DNA of 64,000 nucleotides from Rhodosorus marinus CCMP1338. Taxonomy: Eukaryota > Plantae > Rhodophyta. Location of the stretch: positions 620,001-684,000 of the forward strand of contig JAMWBK010000003.1 of assembly GCA_029953675.1 (NCBI GenBank), in the 5' to 3' direction. The notes below the pieces were generated by a model, which saw only the letters and a list, made by a program, of their open reading frames with translations, was not told the origin of the DNA and searched no databases. Position 1 is the stretch's first letter; every line of letters begins with the position of its first letter. The translations under genes and the position numbers were made by a program. This document shows positions 1 to 64,000 of the stretch, piece after piece.

Positions 1-2207
1 AATTCTTGGAATGTCGGACGAGTGCCCCGCATGTGATGTCCGATAATGCAGAATTTCCGCGCACGACCTCCCGCTTGCCCGTGCGCTCGTGAATGCTAGT
101 CATCGACCACTACGACAGTTCATATACGTAGACATAGTGTTTGCCGGTGCGGTGACTTCGGACCATGATTTCCGTACGCAGCCGACTTCCTGTTAGAAAA
201 AATGCTCAGGTTCCTCGTGAACACCGCGTAGGTTCCAGTTGCGGAGGTGTGCCCCGCTAGCTCGTCTCTGAGGTATTTGTATCTGAGGGTTCAGTTTCCA
301 GTAGACGATCAGTGATGGGAAGGTAAATTCCGAATGCAGGAGCCCGCACCCAATCCTGAGATGAGCGTAAACGCGGCCGAAAATCGTCGGGGATGTCACA
401 ATTGTCCACAAGAGCGGCAAAAGCAAGCTGGGATTCTCGTGGTAGAGTATGTGTTGTAATTGACCAGGGGAGCTGGAATTCTGAGGACTCATCGGAGACC
501 ACCGCATTAGAACCACTGTTATGCCATCCGGCGAGGTTCCGAACCCGAGGCAACGCACATACGCCAGTTCTCGTATTCGTATTGTTACGTTGAATAACTG
601 CACGGCCTAGTTGTCGAGCGCAGAAATTCAGCTGAATCGCATTTCACGTGAGGGGGGGGGGGGTATACTCGTTCGACATTCCAAGCCTAAACGAGAGAGA
701 AACTCACATTGCTGTGAATAGATCGAGCCTCTGCAGGACCCTATTGCCCACCGATGCTCATTCTACCCTTCGCTATTTCCCAATAATTCAGAAGAAAAAA
801 AGCCCTATCCTCCGGGGCGTCTAGCGCAGCGCTAATGGACCTGCAATTCAGCGCTGGTTCTGGATAGCTCCAGGGAGCCGAAGCTCAGTCCCACAACTTC
901 CTTGCCCAGCGCCAAGAATCCATTGGAAACCAGTGCCAAGTTGCAATAACATAGTGGTTTTGTTAAAAACGAAGTCAAAGCTCAGAATATGCCGACCTCG
1001 CCGTTGTTTGCCCAATGTCAAGTACCTATCTCCGACCTGCCCGCCCTACGCCGGGGTGCAGCAGCTGCTGTTCTCCGCCAGCAGGAGCGCCGGTACGCTG
1101 AGAGTACGGCCAGCCTCCTTTCTGCTGAGAACCTGGCAAAGGTTTCAATCTTTCGTCGTGGAAAGCATTGATCATCTGGAACAGTTAAAATTGGAGTGGC
1201 TTCAAAAAAAAATTCACTGACCGTCCCGTCGAGGATCTTCTCCTCCGACGACGGCCGGCCCAGTGTCCCTTATGCGATGTTCCAAGCATCTTGCTAGCCG
1301 AGGCTCGATTTCGTGGCCTTGGCTTACACACGCTCGTTCCTCGTTCCTATTTGTATTACGCACTGCGTAGCGCTTAAGGATGTGTTAGTAAAACCACCAG
1401 TAACCACCAAACCTTTACCTGTTAAGATCCAACTGCTTAACAGAAGACGCCACGGAATATTGTTTTCTAAAAACTTAATAGGCGACGCTCTCGCATCACT
1501 TTCAGCCAACAACTTTCCTATTGAAAAACAGCATCTCAAAATAGTATTTTGGAATAAAACAATCAGGCTTTGTATGCTTCCAGAATTTTTTTTTTTTGGC
1601 ATATGCCCAAAAAAATGGCGATCCCCACCATCCGGATTATTTTCTGTGGGTAATCTGCTATTAGATCCAATTCGAAAGGGACTTGCTACTTTCTAGAAAC
1701 CATTTTAATTGGTATATCAAACCAGGCCAGGGAACCGAGCGAAAGCTCTATATTCCCCTTGGGCTCCCCCTAACAATAGCCCCCCGGGCGGCATACCGCA
1801 AGACCGTAGCCGGAATCACAATAGGAAGCTGAAACAGGCTAAGCGGAGCCATGATACTCAGCATCCCCCACGGAATATCTATCCCGGCATATCGGGTTTA
1901 CTAAACTTGGGTCAGAAGACTGCGCTTTAGTAAATTTTCCGGGCTTAAATCGAGAGCAAATTCAGCTGTTATCAAGATCCTCATTCTGGATAGAAGGCCA
2001 GACACACACGCACAGCTCCCTATCACTTTTTCTAGCCCTTTTCAAATCTGAGGGGCGTGTCCGGTTTGGTTTTCTCTGGCAAACAAAAAACTCGTCTGAA
2101 CGAACACAACCCATCGCGCACACCACAGATGACAAAGTCAGGTGGATACAACCATACGCAGAAGCCGTTGTCCACGGAGTGCGGAGATCATCAAAAATTC
2201 GCTGTAG

Positions 2208-3508
2208 GTTTATTTTAGCCGGATGGGCCGAACAAATCCGAGCATCCTCCATAGTTTTGGGTGGGTTAGTCTGAGGCAGTAACCGACTCCACGCCAAAGA
2301 CAAACGGACCCCGCCCCTACCACACAAGGAGAACCACTTCGCCTCCGCCCGCTCGGGATTCCTGAAGTGCTGAGGAAAGCTGTGACCCAGGTGGGCACTT
2401 CACGCAGTCAACCAGCCCCTTCGCGACTTTCTCTGCTGAGATACTCGGCATTTCGGTTAGCGGTGGATGCGAACATGTCTGACATTGCGGAAGCTCACCT
2501 TGCAGCAAGACCGGATGACGTCGTCCTAAAGCTCGACTTGGAGAATACCTTCAATCTCATCGACATAGGCATTGCGAACCGGATCGTCGAACACGCTTTC
2601 CCTGAACTCCGGCAGCTGATGACACTCGGCTATGGGCTCAACGGCGAAAGTGCCCACCACCAATTCGGCCGGTATGACCAGAACGTCGAGGACTGGCTGC
2701 AGCTACGGGCCTGCACTGGCGTCCAGCAAGGCGACCCACTTGGACCCGCCCTGCACGCGCTGGCCTTGTCCCCGCTTCTCGAGCACTCCGCGATCGGTAC
2801 CCATCCCTCACGCTTACAGCGATACACGACGACATCACCATACTAGGCCCCCTACCAAAATTGATGGTACGTGACGTCATCCTTGTGACGTCATCCTTGT
2901 TCAATTCAGCAGATTGTCAAAAATTGAGAACTTCTGAATCGAACTAGTGAACGGGAAAGACTTGGAAGCTGGTGATGATGCTTCTAAAACAGGAAAAACA
3001 TGTTCGAGCTAGTGGGTTTGGAGTGGCCTCCAGTTCCATCCAACAACGGCTTTGTTGTCGATTCCTCAGGTACCTGGCTCCTCCTTCTTCCAAAATCTTA
3101 TTAGTCATCCATAAATCAGGTACAGGGTTGTGCGCTGGATGTGGAGGTCACCCCATACCCACTAGCTCGCACAGGTTTTTCCTGTTTTGGAAGGGTCATC
3201 ACCAGCTTCCAAGCCTTTCCCGTTCACTAGTTTGTTCGATTCAGAAAGTTCTGGGATTTTTTGACAATGTGCTGAATTGAACAAGAATGACGTTACATAG
3301 ACCATCAATTTGGGCGTGTCCGTCTGTTGAAAGGAAGTGTGATGGAAGTGGCGGAAATTGTTTCCGCAATACCATCTTTCGTCATCATAATGTGTTCCAG
3401 TACTTGTCGGTGCGTGCTTTGAACAGCAAGTGCTGCGTAGCCCAGACTAACGTACCCCATACTATGGAGGATGCTCGGTTTTATTCAGCCCCATCCGGCA
3501 AAAAAAAA
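2208..3508. mobile_element. Non-autonomous foldback / long-TIR DNA element (relic) with an internal RT insert
   Basis: Outer inverted repeats at 2208-2273 and 3443-3508 (~66 bp, roughly 83% identical by eye, e.g. ACTATGGAGGATGCTCGG). Inner inverted arms at ~2855-3037 and ~3137-3313 (e.g. CTTGTTCAATTCAGCA / TGCTGAATTGAACAAG and ACTAGTGAACGGGAAAG / CTTTCCCGTTCACTAGT) around a ~100-bp spacer. No transposase ORF. Confidence 0.75.
2323..2870 (+). pseudogene. Frameshifted reverse-transcriptase fragment of a non-LTR retrotransposon (CRE/SLACS-like)
   Basis: RT motifs in order across frames: RPLGIPEVLRK (from 2346), LGISVSGGCEHV (shifted frame), VLKLDLENTFN, GVQQGDPLGPALHALAL, then after a frameshift LTAIHDDITILGP (YxDD-box equivalent, ~2815-2850). 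Truncated at both ends. Confidence 0.85.
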
Positions 3509-4323
3509 GCTGTCATGGAATACGGAGAAAAAAGAGAAGCACTCGCCTTGCAGAGTCCTGTCGTGCCATGGCAGGGAAGATATACCCATATCCAGTAAAC
3601 CGCGCTTGCAACAACTCGATTCTATCATCGATATAGCAACAAGAAGATATCTGACTTCACTTCGCTCTCCAAATTCCGGCACAGGGTCGTCTGACGTCTG
3701 TTCAATTTCTATCACTATCTAGTTTTTTCTCAGAGCAAATGCCTCTGTAAGGGAAATAGATTCAGCCGAGAACACCGTTCAAGGTAGTCTTGTTCCTATG
3801 TCTTTTGATTATGGAATGATGAGGCAGCTTGGCTAGTCATCACTTGAATGTACCTGCCAGAAGGCGATGCTGAGCCTGCTTTGATTCGAGAGAGCTATAC
3901 GGTTTCTTGTTTAGCAGCCGCACCGCGGACCAGTGTGTTGCCGGGCAGCTTCGGCGAAGATTTTGACAAAATTCAAAACGATGCGCCCTGCAGCTTGTAT
4001 GGCGGTGACTGCTACTCTGAGACAGTCCCAAGCGCGTTCAGTTCTTGTTGACCATCGGCTTCGTTGCCAAGGGTTCCTCAGAAAGAACGACCACCTTTTG
4101 TCCGGTGCTCAACAGACTGAGGGATATTGATGTCATGTGCCGAATTGCTCGTCCTACATATTCACTGCTTGAGAAGTCTTCAGGAACCTCTTTTCGCTTT
4201 GGAATGACAAGCGTACAATTTCTTGGAGGCCTGCGTTACAAGGGTGTGTCCAGACTCACTTCTACTGCATCCGAACATGACATCAGGGACACAGAGTCCT
4301 CCCCGATTTTACTTTGGCGAGTT

Positions 4324-4481
4324 GTGAACGGTTGCGCATCGGACTGTCGTGGAGCCGGGCTTGGGTATCCAACCCGTGCTATTCCCAGGGAAAGAAAATA
4401 ATCTGAAGCGACGGAATAGCCAGAATATGCGTGAGGAAGCCCCGTTTTACCTTTGCCGAGTGTGAATGGTTGTGCATCGGA
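4324..4481 (+). repeat. 20-bp imperfect direct repeat pair
   Basis: GTGAACGGTTGCGCATCGGA (4324-4343) and GTGAATGGTTGTGCATCGGA (4462-4481), 18/20 identical. Confidence 0.6.
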
Positions 4482-6314
4482 GAATCTTTGAGACAGGTTG
4501 CGTTTCCAACCACATGCTGTTCCCGCGGAAAGCAAAAGAACCTGAATCAACTCGAGAGTCCACGAGTAGCAAGGATGTGCACTGTGGAAGACTTGGTTTT
4601 TTTGGGGACATGTATGAATATGAGTAAATATATATATATATTTATATATGTAGTCCAGTCGAGTTTCTCGCTCCCCTTGCCCCGTTTGTGTGCCGTTCGT
4701 TGCTCTTCGCTCCGGTCTGCTTGCAAAGATACGCCTTGCGCACGGACCAATTTCCATCTGCGGTCCTGCCTCGGTTTTCCAGCTAGACAGCATAGGACCG
4801 AGGGAGTTTCGAAAGTATTAGTTTTCCTTGTCCAAAACGAATACTGGTGTTGGATCCCCGATCCTTGAATAAATATTAAAGGACTAGTCATCGTTAGATG
4901 CTGACAATGGATTTATGTACTGTCTTTATGGAAGTATCCAATTCATATTACCAGACCACCACATCCAACCAAGTTACAGTTCCTGTAAGAAAATAGATTG
5001 CTCGGACGCTGCCCCACAGCGATGGAATCTGACCTTTACCAAAGTATTTACGAAAAAAATAAGTCTACCAGAATAAGGCCAAGCGCAGAACTCCAGAAAA
5101 CCGACAATGTATACTAAATATATGCTGAAACCAAAAATTGCATTATCATCTAAAATACCTTATGTTTGCTGTTGAACGCGATAAAGTAAATGACTTTTAG
5201 CAAATTCTGGTGAGTTTCGTTTTGAAAGGCTATTGTTGATTGGTTGGAGTCGAAAATCCTCTGATGACGTGTCTTCATCGTGTGGAGATCATTGAAAATC
5301 GTGTTAGCACGTCCAGCTACCCCCCCCCCCATCATCACCCCCTAAGAAAGGGAACCCGATATATTTTATTTAAAAAAGTTGATCCTCCCCAAGGCCAACC
5401 AAAAAGAAACTGTAGAACCAAGAAAAAAAAAGTCGACCCGCCATTAGGAAATATTTTCACATTAAAAAAATCGTTCTATTAAAAGACGATGAGCGCTTTT
5501 CAACATTTTTCCTATTTTTTCGCAACCTTCGTTTGTTATCGGGCTCGACGATGAACTTCAACCTCTGCTCAGTTGCGGCTTGCCTTTAAGAGTCACTATG
5601 CTTTAGGTGGGGGTTTGTCAGTTGGATGCCTCTGATGACTTGTTTTTTTTTTTTGGGGGGGAAGGAACCCGTTTAGCATTTGACTGGGGCCGACAAGAAA
5701 AAATCTATCTTGGAAGCTTGCAAGCGCCAACAGTTTCCAAAATGCTATTGTTCGAGATGCGTTGCTAAATTTTGTCAAGTAGCGGTTCTCCCTAAGGAGA
5801 GTATTGGGAGTTCCGATCCGAAGGCATCGTGTCATCAGCATCGTGCATCAGCATCGTGGTCATCGCGTTATTCACTATACCATCCTGCTCAGTGTTCACA
5901 GCCCACTCCGGGTATCACCCACGTTCCGTTGCTCAGGACTGTCTCGGTTCGATTGTGTCGTCGATGTGGCCAGTAACAGTAGTCATTCGGTATCGGTTCC
6001 ACTAGCCACAGAGTTTGCGTCTCTGAACTGGCCCTAGGCAACAGCGGAATAGCATAGATGGTTGTCCTTCCCACCTTGAGTCAATCAAGGACTGACAGAG
6101 GAAAACGCAAACCCCTCTCCAGAATATCAAGGCCTACGGAGAAAGCAGGCTATCTAGACGTGTAGGTGTAGGCTGGGTAGGCTCTAGAATATTCTCAAGC
6201 GGATGAACTCCGATGGGTGAACACCCAGCGCGAGAGACGCACCAATCTAGGTTCAAGGGCTTCGTCAAGGAAACAATCCAGAACGGGAAACGAGAAAATT
6301 GCGGCACGGCAAGC

Positions 6315-6661
6315 AAGTGTCAAGGCGTTGTCACAAGAGAGCCCAAGTGTTTCATGATAAATTTTAGTCATATATAACTCCGCTTATAAGTAGCAACCTA
6401 TGAAATCCTCATGTTTTTCCATTCTACCAATTGCAGAGCTGCTGAAAATTATCCCCCAGACGCTCGGCAACAAGGACGTTGACCTCAACAAAAAGAGTAA
6501 TTGTTTCCCGATAAATGGCGAGCCTATTCGAACGCGAAAATCCAGTTCGGCCAGAGCAAATTAGGGAAAACAGCATTGCCCGAGGGCTCTCCACTTTCTG
6601 CTCGGACTCCAAGTGTCAAGCCCGCTGTCACTCGAGAGTGACTGTTTCATCATTAAGTTTT
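6315..6661 (+). repeat. ~50-bp degenerate direct repeat pair
   Basis: AAGTGTCAAGGCGTTGTCACAAGAGAG...TGTTTCATGATAAATTTT (6315-6365) versus AAGTGTCAAGCCCGCTGTCACTCGAGAG...TGTTTCATCATTAAGTTTT (6611-6661). Confidence 0.5.
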
Positions 6662-8965
6662 GAGAGGTACTGGGGGTTGACATGGATGCTTATGGAAAAA
6701 GAATGAAATTCCATTCATAATTCAGCGTGTTAGCTCAGCCCCGTCCAACGTATCTCTGGCGCGAGGATAGATAAAGAATAGCTCAAAACACAATAGATTG
6801 CATCCAAACGCATCGGCCAATTTTGGAGCCATGGCGAACTCCGTGAATTAAATTTTTGAGGAGCTGGCTCGTTTTAGAATGTAGAAGGGGGTTAGTGAAT
6901 CAAAAATCTCTAGAAAGAATGAAAATTTTGCTATCACCGAGTTGTTCGCGATGCCTTCATTGGAGGGCTGGAGGGATAGGTCAGCCTCAACGCTGCATGG
7001 GATTCCCCTCGAGCCGGGAGAGCAAAAATTTAGCTGTAAAGATATATTCCTGCTCTTTCTCGTGTTCCGTTCTTATTTCAAAGCGGTGATTGTGACTAAG
7101 AATTTCTAAGGATTTTATAGCTTCGACAATGACCAATAATTTCACAGTTTCAAAGCGACAGGCGCTTTCGAGCCAACCTCGTCTTTTCCTCGCTGGGCAA
7201 TGTTGAGTAAGTTTGTTGCAGGTAGTGTTTTTCCGGGTTGGGGCTAGGACACGCTCGCCGACACAAACCTCCGTTTGGGGGCGGTGATGGCATATTACAT
7301 TGGGGGACGGAAGCTGATTAAATGGGCTGAATTGGATAGATGCGTGTTCCATATTTCCTCTAGAATCCTTACCAGTGAGGGATGTCCGGACCTGGAAAAG
7401 GCAGTGGAGCTTGAGCTGCCTGCTAGTAAAACAGTCCGCTTCTTGTTGAAGAAAAAAGACATGCTGAGAGCTATAGTAAGATGACCAGATGCATTGGGTA
7501 TCGCGCTTCCTCGGGGGCTTGCGAAGTTGATGATCCCACCACCTACCCCCCCCAGCGGCTCGTGTGGACAGATAGAGCGGGTAAATCAATTTCGAAAATG
7601 ATTCTCTGTTCAGGCTATTATTTTTGAAATTGTTTTTTTCCCTCCTCGGTCGCTATTCGATATTTCCATACTTGCTTCATGGTCCATAACACGCGGATTG
7701 AGGGTGAAGGTCAACTCTTTCCGTATTGAAAATGGCTAGTTTCCGCACAATGAACCATCAATCCCAATCCCTTCCAAACAATATGAGCAGTTGCGTCAAA
7801 AAATACTCAGAAGATCAAAGATAATAAGGTTTTCGAGCAGAAAACAAATGTCGCTCGCCCCGTAAATCCAATTTCCGTCGACCTCGTCCCGTTGTCCAGA
7901 GCGACGGAATTTGTAGTTGCCGGGTGTCGGCCGGTTGGAACACGACCCGAGCGCAACCGCGTTGAATTTCTACCCAACGGAAATTTTTGAGCATGTTTTG
8001 TTTTTAATTTTTCCTTACTCACTGAGCCACCAGTGGCTTCTCGACCCCTTCAGCTCACTTTTTTTTCCTTCCAAAAACCTCACCGGGGTCACTTCCCCTC
8101 CCCACCTCTTGGGATTCTAGTTGGAAAAATAATAAAAAATCCTGAACAGACAGGATGGCTCGAAAGGTGATAGTTTTTCCTTTCCTCTTTTTTGTTGTGT
8201 TCAGTTCCATATTTTAGTATAGATATTGTGCTACTTAGCTAAGCCTGTTGGGGGCTCCTCCACTCGCGGGAGAACCCCCGAGAGCGCAGGGGAGCGAGGG
8301 AGACCTTTTTTTGTTACATAAAAAATCGCAAAGGAGGACTCTGTGAATATGTAACGATTGTTTATTAGTTATTTCTTATGTAACCTGCCTCCCACCCGCC
8401 GAATGAAGGGGTTGATAAGAAAACGGCAATTTTCTTTTGTTTTTATATATGACCTGTTTGGGAGCCCGAGGGGGAAGGGTAAAAGCCTCAACAGCAATAC
8501 ATCCAGTTTGGAACCCGATTCGCATAAATAGGATTAGATTAAATAAGCGAATGAATTTTGGATTTAAGATTGTAATTTGTTTTTAAATTTCTGCATATGT
8601 AATAGCGAGGGATAAATCTGCTAGGTTGTGACAAAATCGAGGAAGAAGTTTTCGTTTTTCTACTATTGAGTGCATTCGCAAGACTCTCCTTCTGCTTTAC
8701 TGCAAACCTGAAAGGGAGGGGGGGTAAGGTGATCTTTTGCTGGATGTTTTGGCCTTTTAAGCGGACTGTTGAGTTTAATTTGAAAGCTTTTAATGACCTC
8801 CTGCTAAGTGGGGACGAGGAAGGAGGATAAGCTGTGGAGCGGGTGCCGGGTTGAGAAGGCTTGCGCAGGTTGGCTCCCTAGTTGTGTCTTGTGGGACGTG
8901 CTTAGACCCGCGTATCGCGGTGCTGTCTTTAGCCTTTGACTGTTTTGTTTTGGATGTATTCTGAA

Positions 8966-9481
8966 ATGAGTTCAGTGGAATCCCTTCCGAAGGCTGAGGG
9001 AAAGTACGTCTGCCGCTTTCCGAAATGCGGGAAGAGGTTCATGCGGAATTACAATGTGCAGGTACACATGCGGACGCATACTGGAGAGCAGCCCTTTTTG
9101 TGTCCGTATCCAAAGTGTGAGCAGACTTTTAGATGGCGTTCGACGTTGAGAGCGCACTACTCGTATGAACATAGGATGGACTTGCAGAGCACGAAGAAGT
9201 GCTTGGTGAATGGTAATGGCAGCACCAGCGATAAGTCCAGATCTGGAAGTGGTGAGGAGGGAATGAGTTCGAGGAGCGACGAACATCGAGAGGAAACCTT
9301 GGGAGCCCTTGACTCGGCCGGGTTTTATACTCAGTTCGTTTTCCGGGATAAGTTGAAGCCCGAGGATCTCCCTGAAGGGAAATCATTGATTCGGTGCACG
9401 GAGGAAGGCTGTGACAGTTATTTCAATTACATGCGATCGCTAGAACTACATTTGCGAGAGCACAAGAATCAGCAGCGCTAG
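8966..9481 (+). CDS. C2H2 zinc-finger transcription factor (three fingers)
   Basis: CRFPKCGKRF...HMRTH, TGEQPF linker, CPYPKCEQTF...HYSYEH, and a distal CTEEGCDSYF...HLREH. ATG at 8966 (alternative 8954). Confidence 0.9.
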   Translation: MSSVESLPKAEGKYVCRFPKCGKRFMRNYNVQVHMRTHTGEQPFLCPYPKCEQTFRWRSTLRAHYSYEHRMDLQSTKKCLVNGNGSTSDKSRSGSGEEGMSSRSDEHREETLGALDSAGFYTQFVFRDKLKPEDLPEGKSLIRCTEEGCDSYFNYMRSLELHLREHKNQQR

Positions 9482-10650
9482 GTCTGTGAATCTGTTGCGA
9501 TCCCAAGCGGAGCTTTTTTTCGTCCTTTGATTGCGCCGTATATATTATTCTAATCCTGTTCTTTAATATTGAAGTCTATATAATTATCTCGAAACTACCC
9601 GTCCCAAGCGTCTGACCCCTCGCGATGCCTTCTCGCATCAACGGCAAACTCGAACGCACCGGAGCTGCCGACCGAAGGGTATGATCGTGACTTACCAGTC
9701 AAATGCAGACTCAACAGTGGGTTCTTCTTACCACCTAAGCGATTAGATGAAAAATCTCGCTCCGGCCTAGTTCTAGGGGACGATGGGAAGCGTCTTCTGA
9801 CTCTGGCAGCTATGGTTTCGTTGGATCAGCTATCCTATCAACAACAAGTTGGTGTCCTATGACAGAGCAGGTCATGTCAACCACCCGCCAGTCATAGATA
9901 AACTAAAAGAGAGTCGTTAGCAACGACATCACGGACTTGCCATCAGGCCTCTTCTAGGACACAACATAGCAAGCTGGATCCGTGCTTGTATGCGCCTTCC
10001 GGTCCAGCGCTCTGCTTGTGAGTTCTGTTCGGTGGTCCTCGGTCCAAACTAAATGACAAACGACAGCAAGGTGGGACAGCTTGTCCAGTCAAATTCCATA
10101 GAAAATCCAAGCCGTGGTACAATGATGCTACTATATTGTACTAACCAAGGTGTAGCTGGTGACAGGAATTTCTACTTTCCTTTGAGTGAGGTTCTGCTGC
10201 TAACAAAAGTATACACCGTTGACACGGTTCATCTTAGGATCGGAAGTTCGAAGAGCTACGAACTGCACTAGGTAGCAGATAAGATCATAGATCAAATTCG
10301 AGCTGCTGGGCCAGTGGTTGAATTACGATGCCTGTTCCAGCCAGCCTTTGGTTGCGAGCGGGTGGCAGATCAAGCGCTACTGTATGCTGCATGAAGCATG
10401 ATAACAACTTGGACGAGAAGAACATGTCGTAATCCGATCCAAACGTTTTTGATTTTTTCCTCCTTGAATTCGGGAGCACCTCCGCTTGCCGCACCGAAGG
10501 TACGACACGAGGTAGCTCCTTCAAAGAAACGTGCGGTGAGAAAAATGCATGTTGAGCTCGTCGTCGTGCTCTAGCGAGCCTGTGCTCGAACTAGCGTGAC
10601 AACTTGAAGGGTTGAGGAACTTCTTTGTTTAGTATTGGTGGCCAGGAACA

Positions 10651-12108
10651 ATGGAGAAAGAGCGGTTTGAATGGCTCTCCCTGGCGAGGCATATGGCTGC
10701 AGAGGCTGGTGTTTTGATCCGCTCGGCATCGGAGTCCGCGAGGAGCGAAGGAGTGGGAAAGGAAAAAAGCTGCTCCGTGGATTTGGTTACTGAGTATGAC
10801 CGGCAGGCTGAGGATATTATTCTCTCCAAAATCAGGGATCGGTATCCTGATCATGGTATAATATCAGAGGAGTCGAATCCAAAGGGAGAACTCAAGAAAG
10901 TTACCTGGGTTGTGGATCCAATCGACGGAACAACAAACTTCATCGCCGGGCTTCCTGAAGTTGCCGTATCCATTGGAATCATCGTCGATGGGAAGCCGGA
11001 AGTGGGCGTTGTTTATAATCCAATCAGGAATGAAATCTTCCATGCGGTTCGTGGGTGTGGAGCTTTTTTGGATGATCGACCGATCCGTGTCAACGAAGGA
11101 ATTACGTTGTCGCAGTAAGTCATAAGCCCTTCCCCTCTCTCGATCGCATTCATTCGCCTCATCCGTGCTGGCTTTGGTGTAACTCTCGTTCGAGCGTGGG
11201 TCGTAACATTGGTCGTAACATTGGTCGTAACATTGATCGTAACACTGGTAGTAACATTGGTCGTAACATTGGTCGTAACATTGATCGCAACATTGGTCGT
11301 AACATTGGTCGTAACATTGGTCGTAACATTGGTCGTAACATTGGTCGTAACATTGGTCGTAACATTGGTCGTAACATTGGTCGTAACATTGGTCGTAACA
11401 TTGGTCGTAACATTGGTCGTAGCATTGGTCGAAGCATGGGTCGTAATTTTTGATCGGAGATTCGTTGCAACGTAGCTGATCCATCCGGCGGAGTTGTTGG
11501 CAGCCAGCTTCCTTTTGAGTTTCGGCTGAACTGGACCGGAATAGAAACCATCCCCACCTCACACACCCAACTACTTTTGAGAATCGATCAACTCATTCGA
11601 AGCGGCTATCCTGATTTCACCTCGCGTCTAAAACCTCCTTCCTCTCAGGGCGATTGTCTGTGTTGAATTCGGTTACGTAAGAACGAACGAGGGAGCTGTT
11701 ACTATGCTTGAACCCGTAAGAAAACTTTTGAACAGGTCTGTAAGGACGATTAGAATGATTGGCAGTGGAGCCCTCGACCTGTGTTTCGTCGCTTGCGGTC
11801 GGTTGGATGCGGTCTATGCGGGTATTGCCGGAGAGGGGTAAGCTAACATAACCTATCTGCAAATGTAGCTCACACTTTTTTGTATTGTGCGAAAAACTGA
11901 AGAAGCAACCTACGTCTCAATGTTTTCTTTTGGTAGCTGGTACCCTTGGGACTACGCGGCTGGTGGGTTGATAGCAGAAGAGGCAGGAGCGAAGCTGTGT
12001 AAGGTAGACGGTTCAGAGTTTTCAATTTTCGGTGATAGCGTCGTCTGTTCATCGCCATCAATTGTCGGTGATATCCTCGAGGTTATAAAGCCGGAATCTC
12101 AAAGCTGA
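10651..12108 (+). CDS. IMPA: Inositol monophosphatase family protein, 3 exons (10651-11114, 11649-11837, 11937-12108)
   Basis: DLVTEYD, ISEES, WVVDPIDGTTNF, R-x-IGSGALDLCFVACG and WDYAAG motifs. GT-AG introns with consistent phases. Confidence 0.93.
11199..11450 (+). repeat. Minisatellite (GGTCGTAACATT)x~21 inside IMPase intron 1
   Basis: 21 consecutive 12-bp units counted. Units 9-18 are perfect; variants lie mainly toward the edges. Confidence 0.97.
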
Positions 12109-12494
12109 TACTAAACAAAAAACCTAATTACATTGGTTGATTACCACGTCTACCACAAACCCACTAGCTACCTTACAAAGGGGCAAGAGAGTCTCCTTCC
12201 GTCTTCCCACGTTCATTTGTACTATCACAAGGGCAGCTCTGGGCCTATACGGGAAGACTAAACAAGCGACAGTTCAGACCAAGGAACGAAGGAGTGCCCT
12301 TTCAGCACGGCCTCCGCTGAAAAGCCTCTCTGCTGATCTTCACGATTGCTCGTGTATGAACTCTCTAGCCAACCCGCTTGTAGGAGATCCTTTACACGGC
12401 AACCGGACCACCGAATGGGGAATCTTTCAAAATCGTCAGTAAACACAATGATCCAATTTGGGAGAGCCGAAGAGAGCACTTCATCCTAGCCACC

Positions 12495-15400
12495 TCAATC
12501 CCAATACTTGATCAACCCATCCCATCCACAGCTCGCAACTTTCGAAGGTTCAGTTGGATGCCACTCAATCCCTATTGCCACTCCATCATGCGCCTGTTGA
12601 ACGAGAAAGGAATAGGCACCGAGCATTGAGCACATATGGCATACATCGGACGGAAAATATATGTATATATATATTGGACAGCTGAGCAGCGCAATCCTCA
12701 CCTTAAGACTTCTGAATATTCTTGTCGTCTTCCAGTCCCAGAAGAACAAACGACCAGTAGAGTCACCAGAACCCAAAAAGCGTCCATCCGGAGCGAATGC
12801 CAACTGACAAGCATACCCAGCAACAAGATGACCCCTGAAGTTCTTCTTACTATTGAGTTTGAACCGATTCTGAGTTGCATAGGTTATAACCTGACAGGCG
12901 AAAACAGGAAATTCGACTTGTCAGATTGGTCTCTTTGCCACCAGCTTTCTTGGAAAGGATGAGCACGAGAGAATGCTGCTCCTTCCCCGGATGACCGTAA
13001 CTAGTTGGAGCTATAGCCTGGCCTTTTGTGCTCAAGAAGAACTGGGAAAGGCCGTTTGCAAAGCGCTCAGCATACCTGGTTGTCCAAGCTTTGACAGCAG
13101 ACCCACTTCCCGTTGGGGTGTGGTGCTACTGCTGGCATGGAGTGCATGGTCGGGTCAGAGATATACTTGATGACGACGGGAATTCCCCACTCCCAAACGC
13201 GAAGTGTCTTGTCGTCTGACGACGATACAAATCTACGGTTCTGGTCAATGAAGGTTATCGTGTTTACGGCTCCAAGGTGTTGGTTATACTCCTGGACAAT
13301 CTGCTCGACACACGAAGCGACACATACGGGGATTCTTGTCAGCGTTCTTCTGCGCAGTTGGAACACCCTTTCGCAGCGAGAGACATGACATGAAACCATG
13401 CTGGTCGATTTCCGATGCTTACCTCGCCTGATCGAGTGTCATATTGAACTATCTTCTTGTCTGAGCAGCCTGCGACAAACTCGTTCTGCTTGTCCTCGTC
13501 AGGATTGTACTTGATACAATAAGGTATCGCACGGTTGGAGAAAGTACTGATGTATTGTCCTAAGCCGGAAGACGATCAATCCACAGGGTCAGGATAATGA
13601 ATACTAGAAGTAAACTCCTCCTCGGAACTCCCTAGGGACAAACCGCTCTCACCTGTTTCCGTATCCCAAAGCTTGACAGTCCGATCATAGCTGGCGCTAA
13701 GAAAGTGCTTCCCATCTCCACTGAATGCCACGTCCCTCACAGACTTGCCATGACCAGAGTACGTGCGATAGCATTTTCCGTGCGAACCAACGTCCCATAT
13801 CTTCACCTGGGAATCCATTCCAGCGGACAGGAGGAGATGGCCATACTTGGGAAAGAATCGAACAGCAGAAACACCCTAACCCAAAAACAAAAACAAAACT
13901 GAACCAAGATCAGAAATTGACCAAGACCCTTCGAGGTCCTCCAAGCATATGACCACCAGGCTCAAAGCGCCACGCTTCGAAGACGAGTTTCAAGTCATAG
14001 GAACATGAACATTTACGCAGCCCTCATCCGAGTTGTTACTGCTAGTCCAGCTGTCTTCAAAAACGGTCTATTTCTGACAAGAGTGCTAAAAGTATACGCA
14101 ATCTATTCCAACTGGTACCGCTGTGCCTCTACAGAAGCGAAGCGATTGTATTCGAGCACAAGCCATGGGCGCTCATGACACTCGGATACCATGAAGATGG
14201 AAGCCATCTTTGCCGTGCTTATCGGCCCGGTCGATGAGGAACTTGGGGAATGGGTGAATATGAGAGGAAAATGGTTCCTAGGCCTCACCTTTTTATGTCC
14301 TGACCAGACATGAATGCATTTCTTCGGAATATACGAAGTGTATACTTCCATTTCGTCAATAGTTTTCGCGTGCTTTGGAGGTTTGATGTAAGAAGACCTG
14401 TGCAAGAAGATCATCGTTTCGAGAGCGTTCCCTGGTTAGTTCCGGAGGCGGATTAGAAAGAAAAGCCTTGGAAGCAAATGATAGAGACCAATTGTTCCTT
14501 TCTTCCGAGACGGTCAGGAGGGACGATCTAGAAAGGGTGGATCAAGGTTGCAAAGAAGGAATGACAAACCTTCCACCGAGATCCTTGGCGTTTCCATGGT
14601 ATGTGCTCGTCGGTTTAACTTCTTGCTGATCACCGTCCCTCTCCAAGGGAACGGGTAGATTCATCCGCCTATCCTCCACCGGAAACTCTCTTCTTCTCTT
14701 CGACCCTTCTTCATCCTCCGTTCTCCTCTCTTTTCCTACGGGTAAGACGTTTACGGATATTAGCCTTTTCTTAGCCGCATCTGCGCACGCACATCTTGAA
14801 GCGCGAATAAAGCACGGCTGGAAACTTTCTTCCAAGGTTGGTCCCAGATCTTTGTCGGTTATCACCTCAGTTTCCAACCGAACATTTTAGGCAAATACGT
14901 ACTCTTTTTCAGCTTGGATAGTCGTTTAATTCCTTGCTCTCCATCATTCTTATCCAGTGCACCGTATCCTTCATTTCCCCTGGTTTTCCCTCCCAAAGTG
15001 CTCAGTTTCTTATCGCCTTTAATAGTCGCTCCAGTCGGATCTTCGGCCTTCCTGCTGCTCTGGAACGAGTGGTATTGGGTCTCAAAAACGACATCCGGTA
15101 AAATGTGCTCTTCAGCAAAGCCTACCAACACGAACCGAAAAGAAAGCGTGAGAAAAATCAGCCCCGATCTTAGCATAGAAACTTGTGAGCCAAAAAAACG
15201 CTCTTTGCTTTCCTCGAGGGGGGAGAAAAGACGGAAAACCAAATCACACAACGAACAAATCCTTACCTGTGTGTACATTCTTTACACCCCTAGCGATCGT
15301 ACCACCCCCTCGTTTCGCCTCCAGAGGCCCAGAAACTGCTCCCCACATCTCCTCATATGCGGGATTATCCGTAACTGAAGATTCCCCCTGTTTCAAGCCC

Positions 15401-15495
15401 TTTCCAGTACCCAAACTGAGGGTCTCTGGCGCCGTTTCCACGCTCTGTGGTACGATCACTCCATCAACACCTTCTTCCTCCTCTCCAGTTCCCAT
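12495..15495 (-). CDS. CDC40: Pre-mRNA splicing factor PRP17/CDC40 (WD40), multi-exon
   Basis: NPAYEEMW...[40 protein letters not shown]...[28 protein letters not shown]...[44 protein letters not shown]. Start codon uncertain (ATG 15495 assumed). Confidence 0.93.
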
Positions 15496-15869
15496 CGCTT
15501 TCTCCACTTTCTTTCTAAACTCCGAAACTTCTAACCCTTCAGCCCTTCCCCAGAACACAACATCAACCACTCCTTCCAACAACAACCCTCGGAAACCTTA
15601 TCGTTCCATCCCCACGCTCAGCGTCCATACGAAACTCAGCATTTCATACGCTTCGCTAGCGAAACATTAAGTACAAGCCTCGGCCTTGTCAAGAAATTCC
15701 AAACGACTCACACCCTAGAGAAGAGTATGCTCATGTCGGTCGGGTCCTCCCTTCCCCGTGCAGGCATCCGTCAACAGCTTCTCTTGAGAAAGAGATACGA
15801 CCAGAGACTTTCTGTCTGAGCGCCACCACAACAAGCCTGAGAAGAGACTGGATTGTTGAAGTTCGGGCA

Positions 15870-16445
15870 GGAGTCCAACGGAGCACTTGTAAACGACGGT
15901 CTGAGAATTTCAACTGGACATGCTCTGATGAGAGTCCTCACCATCTAAAGAACGGTGACTTCTTGTGAGTGGTCTTGTCCCTAAAGTCATCGTCTCTCAC
16001 AATCGAACTGAATCTGGATTCCTTTTAGCTTGGTTTCCGTCGTAACAGAGTGCTTGTGAACGACAGTCTGAGAATTCAATCGACAAAGCTCTTGATCTGA
16101 GAGTCTTCTCACCGTCTTACGAACTGTGAGTTGCCCCTTTCACCCGGGCTGACCGAAAAGGCATCGTCTCGGACAATCGACCTGAATTCTGGATTCTTTT
16201 TGAGTTTGGGAAGGAGTCGAACGGAGTGCTTGTAAACGACGGCCTGAGAAATAGTTGATAAAGAGCTCTGAGAATCCCACGATCTGAAGGCGTGGTTTGG
16301 CTGGACTGCTATCCTCTTGCCATCTTCTCAAACGGCCATCGACCGCGAGTAGGTCCCTAGTCTCCTTGCCTGAGCACCGACGCCGTTTTGCGTTGGTACG
16401 CTATTGAACAGAGCACTTGTAAACGACGATCTGAGAATTCTTGAC
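15870..16445. repeat. Degenerate tandem array, 4 units of ~167-187 bp with a conserved ~29-bp core
   Basis: Core GAG(C/T)(A/G)CTTGT(A/G)AACGAC(G/A)(G/A)(T/C)CTGAGAA(T/A)T at 15881, 16048, 16224 and 16411. Some inter-core segments also align with each other. Confidence 0.85.
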
Positions 16446-17553
16446 AAGTTCTGAGCGGCCCACGTGCTGAGGATTTTGCACCATTTGTTTGATCCCGAGC
16501 GGGATTCCGCTTCCAAGCTCTTGCGCTTAGGCCTTGCAAGTCAAGCGACAATTACAAAGTTTTCTACACAGGAGTGCGTAGTTGTCGAGTCTATTCACTG
16601 GCGCCGTATTTCGCGCCAGGCTTAATTTCGCTTAATATTCACCACCAATTGGGTACGCATTCGCTCTTGGAGCGATCTAAACTTTTGCACCCTCCACGTC
16701 CCCCGCAAGGAGTGCCTCTCTGCAAAATATTCTATGAAAGATTTTGTGCTACTAGCAGATGTTCTCTTACGTCGCGTCTATGGTTCATGTTTCCAGATTT
16801 TACAACAGCCCATGAAATACACACAAAGAAAGGCTTACAGACCCGTCACAAAAAGAGGTGCACCCGCTCGCCCGGCAGCTCTTCAGATTCGCACTAGGGG
16901 AGCTTCTGTCTAGGGGCGACGTCATCTCCAATTTGCAAGGGAACATTCACGTCGATAACCGAAGCCACTTAAACAACCTCCGTGTCCACTTTGGGGAGAT
17001 ACTATCATCACAACCATTGTTCCTAGCTCTCTGCGCAAGTCCCTCTTTTCTCCGGGTCAACGGACGCGCAACTGGGCAAAATAAATTCTTCTTCGTACCG
17101 AATGCACAAAAGTTAGCATCACTGGGAATACGAAACACATCCAGTCTCAAACGCTCCGTCTCAATTGATCGAAACTACGATGACTTAATCAGCTCTGGGA
17201 AACAAGGAGAGCGTACAGAGTAGTACAAAACAAGTTGCGTTGGTTAGCGCTTTCGACAGAACGGAGTGCCTTAATGCCCCTCTGGAGACGAGCGGCGACT
17301 CCACTTCAAGGCGATTAGGCTGATCACGGGTCTGAACTCCACCAAAACATAAAACTGCTAGCTAAATTTTGACTCCACCCCACCTGGTTGGGAAAGCCTC
17401 CAGTTTGTTCGCCACGACGATCCGAATAAGAGTTTCCAGGTTTGTTTGTTCTGAATTTTTAAACGTCCGGAACAGGTTCTTCCGTTTTTGCCGGTTCTTG
17501 GCTCGTCTTGAAGACGAATACTACGGCACGGTTCGATCTCCGGGACGGTTGAC

Positions 17554-19297
17554 TCAAGACTTTTTGGTCGGCTTGGCCACCCATAGTTGATCAGCAGGTG
17601 TCGTCGGTGAGATGCTTTTTGTTGGCTTCAGGATCTTCGGTTGAGTAACGTCTGTAAGGACCAGGTATTTAACTGGTTAGTGGCACGGTCAACTCATGCG
17701 CAGGTCTACTCGAAACTCGAGATGGCTGCAAAGGCAACGAAGGTTCCCTCCGGGTTCTGGAAACAAACCCCCCCGTATTTAGAGTAGTTCAGCTCATGGA
17801 GACGACGTACCGTTCTTTGGTTTCGAAACCGTTGGCGCGACTAGCTTCCCGTTAGTTCCACCAGAAGCTGGTGCCTTGGCTCCCTTACGCCTTCGAGAAG
17901 ACCGCTTCTTCTCCGCAGGTGCTGATGAGGGTTCCTGAGCTTTGTCCTTCTACGGTCGGAATAGAAGAGAATATGAATATACACGGACTCCTGTCTCGGT
18001 ACGCATCTTTTTGCGGAGAGCACTGCTCTTGCACAAGCGGAAAAATTCTCACCTGGGTCCTCTTGAGAATTGTCAAGTTGTTACTGTTAGGCTGATCTGT
18101 CTCTGCCGTCGTCCCGGCACCAGATTTCGAAGACGCTTTGGATTTTGACTTGATGGAAGAGGTCGACTGGTTCCCTGAGCTGTTTCCTCTCTTGTTCGAC
18201 TTTGACGACGACTTCTTCCCCTCCCTGCTCGCGGAAAAACGACAGGCCTTCTTAAGCAAAGGCTGTGCAGTTGAATAGGGAAAACCTTGCTCTATAAATC
18301 TTTTGAACCCGGCGTACTTTTCTCTTCTCCTCGCGCGCAGCTCAGCCATAAGCGGTGTCACGATTACCTCCCTCGTGGATGCGCTTTTCTGTGATCCTGC
18401 TGAGTATACGGAGTCGAATCTTGCCGTAGACGTGTTCGAGGCCGTCTGAACCTCTTCCGCCCATTCCTCCAGAAAGGCTTTGAAGTTTCCATCATTCTTT
18501 AGCGTACCCTCAAGTTTGCTGAGCTCGATGAAGAAAGAACAGCAAGGTTAGATTCCCCCCCTTGCACTGGACGCCCCCTCGACAATCACATCCAGAGGCA
18601 AGAACAAAAAAAAACATCCCCCTAGTATAATCCACTCACTTCTTCTCCTTCCGCTTTGAAGAAACGGGAATTCTCTGCAACGGAGCCCGCTCTACTCTTG
18701 CTCGGTAGTCAGAGAGGTTCTTTCCATCAGGGAATCGGTACCCGTTGAAGATGTCCTCAAACTTCAACGCCATCTCTACGCTCTTGAAGCTTAAGTAGCA
18801 CCTACAAGTCACCATGCGGATCAAGTCCGTGAGAAACAGCGGAAAATGAAGTGGTTTAGGCAAAGGAGTTCGCGAATGTCCCAAATCGATCCGTTTCCGA
18901 ATTTTGGGGGGGATTACTTGGCTTCAGGTACAAACCTTGAGTTCCGAAATCCAATCGCACTCGACGGAGGCGCTCCTGTGAGTCTCTTCCCAGTTTTGCC
19001 AGGAACAAAATTGCACCACTCCACTTCGAAACCTTCGGAAGCAGCTTTTGCTACTTCCAGGAAACCTTCCTCAGTTAGATTCGGCGGCAGCAACCTCACA
19101 ACTACCTTCACCCCTTTCGAAGACAGTCCAGAACGCCCAGATAGAACTGCACATCCAGTCACTGGCGGCCCTCCCGGCACCTGTCCCTGAGCCCCACTCC
19201 TACCACCCCCACCTCGTCTTCTACGCCCACGTCTACCCGTCCCTCCCTCCTTCTTCTTCCCCGACTCACCCTCCCCTCGCTTCCCCGCGCCTTCCAT
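17554..19297 (-). CDS. UPF3: Nonsense-mediated decay factor UPF3, multi-exon
   Basis: KVVVRLLPPNLTEEGF, SRCYLSFK, FNGYRF, VERAPLQRIP, EGTLKNDGNFKAFLE and TPLMAELR (Smg4/UPF3 RRM-like domain), followed by a basic low-complexity tail. Stop inferred at 17554-17556. Confidence 0.88.
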
Positions 19298-20853
19298 AAC
19301 TCAAACTCAGCTTTACCCCTCACATCTCCCCCAACAAGGTTTCACAACCCCAAAAAGAAATCCTAATCTCTCACCTTCCAGCGCTACCATCACCACGAAC
19401 ACCACCACTCATCCTTGTACCAAATCACGTAACTCCTTCACCTCCAAAATTCCCCTTCGTCCCAAAACCCATCCAACTCCAACTCTCAAATCTTTCTCTC
19501 TCTCTCTCTCTCACACATAGAAACTCTCACGCCCGCAACGCGATTACTCGTCCTTACCACACATCTCTTTGTCCCATCCTACATTCCCATCCATCGCTCC
19601 ACTCCTTCATCACCAGGTCCATCTTCGTCCTCCCTCTCTTAAGCTGACCTCCTGAAACGTCTCAACGTGATCGGACAAACTCGACCGCCCTGGACGAGGG
19701 GGAACTCGTCCTCAAGATGATGTTCAACCTCTTCTCGGTGACGCTAACGCCAGTTTCATGGAGATTGTTTGGTAAGCTCGCACCGGATCACGAGTCAAAC
19801 CCCCTAATCCTGGCTACTTGGGGGAGAGAACCAGTTCCACTTCTGAAACGAAGCTGAACTAGTATTCAGGAGCCGCAGCATGTGTCTGAACCGAGTTCCT
19901 GCGCTTGCGAAGCCAGCTGCTCTGGTATGCTAGCTCCAGATCAGAGTGAAACCTACCGCTGCTTACCTGTCAGTGAATCAACTAGAACTCAGGAGGTGTC
20001 ACAGGAACTAGTTCGATGCAGAACCGTCGGCAGTATCGCTTGGTGCTTCCAGACTGTGATATAACTTTTCAAACGATACTAAACTAGCACTCTTGACTAC
20101 AGTGTAAAACCTCGTACCAGGCCAAGAATCGAAACCCACTGGTTAGAACAAAAGTGTGAAACTAGCCCAATCTTCATCCGGCTGGTTTCGGAAACCTCGC
20201 CCTGGATCGGAGCGAACCTGCTACCTACCCCTGCCAACCAAGTCAACTTGCAAGACGCAGCTGTCGTTCACCGGGTGTTTTCTCGAAGCAGAAGTTTCTA
20301 CCATACAGAATACACAAGCTTCATCCAGCAGTACGTAAAAGAGTTCGAGGGCTATTGCACAAACCAGTGGAACTTATGGTTCAGTGAAAGCACATCCAGT
20401 TCATCGGTTCGATCCGGGACTTCTTTCCGGAGTGAAGGGGTGTGCGCTTGCAGAAGTACACGGAAGTTCACATTGATGAAGTAGCTCGCGAAGCGAATTA
20501 TGACGCCTTGACAGCCCAGGATCAAAGACCGGGACCTCGAGTAGGCCATGGTCTTCATGGATATTCATCATACCATGGGGTAATAACTATTGTTTGTACG
20601 ATGGATTTTACTCGTTGTCGGGAGCAAAGGCTTCACCATCACTCGAGGCGAAACTTTCGCGTGAGCCGTTTTCTTTGATTTCAAATACAGTTCTCATTTA
20701 CTTTTAGACGAAGCCTTCTTCTTCGTTTTTCTGGGTTTGTCGATTTCCGTCCTCGCTCCCCACTTCATCTCCCACCAAGGTAGGAGATGCCAAAAAAAAA
20801 CCTCACTCGCTGGAAGTTCCCAGACAGTAAAAAGCGTAGCAGGAAAAGTGGTT

Positions 20854-23100
20854 TTAAAACTCGAACGCCTTCTTGCCTTTAACGGAACCCCGAAGTGCCA
20901 ATTTCTCCTCATCGCTAAGCTTGGACACTGCGGTCTTGATTTTCACTTCAGTGTACATCTCAGTCGCCTTCTTTCGTTGCATCGGGTTTCCTTTCATCAA
21001 GTCAAAGATTTCTTTCGTGTACGGTGGTTGGCCTCCCTCCTTAAGCACCTCGTTCACAATCGTGAGCTCAGGCTTAGGTGCTGCTGATTTCACGTTTTCC
21101 AAAATTCTCACTCTAAGAGTCTCGTCAAAGGTGAACTTCGCCTCAGTCTCCACCAACGTCTTAAGTTCGTCCTCGCTCATGCTGTGGTAATACGAAAGAA
21201 AAGAGTTCGCGCTATTAGAAAAGCCTTGATCACCAACCCGATCCTTCAAATGCGGATCCTAGCGCTTCGCAGGCTTGAACACGTCTCTTACCTTGCTCTC
21301 AACTTCTCCCGGACGTTGTATGGCTTCACAATCTTCTCAAACGACCCGCCAAGCAGCGATTTCACCCCGTCGCGCTCCTCAAGCAACTCCTTTTCCGTCG
21401 TATTCATCTTCTTTGCGGAGTACGGATCTATCGGGACACCCATAATCTGCGAGAAAACCAGTCTAGTACTGTGAGTTTACGAGGAAAAACACGGCCAAAC
21501 TCCCATTCAAGTCCTCAGGAGCAAGTCATACCTTTCGATAGGTCCGGTCACCAGTGCAGAGTGTCGGCACCGAGTAGTACAGTCCAGGGGTGATTCCATA
21601 TTCACCATGGGAAACCACGCCCATGGACTGCCACTTGTCACCCGATCCAACATGCAAACAGTTGAGGTGATCTACCGCGGCGGCTGCGGCAGACGCAGCT
21701 GAGGACGCGCTGTGGATCGGTGGAGATGTACTGCATGAGTATGGAGCTTTGCCTTTCTTCTAGTCGACGGCATGTAAAGTGCTGCTGGCTGCTTACCCTC
21801 GTGCATCAATGATCTCGGCGCCGCGTTTTTGCACCTTCGGAACAAACTCGCTTTCGTACCACTTCATGTCCACAACAGATTTCGCCCACTTCCCTTTGAT
21901 CGATGCGTGGGAGATGTCGGGGTATTGAGTAGATGAGTGATTGCCCCAGATGATCATCCGGTCGATCTCATCCACGCTGCATCCATACTGAAGAACGATT
22001 GAAAAGCAGAGATTTGAGCTGCTGGTCTACTGGGAGCTGCTGCTCGAATTCTCTGTCTTCCCTACCTTCTCGGCGAGCATGCCCTCGGCTCTGCTTTGGT
22101 CCAGCTTTGTCATGGCCATGAAGTTCTCCGGGTTCATGTCCGGTGCATTGTGCGCTGCGACAAGTGCATTTGTATTCGCAGGATTTCCAACTACAAGAGT
22201 TTTGCAAGATCTCCTCGCAACTTCATTCAGCGCACTTCCTTGCAACTGATTAGGCAAAAAAATGTACCCGGTTATTCAAACCCTTCACGGCTATAGCAAG
22301 TTCCGCAATGATTACACTGTCCGAGCTGAAGACAATGCCCCCATACCTGAAAGATCTTCGCGTTCGCAGTCAGCAAGTCCTTTCTCTCCATTCCCGGTCC
22401 TCTCGGCCTTGCTCCGACTAGGAGCGCATAATCAGCGTCTCCGAAGGCTTCGTGAGGGTCGGAAGACATGGTTGTTCCTGCCAGAAGTGGGAAAGCGGAG
22501 TCATCAAGTTCCATCTTCACTCCCTGGAGCTTTTTCATGCCCTCACCAGGCACCTCTAGCATCTGCAAGATAACAGGCTGGTCTTTTCCAAGCATTTCTC
22601 CACTGGTTTGAGGTACATGGGAAAAACAAAGGAGCAAGCGAGAATGTCTTTTAGCTCCAAGATCACGGGCTCAACAGATTGCAAATGCACCGAAAATTCA
22701 GACAGGGCAGCGGTCAGAGGGAAGATTAGCAAATATTGGAATCATTCACGTGTACATCAGAATTGTAATGTAGGTAAGAATCTTATATTGATTTCGTCAT
22801 TCCGCGACCAAGTGAGTGTTTTCGTTAAAGAAAAACAAAAGAACAAAGAACTCAACGCAAACCAAAAATCCTCATCAAGCAAACAAACGACAAGAAAAAC
22901 AAACCAAACAAGACAATAAAATCAATCATCCGCGAATCTGGTCCGTTTTTATCGCACCTCGCAATCCGCATGACCAGGGCGTATCCGATCGCTCCCGCCG
23001 CGCCCGTCACCGAAACCCTCAAAGGAGGCAGTCCAGTAGTGGACATGGACCGGATCCCAGACCGGCCCAAACGGCCCAACATCGATACCCTCCCAATCAT
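20854..23100 (-). CDS. MDH: Malate dehydrogenase (cytosolic/type-2 family) with N-terminal presequence and probable C-terminal extension, multi-exon
   Basis: [88 protein letters not shown] and [13 protein letters not shown]. The 3' end at 20854 depends on splicing of intron 21182-21291. Confidence 0.92.
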
Positions 23101-24910
23101 CCTCGATCAAAACCCCCCCACCCACCCCCGCCCTCTTCCCCTTCACCCAAGGCCAAATCCTTTCCTTAAATAACAAAAAAGAGCCTTCCAAGTTTGACAA
23201 ATGAAGGAAGCTCTAACTACGCAGCAGCCAACAATCAATCCTTCATCCACACTGCAACCCACGTCTCCCTTCTTCCTCCCCCCACCCACTAAGACACTGC
23301 CAAACCCCCCTACACACTTCCAAGTCTTCCTCCAAAAACTACAGCTGCTGATCTTCATCGAATCGATCGGATCACTTACCTTCCCCTCCTAAAAACAAAC
23401 AAAAAACACCAAAACCACCCTTTTCCGATCCTACATCTTATACCCCCTCTCTCGTATCTCCGAATTCTATTGTTTAAAGCTTATGTTTCATAGTTATTAT
23501 GTTCATGGAACAATCTACTCAGGCCTTGTCAAAATAGTTAAAATCTCCCAAATTATATTTTATACTACGTTTTGTGTTTTCAGAGGGTGGAAACTTAGCT
23601 GCATTTGATACTGTTCTATACTCTTTGTATATATGATACGGTAAGAATTTTTGTGGACTATTGGACGGGTGGATTGGGGTGTGGGATTTCTTTATTGGTT
23701 AAGGCGTTCGAACCGTGTTTTTTTTGGCCCAAAGGGGGGATTGATTCAGGGTGATAAGGGATAGTTGAGGCTGTCTGCTGGATTTCTCGTTGTTGTTTTC
23801 TCTGAGCTTTGCTTGTTTTGTTGCTGCCCCGATGTGGTCTGGTACTCTTAGAGCCTTTTATGAAAGGCCAGCTCTGATTTGCGGTCAGTTCCTAGTTTCC
23901 TGCTTTGTTGGGTGCCTGGTTCTTTGCTCTCGGGAGCTCATTCCTTGTGGAGTCGCAAAAGGTCGGCAGAAGACTTCGAACGCGATCACCGATGTTCATC
24001 TTTTTGGGAGGGGGAGGGGGAGGGCTCGCTAGTATAAATCATCTGAGGGTCTTCTAGTTGAACTTTGAGTGAGAATGTGTATCGCTTCCGCCTAAGTCCA
24101 GGCTGTTTAGTTTTCACGATGCCGGGACGGGGGGAATGATGGTGGCCTGTTCTTTGAGAGTCGCTCCTTGACGAATAAGCGATTCGGATTTCAGTACTGA
24201 TCTTAGCCACGATAGAGGCGCAATCGCAGTTGGGATATCGTCCGAGGTAGTTACTTACCAAATTGAGAACGGCAACGCGGGGAAACCAGAATCAGGAGTG
24301 TGTGTTATTCCAACCCCGGGAGTACAGTAGCAGCATTGGCTCCTCCTGTCTTATTCTCGGACTCTGTTACCACGCTGAACGCTCTGCTGCCACGGAACGG
24401 TCGGAGCCCCCAGAATCATTTTCTCAGTCTCCGACGACGATCACGCACTCTCAGGGTTTCAGTTTCTAGAAGTCCATCGTCCTCCACAAATCCACCCAAA
24501 CACGACTCACCTCCACACACCAAGCAAAACAATACTAGTACACGCCAATTTTACATAGTACATAAAACTAACAGAAACAACAACGCTATATAGATTGAAT
24601 CAATCACTATAAGTAATCTTTGTTTTTGGAGCATTTTGGATCAAATGCGGCCGCCGGCGCCGTGCGATTATTTGATGGTTTTTAGGGGTTTGGGGAGGAT
24701 GCATTGAAAATTTGGTGAGGACGTCCTCTTTTTCAGGAATTGAGAGTGGGGTTTGGATTGCTTGGGTGCGTGGCGTGTGTAAGGTGTGGGGGAGAGGAAG
24801 TTCGCTGTTGGTTTTTGGGGTGGGTGGTATTATCTTGTAGGGATAGAGGATAGAACAATTATCTATCTCTCTATATATATATTAGTAGGAACGAGGTAGA
24901 GAGATTTGAC

Positions 24911-25839
24911 ATGGGTTCGAAACTCCCTCATGCGACCGTCTCGGCGGCGGTGGCCGAGATTTTGGCGGAAGCGAAGGAGAAGAAGAGGAACTTCGTGGAG
25001 ACAATCGAGCTTCAGATTGGGTTGAAGAATTATGATACGAAGAAGGACAAGCGTTTCTCCGGGACGATTAAGCTGCCCCACGTACCGAGACCGAGATTGA
25101 AGGTGAGGTTTCCAGCTTTTGCATAGTTGACTCTACAGATTGAAGTTTGATGGTGGGAGTATTAGCTGAGGAGGGGGGCGGATCATTGCTATTGAACAAG
25201 GGGATATCGCACTCACGTCGATGAGTATGGATTGTTGAGCAGTTTGTTTTCGCTTTGTTTTCTTCTCTTGTAGGTTGCAGTGCTCGGAGACGCGCAGCAC
25301 GTAACGGAAGCTCAGGCGCTTAATGTTGATGTATATGATGTTGATGCTCTGAAGAAGTTCAACAAAGCCAAGAAGCCGATCAAGAATTTTGCTAAGAAGT
25401 ACGATGCCTTCTTGGCGTCTGAATCTATCATCCGTATTATCCCGCGTATCTTGGGACCTGGACTGCTGAAGGCTGGCAAGTTCCCTGCCCTTTTGACTCA
25501 CTCGGACTCGATGGACGATAAGGTAAGTGAAACTTTGAGCACGCTTTGTCGGCATCGACAGTCTTTTCCTTCAGGCAGAAGCGGTTCATGCGCTGATAAT
25601 TCTGCTGTTCGTCCTTGCTCGCGTAGATCGGCGATTTGAAGAGCACCATCAAGTTCCAGTTGAAGAAGGTTTTGTGCCTAGCTGTTGCGGTTGGAAACGT
25701 TGAACAGAGTGAGGAAGAGGTTATCGCGAATGTTACCCTAGCCGTCAACTTCCTGGTGTCCTTGTTGAAGAAGCATTGGCAGAATGTTAAATCGCTCCAC
25801 ATCAAGAGCACTATGGGAACACCAAGACGGCTGTTTTAA
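24911..25839 (+). CDS. RPL10A: 60S ribosomal protein L10a (uL1), 3 exons (24911-25102, 25274-25522, 25627-25839)
   Basis: [19 protein letters not shown]...[61 protein letters not shown]. Confidence 0.97.
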
Positions 25840-26062
25840 GTTGTTTAAATCTCTTCTTATCTTCGTTGAAACAATACATATGACTATCTAGACTGCAAAA
25901 ACTCGCCACTCGTCTTCACACGTTGTGCGCGCGGCTCCTGTTAGTCCTCGTAGAGGTCTAGCTGAAATAGCACTCGAAAATTCCCATCAACTCGAGGAAA
26001 GCGCGTCAGGTTCGCTCCGCCTGATCGATACTCTACTGGCTTACGCCGGTGCGGAACTTGGT

Positions 26063-26116
26063 GCACTTTGCCATAGAGAATTTGCTGCGAGAAGCAAATT
26101 CTCTATGGCAAAGTGC
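26063..26116. repeat. Perfect 24-bp inverted repeat (hairpin), 6-nt loop
   Basis: GCACTTTGCCATAGAGAATTTGCT-gcgaga-AGCAAATTCTCTATGGCAAAGTGC. Confidence 0.95.
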
Positions 26117-27407
26117 TACCAAAGTCATGGGCCGTGGGAGGATGAACAATGTTTGAGTCGTAGAGCATTGACGGAACTCTTTCATTGGGAGATGAGGAGC
26201 TAGCACAAACCCTACTCGGACGTGACTCTCGGGACTGGACCAGCCTACGACTGCATACCCGCTATGGCCAGCCTTCTCTCTCCGACATCGAGACTCGGGG
26301 CTAAGATTTTGTATAATATCCAGAATTGGTTGACATGGCGAAGGATTTTGGAGAGCCTCAAAGGATGTGGTGCAATCGCCTCTAGAGACTCATTCCAAAT
26401 CCCTGCGCACCAACCACCGCCACATCCAGTCGGTTTTGGAGCTCAATATTTTTCAGATATCTATTTACGCACTACCTTAATCTAAAACGATACATTCTCA
26501 AGCTACCCTCATTTTCTTTTTTTTTCATGTACAAAGTACGTTCTAATATAGAAAGTATTTCCATAATTCATCTAAAAGCAATAAAATTACTCCCAAATAT
26601 CCAATATCTAGAATAAAAATATTCTAAATACTCTCGCTGCCGTCTGATTTGGAGTCGAGAAATCAAATCAATTCTAGATCTATTTTTTTCCAGATAAAGA
26701 ACCTCTATGACTCAGATCTTCGACAAGCGACAACATATTATTCAAAAAATAATAATAATATGTGCCGATTAGCTAATGGAAGGTCTCTAATTAAGTATCT
26801 ACAATCTTGTTTTTGACGTACTAAACGCGGAGGGGAACAGAGGGGGTTGAAAAGGACTAGTAAAAACGGGGTTGGACAATAAAACGGTCATCCAAAACCG
26901 ATAATAAAAACGTGTTTTTCACATATATATATATATATATATATATATAGGGGGGAGGGGCAAGGAGTCGTGGAGGGCGATTTGTGAAAATTTGGTTATT
27001 GGGATGGGGAAGGGCTTTGGGATGTTACGATTGCTGATAGAGATGGGCGTTTGGGAGGCTAGGAAATGAAGAGGGTTCCTTAGGAAAGAGCGAGGAGAAC
27101 AGTTGTTCAACGTTAAAGTTGTTAGTTAGGATCTGGGACTAGCGTTAGGTACTTGGTGGGCGGGAGAGGGGTGGGGCGGGGGGCGGGGGGGGGGGGGGCG
27201 GAAAGGAGGTCTCTTGCAGTTTTCCTTGGGGATCTCGGTTCAGGTTTGAGGCTGGAAGTCTTGTTTTCTTGTGCGGATTTTTTTTTCATGTTTGGGGATT
27301 TATGTGGTGATTGGAGCTGTTGGTGTTTTTAGGTGTGTAGTCGCTGGTAAGAAAAGGCGGGACCCTTTTGGCATCCGAGGGGGTGTTTGGTCTAGGTTGG
27401 ACACTTA

Positions 27408-27941
27408 ATGAGCGCGGATGTAACAGGGGAGAAATTGGGCACTGGATCAACGCCGGGGGGGAGGAAAAAGCTCTCTGGATCCAGAGCACGGCCCAATAAT
27501 CTGCAGTATGTCCGTCCCCAGTACAGGGCAGCGACCCCTCTGCCCGGGGACGGCGAGGCAGTCCCAGTTAGCAACGAGGAAAAAGAAGAGCAGATCCGGT
27601 TGTTAAACGAGCAGCAGGCAGCAAAAAGGGCTACGCTGGCAAATGAAAACTCGCAGTCGACGCCGGGTAAGGAGGAGGTCAACACTCACAAGGCCAACAA
27701 AGACGACATGTTCGCAGACTACGAGGAGGAAGACCATAGCAAGAATGTCACAGGGGGAACCGGTGAGGCCGGAGCTTCTTCACCGGCGGCTGATTATAGT
27801 ACGGCACCTCAGGAAACAATACAACCCGAGCAGAAGAACGTAAATCCTGAGGTTAAATCCGTCAATCAGAAGTCGCCGGAGCAAGCGAAACCCAAAGAAG
27901 CACAACCGACAAAGTCCGGTGGCTGCTGTGTTCTTCAATAA
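27408..27941 (+). CDS. Hypothetical disordered protein with C-terminal CC-CaaX (GGCCVLQ*)
   Basis: 177-aa ATG-initiated ORF rich in E/K/P/Q/S, ending in CCVLQ-stop. Confidence 0.75.
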   Translation: MSADVTGEKLGTGSTPGGRKKLSGSRARPNNLQYVRPQYRAATPLPGDGEAVPVSNEEKEEQIRLLNEQQAAKRATLANENSQSTPGKEEVNTHKANKDDMFADYEEEDHSKNVTGGTGEAGASSPAADYSTAPQETIQPEQKNVNPEVKSVNQKSPEQAKPKEAQPTKSGGCCVLQ

Positions 27942-28686
27942 TCTGCACATGAAGAGCACGGAGATGTGTTTTTGCTCCCACTCTCGCTAGTGCGTGAGGT
28001 TGTATCCTTTCAAGTTTTGTTTGCGGCGACCATATCCCATCCATTGCGGCTGTTTCACTTGCGTGGGATGCAGCAAGCCGATGCGTGCTGCAGTGTCGCT
28101 TCTTTATTTCTCGGGTAACCGCGAGCTGCTGTTTATCTTCTTGTTTTTGAGTTCCAATTCCCCAATTCCGCTCTTGTACCGAAGTCTGTCGGAGCGCTGT
28201 TGGTTTTTGTTGTGTTTTGAAGTTCCTCGGATGGCATGCTATAGATAGAATCCCCATTTTGATGTTTGGAACACGTTCAGTGATTAGATCGTCATTTATA
28301 TGAGTAAAGAAATACCAGAGTATTGGGACATCGTTGCGGTTCCAGTAAGGACGACCAGTTGACCTGAACATAGCAGTTTTCTCCTTTTTCTCAAGAGGGC
28401 ACAACTCCCATCGGGTGTAGAGTTCAGGCATCGAACCACAGGTGTTCTTGTGGAGGCATTCTGTGGTGAATTGTCCCCGTATACATACAAACACGAGCTT
28501 CTGACGTGATACCAGGAGGCGAAAGGTTTCATGCAGTCTCGCGAGTTGCTCCCCGCAGATATGAAAACGAATAGGTCGCGCCTTGAGATAGAACACAAAT
28601 GCTCTCTCCCTTTACGGAAGCCAAAGGAGAACAATGGACTGCCACTCGGCGGCCAAAAACACATGTTGGCGCAAGCAGCAAAAACA

Positions 28687-28760
28687 TGACCAATGAGAGG
28701 CTCGAACTCTCGACCTTGGAGTTATTAGCTCCACGCTCTAACCGACTGAGCTAATCGGTC
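28687..28760 (-). tRNA. tRNA-Ile(AAT)
   Basis: 74-nt cloverleaf GACCGATTAGCTCAGTCGGTTAGAGCG...GGAGCTAATAACTCC...GTTCGAGCC...TTGGTCA, followed by a T-run terminator. Confidence 0.95.
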
Positions 28761-28780
28761 ACTTACGTCCGCTAACAACC

Positions 28781-28842
28781 TTTAGCGTCCTTAATCTCAA
28801 CTCAAAAGTAACTTTTAGCGTCCTTACTTTCAACTCAAAAGT
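28781..28842 (+). repeat. Near-tandem duplication (period 33 bp) in the 5' flank of tRNA-Ile
   Basis: TTTAGCGTCCTTAATCTCAACTCAAAAGT (28781) and TTTAGCGTCCTTACTTTCAACTCAAAAGT (28814). Confidence 0.8.
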
Positions 28843-29085
28843 TAAGGTTCTGATTGGATTGACGAAAAAGAACGTCAATTCTTGCCATGCTTGTCCAATA
28901 AAAAATCATAGCCCAGTTCTAGTGCTTTATTATACTTTGAAATAAGTATGCATAGCTTGAAAGGTATTTACTTTTGCAAAATGCTTGTGTCGAATGACGA
29001 GCTGAAGCCTACCCGGTCGGTTGATTTTTCTTCTAAGAGGAAAAAGTTATAGAACATTCGGCAGACAACGACAAAAAAATACGAA

Positions 29086-29159
29086 TGACCAATGAGAGGC
29101 TCGAACTCTCGACCTTGGAGTTATTAGCTCCACGCTCTAACCGACTGAGCTAATCGGTC
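29086..29159 (-). tRNA. tRNA-Ile(AAT), second identical copy
   Basis: Identical 74 nt to 28687-28760, with a downstream T-run. Confidence 0.95.
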
Positions 29160-30586
29160 TTTCGCATTACGGGAGAAAAGTAAATTAAAATATACATTTA
29201 GTTTCAGGGGAAGATCTTGTTTCTGTCGTGAGGTTGATTGCTAGCTGACATGGGTTGTAAAGAGGAGGTTGCTTGAGAGAACGCTATTTTATCGCCTTGC
29301 TGGTATCGCTATCTCTGTATGTCGAACACCCGGCGCTGGAAATTCCCCGTGAGAGGAAGAATTCTTGTAGAGAGGAGGTGGAGGCGCAGAAGCGCAATAG
29401 TAGAAAGCTGAGAGAATTGTGGGCTTTTGAGGATCTGGTGCTCAATGGAGGTCCTCGGGAAGTCTCGACACAAGGGACGATACACAGTGACCGTACTAAG
29501 GGCGAATGGGACGAACTCCTGTGATGGGTCAGAGCCATGAGCGAGCTTGCGGAGGGTTTGTAAGACTCTCGTGGCCTACGATGAGGGAGTATTAGCTGCT
29601 AAGTTCCTGTTTCTCGGTTGGAGCCAACCTCTAAGGAAACAAGTTTCTCGGCTTCTGGTGCTGCTTGCTTCGGAACGGGGTCCTAGCAGATGAACATTAG
29701 CACGAGCCCATCGTCTCTTGGCTAGACAGATGACGTACCGCTCCAGGCATAGGGGCTCCACGTCTCATTGCGTGTAAGGCTCTCTTCAGACTTTTGCTTA
29801 AGAAAACGTACCCTGCTTATATGCCCAGAGAACTTTTTCACCAAAGCTCGATGGGGAAGTTCCGAACCTATTTTTGGCTCGAGTATCTTTCCGCCGAAGG
29901 TACTGAGACGCTCAAGTTCACTCCTTGCATGTGTACCGGGAGAACCTAACCCCGAGCAACCGGAGCATCTGAGAATGTTCGCATCCGCGGGTTTCTTCTT
30001 GTTGTTGTCATCTTGGGCTGAAAGTTTTGCCAAGATACTTAGAATTCAATTTCATTCATAGTACGACATCATCTGATACATAAAAGGACCGATCCTCTGT
30101 CAGGTTTAGACCAATTCCTTCGAAATGGATGAAATCCAATGAATACATAGAGCTCGAAAATATCCGATGCTTGAGGAATAAAAAGTCCACAGTATGCAGC
30201 ACGAACTTTAGGCATTCATGTTGTCCTGGACTCTATCACATGCAAACAAACAAGGAACCCCTAGCCCGCGTACTATTAACAAGAAGCGACTTTACCACGT
30301 GCGGGGCTAAACAATTTATGCTGTGTACGCACTAGCCCGGCCAAGCCGTAAGCTTTTACTAGTAAACTAGATAAAAGGATGCTCAATGAACCCTTCCGTA
30401 AAACCAAGTCCTCCTTTTCACAGTGCTTGGAGTGTTGGCGGAAGTCTCCCGCTCAGGTCATGTTCGTCGATGGCTCGGGAACAGCTCAATACATAGCTGC
30501 AGAGACTGCAAGAGAGCACAAGTAGAAATGGAAGAATCCAGACTAAAACAGATTTATTGATAGAAGAGAACGCGGAGGAAGTAGAC

Positions 30587-30657
30587 ACACCGTTGGTCTA
30601 GTGGTAGAATACGTCCCTGCCACGGACGAGACCCGGGTTCGATTCCCGGACGGTGTA
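30587..30657 (+). tRNA. tRNA-Gly(GCC)
   Basis: 71 nt. Acceptor stem ACACCGT/ACGGTGT+A, D-arm TGGTCTAGTGGTAGAATA, anticodon arm CGTCC-CTGCCAC-GGACG, T-loop GTTCGATTC, followed by a T-run. Confidence 0.95.
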
Positions 30658-32775
30658 CGCTTCTTTTTTCAAATATTTTACAATAGCGGTCTGCTCCTTG
30701 GAACGCGAATTGGCTCCCTTTGGCAGAAAGGAACAATCCTGAGGAACGGCTAATAAGCAGGGCATACATTGACTAGGCGAATGTGGGAAGACCCGATCTC
30801 ATGACGATGTAGGTATTAGAAGGAATTGTCTCCCCTCGGAGAAGACGCGAATCGTATGATTACAATGTCGGCCCCAGAATATCCTTCAGACCGAAACGAC
30901 TTTTTGTGGACACAGCCTCCGACATGTCTCGCGAATGGTATCAGTCTTGCGCTCCTAGAGCTCCCTCCTCGGCGGACTGGGGAGAAAGGTGACGAGAACG
31001 GAAACAAAGAGAGGGACCTTCGGGGGAATTGGCATAGCCTTGTTTCGAGAACAAGCACTCACTAGCAGATCAAGCCTTCTACTTCTGTGTTTGTACAATA
31101 CGGCAAACTCCCTTAGTTCCCTGCGCGTTCTTGCAGAAGAGCCGGACTAGGGGGCGTCTCAAACGCGTGCCCGCTTCAGGTCCGGAGGTCTCATTGTGCA
31201 CTGTTTGCTTTTGCTTGCTATTGCTGCCGGGGGCAGCTACAGAAAGTGTTCTATAAAAAAGCCTTTCTTCTCCTATGTCAACCATGTCCAAAAAACGCGT
31301 ACCGTCCTGGACAATTTGCATTTTCGAGATCCCTCGTACCATCAACAGCCATCTCATCTGTCCGCCAGCACAAACTGAATCGTCTCATAGAAGGCACGTG
31401 GGAGGAAAAATGACCTGGGTGTGTTTTGGCTGTGTTGTGCTCTCTTCTTCCAGTGATGATCTGTCGTTTGGTACGTCCTTGCCATCTAAACGATGGTTCA
31501 TCTCTGGCGCTTAAGACCCAACTCCCACAGCAGCGTTCAGACCTCCTCGGTTCTCGTTTCAAACTTCGGGTGAATATCAGTTGAACCAGTTTCTGACCTA
31601 CAGAAACACGCACTTTCTTCTCCTATGAGATGTGTACGAAGCTTTGTTAGCATTCTTCGTCCACCAGATTTGCGCGACAGGTGCGATCTCTTCAACGCGC
31701 AAGTGAGCATGGATGGGATGATACCTATTGCAGTGTGTTCGCTTGGGGTTTGGGGAGAGTTAGATGACTTTTGCGTAAATTTTGGCGTCGTCTTCTTATC
31801 AGTTTTTTGCGAGGAATTCCTGCTGGGTTAAGTCTCCAGGGAGAAGGGCTAGCTGGATCTGAGTGCCATAGGCATTTTTGCCGAGGAGATTAGGACGACC
31901 GGCGCTCTTCAAAGTGACGAAGCGAGAAAGCGGGAGGGTGGTTAGGGAGAGAGCAGTCGTTTGGTTTGGGGCTGGGAGGAAGTGCGACAAAGGTCCACTT
32001 TGTATTTTTTTTTTTGGTGGGGGGGGTGGTGTGGATGTGGTAGTGTGTTCTCGGGCGATTCCATAGTGAGATTTTTTCGTCACTTACGTAGTATTCTTAT
32101 CGAGGTTTGTCCGCGGGATTGCTAGGTCAAATCTACAGCAAGAAAGCTTATTTGGGTCTTGAAAGCATTGCCTTTTCAGCCCGTGGAAGTGCTGACCGGC
32201 TGGTGGTGAGGGTCTGGATCTTTAGTTGTTCCTTTTTAGGTTAGGTTGTTGTAGGTGCGCAGGTGGTAGAAACCATTAGTGGCGATTCTTCGTTTTTGAG
32301 GAAAGGCCCTGTCTTGTTAGAAGAAGTTGATCGTGAATCTCTAGAGCAGAACAGGTTTTTTTTTGTGGTTTGGGCGGAGGAGGGTTGGGAAGGAATGGCT
32401 TTGGGGCTGTGAGCGCCTTGTTTCGGTTGTCCTCGATTCTGTTTTGTTTGCTTGTTTGCTTTGCGAATTTGGTGGTCTCGTGGCAAAGGTCGTGGGTTGC
32501 TCAAGACGAGAGAAAAGGTTCACTTGAAGAACCGATGTTAACTCATTCGTGTAAGCTCTAGTTTGGAGGGATGGTGATTAGCGTGTTTTCTTTGAGGATC
32601 TTTTGAGAATCTTATTTTCTAGACGGATTCTGTGATTTCGTGCTTGTGATTGGTTTGGTTTCTTAGGAAGTTATTTGTTTTTTTTGCCGTCTTGTTGTTG
32701 TGGGGCTTCGCTTTGTTTTGAGTTGGGGTGAACTTATTTCGAAGCAGTCGTGTTAGAAAATCGGAGTCGTACACG

Positions 32776-34603
32776 ATGGGGAGTACCAGATTCCGATATG
32801 GAAAGATGGAGATGCTGAGAGTGCGCCAGTCAGCGCTCGTTTCGAAGCCGGATCCAGAAGAATTCGGAATTGCCTACTCGGAAGGAGCCGGTGAGAGGTG
32901 GGACGTCCGCTTGCTTCCAGACGGGAGGCTAAAACCTGAGGTTTTTGATGAGCAAGCGAGTACGGTGCGGGACGATCTCCGAGGATTTCCCAAGTCCCCT
33001 GTGATGAGGCAGGATTTCGGCAGACGGGGTAACATGTCGCCGCCGCAAGCAGAAAATGATCCTGGTCGTTTGCTGGTTCCTGTTGACGATACTTGGATCA
33101 AGTCACATCCATTAATAGGTTCGTCCGAAAGCCACAAGGAAACCCTGGCAACGGTACCGATACATATTCTCTTGTAGCTCAAGGTTGAATCTATATACTT
33201 AGGTGGCGGTCTCGAAGATGAACTCGAACCAAATCTATTACCGAGCCCAGGCCCAAGGCGCGACTTGCGGTAGGCCCTCCCAACGGAATCACATCATACC
33301 CGTAGTCTTGGAGTTGAAGTTTCAGGTTCGGTTTTGTTCTATTCTCAGGGGGCTTAGCAGGCGTGCTCCGTCGCCACCACCTGGCTTTTCACAGGTGCCA
33401 AACATGAGCCCACGAGCGAGCTCTCCAGTGGAGAAGAAAAGAATTTATAACAACAGAAGCCCTAGCCTGGGTGCGAGCGAAGCCGGGTTTAATGCTGGGA
33501 AGAAGCGCAACATTGCAAAGGGGCCTCAACCAGGTCAAAATTTCTTCCGAAGAAAACACCCGCATCTGTTTCAGGGCGGTGAAGATCGGTCAAGCATCCC
33601 CGCGCCTATGGCGCTCCCGCCGTCAGAACTCCAGGTTCATATTACAGAGAGACCAGAAACGAACAGTATGTTGGAGGACCTTATGGCACGCCTTGATGCG
33701 AGCTCCATCCAGGACGGGCTGCCAAAGAGCCCGCAGATTGCAGTTCCTGACATTGAATTAACCCAGCATACGCACATCGTGGAACCCAGTACAGAATACG
33801 TTCCAAACGGTGCGGGCGAGCAACTAGGGGTCGCGTTCGATCCTGTAGGAGACATCAACTTCAAGAATTTCTCATGGGCAGGTGGGCCCGCGGAGGAATT
33901 TGGCGATGACAATAGTACCCACGACCAGAGTGCGCCTAGTAGTTCAAGAGCTTTCGGACAGTGGTTTGGGGGACAGGCACCGAATCCTACGGACAGTGCC
34001 GACACTGAAGCAGCAAATTCGGCTCAAGTAATAGAAAACGAAGAGCTTTCCCCGAGCGTCGTATCGTTCTTCAACACTGTGAAAGAGCAGGCGATGATGG
34101 GCTCAACAAACACTGCGCCCCCGGGTTACGGTCCACCAATGCCAGAAGTTCGCGAACGAGAACCAGCGGGAGTTGTTTACGGTGTCCCTCCCGTGCATGG
34201 GGAAGTCGTCTATGAGGAACAGATTATTGCACAGCAGCTACAAGCACAAGCAGTTTACAACGCCCCTTCCATGGGAAACTTGGTGGCTCAAGGCCAGGCA
34301 GTCAGCGCGGAGGACTTCTTCCGTGCCGCCGCAGCCGTGGATACCACTATCAATCCTAGTGGAAACGAGGTTGCGCCGACGCATGCCGGCCAAGAGAACC
34401 CGGCGGTCCAAGATAGCGGGAACAACTTTACTCAAATTGAAATGATGCTCCGGTCTGGCTACAACTCAAGCTATATGGAACCGCAGGGTGACCAAGGAGC
34501 ACAACATCAGCCGGGAGATCTTCCATACCCAGCACATCCGATCACGGAGCCGACTCAGAAGAATGGAGGCGGACTGGAGAGGTGGTTTGGAGATCTGGCT
34601 TAG
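32776..34603 (+). CDS. Large disordered protein with an N-terminal eIF4E/4EHP-binding-like motif (4E-T/GIGYF-like). Inferred exons 32776-33118, 33203-33269, 33349-34603
   Basis: Long open frame with P/Q/S-rich composition, RFRYGKMEMLRVR near the N terminus, and phase-consistent GT-AG introns. The functional call is inference. Confidence 0.7.
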
Positions 34604-37337
34604 GGCAATGGTTGAACTATTGGTTCAAAACAAAGACAACCTGGAATGGTTGAAGCTGCTGTCAACATAGAGACTTTGATTTCTCTATTTGTGAGTCGAA
34701 GTCTTCATAGCGGCTTGATCGAAGACCGACGCGGAGGGAGGTGTAAAAAACAGACTTCAAAATGATCCGGAGAACATGACGTGCGGTTCATTGCGGGCGT
34801 TTTGTAAGCGAGGCAGAGCTGTCGTTGGACTTTCAGATTGCTGAAGAGAATGTACCCTAAGTTGATTATCAATGACTGCATCTGTGCCCTACATTCTTGA
34901 AGCCGCGTTCAAGTCTGTAGGCTGTGAGGAGGCGAAAGGAACACCATCCGCTCTTCGTGGCTGGGGACTCGCAAGCCCTGGTTGATATCCAGCTGTTAAT
35001 AGTGCGAAAAGTCCAAGGAAGGTTTTGGGACTTGTTGTGTGCTGAGTAGTAAATATGGCAGTGAATGAAGATGACTTTTACTTCAGTTGCTGACGAGAAT
35101 GGGGAACACTATAATTAGTGTAGCGCAAGTCCCCGCCAAATTCCTTTGAACGAGGTGCATGTTGAGCAACCATCCAAGAATACGTGGGAGCACAGTTGCC
35201 GCGGACAGTCCGCAAGTTGATTACGCGGATCCTCCATTACTTTCGCCTTTCTGAATCACGCTGTTCTGTTCAGATGGCACATTTCCGCATACACATGTTG
35301 CATTGGGATCGTTCCATCGCAGAGTATGGATCTGGAACGTATCATCTGTCTTCTTCGTCCACGTCGTCTTCGATTCTGACGCTTTGATGCTGCTTTATCA
35401 GTCCGAGATCGATTTGTTCTTGTCTCCTCTGCCTGTTGGACATTTTTCGAACAGAAGGCAACGACAATATCGACGATTCAGACTGTGTCAGACTGTGACT
35501 GGGAGTGCCTTGAGCACTATTTCGTTACACGAACTCACTTACCAGGCCGGTACCGATATACAATGGAGGTAACTCCTTACGTTTGCCATTGACTTATCCT
35601 TCAAGTACTTGTCGAGTTGATTTATGCACGGATCAACTCGCCCGCTGTAGTGATAAGGCTCTTGCTCAACGCCTTTTCCCTTTGCTTGAAGGCCTCGCTT
35701 CAGTCCTTTCTTCATACTGCGGTGGAATCCAAAAGTAGCCAGGAAACCGAACGACTCAGAAAATCGCTTATCAAGAAGCGCCTTAATGTCCGAGGAAAGA
35801 AAGGTGAAGAGCCCTTGCAGAAATACCCACCGAACTCCTTCAAATATTGCACCGCGACTTCCATGATATATCTCGCTCCCGTCTTCCTTCTGTTCGACCC
35901 ACGGCCTATCCATTTCCCTTGTGGCGCAGCTCCAAGCCTAACACCCGATGCTGATTGCAGTTTCGTACGAACGATGGCAAAACGCCAACGAAGCGAAGAA
36001 AAACTCTCAGATCATCAGCTTCTATGTTTGTTTCGATGTTAACGGAATTGCCAACTTTCTTCAAAGCCGACCAGTGCCCCAATCTAAGGAGCATAGCCAT
36101 TTCTCCCTAAGCCTTGACCCCACCCACCCCGGGGTTTACTACTGGAAAACTAACAACCCTGGTGGGTGTCCTACGAGATCGAACGGTCCTCTGGGTCTGG
36201 TGAGGTAAAAGTCTAGAGCAATTGAAGAAGGGGGCTGCGGCATGCCGGGTTACCAACACTAAACTGGCTTGTGGATGTGGGTACCAGCCTAGCGTGGAGA
36301 CCGACAAAGCAAAGAATCACCTGGATCAATCGTCTAAGAAACGAAGCAAGAGAAATGCTCCTTTGTTGAAAAAGGTGAACATGCTTCCAGATCGGAATGA
36401 AAATGAGGACAGCCTGTCCAACCCCAAAGCGGACGTGATGGCAGCGCGTCACTCTACCAGCTGCTCCCATCCTGATAGGTACGTACCTATCAATGCTGTG
36501 CAAAACAACCACAACAACATGGTTTTAGTAGTTGAGAGCGTTTTACTGATAAGCTAAGTTGGCGCTACACTCTAGCTAACTCCCTTTCCGACAACCGTTC
36601 AGTCAGACCCCTAGCCTACCCTGAGAACAGAGCAAAACAAGACCGCTGATGGCCGCACACGTCCACCAATTAAAAATCAGCGTTCGAAACGCCACGGAGT
36701 CGAAGATAGCTCCGTGAAGGGAGGCTATCAAAGACGCACTCGTCTTTCCACCCCTCTCCTTTGTCCCAAGCAAACACACCATTCCCAACCTCACCCCAAC
36801 CCCGCACACCACACCCAAAAAGATTGATATTCAATCATTATATGAAGCTCAATTTGGGGGATTTTTTATCGTCCCATAACGATTGATGCAATCATTTTTA
36901 AAACAAGTAATGTTCGTCTTGAATGAAGATTTCAGTCATTTTCGATCATTATTATTTAACGACGACGACGAGTGCTCTCCTCGTGGAGTCACCGGCGATT
37001 GGGGAAGTTGGGGAGGACATTTTTGCTTGGTGGTTGGTTTTTGTTGTGGGATTGAGGATTGCATTCTGTGTGGACTCTGGGGCTGGTTGTGGAGGTGTTT
37101 GTATTGGGCGGGGTGGGGAGTAAGAGGATCTTTCGGTTTAACTTTCCTCTTGTTGTTTTTGTTTTTGCTTTGCATCTTTTTGGGGGGAGAGTGAAGTTGT
37201 TGAAGCTTGCAAGGGAAGAACGAGGGGAAGGGGTGTTTTGGGGGGGGGGTGTGGGCGGAGGGAAGGGCGGAAGTTTGGGTTTAGGTTTTGTTGTTGTTTG
37301 CTTGGTTGGTTTTTTGTGTTTTCGGGGTGGAGTGAGG

Positions 37338-38467
37338 ATGGGTGACAATACGCTTCGTTTGAGGGGGTACCTGAAGGGTCATGGGGACTGGGTGACTGCA
37401 GTTGCGACGACTTTGGACAATTCCAAGATCTTGTTGTCTGCGTCGAGGGACAAGACGATCATTGTATGGAATTTGGATCAGGACATGGAGGACGCCAACT
37501 TGTGCGGAACTCCCATGCGGGCTTTGAGGGGCCATTCTCATTTCGTATCGGACGTTGTTCTGTCGTCAGATGGACAGTTTGCTCTTTCTTCGTCCTGGGA
37601 TCACACTCTGCGCTTGTGGGAGTTGAGCACCGGCAAGACAACCCGCAGATTTGTTGGCCACACTGGCGATGTGCTGTCGGCGGCGTTCTCGGCGGATAAC
37701 CGACAGATTGTTTCTGGATCTCGCGACAAGACGATCAAATTGTGGAACACTCTTGGTGAATGCAAGTACACGTTCGCAGACAACGTCCATACGGATTGGG
37801 TTTCGTGCGTGAGATTCTCGCCATCTCCCAACTACCCCACCGTCGTTTCCTGCGGATGGGACAAGGTAAGAACAGAGCGGAGCTCACTGATAGTTGTCGG
37901 GTAGTGCTAGTGCTAGTGCCGTACTGGGAGTAGAGAGTTGCGTCCGATCATGCATTGTACTATCGACCTTTGGTTACGTTGACTGAACCCTTCGTGCGAC
38001 TGTTTCTTACTACCTTTGAACATTTGCAGAAAGTGGTTATGTGGTCGATGCAAAACTTCAAGCCCAAGACTACGCACGGTCTCCACAACGGAATCCTCAA
38101 CGCTGTTACTGTGTCTCCTGATGGTTCTCTCTGCGCATCCGGCGGCAAGGACGGAGTTGCCATGCTTTGGGCCCTTCAGGAGGGCACTCACTTGTATTCT
38201 CTGGAAGCCAACGATATTATCCACACCTTGTGCTTCTCTCCCAACCGATACTGGCTCTGCGCCGCAACGAACTCATGCATCAAGATCTGGGATTTGGAGA
38301 ACAAGTCGATCGTGGACGAGCTCAGAGACGATTACAGCATAAGCTACGGAAGCAAGAAACAGCAGCAAGCTTGTATCTCTTTGGCCTGGTCAGCGGATGG
38401 ATCAACCCTGTTCGCTGGATACACTGATAATGTTATTCGGGTCTGGAGCGTTGGAATGGCCAAGTAA
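37338..38467 (+). CDS. RACK1: Receptor for activated C kinase 1 (WD40), 2 exons (37338-37865, 38030-38467)
   Basis: [107 protein letters not shown]. Confidence 0.97.
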
Positions 38468-39575
38468 ACTGGATTCGAACACGATAACTCCTATTTTGTC
38501 TTCTTTTTTTTTACAGTATGTTCGAGTTTGCAAGTCTGCTTCTGAGAGTTGTGACTAGGTATAGGGGTCCGTCTTTCAACTCCATATTAAAACCAACAAA
38601 GTCCTACTTGTGAGCCGTGGCATCTGCTCCTCTCGATCGGATGCTCGTACCAAAATGCATCTCTATCATGATCGTCTAGCCGTTCATCATGCTCAGCGTG
38701 CGTTCAAGTAGATTTGGAGGCAGACGTCCATGGAATATGATCGGGTTGGTGGGTGAAGATCATAGTGAACAGATGAAAACGTGAAGATTTCTCATTTCTC
38801 CTTCCTCAATAAGGTGGATTCTCTTTGAACCCAAACTGTTCATCAGCTTAACGCAACACGAACATGATGCAGCTCTGAATTTATTGAAATTGTGCCTGCG
38901 ACTTGGTCGCCTGGGAGTTGATCATAACTCCGAGTTACGTCAACCTGACTTGGTCACGCAAAGGCTTGCCGACTGGGTGGTCTCCACACAAACGTGATGG
39001 ACTGCTCAGTTCCAATACTCCTGCTTGTCGTTGCATTGAAGACAACTTGGCCTGCAGCCTGCGCCTCGATTGTTTTCCAAAGCCGTGATGCGCGTCACAA
39101 ACGGACAAACATCTTCAGGCTCCATCGTCAAATGTCCACAGACGGGCAAACCATCCGCAAGGGCGATTTCTGGTCAGGTCGAAACGGCATTGACTCGAGA
39201 AACCGTCGAAAGGGCAGCGACTCGAAAAAACGAAATGCTCTGTTCACGTTCTGCGGTGAGCGAATCTTTCTTTCGGAGCGCTTCGGAGACCACCACAACC
39301 GTCCGATCCTATGCCAGCTTGCCACCTAAAGACCTAAACAGATATCTTTTTCACTCCATTCCAGACGAAAGAGAAAGGAAATGCTATGAGCACACGCGAA
39401 AAGATTCTGTCCCATTTCATTTCGGGACAATTCTCGTTGAGGCAAACTTGGGACAAAAGTAGGAGAATTCCGTTGAAGATGATGACAACCTATGCGAAGC
39501 GGTTAGAGTATCCTTCGATGAATGGAGAGACGAGCTGGTTCCTCTGAAGAAATACGTTTTTTTAAGCAGAACAAA

Positions 39576-40896
39576 ATGGTCGCTGTGATCTTTGATTTGG
39601 ATGGGACATTGTTGGTTTGTGATCGATTGAAACCGTTACTTCTGTGTTCCGATTGGAATCGATTGTTCTGGGGCACGGAAGGGAGACTTTCGCTGAAGTT
39701 TTGATTCTTGTTTTGTTCTGTTTGGATCCTTTATAGGACACAGAGACAATCTACTTGGAAGTAGAGAAGGAGATCGTATCGAATTTTGGCGGTGGTGATG
39801 TCACAGAAGTCACACATAAGTTGCTTGGGACGACGGAAACCAGGACTGCGGAGATTATTATCGGTGAGCTGACCTCTCCGGTCATTTTAGCGTTAGAGAG
39901 AGAAACTAACGAATGTATACCTCGTCTGAATATGCTTGCTTCGCTCAACAGATCATTTCAAGTTCGATCTGACAGTAGAACAGTACCTCAAGGCAAGGAA
40001 TTCGAAACTCCTTGAGATCGTTCATCGGGCTCAACTTCTGCCAGGTAAGGAGAAGCGCCTTTGGAACTGAGTCATAATCCTATCCTAGAAATCATGACTC
40101 AGCGAAAGGATGACACAAATATTCTTAATCGATAGCAATGAGCAGCAATTGATTTTCCAGTACTCAAGAATCCACGAAGGGAGCAAGCTGAGTCGCGTTT
40201 CAACGTTTCGCTTGATTTCGAGAGAGAACTGGAGGTAGATTTGGTTGACTGTCGATTGATCCTCGTCTAAACTCTTCTCTGGTTCGTCTTTGCTTTTCCT
40301 GTGTTTCGATTACCGATGAAGGAGCCGATGAACTAGTTTCTCATCTCGCTAACCGGGGAGTGAAGATTGCCATCGCAACATCCTCGCCCACCGCTTTGCT
40401 CGCTGCAAAGCGGGACGCTCATCCGGAATTTTTCTCAAAGTTTTTAGCGGTAAGAGACACCTCGGGCCAAATGAACTTCGGCTTTGACCACCTTAAAGTG
40501 CTTGCCTCTTCTCAAAAATAGCGGTCCTGGAAAAACCAAAACTCCTGTCAAACTTTCACAGGTAGTCTGCGCTGATGATGTAAAGAGAGGTAAACCTGAC
40601 CCTGAGATCTTCCTTAGAGCAGCAGAATTAATTAATGTCCATCCCAAAGACTGTCTAGTATTTGAAGATGCACCTGTACGTGTCGCTTCGCCTGTCCAAA
40701 TACCACTGCGAGTCCCTCTCTGACAATGTGTCGAAACCACTTCCAGGCTGGCGTACAATCATCACTTGGAGCAGGGATGAGATGTATAGGCTTGAAGAAC
40801 GAGCACACAGAGGCGTCCAAGTATGATGGCGTGGATGAGCTACTTGGGTCTATAACCGAGTTTGATCCAGTGAAGTACGGATTGCCGGCCTACTGA
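39576..40896 (+). CDS. HAD-superfamily hydrolase (HDHD1/pseudouridine-5'-phosphatase-like), multi-exon
   Basis: VIFDLDGTLL|DTE (motif I), KIAIATSS (motif II), DDVKRGKPDPEIF (III), CLVFEDAP (IV), C-terminal FDPVKYGLPAY*. Confidence 0.88.
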
Positions 40897-41072
40897 CGGA
40901 CGGAGAGAATGCGATTGTATCCTGTACTTTTCTGTTTTTGTGGTTAGGGAAGCCAATCTGTGTAATCTTTGGTCCATGATTTCTTGTTTGAATTTTTTCG
41001 ATGGCCTCTACTGCCGTTGGGAGGGGGTGGCGACGCTACCACACACAAAAAAGTTCTTGACAAGCTTTACTG

Positions 41073-41653
41073 CTACTTCTTCCGGAGCAGGAAGTAGGCA
41101 AGCAACATAACAATAGTCAATCCAAGGGCAAGATAGCACATTGAATTTACCTTCCCAGACTTTACCATCTCATCCAGCCTCTTCATGGTCTGCCCCAGCA
41201 CGTCGGTAGTGTCGTCAAACTGATTCCCCATCTTGTCCAGCATTTGGTTTTGGTAATCAACTTCATCCCCAATGGTAATGGCAACCTATGGAGCGGATTG
41301 CGAGAACCAAAAAGCACATCTTTGCCGTTAGATAGTTCGTGATTTTCTCTCGCCAGAACAAGAGGCCTACTAGTGGCTGGGTCCAGGAGGGTCTTAAGCC
41401 CCAAATGAGCTAACTTCAAGCTCAAGTACCCTCAAAAGGGAGCTTTCGCTTTGGGATAGAGGTAAAACGCACGTACCGACTTGAGAGTGCCAACTTTATT
41501 GCCGAGGTTGTCGACCCTCTGTTGGTTTTGAGCTTCAATATGCTCCTGCTCCTGCATAGCACCAGCGGACTTGGAACTCGGTCCACTCCCACTCGGTCCA
41601 TCTCTGCTTCCAAACAGAAGCCCTCGGTCCCTCCTATGCGAATCCGCTCCCAT
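41073..41653 (-). CDS. BET1: Bet1-like Qc-SNARE, 2 exons (41653-41477, 41285-41073)
   Basis: EAQNQQRVDNLGNKVGTLKS|VAITIGDEVDYQNQMLDKMGNQFDDTTDVLGQTMKRLDEM followed by a C-terminal TM segment (CYLALGLTIVMLLAYFLL)RKK*. Confidence 0.85.
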
Positions 41654-43039
41654 CCCAGCCCCGTTTGCCCTTTCGCATGAGCCACGCAAACACCGAAAAA
41701 GCCGTGAGCGTCAAAGGATACGGACCCCAATTTGTAAGGAAAGACGGAACAAAAAAAAAACAGCAACCGGCTCCTCTCAACTTACCTCATTCGAAAATCG
41801 CCAGACATCAACCTCAAGGAGTAGTCTACTGGGACGTCTCTCAAACCTTCATCGAAAGCCTTCCCCCTCCCTCCGGGAAACCCAAAATCCTAAACCACTC
41901 TCCTTATTACGCTCGAACGTTCCTTAACCTTCTAAAATATCTTCCACTACAACCATGTACGAAAGCACCAACAACAACTAACTGTAGAAGAACAACCTCA
42001 ATGTCTGTCGCGGGAATCCAACCAGCTCGCTCCCAGTCTGTAACTTCTCCAGCTGTCCGAACACAACTCCTTCAACAAGCCCCAAACAAGTAAATTCCCT
42101 TCCTATGTGTCACAACGTGGGATACGAAGTAACCGTCCAAAAATAATCTTTACATATCATAATACCCGTGTCATATCATAGGCTAAATTATTTCTTTTTT
42201 TATATTTCTAGAATAGCAGAATTTTTTGAGTATTTTTTTGTTTTAGAGAAAGAAATATTTGATTGAAGTAATTATATGCGATAGAATGCTATGTATGCGT
42301 GGCAAGGAAGTAGTAAATTGGGACGCGTCTTGAAAAGCGGTGGACGCCGCAGTTGGGAGTTGTTGGTGCTCTTCGGGGTCCTATTTGGAGATGATAAGGA
42401 TTCTTTCTTGCTTTTACTGAAGTTTACTTCGAGATTTACCCACCTAAGTTGATGGGATGTAGACAGATCCCGTTTCTGGACTTTGGATACCAACCCAGTG
42501 GCGGCCTAAGCCCTTCGAACAGAGAACGCGGGTCATTTCCAGGATGCTTTATTTTTTTTATACTAATAGGGCTGTCAACATCCCTTGAGTAACAGCTTCG
42601 GGTGGTGGTTCGACTGAACGATAGGACTAGCTCTTGTGACCACCGAACTGAACCCCTCCCGAGGGTTTTCGGCCAGGGCCTGCATGGCCTTGGGCCCAAG
42701 CCAGATCCGAAATGAAGCTTTCAATCACGATGAACATCAATGCACACTGCGACAACCATAGCGGAGAAGCAAGAGCTTGTTGTTTCAAAGTATCATTTCA
42801 AGGACAGGACAGTCTGTCAATTTCGACTTTTGCGTAAGGACAAGCTGCGCTGACACGTTCGTTAATTACGAACGTGGGAGAGAACACCAAATGTCTTCAC
42901 TAATAAAATTCCAGGCCCTGCAGCCGAAGGCCTATGATGGGAAACGAGATGCGCTGCTAATTAGTCCATTCCTGAACAGTCCCTGGACATATTACAAACT
43001 AGCACGACTCCCCGCTGACGATGACGAACATAAAATTAC

Positions 43040-43106
43040 ATGATGCGTCTCCTGTCAAATGCCGAAGGGTATTATGCCGAAGGGTATTTGACAGGAGACG
43101 CATCAT
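43040..43106. repeat. 24-bp inverted repeat with a 15-bp tandem duplication at the apex
   Basis: ATGATGCGTCTCCTGTCAAATGCC ... GGTATTTGACAGGAGACGCATCAT (one G-T mismatch). ATGCCGAAGGGTATT occurs twice (43059-43073, 43074-43088). Confidence 0.9.
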
Positions 43107-43851
43107 TTGGTGGTCGTTAATTCCCGAGGACAAACGACTGGAAACTTTCGACGATTTCGAGTCTACGGTGAAAGCGCAATTCTAACCGGCGGATGCCAAA
43201 ATCCGGGCCAAACAACAACTTGCAAGGGTGGAACAAAAGACGAAATGTGCAGCCTACTCAGCGTACTTTAACAGGTGCCCGATCCAAGTGGTCAAAATTT
43301 TCGGAATCCGAAATTGTTCCTTTCCGACGTTACATGTGCCTAGGGCAATCGGACAGCCTGTCGTGTCTGTTTTGTAGCTTGTTGGCAGCTTTCAGCACGT
43401 GTTTGCCCGACAAGCCATCCGAGACGAGGAGAAGAAGGCCTTATCATCATAATCCGTCTTCCTTTTTATTGAGGTTTTCTTTGGCTTTCCTGAAGTTTCC
43501 CCGACGTTCATCCTTTGAGCCGTCATTCCAAGCGTTTTGGCACGTCGCCGCCTAGGCTCCCCGAAAAAGACGAGAGCAAGGTCAGTATCTGTACTCAGAA
43601 GGCCGCTTGTGCGTGCTTTCTGTAAAGAGCCCCTTTGCAAGAGATACTTGTTCTGTTTTCAGACAAGCATAGAACTGGACTAATCTCTTGCTCGTTGCCC
43701 AGAAATCTCATCGCCGGTAGTCGAATGAGATATTCGTTTTGCCAGTCCGTTTCTGAAGGTGGTTGGGGAGGAAGAGGGCCGCAGGTGAACGGGTGTTTCC
43801 TAGCCTGGTAGGCGAGATAAGTAGGAACTGGAGTGATTTTAAGAGGGGAAA

Positions 43852-44346
43852 ATGGGGTTTGCGTTTGCACTCTGGGTCTCAAATCCGAGGCGCCACGATG
43901 GCGGTACGAAATTGGTGAGGAGGAAATCGGCGGGCTTACCCCGGCGAGCGCGAAGCTTGTACATGACGACGACGTCTACCACCACCACCACCGTGCACTT
44001 TGAGCCCTCTGGTTCTGATGTCACGGTGAGTCCCGGGGAAAGCCTTTTTGATGTCGCTGCGCGTTTAGGGGAACTCGCTGAAAAGCCCGAGGGCTATTGC
44101 AGAGATGGCGGGTGCTTTCGCTGCGAAATGGAAGTGAACGGAGATCTGCAGCGTATCTGCCAGTACAAGATACCGGAGACGAGTACTTATTTAGATGTCC
44201 TGCGGTGCGTAGCTTTCATTCCTCATCGCCGAGTACGGGGCGTATCAAACTCCGTTTTGCTTAACAAAAAAATCCGCGTAAATCCTTGTGCTGCTGGAAT
44301 CAACAGGATCGACACAGACGACGTTTGGGGCGAGAACGTGATCTAA
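43852..44346 (+). CDS. Probably plastid-targeted 2Fe-2S ferredoxin-like protein (intron 44205-44306)
   Basis: Arg/Ser/Thr-rich leader, then TVHFEPSGSDVTVSPGESLFDVAARLG and C-x4-C-x2-C-x11-C (YCRDGGCFRCEMEVNGDLQRIC). Confidence 0.82.
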   Translation: MGFAFALWVSNPRRHDGGTKLVRRKSAGLPRRARSLYMTTTSTTTTTVHFEPSGSDVTVSPGESLFDVAARLGELAEKPEGYCRDGGCFRCEMEVNGDLQRICQYKIPETSTYLDVLRCVAFIPHRRVRGVSNSVLLNKKIRVNPCAAGINRIDTDDVWGENVI

Positions 44347-47300
44347 CACCCAAAGAAAACACAGGGCCACGTGAACAAGCCGGCCTCTTCTCTCACCGGA
44401 CCTTGTCGGGAGTGGAGGGTGCTTTTCGTTGTTTTTTTTTTGCTGGGGTTGCAAGAAGATTGGGAGGCGAGGCCAGAGGACCGGAAGGATAAGTGTTAGG
44501 CTACTACCGAGAGTCCTAACAATAAGGGTGCACTCCTCTTTGAATTCCCAACCAGCGCTGGGTCCTGGTTTCCTCTTAAACGTCGGCTTCCTTGGGCCTG
44601 GTGGATGAGATTAGATTCACTCGAGCCCGTGGCGAGCCCCATCGAACGACTTGACACGAAACTCTAAGCGGCCAACTGGCTACTTTTGGGTGGGTGGCTT
44701 TTTTTGTTTTTAGTATTGTTGCTTTCAAGATAGCGTCGAAAGGCCTTGCTCTGACGAGGTACCTCCAAATCAACTCGAAAGTAGGTGTTGATTGGTGCAA
44801 ACGCGTGCCGGTTGACGTCTGAGTGGCCAAGATGACGGTATCTCGGTAGTTCAACAAGTGAACTGAGCTATGAGGATGCGCCATGAAAAGCTTCTAGGCG
44901 ATCGAGTTAGTGTTGTTGGTCATATGTGCAGGGATTGCGCGTTGAGGCGTCTCTGATAAATTCAGCTGCCACCGCAAGGAAACTGGGACGCCTGAACACA
45001 GCTCGCGGAGGCTCGGCCTTCTCCAAGCAACGCTCGATAGATCATCTGACGCTCAGCAAAGCAGCGTTGACCAAGACATATTGACGAAATAGTATATTGT
45101 CCCTCTTTCCCGGCCCCCAGAAGCTAAATTCGGTTCTCACTGAGCCGTTTTAAACGACTTTGGCCAAGGAAGCTCGATTCGAATGAGCCATATCTGAAAG
45201 TTGCGGTTTGTTTTGCCCCTTATTTGGGTGCGACTTGTTACTAGCTTCTAGTGCAGTTAGAAATTGCAGTGCGGAAAACTCGTTACGTGGAGGTCGCAGG
45301 ACCGTCCCACCATGGATTGACCAACGGCCGTCAAGAAAGTCGGGCGAGACTTTCTTGACGGCCGTCGCCCTGCTCTCGACACCGCCTCAAAGGTGGAGAT
45401 GGTTCGCGCAAGGACCAGGGCAGACATCCTCAACTGTATCGTGCAGCGTTGAATTAATACAGCTTGCACAGGAAGAAGCCTTAGCGCTGAAGATAGGCGT
45501 TGAGGGTTTCGTTCAAGGCAAAATGTGTGTAGGTATTTAAACGCAAGAAGTGACCAAAAACCGAGCAATGGGTGCCACGCAGCAGCTCAACTACCCAGAT
45601 CAAGAGAAGGCGGCAACACGCAGTGCACTATCGATACCCCACATGGAACAATAATCCATGCTAGCGCGTGCGCTCTCCGGAGCCCACCCGATTGGATCCC
45701 CCTCATTGGCCCATCGCTTGCAAGTCCAATCGGTTCCCGATGTTTTCAGACTTGCTCGGTGTAAACACCCGGCCAGAGAATACAAAGAGCGAGTTAAAAG
45801 GCATCTGAAAGTAAGTTGACGAGCCCCATCGAAGGACTGTCCAGGTGTTTTTCAGCACATCCGTATTCCCCCTCCCCGCAGTCCATACCCCCAAAAACAT
45901 GAAAAACAAACTAATAACAGACAAAGCAACGCAAACAACAGCAAGCCGCCTTCTCCGCCCTTTTCCCTAAAAATCCCTAATTCCAAATTTCACAGCTAGC
46001 CTTCTGAATCCGTTGAAGTATTTCAGCGATCCACTCACCAAGCCCAGTACATCCGACTTCGGGTAAAAAAGGAAGCGCAGCGTTTACTTCCAGCAAGCAG
46101 CTGCTTCTTCGACCCAGAGCCCCCAACAACCAAAAAGGAAAAAAGAGCAACCTGATTTACTAAAGAAAAATCACGTCACCCACCTCAACACAAATATCAT
46201 CATTAAAAATAAGACGATGTACAACCCAACCACCAGAGGGACAACCCAACATCTAATTGGCTCAACCATAAAAGCTTAACGAAATATATAACAAATAAAT
46301 ACAAATTCAATCCACCGCCATCAATATTAGATGCTGGTCAAGTCGAAATCCCCATATTTTCACTGCTCAATCCAATCCATTCCAAAATCTTCGTATCCAC
46401 CTCTCTAGCATAACAAAAAAGGGGGAAAAAGGTAGATTGAAAACTGGAAGGAATTAGATGGACTATGAATCGGCTCTGGAACGCTGAAAAACGGGGGAGG
46501 GGGAAAGCGGGGGGTTAGGGAGGGCCGTGGAGTAAGGTGACCAGTTATCCGGAAAAAAGTCATGGGTGCTGACGGCCATTTTCCAGGTCAGCTTTACTAA
46601 AGCTATCAGCCGAATCCCTACTATACCAGCTACCAGCGACTCCTAGCTACTAAATCCCACACCATCCGCAATGTATTTTTTCATTATCTGGAATGTTTCC
46701 TTTTTTTATTCCCATTTAAAAGGGGGTAGGTGAATGTGAAAAAGCATGCAACTGTTTGGCATGTTCGGTTGGCCCTTTTTTTAGCTCCTTGTTCGTGTGA
46801 AAGTGTGTAGGTGGAAGTTGCAATTTTGGTTTTTTTTTGGATATCGTCTTTTTGGCTTGAGAGAGCAGAGGGGGAGTTTTTGAAGGGGGTAATAGAACGG
46901 GGCGAGGATATGTGTCTGTCCGTTGGGTTGAGAAAGGGGCGGTGTGGAAGAAGATCGAAAGGGGGGTATTGGAAAAGGCAAGTCCACCAAAGTGTAGACG
47001 AATAATTCTCCTTTATTTAAAGCGTTTATTAAAAACAAGGAAAGAAGCGCAAGAATCCTGTAGGGTGATGGATTCCGACCAGGAACAAATAGGAGGGGGG
47101 CGGGCAATCAGTAGATCACCCCTCTTTCTCTCCACCCATATATATATATAGCCCGTTCACAAAAAAAAGCCGAACAATCAGGGCTATTTTTTCTCATATA
47201 AAACAAATTCTTACTGTGAAGCGCTCATCGGGATATGTCAAAATTTGAATCTATTTCCCCATATAATCGTGCAGCCCTGGAACGACAAAAAACCGATGAA

Positions 47301-47876
47301 TTTATAGGGTACGGTCACCCTACTCAATTTGGGGATTTGAAAAGATTACCAAAAAACAATTCTTCTGCCTTTTCTCAGTATTGAGCCCTCCGCAGGAGTT
47401 GTCTTTTCTTAATCATTCCTTGAAACTACTTAGTCTCGTCTGCGCTGAGACAGCAAATCGCCTGAGATATAATAGAAAATTAGTTTGAACCCAGAAAACG
47501 AGGAGAAATATAGTATTGCGGTAAAGAGCAAAATAAATTTTTAGAAAATAATTTTTTGGAGGGGGGAGTATCGCTTTTTTTCTCCCTAATTTTTTTGTTG
47601 GTGTGTGGGACAGTCTGTGTTCATAAATCTTAGTGGGAGATGGGTTGGTAGACCTATTTTTATATATGAAATGAAATGGCTTGAAATCCGGACCCAAAAG
47701 GGGAAAATCAGTTTTGTGCATAAACCGCTCCGATATATATATTAGCTGGGCAGTGTGGTGGGCAGAGAAAGGATAGATGGTTGGAGAACGAAGAGGGTCC
47801 AATACGTTGTTGGCGGTGTGAACGTGCTGCGTTTCTAGTTGACAAGTTGAAGAGTGTGGTTTTTATTCTGGATGAG

Positions 47877-48332
47877 ATGCAGATTCATGACCTTTGTGAT
47901 TCGGTAGAGTGTATTTCGGCTACTTCGTCTCTGTCGAGTGACACCGGGAAGCGGGACATTATGGGCGTTTCATTTCTTTGCGAGGAGGATAGTGCAAAGG
48001 AGGAAGAGCACTTCTGCAAGAGATGCCTGGTAGCGTTTCCTTCGAAGAAGCAGCTGCAGAGGCACACATTGAGTGTCCACAGGTCGTCTTCGGGGACTGA
48101 AGCTGTTTCTTCGAGAGGGTACATGTGTCCTATTTGCTCGAGGAGCTTCAGCCATCGACATAACATGAAGAGACATGTGGACATGGTGCACAGGAATAGG
48201 AGACCTCATTCGTGCGAGTTTTGCGATAAGATGTTCATGACGAACAGCTGCGTGAAGAGGCACATTTCGAGGAAGCATAGCGTGCTCGCCTCGAGCTCTC
48301 CAGTGCGAAGCAAGAGCCCTGTCTCCTCTTGA
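47877..48332 (+). CDS. C2H2 zinc-finger protein (three fingers)
   Basis: CKRC...HTLSVH, CPIC...HVDMVH, CEFC...HISRKH. Start uncertain: first in-frame ATG at 47877, alternative 47961. Confidence 0.88.
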   Translation: MQIHDLCDSVECISATSSLSSDTGKRDIMGVSFLCEEDSAKEEEHFCKRCLVAFPSKKQLQRHTLSVHRSSSGTEAVSSRGYMCPICSRSFSHRHNMKRHVDMVHRNRRPHSCEFCDKMFMTNSCVKRHISRKHSVLASSSPVRSKSPVSS

Positions 48333-51235
48333 AGAAGGGGAGCGCTACTGGTGGGAATGAGAAGTCGTTCCCTACCAAGCTGTGTTCAAATATGTGTAAA
48401 TAGACAGTGACGTTTGTATTTTCCGCCGTTTTGTCGATCCAACAAGGCTCAAGGTCGGCTGGCGTGTTACATAGAGTGTTGCCTTGTGAATTCTGGTTTT
48501 GTTAAAAGACATGTTCATCATCCTCAAGAAAGGTGTGACAAAGGGAATTCAGTTCATGAGCGCGGGCCTCAACAAGCCCGATTGAGTTGGGAGAACGCAT
48601 GGGGAAAACAAAAATGGCGCCCCTTGAAGGTCGAACCTCCAGATCTGGTAGTTCCCCCCAACCAACCCCCCCAAACAAGGCACAATTTCGATCCTCTCGA
48701 AATCCCGCTAGAACGCATGGCCATGGCATGGCAATGGCAACATAGACCTGCCCGCCCCATGAGCACAATGAAACTGGAACCCACCTTCGAACGATGAGAA
48801 GGGGACAGTAAGCATTTAAGTGCTAAAAAAAGGATTGCTTTTGCTATCCACCAATTCTTTTTCTTTAAAAGTTTCCCAACTTGGGAATCCGTAGGCAAAA
48901 AATATTTCTATTATTCTAATATTTGCTCACACGCCTATATCAGCATTCCCCCTCCTTCATTGGCCAATGCGGAGAACGCTTACAACAGAGAATGTAAGTT
49001 GTGCCGAGTAGCGATTTCGTAATGAGTAAGACCCCATTGGGGGATCCGATGTAAGTAACCTCCCATTGGATGTATATGTGTAATTCAGAAGAACTATTTG
49101 ACAAGAACATGTAAGCTTGTGTAAGACAGACCTTCCTCTGGGGTATATAATATTATAATATAGAAGAACTTTCCCGGCTCTAATCCGCCCACCCCATCCC
49201 CTCCCCCCCACCCACTTTTTGACCCTCCACAATCCCGATTTTTGGCCCCTGTCCGAACGAACCCTGCTCTGAGGTTGTTTTTTTTGACGTGAACGAGATC
49301 CGTTATTTAAAATTTAAAAAAAACGCAACCGAAAACGAACGGGGAATGTTATGAATTAGTTCGTTCTTTTATCCACCATATCAATCAACCGAGGTGGAGG
49401 TGCCAACAAACGCCCAGTGCCAGCTGGGACCCCCCCTCCTGTCGTACAACGATGTTTGAGCGATGCACAAAAACCAACAGCGAGCCCCAAACCATCAAAG
49501 ACGTACTAGTCACGATTGCTTTCAATTATCTTTTTTAGAAAATAATTAAGAGTTGTCGATGATTCATTATGTTGACTAATCCCCCCCTAGGAAGACTTTC
49601 CTGAAACCACATACGTTTTGGAAAAGGTGATCAAGGCCCCCGGGGGAAGCAGGATCCCGCGTTGGGTATTAGAAAAATAGATATTTTAAATACCAGTCAA
49701 AGCCAGCTTTGTGGATAGAGCTTAACGGGACGCAATAGCACCCCCTGGCATTTTTTTTAAGACGAAAGTTAGTCAATATTATCTCCGAGTTTGTTAAGAA
49801 ATATTGGTTCATGGCCAATATTCACTGACTTCATGTTGAAAGGGCGTTGTCCACTGCAAAAGTTTTATCACGAAGTGTTGAAATTGGGGGTTGCAATGGC
49901 ATGAATTCGGATTCCTCAGGAAACCCGGGCACTCTACGTGGAAAGGTGGATGCCGAACTGAGTTTTTTTTAACTCTCATCGTTGATGGGCGTACTCCAGC
50001 CCAGATAGCGTCCTCCAGCAGGGATTGGGGGCTAAGCAGAGGGGAAACCTCGTACACGTGAGCATGGTCGCATCCAGTGTTCTGTTGAAGAGACTCCGGC
50101 AGAGCCTTTCCGTCTGGATTCCTTCCTTTATTAGCCGGCTGGATTTGCCCCGCTCCAAATGAATGGGGAACGATCTATGTATGTGGCTAATGCTGGTTTG
50201 AGCTGAAGTGCTCTTTTCAGGTAGAAGAGGTTGGACCCGTGAGTCTGGGAGTGCTGAGATTTTGAGACATACTCATGATCCGTGCTGTTGAGTGAAGCTT
50301 GGAGCTGTTAGTGTTGGAGAGTCTATGCTCAAGCTCGAACTGACGCTGGGTTACTTCAGTCGGCTCGCACGCATCTTTTTGTCCTGCTTTTCGTTAAAGT
50401 ATTTGTGTTCGTACATTGCTGGCGTCCTCTGGTCGCGTCACTTATTTGGGAATCAGTGGATCGTTTGTCAAGCTCCCAATCTCTTCTTGTTTAGCCCCTT
50501 GGCGGAGTTCAGCCATCCTTGTTCTTGAGGCTCGTCCCTTGCGTCGTGTGTAGTTCTCCCTTCTCGGAGTTGCTAGCCCTCGCATGCGGTTCTCCGAGTC
50601 CACGTGCTCCTCGGAGTTACACCAAAGGCATGTCCACACGTAAAAGGGCGGGTCATGAAATTTTAGTTTCCGAAGATGGCGGGGAAGGCAAAGGACAGTC
50701 ATGTGGGTTGCAGGAGTGAAAGCATTATAGAATGTTGCGGGGCCGGTGAGTGCAAGCCGATCAGTCAGCGATTTTCATATTTTTTTTGGGGGGGGGGACG
50801 CGACGTTTAGAAGCGGCCAGTTTGGCAACACATGCAAAAACGTTCGTACGATCAGGAGCCTGCTGGATGGCAGGGAAGTGCACTCAGATTTTCTCACGGA
50901 GAGAGTAGTCCACATTGCCCGCCAGGACCTGCAAAGTGTGGACGTTGAAGCAAGGAATGTCCGTCCGACTCTTAGAGCTTTAGAGCTTAGTTCCTGTGGC
51001 AGTAGGGTAGAAGAGATGGTTCCAGCAACAGCACACGCGCCCTGAGACAAACAAGCGTGTTTCTTCCAATGCTCTCGCACAGTATCTCGACAATGGCCCG
51101 CCTCCTAGCTTCAACTCGGACACTCGCAGAGCTCGATGAACTTACTGGGCATGACACATTCTGTCCAGCGAGTGGGGACGGGACATTCACGTCAGCGACA
51201 TATTGCTTGCCGGTGCGGTGATATCGGACCATAAC

Positions 51236-51273
51236 TTACTGGAAGTCCACCGCATCCGGTGGACTTCCAGTAA
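51236..51273. repeat. Perfect 17-bp inverted repeat (hairpin), 4-nt loop
   Basis: TTACTGGAAGTCCACCG-catc-CGGTGGACTTCCAGTAA. Confidence 0.93.
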
Positions 51274-52556
51274 AACAATTGCTCAGGTTCCACGACTATA
51301 TCGCGTAAATGCACTTGCGGAGGTGTACCGCTAGCTCATCTCGGGTCCAGTTGCCAGAAGACGATCGGCAATGGAAAAGTTGTGAATGGCCTTCTGGGCG
51401 TGCGCGAAACGGCACACGGAGCAGTCAGGGATCGTCATGGGCAGTCCTAATAGTAAACGCAGACTACAACTATCTCTGGGAGTGGTGAGAGCTTGAAGAC
51501 TCTCAGCTTTTCCCATCGAACGCTCTAATGCATGCTTTTAAAGTCGTCTTCTGCGGTTGGTGGAACCCAGCAGCTCTGGATTGCACCCATCCTCATCCCC
51601 TTCAAAAGGCTCACTCAATCCAAATGAGGAGACCGTAAGTGGTTTTGCTGCGTACTTGGGGCTACTAGGTATGGCTCGTTCGATTCTTGGAGGAGGACGC
51701 TGCCTCTGAGCCCCCCCTCCCTCCCCTGCCCCCCCACCCAGGACAATGTGAGTCATACGAGGTTGAGCGAAGAGGAAGCCAGGACGTCATGCCTGCAGCG
51801 TGAGGTCCCTTTCCTGGTTGTCGCAAGGGCTACTGTGAGCGCTTGCAAAGGACGCTTGCACGTCAGACAGTCTGTCTTCTTAGCCGTTGGAACCAGAACT
51901 CAAGGGACACGTGAAAACAACAGGTTCAGACCGCTGTTTGTTAAGGGTTCTTGGAATCGGTTGTCAAGATCGGGCGGTTGTTCACACCGCCTGCTCTGAA
52001 TTTCCTCGGCAGCTACACCGAGTACTCAAAACTAGGGAGTGCGACCAGCACGCTCCCCGCACATGCCTGAACATGTCCACACTCTCCCCGCCGCAGTTCT
52101 TACGCTCTGGAAGAAAGTGCGTGCATTCTGTCATGACTGATCTGCTTTTGCTTTTATTTTTTGCGCTATAGAGTGGGAGACGGGGGGGGAGTGGGCGGGG
52201 GTTGGAGACGCCACCACCGGATAACTTGTCTTGCAGTTTCTACTCTTCCTGGGACTAAGTTGCTTCGCAAGTCGGTCATCGCCCCCAAAATATGTGTATC
52301 TAGATACGCATTCACGCTTTCAGGATCGATGGAGAAACAGCTTGACAGACTAGGCTTCGCAAAACAGGGGAGGATATCTGCCTCCATACCCCCTATTACC
52401 ATCCTGATTACATTGCCAGTTCTTATATAACTAAAAAAAGAACAAGTGCCCGTCTCCGCTCGCTCATGAGATTTGAGAGAAGAGAATCGAATGATCCGCT
52501 AAACAAGAGAGGGTCTTCCCTTTGTTCTCGAATTTCTCTTTCACGTCTGGTTTACC

Positions 52557-52734
52557 GCTTTTTCGTATTTTTTAGGAAGAAGTCATTTGCATGTGTATCT
52601 TTGAGCATGTTTCGGGGTTGCCAGTCTGCGAAAGCCAAGTTAAGCTGTCTGCTTTCCTGCTTTTTCGTTTTTTTTGGGAAGAAGTGCATTTGTATGTATC
52701 TTTGACCATATTTCGGGGTTGGCAGTCTGCGAAG
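52557..52734 (+). repeat. Two-copy direct repeat, period ~102 bp
   Basis: GCTTTTTCGT...GGAAGAAGT(G)CATTTG..TGTATCTTTGA.CAT.TTTCGGGGTTG.CAGTCTGCGAA at 52557 and 52659. Confidence 0.85.
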
Positions 52735-55700
52735 CAAATCGGAGGGGTGAGCAGCATCGCTTTCTCAGCACCTGAGCTCCCTTTTGGACGGTCTGGGGGT
52801 TTTAGGCAAAATTTTCAAGCTTTGGCGGATGCTGCGGAAACAAAACGGTTTGTTTGCCTTCTCAGCCAATAACCGAAACCTTTGTCAGTCCCCCCGGAGT
52901 AAGCCATGGTTGTTTCATTGGAAAGTAGAGGTACCAGAAGAACCGATGTTTTTGCTTTTTCGGAGCGCATCACATGTCACAGTCCCTGTTGGATGGTTGG
53001 CTTGACCGGTGGGTTTGCTCTCTACCCAACAAGACTAGCTTTTTCATACAGGGAAAAGTTTGGCCAAGCGCTTGAGTCGAGACATGTTACTCACAGTTCG
53101 GCACTGCTACTCTGGTTGGTCAGCTTGTTGAGATTGTTGATGCTCCAGAGGCACATGGTTCTGCAAAAAAAGGGGGAGAAAAAATGCTGCCTCTAATTTG
53201 TCAACAAAGTCTTTCCCGCCGAGCTTTGCCCCCCCTTCTCGTCAAGAAACGTACACGCTTATGCGTTGCCCTGCCCCTGTGTGACAAAAATTGTTCCCCC
53301 TCCTAGGAGATGACGGGAAAGTAAATATGGTACCCATTCGTTTGCTTCATCTGTACGAAGTCGAATGGATACTTAAAAAAGAAACTATTTTCCATATATC
53401 AAAAGCTCCGACTTCAATGAAACGTTTGGGCCAGGGAAAAGTCAATAGAGTAAGATCGTCTGCGAAACAAGGACAAAACAATTTCAAAACTCTTAATTGA
53501 CCAGTGCTCGTGGCCTCAACCCTGCCCGCCGAGCAGACCGGAGCGCCCTCCCCCTCCACGACCCCCCCAAACAAACCCAGCCCGTGCTTACCCTCGCCCG
53601 TTTTTGCTCGGGACATCTAAACGGACGCGAGATATGATCAAATGAGCCAACCACACAACGAAAGATTGTACTCAGCGGGACGTACCGCCACGTTTGAGCT
53701 ACCAAAAAGAAGATGTATCTTAGAAAAAATTCAGCCTTCCAAAGTCCCTTGCAGACGTTGAAAAATTGAAAAATATTCTACTCTCCAGCAAACACCGAAT
53801 TAATCATTCCTACCGCCACCAACGACCCTCGGTCGGCCCCTCCTCCCCTCTCTGCCCCCTTTCTCCATATCTTCACTTGTGTCAAAGTACAAAGGAAGTA
53901 AAAACACATGTCTCAGTCTCTCATTGAGCTCGTGCTCCTCCGAACATTTCCGCTAAGACTGAGTGAGGATGCTGGTGCCTGTGAAGCGCACAAAGAAACA
54001 TGCTAAGGGGGTTCAGCCCAACAAATTTTGTGAGCGAGGCTCGGTGAGAAAAAAAAAACAGAGCAAGGTTTAATTGGGAAGGGATTCATATTGAGCCCGT
54101 TGGCTTGTTAGGACAGTTTTATGTTTCGGACTCTGGTAAAGTTCAACTGGGACCGGGGCGGGAGTTTTGTGTTTCTGACAGTGCAGTTGGTGTACTCGCC
54201 ACCAGTGATTGAACAACTTCAGGATTAATACTTGACTATTTATCAAGGGGGTACGATTAAATTTTTGCGGGATCTTTCAAAGGGCAGTTATCAACACGTG
54301 GTAGAAGGCATAGAATCAAAATGAGGCAAAAGTACTGGGAGAGTCACTTGCAGAGCGAGCCATCTCGGCCCAGAGTTTGTTTGTTTTGTACAGGAGGCAG
54401 AACGAAGACCCCGACTTGTTTAGACTATTGTGACACTAAAACGGCTGCAATTCAAGGTTTGTTCAAGTAGTCCGAGATTTGATGTCTCCTTACCCCGTGT
54501 AGCCTTTATTCGGATGCGACCCAGTAGGACTTGGTAGAGGGTTGGACACCTCAGTAGCAACGGTGTAGGTCTGCCAGCTGGGAGTTCTTCGCGCACAGTG
54601 AATAAATCAATTCTTGATAGCCCTCCCACTGGCGTAGCATCCGGATAAACCGCGTCTACGAAAACTCCGAAAGCAGAGTTTCTCCGCTTTGAGCATGTTT
54701 GTGTTTGTAGCCAGCCAAGAGGCTCATCGCATTCGCCAATGAGTAGTAGTGATTGTTTGCTGTGCGAGTGAATCGGCAAATCGCATGCAGATCAAACCCA
54801 ATCAATTTAATCTGCTCTTGTCTTTTCGTGTACGAATTTTACAGCTGCGAAGGTCTGGTCATTTTCGTGCCCATGGATATAACTCTACAGGAAGAGTATG
54901 CTTCCCAACTTGCCCAAGGCATCCAAAACCCCCCCTCCCCCCACAAGTTCTTCTGACGAAGCTACTTACTTAATGGCCACCTTTCGTTCGGAGTTTTCCA
55001 GTTCCCTTTCCCCAATTTCTCTGTCCACTGAGCAACTGTCGAGCATGTATAGATAATCCATACACCCCCACAAAAAAAAATTCAATCTATATTGTCTACT
55101 CTCACTCAAGACCCGCCTCCGTCCTGTGAGCGCACCACAAAAGTCCTCAGTAAGTAAAAAAGGAATATTTAGTATGTAACTCAAAAAAGCAACCAAATGC
55201 TATCATTCTACACGTTGGTAGCTCACTACCTCGCCGAACATGACCACTTGGACAAAGTTCAAAATAAGCTATTCAAAGCAGTAAATCCCATCCCCATATT
55301 TTATATACATAAATCTGAGCATTCTTCCTTAAATTGTGTATATTGGGATATCCACATCGGATGGGATGCATGCAGAAAACTCTCGAACTGCGAAAAAAAG
55401 GGGGCTTTGATCCACTCAAAAAATTTCAAAGATTCGATTGCGGAGGGGAGCCATCTGATGATGCATGTATATTGCCTGAATGGAGGTAATGTTTTTGATC
55501 GTTTCTGGAATCCTGGAATAGGATGCCAAATGTGTCGCTCACATTCACTGCTTTTCTGTCCAAACTCGCAAGGGGGGTCAGACGTGAAATTTTTGGTTTT
55601 TGAGTGTTCGTCTGCCAATTTTGTGCTGATGATTAGAAAACTATACATGTAAATTTCATTGGATTATTCCCGGTTGAATACTAAAGTTCAGTGAGCTTCT

Positions 55701-58700
55701 CCGGACGAAATCATTACGGCAAAAAGTATATATATATAATTGAAGTAATTTTACCCCTTTTTGAACTGCGTTCATCATTGCAAATTGGAGAAACTGTAGT
55801 GCTTCTCATAGCCGGTAGACTGCTTTTTTCGTTTTTTATTGGGACAAGTAGTTTCAGTAGAGATGGTGCAATACTTTGAGAAAAAAAGTTGCCCACCAAC
55901 CCACCACAAAGTCAAAAAGATGAAAAAACAATGATGAGGAATTCGTGGTGTATTGAAATTCTAAGTTCTGGGCATGCAACAGTTGTACATCCATTTAGAT
56001 TATTTTTGGAGGAAAAACGAATATAAATAAGGATAACGTTCTGGATAGCGTTCTTCGTATATTTTGAGCGACGTCCACAACGGACTGGCCCGTGGCGGTT
56101 TTCCTCGAACTAACACATCCGGGTTTGGATTAGATGCGACAACTGGGCATGGGCTTCTTTTCATCTTCAAATAAAGATTTCGCCGTCTACTGCTCTAAAC
56201 TCCTAGTCTAGAAAATCGAGCTGATTTTGACCATACAAAAAAATCATTTTAGGACTGGTGTTTGCTTAGCAGTGAATAAATTTTAACGGTTGAAACCTAG
56301 ATGGAGTTGTTTTCCCTTTGTGGATAAAACGAAATCGCTACGCGACCGCACTCAATGCCCTCGCGGGGTTGTTCGGGGTTTTTGCCCGGGGGACGATCTA
56401 AAATGGGTTTGGCCCCGGGGTAATGTTGAAGATCTCCAGTAGACATTGAAGGAAGGTGTAATCCCCCAGTACTGAATGCGAGAGTAGCGCCCCTCCCACA
56501 TCAAGGCAGCATCCACGCGCCACAACAGAGACCTCGGACGAGGAAACTGCGGGGAGAAAGTAGACGTCGAGCTACACTCAGAATGCATCCGTCTGCTAAC
56601 CAACGCCTTGTTGAGTAGCTTGTTTGCCTCTCTTCCTACTGGTCTTTCGTGTTGCTAGTTTGTCAAGCTCAGTACTGTGTCTGCTGCGATAACGGGTGCA
56701 AGCAAGTGTACCCGTCGCGTTCAGCCCTGTAGCCACTTCTGTTAGTCAGGAAGTTTCAGCAAGCAGAGTCAAGTAAAAGTACGTACAAACAAACTTAGGA
56801 ATTCAAGAGATCCTTGGTCTCTCCGTTGTGAAGGCAAATGGCCCGGGTCCGAGTTCAGAACTTGCTGAGAGGAGAGCATCCTTCAACAACCCATTAGATC
56901 GTACGGTGACACAGGATGTAGCAGTCTGAGGCGAGCAGTGTGCGTGAATGCAGAACCAAGCGATAGGAGAACCTACGAAGGCAGATTGCTCGTCTCTTGC
57001 TCCGGAATCACGAGACTCAAGCTTTGTCAACTCCAGGCTTGCTCCGCTTTCAACCAAGCCAATCCAGTTATCGCGACCTCCCGGACTCCTTTGATGCAGA
57101 CACGACAGGGGCTGTCGTTTCCACAATCCTCAAAATCCAGCACATTGGGTTTTTGCCACCCCTGGCCAACGCAACAGTGGTAACCACGATTCTTTCTCTC
57201 CTTGCAAGATTCACGGTCTGGTCATTATTAAAGAAGAAACATAAAGGTCCAATGATCACCACGCGGCAGCATTCGCGCCTTGCGATATAACTTTTGCGTC
57301 TTTGTACCAAATTGCTTCGTGTTCCTGTTAGGACTAGATGTAGCTAATTTTTCATTTTATTCAGCAAACAGTCCTGGGAAAAAGCTACGTTAGTACAGAT
57401 AGTACCACTAAACCTAGGTTGCCACGTACCCCCCTCCCAAAGTACGGGAAAAAAAGGGTTGTAGAGATAAGAAATTTACTCGCCCCGAATTATTCAATTA
57501 TGTCCAAACTTACAATTTCCAGTAAAGCGTGAGGAGCCCGCAGCTAAATTAGCACGGGGCTCCCCGCATTAGTACCCTGGATATCCTTTCCCTTTTTCGT
57601 CTAATTTCCACCCGCACGGTTTTTTTGTTTTGTTGTTTGAGTGTTTTGTTTTTCTCATGTTTTCCACCTACCGTTGGCTTTCCATCGGGGGTTATCGTGA
57701 AAAAATTGCTCTTGAACTAAGGAAACGTGTGTGGTGATCTTACTGCCCGCAGAGTTTCGAAGCGACAAAAAAAAGAGCACCATGCATTTTTTTAGACCAA
57801 CCAATGGGGTGGGTATATTAAAACTTCCTAATTCAAAATCTGACGAGCTCAGAGAATTTAAAAATTTCAGGTACCGAGTCTATGTATTCCATTGCATTTG
57901 CAAGTAATGAAAAGGTTAACAAGCCATTTGTGTTTTTTTTTTGGTTTTAGTTTTTACGTATCTGGGAGGCGCGTCCATCACCACCATACACCTGGGGTTA
58001 ATAATCCAATCCAATGCATACTATATATTACCCAGCGCATTACAGAAAATTAACCAAACAATTCAGATGAAAATATACGTCGAACGAAAATAAGGCGATG
58101 TCTCTCAGCCTCATCAGCGGAGCCTTGATGTTCTCAACTGGATGTGAATCACTACAGAACAAACTCTTTGAAACGGGGGGGCGTGTTCGGTTTGTAACGT
58201 GCCTGCCTTCTGGGTTTGGATTCGCATCAAAGTTAAGGAGTGTATTTGAATTATCTTAAAATTTGAGCTTGTGCAGGTTGGGCTCGGTGAGAGAAACAGA
58301 AACCTGCGCTCATCGGCGGACTCTACCCACATGAGCAAAAAATTGAAATATGTATATAGTGTATTTTGAAATCTTTTTAATACTGCTTAGTTCGTGCACA
58401 CTTTTGGCGCATATCAATCTTACCCATCCCGCACCCCCCCCCCTCCCGCTGAGGCTGGGGGCCTTCCAATGCCTAAGTCTGTCCTAAGGGCCGGAGAGAA
58501 AGACGGCGTTCCTCCCTCTAATTTTCCCACTGATTGGAAAAAGTATTATGATGTATTCGAGTTGGTGTTTTTTTTCGCTGTTGAATGGAGTAGTTCAGTG
58601 AGATATCGAAACAAAGGATTCAGTATTATTATTATTTACAACATTCAAGCTTCCAGGAAAAGCTATAAGGGCGAGCACATTGCCCTTTGCCCCGCGCACG

Positions 58701-58895
58701 TTCGCACCCCCTGGCCTCCCTCGAGCTAGACCCACTGGCTATGCGTGGAACTGAGAAAATTCACATAATTCGGGTTTGGCGAACATTGCCGCTAGTGAAA
58801 AACTATCATCACGTATTTTCACTCTAGGAATCATTGGTTCCATCTGCACCAACGAGTACGGAGACCCGCGAGTGAGTACCAAGGAATTTGTACCC

Positions 58896-58998
58896 ACCCC
58901 GTTGGTGGGAACAGGTTGTTATCAACTATAGTAACCCCTTTGGTGGGAACAGGTTGTTATCAACTATCGTAACCCCTTTGGGAACAGGTTGTTATCAA
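58896..58998 (+). repeat. 38-bp tandem repeat, ~2.7 copies
   Basis: ACCCC(G/T)TTGGTGGGAACAGGTTGTTATCAACTAT(A/C)GTA at 58896 and 58934, plus a partial copy with a 3-nt deletion at 58972. Confidence 0.92.
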
Positions 58999-60491
58999 AT
59001 TTCCGATAGAATCCAAACATCGGCTTGAGCTCATAAAAGGTTGTAAATTATGAAAACGTCTCACTTCCTTCACATCGGCATTCTAGCCGCACCCCTAGAG
59101 TTCCATCTGACTTCGGATCCTCCCGAAACACCCCGGCAATACACCCCTTCCTGAGTCTACACTCCTGTGTCTGCATCCCTTCAAAAAGCCAAAACAAAAA
59201 GCGTTGTTCAGCGGGCATCCTCCATTAATTTGAAAAGTTGTTTGTCAGCGGAATGTAAAGGTTCAGTTTTTATAGAAAATTTGACGAGCTTGATATCAGG
59301 GTGGTGACAGCATATCTTGCGGACCTAGCCCCTCTTTTTTGTACCTCTTTTTGGTTGTTCTTGAGACGCGTCATAGTCTCCAACGGAACCACCCCCCCCC
59401 CCCTCCCTGGGGTGAGGTAAAAAAGACGCGGTCATCCACATCGTCTTCGAAATCTTGGTTGAAAATTAGAGAAAATCCAAGCTTTCTTTCACACGTTCTC
59501 TGCTTAATCCCAGTGCCCATTGGAACCAGAAGTGGATTCTGGAACCTCAAGGTTCGAGGACGAAATTAAAATAAATAAAACCGATTTTTCCTCTATATTG
59601 GAGAAAAAAAGTCGCAGCTGGAGGGTTGGACAGATAACCAAGGGGCGTTCTTACAGCGTTCCGTACATGAATTGACGTAAATAAAATGTATGTAGTCGAT
59701 TAATCAATGAAAATACCCATATCCATAATCGACGTTTACCTACGCTGGCAAATCGTTCATCTATGTAAAATAAATAATTTTTCTAGTATGCTGCGGATGG
59801 CGTCCCATTATGAAGGGTTGCGGACTCTTAATAATAATAAAATTCTATATCGAACGACCTGTCCCCCGAAAGTTGAAGAATTTCGATGACGGAGAAGTTA
59901 AATTTCTCTACCCACCTCCTCCTCCCACCCCCTCCCCCCACCCCCCCCGGAAAAGCTATTTTAATCATATTTAATATGAATGGTTGAATTGTTATTATTA
60001 TTTTTCAAATTTGTTTTTATTGTCCAGGATTATTGTCTTTGCAAACGAACAGTTTGGTAACCAGTTCTTCTTCTGACAGTTTCCCAACGTTTCTCTCTCC
60101 CCCGCCATCCTGCCTCTTTTTTCTTTTTTTTCTTGTCCTTGAACTGTCGGCCTTCTCGTTGTTTATTTTTTTTCATCTCATCGGTTTGTATGTGTTTTTT
60201 CTTTCTGGCTTCTTTATTTTTTATTCAAATGTGTATTATTTTTATTAAGCTGTTGCTCGCCAGAAAAAAAAACCTCAATTCTCCTAGTCTTGCAATATAC
60301 TATTTTAGATGCGGAATTGTAGGGATTTTTGGCCTGTTGGGAAGGGGAGAGATCTGACGGGCATCTGTGTATATATTTGTAGTGCGTACCGCAAAATTTT
60401 TCGGAGGAGGATGTGGGTTAGAAGGTGTATGTGGAGGACTGAATACATTGGATGTTGTCTTTGTCTTTGAGGACAGCGTGGATTGGCTGAA

Positions 60492-60938
60492 ATGTTAGGA
60501 ACGGGTACCGGAATGGAGAGGAGGAGACCGCTTCTGCTTGACATCAACTTCTTGTGTGGCAAGTATGACGAGGAGCAGTATTTCCTCCCATCGCCGGGGA
60601 CGCCACCTACGGATGGCTCCCAGGATAAGGAGGCAAGGACAACGTGCAACATGTGTATGAAGCGGTTGAGCTCGCTAGGAAATTTGCGGGTGCACATGAG
60701 AGTGGTCCATGGAGCCTCCAAAGATTACGAGTGCGAAATGTGTTTCAAGAAGTTCGGCACGAAGAACAATATGCAACGCCATATTGACATGGTCCACAGA
60801 AAACAACGACCATACGAGTGCCTCCAATGCCGGAGAAGGTTTTTAACGAAGAGCTGTGTTAAGAGACATCAGAACTCATTCCAGAAATGCAAGACTCTTC
60901 AAACCAATCATTCTTCGTTCATGCTTATATCACCATGA
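60492..60938 (+). CDS. C2H2 zinc-finger protein, paralog of 47877-48332
   Basis: CNMC...HMRVVH, CEMC...HIDMVH, CLQC...CVKRH. ATG at 60492 (alternative 60513). Confidence 0.88.
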   Translation: MLGTGTGMERRRPLLLDINFLCGKYDEEQYFLPSPGTPPTDGSQDKEARTTCNMCMKRLSSLGNLRVHMRVVHGASKDYECEMCFKKFGTKNNMQRHIDMVHRKQRPYECLQCRRRFLTKSCVKRHQNSFQKCKTLQTNHSSFMLISP

Positions 60939-61546
60939 ACCGGCCCCGCGAGCCATGCCGAGGCCCCTGCCGACGGGAGTGTTTGTTTAGGAAAGAGCCA
61001 TGGCATCCGAATAAGGAGGATGTGTTGTAGTCATATTGTTGATATGTAAATATATGTATTTGAACCAAAACCTAGAATCGTCTTCGTGCTCGAAAGAACA
61101 TCATTCGTTGTCACCTAGAAAGCCGAGCTGCTCGGGAGTTCATGTAGAACTAGTTATCCAACGAAACCCAGTTCGGCAATACGGCACACTTTATGCAAAA
61201 CAATTCTGCAAGGGCGCAAAGCTCGTCTCCGAAGCTATCCTGACATCCACCCGACGATCTGGTACGGCTATTTTACAAACAGGAGTAGTCTAATCAGCCC
61301 AGAGAACGTAGTTACAGGCCCGAGTCCCGTGGATTCAGTATCTGATTCAGATCCCCAACAAATCAGCGGGATAGTCGTCTTTCTCTGGGCCCTCTAGTGC
61401 AAGCCTTTGAGTGGCTTCCTCTAGTTGACTATCGGTTCTGGGCTGCGAGAGTGCCCTCGTCACAGAACGTGAGAACGGGTCCGAACTACTTTGGCCCGCA
61501 ATGTACGTTGACATTTTTCCAAACAGATTTGAAACCTACGAGATGA

Positions 61547-64000
61547 TCAACCAGTCAGCGCCCATCGTGACACGCCAGGGCTGGATTTGACCCTTCCTCT
61601 GAGATTGTGAATGAGTGCAAATACCCTTTTTGAGCTCGAGTTTCCACGCTTCGACATTGTCACCCCTTCGCTCAGGGGCAAGCCTGCAAGAGCGGGATCG
61701 ACAGCTTCGAACTCTGTATCCAAAACACCACGTATTTTACCCACACCCTTGGAGGCACGCAGAATCTGGGTCTCGAACTTTCCCTTCTGGCTCAACCTCA
61801 GGCTGAAGTAGCCGCAAGTAGAGTCACCCAAAATAGGAGCCGAAAGCACGAGCTGGCCGAGCAGTATGCAATCGTCCATTTCCTTTCTGGACGATTCCAC
61901 AAGACCAACCTCAAGCGTTTCCATATCCCATCTCGGCGAGCTCGTCGCCCGATCGACCGTTCTCGTCCGACCTGGGCTTTTCGCGTAATCGGAATCAATC
62001 TTTACGTACGTCCGCAGCGGAACGTTGCTGTCAACGCTAGGCGGGTGAGACACACCCTCACACTCAAGGCCTAGTTTTTTAGTGCGGTGAAGAGCACAAG
62101 AGAAGCATGGGGGTAAGCGTTCCGTCCACTCCGCGCTCAGGGGTTTTCAAACCGTGAGAATCCCCCTAGAGGAGGTGACCAAATCTTCGAAACTCTCCGA
62201 CACGATCTATTCTCCTACCTCTGATTCGCACTGTACAGCGAACAACATCTTGCATTGGAATAGAAGGAGCAGGCCTTCCCTGAATGTTCTCTTCAAAAAG
62301 CACACTAGTTTGCTCGTCGGTCGACGATACCTCCTGCTTGTCATCGGTCGTATACGGCAGATCAGCCAGGCATCCACGAAGTATGAAGAAACCCTTTCTC
62401 GTGGTTTTGGACAAGTAACCATTTCCCATCGACCTGAAAGCAGAATCAGGCCAATCAGCCCTGACACCCAAGATCGACATGGTTCGATGTTAGTTTGCGG
62501 TGGTATCGAATCGTAGTCACACCAGGATCATCGGAGCTTTCTTACCCGGGCACTAACCCTCCGATGTAGATGTAGTCAAACTGCGCAGAAATATCGTAGC
62601 CAGAGCGACCAATCTTCAGCCCGCGCAGAGCAAGCGGGAGGTCAGTTGGTTTGGCGAGCTTTGTGAAGATGAAGCAGACTTCAACCCCGGAGATATTGAG
62701 CGATAGAGCCGACGCCTGTCCGTTCGACGCCTCCTGTACATTGCTGATCACCGGGATGACTTTTTTCCGAGCGAGGACGGAGATGTACGACGTGGAATGG
62801 ACAAGGATGAAGTCGTGTTGTTCAAAGCCTGTGGGAACAGGAGTCAGTCTGGAGTCGACGTCCTTGTTCTTCCAGAGCGCCGTACACAGAACATCCGTCT
62901 CTCCCAAGTCGTCAGGAAGCTGCAGCTGGTCTTTGCTAGTGGCCATCATTCGAACCCTGTAAGTTGCCCCGAACAAGGGTGCGACTCCGGGTTGCGACCA
63001 GCTAATGAGCGATCGAGCGAACTTCTCTCGCAAACCCCCTCCATTGCTCGGAAACTGGAGAAGCAGCGGCGTCGTCGCTGGAGTGGCGTCTTCACGGGTT
63101 CTGGAAAGCGGGGAAAAACGAAACAATTGAGGCGAAGCTCGTCAATTGAAATCCAACGTCGAACCCGCGAACGACACACGCGGAGTTGCGAAGTCATACC
63201 GGGAGAATTTCTCCCCTCCAAGGAGATCAGAGCAGAGCAAGTTCATGCAAAAGCAGGCATGGGTATGGTTTTGTTACCTGTAAATAAGCCGCAATCGAGG
63301 GCTTCCTGAGGAATTGATCCTCTCCCAGGACACAAGCCCTATTCTAGGGTACTCGTACAAGATGCTTTGCGAATTGGAGACCACGAGCGATTCATTTTGC
63401 AATTCCACGAGGACAGAGTGCTTCTCTCCGCCGGGAGTAATTCTGCTTACGTCCTTCATAAACCTGTAGGATTTATTCGTCCAGTTAATTCGAAAGCGTC
63501 CTCCCACTTGTGGCATGTGTTCCCTACCGCGACCAATACAGTCATAGTCTAATTGACTGTACAATTGAGCCTTACCCATGTCCATTGCTCCTCTGTACAG
63601 GGAGGTTTAACGCCTGTCCATATCCACACAGGGCGTCCAGACAGTCCTGCCTTCCGCCGTCAACGAAATTCTTAAAATATATTCGCATCACTGACTTTAC
63701 ACCGTCCTCGAGCATTCCACGCGTAGACCTCTTCCCCGTTCTTGTGAAATCGGTCTTCAGTGCTCCGGTTCCCTGTTTCACCCGCGCCAAGTAACGCACC
63801 CCAGGAGGCAGAGACAGAAGTAACTTGTTCAGCCCGGTAAACGTTCAGAGGGTCGCCGAAAGTGCGGTCTAGGGCCACTACGCGAAGACCTTGCAAGATT
63901 CTTTCGGGTTCTACATACTGAGTACTGCTTTGATATTGAGTCGGCATTATCTGCCCAGATCCTCTTGAAAGCAAATTCGCTCTCCTCTACTAATCCGGTT
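61547..64000 (-). CDS. SAC1-domain phosphoinositide phosphatase (synaptojanin/SAC-like), 5' part outside the window, multi-exon
   Basis: FKRIWADNADSISKQYS|GTGALKTDFTRTGKRSTRGMLEDG...NFVDGGRQD is the conserved C-terminal end of the SAC domain. Phase-compatible downstream exons continue to the stop at 61547. Confidence 0.88.

What the first reader, a model, noticed from the sequence alone, without database searches (positions are those of the whole stretch)
20854..21350. Malate dehydrogenase with an apparent ~128-aa C-terminal extension of unknown fold
Seen: the MDH fold ends at ...[13 protein letters not shown] (21351), but the frame continues [19 protein letters not shown]. It then passes a canonical phase-2 intron (GTAAGA at 21291 to ACAG at 21182) into a 108-codon charged, probably helical exon ([16 protein letters not shown]...KGKKAFEF*). 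Retaining the intron gives a stop right away (…LRAR*), so short and long isoforms are possible. Established: type-2 MDHs normally end within a few residues of this helix, and the redox-regulatory tail of plastid NADP-MDH is short and Cys-containing, whereas this extension has no Cys. Inference: a new docking or regulatory domain, for example for membrane-complex or metabolon association.
Basis: partly seen in the sequence, partly recalled or inferred. Interest (0 to 1): 0.7.

Follow-up and report, generated by a model that had tools for sequence, protein, structure and literature searches.

The report
Red-algal malate dehydrogenase with orphan tail
The malate dehydrogenase gene of the red alga Rhodosorus marinus really does splice on an extra 108-codon exon, giving the enzyme a conserved 128-residue helical tail that occurs nowhere except on this enzyme in one class of red algae; what the tail does is still unknown.

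Summary
The minus-strand gene (23100-20854) has 7 exons. Removing the 110-nt phase-2 intron 21291-21182 joins ...EKLRA to S-MSEDELK..., giving a 476-aa protein: presequence, NAD-type MDH core (residues 26-348) and a 128-aa tail.

A fully spliced 1794-nt transcript contig from a congeneric strain aligns to the window in seven blocks that end at these exon borders. The public R. marinus protein KAJ8906445.1 equals residues 51-476 of my model, so the join is already annotated, although that model lacks exon 1. Transcript ORFs ending LRAR* (368 aa, intron 6 retained) also exist.

The tail is selected as strongly as the core (dN/dS 0.06-0.07 versus 0.09). It is conserved in Bangiopsis, Purpureofilum and a fourth lineage. 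It has no Pfam match or significant PDB match. A search of 1.84 billion proteins found it only next to MDH.

Function is not established. My preferred guess is a cis-attached regulatory or docking module. Two leads are an invariant penultimate Glu, as in the NADP-MDH pseudo-substrate tail, and a weak, non-robust similarity to ribosomal protein eL36.

Verdict: a real, undescribed, lineage-restricted variant of a known enzyme, of moderate interest.

The parts
22958..23100 (-). Exon 1. It holds ATG 23100, an Arg/Ser-rich presequence without acidic residues ([23 protein letters not shown]) and the GAAGAIG dinucleotide-binding motif. It is missing from the public NCBI gene model.
   Evidence: confirmed by transcripts P0125/P0135 and by the L006 alignment block 23102-22958; P0124 starts at residue 51.
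22347..22602 (-). Exon 2 of the MDH gene.
   Evidence: block 22604-22347.
22066..22245 (-). Exon 3 of the MDH gene.
21797..21987 (-). Exon 4, which includes the catalytic His in WGNHS.
21532..21709 (-). Exon 5 of the MDH gene.
21292..21446 (-). Exon 6. The last MDH helix runs to L348 (21351). The 19 full codons of the linker plus 2 bases of Ser368 follow (21350-21292, [19 protein letters not shown]).
   Evidence: The linker shows 5 synonymous and 0 non-synonymous changes against L001.
21182..21291 (-). Intron 6: 110 nt, phase 2, GTAAGA...CTAAT (37 nt upstream of the acceptor)...CACAG. It is removed in the long isoform and retained in the short one.
   Evidence: Divergence from L001 is 17.9% with indels. 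Donor, branch-like CTRAY and acceptor are kept in L001.
21288..21290 (-). TAA stop, used only if intron 6 is retained. The product is 368 aa and ends LRAR.
   Evidence: Transcript ORFs P0131, P0129, P0127 and P0126 end LRAR.
20854..21181 (-). Exon 7 coding part: the third base of Ser368, then 108 codons (MSEDELK...KGKKAFEF) and TAA at 20856-20854. This is the orphan helical tail.
   Evidence: No Pfam family.
20923..21069 (-). Best-predicted and best-conserved core of the tail, residues 406-454: helix, then G-x-P-P-Y-T-K loop, short helix, K-G turn and a long helix. This is also the stretch with the weak eL36 resemblance.
   Evidence: AlphaFold pLDDT is 85-91 in the tail-only model and 71-87 in the full-length model. 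Invariant residues. eL36 alignments.
20857..20865 (-). C-terminal Phe-Glu-Phe. A hydrophobic residue, an invariant penultimate Glu and a hydrophobic last residue are found in all tails seen (FEF, LEM, LEL, YEF).
20508..20853 (-). 3' untranslated region, at least this long.
   Evidence: The last block of transcript contig L006 aligns to 21183-20508.

Best explanation
This is one gene, not two. It is the nuclear gene for a presequence-bearing, NAD-dependent type-2 (Thermus-like) malate dehydrogenase of Rhodosorus marinus. Its sixth and last intron is spliced so that a seventh exon adds a 108-residue helical module to a 20-residue linker, giving a 128-residue C-terminal extension.

Shown:
- The splice occurs.
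- The extension is conserved across the red-algal class Stylonematophyceae.
- It is under purifying selection as strong as that on the catalytic core.
- It is found only attached to this MDH.
- It has no Cys and no known family.
- Transcripts that retain intron 6 encode a tail-less 368-aa enzyme.

Inferred:
- The enzyme is mitochondrial.
- The tail is a cis-acting appendage that modulates the enzyme or places it, rather than a second enzymatic activity.

My preferred mechanism, at about 0.4 of the weight, is a small folded helical bundle (residues ~406-454) that docks the dimeric enzyme to a partner or surface in the matrix. The sub-variant I rate next, at about 0.2, is that the invariant penultimate Glu together with the terminal carboxylate reaches a dicarboxylate-binding active site, as it does in chloroplast NADP-MDH. 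Intron-6 retention would then be a way to make enzyme without the appendage. The confidence of 0.85 given for this explanation refers to the shown part only.
For: Gene model and junction:
- Transcript contig L006 (1794 nt, ORF 476 aa) aligns in seven blocks whose ends are my exon borders. It reads GCAAG|CATGA across the junction.
- Transcript ORFs P0125, P0135, P0133, P0002, P0128 and P0130 all read ...EKLRASM....
- NCBI KAJ8906445.1 of R. marinus is identical to residues 51-476.

Conservation:
- Bangiopsis sp. CCMP1999 P0136 and Purpureofilum P0003, both 476 aa, carry tails about 40% identical to this one.
- Genomic contig L002 has the MDH exon, a phase-2 GTGAGT intron and then a tail exon.

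Selection:
- dN/dS is 0.058-0.071 for the tail and 0.087 for the core.
- Mismatches fall at codon positions 1/2/3 as 3/4/21.
- GC3 is 0.63 in the tail and 0.61 in the core.

Orphan status:
- No Pfam match.
- HMMER against 1.84 billion representatives finds only MDH-linked copies, plus one spurious tandem-repeat protein.

MDH identity:
- Pfam Ldh_1_N and Ldh_1_C both match.
- NCBIfam NF003916 scores 464 bits against a cut-off of 271, over residues 26-348.
- Thermus MDH matches at E = 6e-117.

Fold: five predicted helices, with the core at pLDDT 85-91.

Penultimate Glu: it is invariant. The precedent is in NADP-MDH, where the penultimate glutamate binds the active-site Arg and blocks oxaloacetate (PMC3838966).
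Against: - There is no direct evidence for any function.
- AlphaFold did not place the last seven residues with confidence (pLDDT below 50). The alignment behind the tail holds only 3-4 independent lineages.
- Invariance of the penultimate Glu therefore rests on few lineages.
- The florideophyte orthologues have other, shorter tails without it.
- The transcripts come from congeneric strains (94-97% amino-acid identity), not from the sequenced strain itself.
- Trinity isoform ORFs cannot say how abundant the short form is, or whether it is translated.
- Mitochondrial location rests on the look of the presequence and on the name given to the Chondrus orthologue.
Confidence: 0.85

Rival explanations
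1. The 108-codon ORF is a separate downstream gene with its own ATG at 21180. The apparent fusion would then be read-through or a gene-model artefact.
For: An ATG sits one base after the acceptor. ORF callers on genomic contigs report the tail as a stand-alone 116-125-aa protein (P0001, P0123). Only 108 nt separate the retained-intron stop from this ATG.
Against: Spliced transcripts join the two frames exactly. The Met is not conserved at that position: Bangiopsis and Purpureofilum read ...RGEGISPEEEQ... and ...RGQSTSSEEKE... there, inside one continuous transcript ORF. Both 'stand-alone' hits lie directly downstream of MDH exons on their contigs. No free-standing homologue exists among 1.84 billion representatives. 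The 110-nt spacer carries a consensus donor, a branch-like site and an acceptor, and diverges like the other introns.
Confidence: 0.03
2. The tail is an autoinhibitory pseudo-substrate arm. Its penultimate Glu475 and the C-terminal carboxylate occupy the oxaloacetate/malate site. This would be a Cys-free counterpart of the chloroplast NADP-MDH C-terminal extension, relieved by a ligand, a partner or intron retention.
For: The hydrophobic-Glu-hydrophobic C-terminus is invariant in all six tails while neighbouring positions vary. In NADP-MDH the penultimate Glu binds the active-site Arg. [quoted passage not shown] The substrate-binding Arg residues are present.
Against: The NADP-MDH arm extends only about 17 residues beyond the aligned core and is held by a disulfide. 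Here there are 128 residues, a folded module and no Cys. AlphaFold gave the last residues pLDDT below 50 and no docked pose that I could inspect. Only 3-4 lineages support the invariance. The florideophyte tails lack the motif.
Confidence: 0.2
3. The core of the tail (residues ~406-460) derives from, or mimics, cytosolic ribosomal protein eL36. It would give the enzyme an RNA/DNA- or ribosome-binding function.
For: The four-sequence tail profile hit only eL36 chains at the top of the PDB sequence search (Tetrahymena E = 0.0037; Plasmodium and others 0.025-0.04). The alignment covers the family's G-F-A-P-Y-E-K / E-L-I-K-x-G / K-K-A core. eL36 is still the commonest family among the hits with the other two profiles. 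Real eL36 sequences out-score 3000 composition-matched shuffles for 3 of 6 sequences, with one further sequence exceeded by a single shuffle. The hhalign pairwise P is 6e-4. The order of secondary-structure elements is the same. The tail is basic (pI 9.2) while the core is acidic (pI 6.2).
Against: Adding a fifth and sixth tail weakened the hit to E = 0.15-0.38, and a Rho-GEF then ranked first. The core-only profile gives E = 0.07-0.6. The hhalign probability is only 29%. Pfam Ribosomal_L36e was not hit by any tail. Foldseek of the tail model against the PDB found nothing at E <= 1. Human eL36 scores at background level.
Confidence: 0.1
4. The extension is functionally neutral. It would be an exonised piece of downstream sequence that is tolerated, with the tail-less product as the working enzyme.
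For: Red-algal orthologues carry very different tails: about 50 aa and Ala-rich in Gracilariales/Ceramiales, and about 25 aa and Lys/Arg-rich in Gigartinales. This shows the C-terminus tolerates change. Transcripts that retain intron 6 exist.
Against: dN/dS of 0.06-0.07 equals that of the catalytic core. There are no indels in 324 nt, against 5 gap columns in the 110-nt intron. Length is kept at 476 aa and identity is about 40% across genera, with 27 invariant tail positions.
Confidence: 0.05

Closest known systems
Thermus flavus/thermophilus NAD-malate dehydrogenase (PDB 1bmd, 4kde), and the gammaproteobacterial MDHs of NCBIfam NF003916
   Same: The catalytic core is the same. Residues 26-347 align end to end with residues 4-324 of the 327-aa enzyme at E = 6e-117, and identity to gammaproteobacterial MDHs is 60-63%. 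The GxxGxxG motif, the acidic NAD-specificity residue, the substrate Arg residues and the catalytic His/Asp are all present.
   Different: The bacterial enzymes stop within about 3 residues of L348. They have no presequence, no introns and no tail.
Chloroplast NADP-malate dehydrogenase of sorghum/Flaveria (PDB 7mdh, 1civ)
   Same: It is a type-2 MDH core carrying a C-terminal extension whose penultimate residue is Glu. In NADP-MDH that Glu blocks the active site (PMC3838966). The cores align at E = 6e-83.
   Different: The NADP-MDH extension reaches only about 17 residues past the aligned core, is locked by a Cys-Cys disulfide and is controlled by thioredoxin. That enzyme is plastidial and NADP-specific. 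Here the extension is 128 residues, is helical and has no Cys. The core is the NAD type, and TIGR01757 scores 334 bits against a cut-off of 598.
Orthologous MDHs of florideophyte red algae (Gracilariopsis chorda, Agarophyton, Melanothamnus, Campylaephora; Chondrus, Mazzaella)
   Same: They belong to the same MDH clade (56-66% identity) and have the same kind of N-terminal presequence. The first intron is in the same place (MRIA|S|GEML in Gracilariopsis). All carry some C-terminal extension beyond ...HLLP.
   Different: Their tails are 25-60 aa long, are encoded in the same exon as the core, and lack the helical core and the Glu-hydrophobic end. Homology of their tails to the Rhodosorus tail could not be shown (hhalign P = 0.077).
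Cytosolic ribosomal protein eL36 (Pfam PF01158)
   Same: There is a weak sequence resemblance over about 55 residues, with the same order of helix, G-x-x-P-Y loop, helix and long basic helix.
   Different: The resemblance is not statistically robust. There is no Pfam hit and no structural match, and the context is entirely different, being fused to a metabolic enzyme that carries an organellar presequence.

Membership tests
Type-2 NAD-dependent malate dehydrogenase (NCBIfam NF003916 / TIGR01759 MalateDH-SF1) | Ldh_1_N and Ldh_1_C domains in order, above Pfam thresholds | tested here: met
   PF00056 covers residues 28-173 (107 bits, cut-off 27). PF02866 covers residues 179-344 (129 bits, cut-off 22.6).
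Type-2 NAD-dependent malate dehydrogenase (NCBIfam NF003916 / TIGR01759 MalateDH-SF1) | Full-length match to the curated equivalog model above its cut-off | tested here: met
   NF003916 scores 463.9 bits against 271 and covers profile positions 5-327 of 328. TIGR01759 scores 419.8 bits against 345.65.
Type-2 NAD-dependent malate dehydrogenase (NCBIfam NF003916 / TIGR01759 MalateDH-SF1) | Catalytic and substrate residues: GxxGxxG, acidic residue after strand 2 (NAD over NADP), two Arg in [11 protein letters not shown], Asp/Arg in LDQSRA, His in WGNHS | tested here: met
   All are present in the translated model. E64, R115, R121, D182, R185 and H210 are invariant in the 10-sequence alignment, and the motifs align with Thermus MDH. 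Their roles are taken from established knowledge of the family.
Type-2 NAD-dependent malate dehydrogenase (NCBIfam NF003916 / TIGR01759 MalateDH-SF1) | Oxaloacetate/malate oxidoreductase activity | not testable with these tools
   An enzyme assay of recombinant protein is needed.
Thioredoxin-regulated chloroplast NADP-MDH (TIGR01757) | Match to the curated model above its cut-off, and NADP specificity | tested here: not met
   TIGR01757 scores 334 bits against a cut-off of 598. The acidic NAD-type residue E64 is present.
Thioredoxin-regulated chloroplast NADP-MDH (TIGR01757) | Regulatory Cys pair in the C-terminal extension | tested here: not met
   There is no Cys in the 128-residue tail, nor in the tails of Bangiopsis, Purpureofilum or L002.
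Thioredoxin-regulated chloroplast NADP-MDH (TIGR01757) | Penultimate Glu at the C-terminus that can occupy the active site | tested here: inconclusive
   Glu475 is penultimate and invariant in 6 of 6 tails. Whether it reaches the active site was not testable, since the last residues have pLDDT below 50.
Ribosomal protein eL36 (Pfam PF01158) | Significant sequence match to the family | tested here: not met
   No Pfam hit for any tail at E <= 10. Profile against PDB eL36 gives E = 0.0037 with 4 tails, but 0.15 with 6 tails and 0.068 with the core only. The hhalign probability is 29%.
Ribosomal protein eL36 (Pfam PF01158) | Same three-dimensional fold | tested here: inconclusive
   Foldseek of the tail model against the PDB gave no eL36 hit and nothing at E <= 1. 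However, the model is only partly confident (mean pLDDT 70), and short helical queries are hard for Foldseek.
Mitochondrial matrix proteins with a cleavable presequence | N-terminal Arg/Ser-rich presequence without acidic residues; experimental localisation | not testable with these tools
   The sequence [23 protein letters not shown] has 5 Arg, no Asp/Glu and no Phe. Orthologues carry similar leaders, and the Chondrus orthologue is named 'mitochondrial precursor' by its source. No targeting predictor or localisation data were available.

The most novel reading that the evidence does not exclude
The tail core is a captured, highly diverged eL36-like nucleic-acid-binding module. It would tether the mitochondrial TCA-cycle MDH to RNA, ribosomes or the mitochondrial DNA. 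Its restriction to Stylonematophyceae would then be linked to that class's peculiar mitochondria, which have high-copy minicircular genomes and most mitoribosomal protein genes moved to the nucleus (PMC10250338).
Probability: 0.06. Interest if true: 0.8.

Novelty: new variant of a known kind. Interest (0 to 1): 0.4.

Why it matters
Malate dehydrogenase is one of the most studied and most uniform enzymes. Extensions with a demonstrated role are rare, and the thioredoxin-controlled tails of plastid NADP-MDH are the textbook case.

Here a whole class of red algae has kept, under strong selection, a 128-residue helical module that exists nowhere else in 1.84 billion representative proteins. It can be left off simply by not splicing one intron.

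If the module turns out to inhibit, dock or oligomerise the enzyme, it would be a second, Cys-free solution to regulating a type-2 MDH. It would also be a clean example of a lineage-born domain. If it binds nucleic acid, it would link a TCA enzyme to organelle gene expression.

On the practical side, the result corrects the public gene model, which lacks exon 1 and with it the NAD-binding motif. It also gives a well-defined construct set for biochemistry.

Tried and rejected
1. Exact look-up of my long, short and tail-only proteins found none in the collection. This was explained later: the public model starts at Met51.
2. Word-indexed homologue searches with the tail, as a single sequence and as a profile, returned only P0001. 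They missed even P0002-P0004, so they say little about distribution. The exhaustive HMMER run is the informative one.
3. P0122, a 1624-aa protein at E = 1.7e-28, is 29 tandem copies of one unit each matching weakly. I rejected it as a repeat artefact.
4. Pfam searches on the tails gave only chance-level hits at E = 0.04-0.07 (DUF2007, MinC_N, Leuk-A4-hydro_C), each in one member.
5. The eL36 lead was followed through five tests and one structural test. It persists but is never robust, so I keep it as a rival and not as a finding.
6. Foldseek of the tail model against the PDB gave nothing at E <= 1.
7. The full-length AlphaFold model built from a 10-sequence alignment was too poor (mean pLDDT 62) to say whether the tail packs on the core.
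8. Homology between the florideophyte tails and this tail could not be shown (hhalign P = 0.077, probability 0.7%).
9. A scan of JGI metagenome contigs with tail patterns gave 308 pattern matches, none confirmed.
10. By eye I considered SAP/HeH motifs, a PTS1 signal and a KKXX signal. The spacing or the terminal residues do not fit, and Pfam gave no support.
11. Literature searches found no paper on Rhodosorus MDH or on C-terminal extensions of red-algal MDH. One search timed out.
Full report
**What is in the sequence**

I read 20500-23500 on the minus strand and assembled the gene. It has seven exons: 23100-22958, 22602-22347, 22245-22066, 21987-21797, 21709-21532, 21446-21292 and 21181-20854. 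All introns are GT...AG and are 78-355 nt long.

- L348 of ...[13 protein letters not shown] is coded by 21353-21351.
- The frame continues [19 protein letters not shown].
- The donor is AAG|GTAAGA, with its G at 21291.
- The acceptor CACAG ends at 21182.
- AG plus C at 21181 makes Ser368, and Met369 is at 21180.
- The ORF runs 108 codons to TAA at 20856-20854.
- If the 110-nt intron is kept, the frame reads ...LRAR and stops at 21290-21288.

The long product is 476 aa and the short one is 368 aa. The tail contains no Cys.

**The core is an ordinary, apparently intact MDH**

- Pfam finds Ldh_1_N (residues 28-173) and Ldh_1_C (179-344), and nothing in the tail.
- The NCBIfam equivalog NF003916 scores 464 bits against a cut-off of 271.
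- The NADP-MDH and eukaryotic cytosolic MDH models score below their cut-offs.
- The closest solved structure is Thermus MDH (327 aa), which aligns to residues 26-347 at E = 6e-117.
- The GAAGAIG motif, the acidic NAD-type residue E64, R115/R121, D182/R185 and H210 are present. Those individual residues are invariant among the relatives aligned.
- The first ~22 residues are Arg/Ser-rich, with no acidic residue and no Phe. That looks like a mitochondrial presequence rather than a red-lineage plastid leader. This is an inference from established knowledge. The Chondrus orthologue is named a mitochondrial precursor by its source.

**Where the window comes from**

The best MDH hits are red algae. 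Cluster look-up shows that NCBI KAJ8906445.1 (NDN08_002938, Rhodosorus marinus, on a 3.35-Mb contig) belongs to the top cluster. It is identical to residues 51-476 of my model. This is the chromosome-level R. marinus CCMP1338 assembly of Lee et al. 2023 (PMC10250338).

The public annotation therefore already joins exon 6 to exon 7. It misses exon 1, and with it the presequence and the dinucleotide-binding motif.

**Is the splice real?**

Yes. Three lines of evidence agree.

- JGI contig L006 (1794 nt) carries one uninterrupted 476-aa ORF. Aligned to the window, it breaks into seven blocks: 23102-22958, 22604-22347, 22249-22067, 21987-21796, 21708-21532, 21448-21292 and 21183-20508. These are my exon borders within the 1-4 nt ambiguity of local alignment. 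Across the last junction it reads ...GAGAGCAAG|CATGAATAAG.... It is 93-95% identical to the window in the first six (MDH-coding) blocks and 80% over the last block, which is mostly 3' UTR, so it comes from a congeneric strain.
- MMETSP ORFs from another strain tell the same story. P0125 (476 aa), P0002, P0128 and P0130 read ...[13 protein letters not shown].... P0131 (368 aa), P0129, P0127 and P0126 end ...EKLRAR, meaning intron 6 is retained. P0132 stops at intron 5.
However, the ORFs of this gene also start at several internal Met residues or stop at intron 5, as if other introns were unspliced too. The short form may simply be pre-mRNA.

The immediate in-frame stop is an automatic consequence of a phase-2 GTRAG donor. 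Its conservation (TAA here, TGA in L001 and L002) therefore says nothing either way.

**Is the tail coding and selected?**

I compared the window with L001, a 1235-nt genomic contig of a related strain.

| Region | Mismatch | Indels | Codon positions 1/2/3 | Codons changed: syn / non-syn |
|---|---|---|---|---|
| Exon 7 | 8.6% | none | 3/4/21 | 21 / 7 |
| Linker | 8.8% | none | 1/0/4 | 5 / 0 |
| Intron 6 | 17.9% | 5 gap columns | not applicable | not applicable |
| Introns 4 and 5 | 16% and 23% | 1 and 2 gap columns | not applicable | not applicable |

Nei-Gojobori dN/dS is 0.071 for exon 7, 0.058 for linker plus exon 7, and 0.087 for the MDH core exons. GC3 is the same in tail and core.

**Distribution**

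- Bangiopsis sp. CCMP1999 (P0136) and Purpureofilum apyrenoidigerum (P0003) both have 476-aa proteins. Their tails are about 40% identical to this one.
- Two Logan contigs (L002, L003) from an unnamed sample show an MDH exon ending ...LAKGAK, a phase-2 GTGAGT donor, a ~127-nt intron and a tail exon ending KKAYEF. The intron is thus conserved in phase, and to within two codons in position.
- A profile of the tails searched with HMMER against 1.84 billion representative proteins found only P0004, P0001 and P0123. All three are MDH-linked. It also found P0122, a tandem-repeat artefact.
- There is no free-standing homologue anywhere, and the Met at the start of exon 7 is not conserved. The 'separate gene' reading is therefore rejected.
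- Florideophyte orthologues carry other tails: about 50 aa in Gracilariales/Ceramiales and about 25 aa, very basic, in Gigartinales.
- In Gracilariopsis the tail is contiguous with the core in one exon. The only intron sits at the same place as intron 1 here.
- Homology of those tails to this one could not be shown.

**What the tail looks like**

AlphaFold on the four-sequence tail alignment gives five helices. The core, tail residues ~58-106 (protein residues 406-454), has pLDDT 85-91. The flanks and the last seven residues score low. The full-length model was poor (mean pLDDT 62) but again gave 71-87 for that core.

The tail is basic overall (pI 9.2), while the core has pI 6.2. Within the tail, the first part of exon 7 is acidic and the rest is basic.

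Twenty-seven tail positions are invariant in six sequences. They include R43, R45, E48, N49, E58, L59, N63, G70, P72, T75, G84, R89, K90, Y96 and the penultimate Glu.

**Two leads on mechanism**

*First lead: the C-terminal motif.* Every tail ends with a hydrophobic residue, Glu and a hydrophobic residue (FEF, LEM, LEL, YEF). In chloroplast NADP-MDH the penultimate Glu of the C-terminal extension binds the active-site Arg and blocks oxaloacetate. [quoted passage not shown] A Cys-free pseudo-substrate arm is therefore conceivable here. I could not test whether the terminus reaches an active site.

*Second lead: eL36.*
- The four-tail profile hit eL36 chains as the top four PDB sequences (E = 0.0037-0.04), aligned over eL36's conserved core.
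- Real eL36 sequences beat 3000 composition-matched shuffles in three of six cases, and a fourth was exceeded by a single shuffle.
- hhalign gives P = 6e-4 but a probability of only 29%.
- With six tails the E-value drops to 0.15-0.38, and with the core only it is 0.07-0.6.
- Pfam shows nothing and Foldseek shows nothing.

I treat this as an unproven resemblance.

**Verdict**

The sequence itself is already public, but I found no description of the extension in the literature I could search.

The best-supported statement is that this is a genuine, selected, class-restricted orphan module fused to a presequence-bearing NAD-MDH. It is optional at the RNA level through intron retention. How it works is inference. 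I favour a cis-attached docking or regulatory module, with pseudo-substrate autoinhibition as the most testable specific version.

Noticed in passing
window 22958-23100 (-): The public gene model for this locus (NCBI KAJ8906445.1, 426 aa) starts at Met51 inside exon 2. It lacks exon 1, and with it the presequence and the GAAGAIG NAD-binding motif. Transcript ORFs P0125 and P0135 and transcript contig L006 include exon 1.
   Followed up: yes
window 22603-22957 (-) and L005 3130-3420: Intron 1 (355 nt, phase 2, splitting MRIA|S|GEML) is at the same codon as the single intron of the Gracilariopsis chorda orthologue. It is therefore an old red-algal intron position shared across subphyla.
   Followed up: partly
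window 25280-25639 (+): This ORF fragment matches Pfam Ribosomal_L1 (E = 7e-14). It is probably an exon of the cytosolic uL1/L10a gene, upstream of and divergent from the MDH gene.
   Followed up: partly
window 18914-19297 (-): This ORF has a Gly/Arg-rich N-terminus and a Smg4/UPF3 domain match (E = 8e-10). It is probably part of a UPF3-like nonsense-mediated-decay factor gene downstream of MDH.
   Followed up: partly
proteins P0030-P0121: The red-algal MDH clade is 60-63% identical to gammaproteobacterial MDHs (Ectothiorhodospira, Marinimicrobium, Cellvibrio). That is about as close as it is to its florideophyte orthologues (56-66%). This suggests a bacterial-type origin for this organelle-targeted enzyme. 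No tree was built.
   Followed up: no
proteins P0012-P0028, P0040, P0047: Gigartinales-type orthologues (Chondrus, Mazzaella and many Logan contigs) end in a short, strongly basic tail (...KPARKKRAKKATA). Gracilariales/Ceramiales orthologues have a ~50-aa tail (KPVSWNILESL...AKAAAA). So every red-algal member of the clade seen here, except P0083 which ends at ...HLLP, carries some C-terminal extension, but of unrelated sequence.
   Followed up: partly
MMETSP ORFs P0002, P0126-P0132: One Trinity gene gives at least nine different ORFs. They start at Met1, Met51, Met170 or Met204, and end at the intron-5 stop, the intron-6 stop or the true stop. This suggests that incompletely spliced RNA is abundant for this gene in Rhodosorus.
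   Followed up: partly
L004 2049-3485 (-): The Bangiopsis-like JGI contig that carries the MDH-tail ORF also carries a convergent 478-aa PPR-repeat ORF about 500 nt downstream. No PPR gene was seen at the corresponding place in the window, so this neighbourhood is not conserved.
   Followed up: no
PDB 6um4_A: A 444-aa solved MDH aligns to query residues 24-361, about 13 residues into the linker, and has a ~95-residue N-terminal extension. I did not identify the organism or check whether its C-terminal residues resemble the linker.
   Followed up: no
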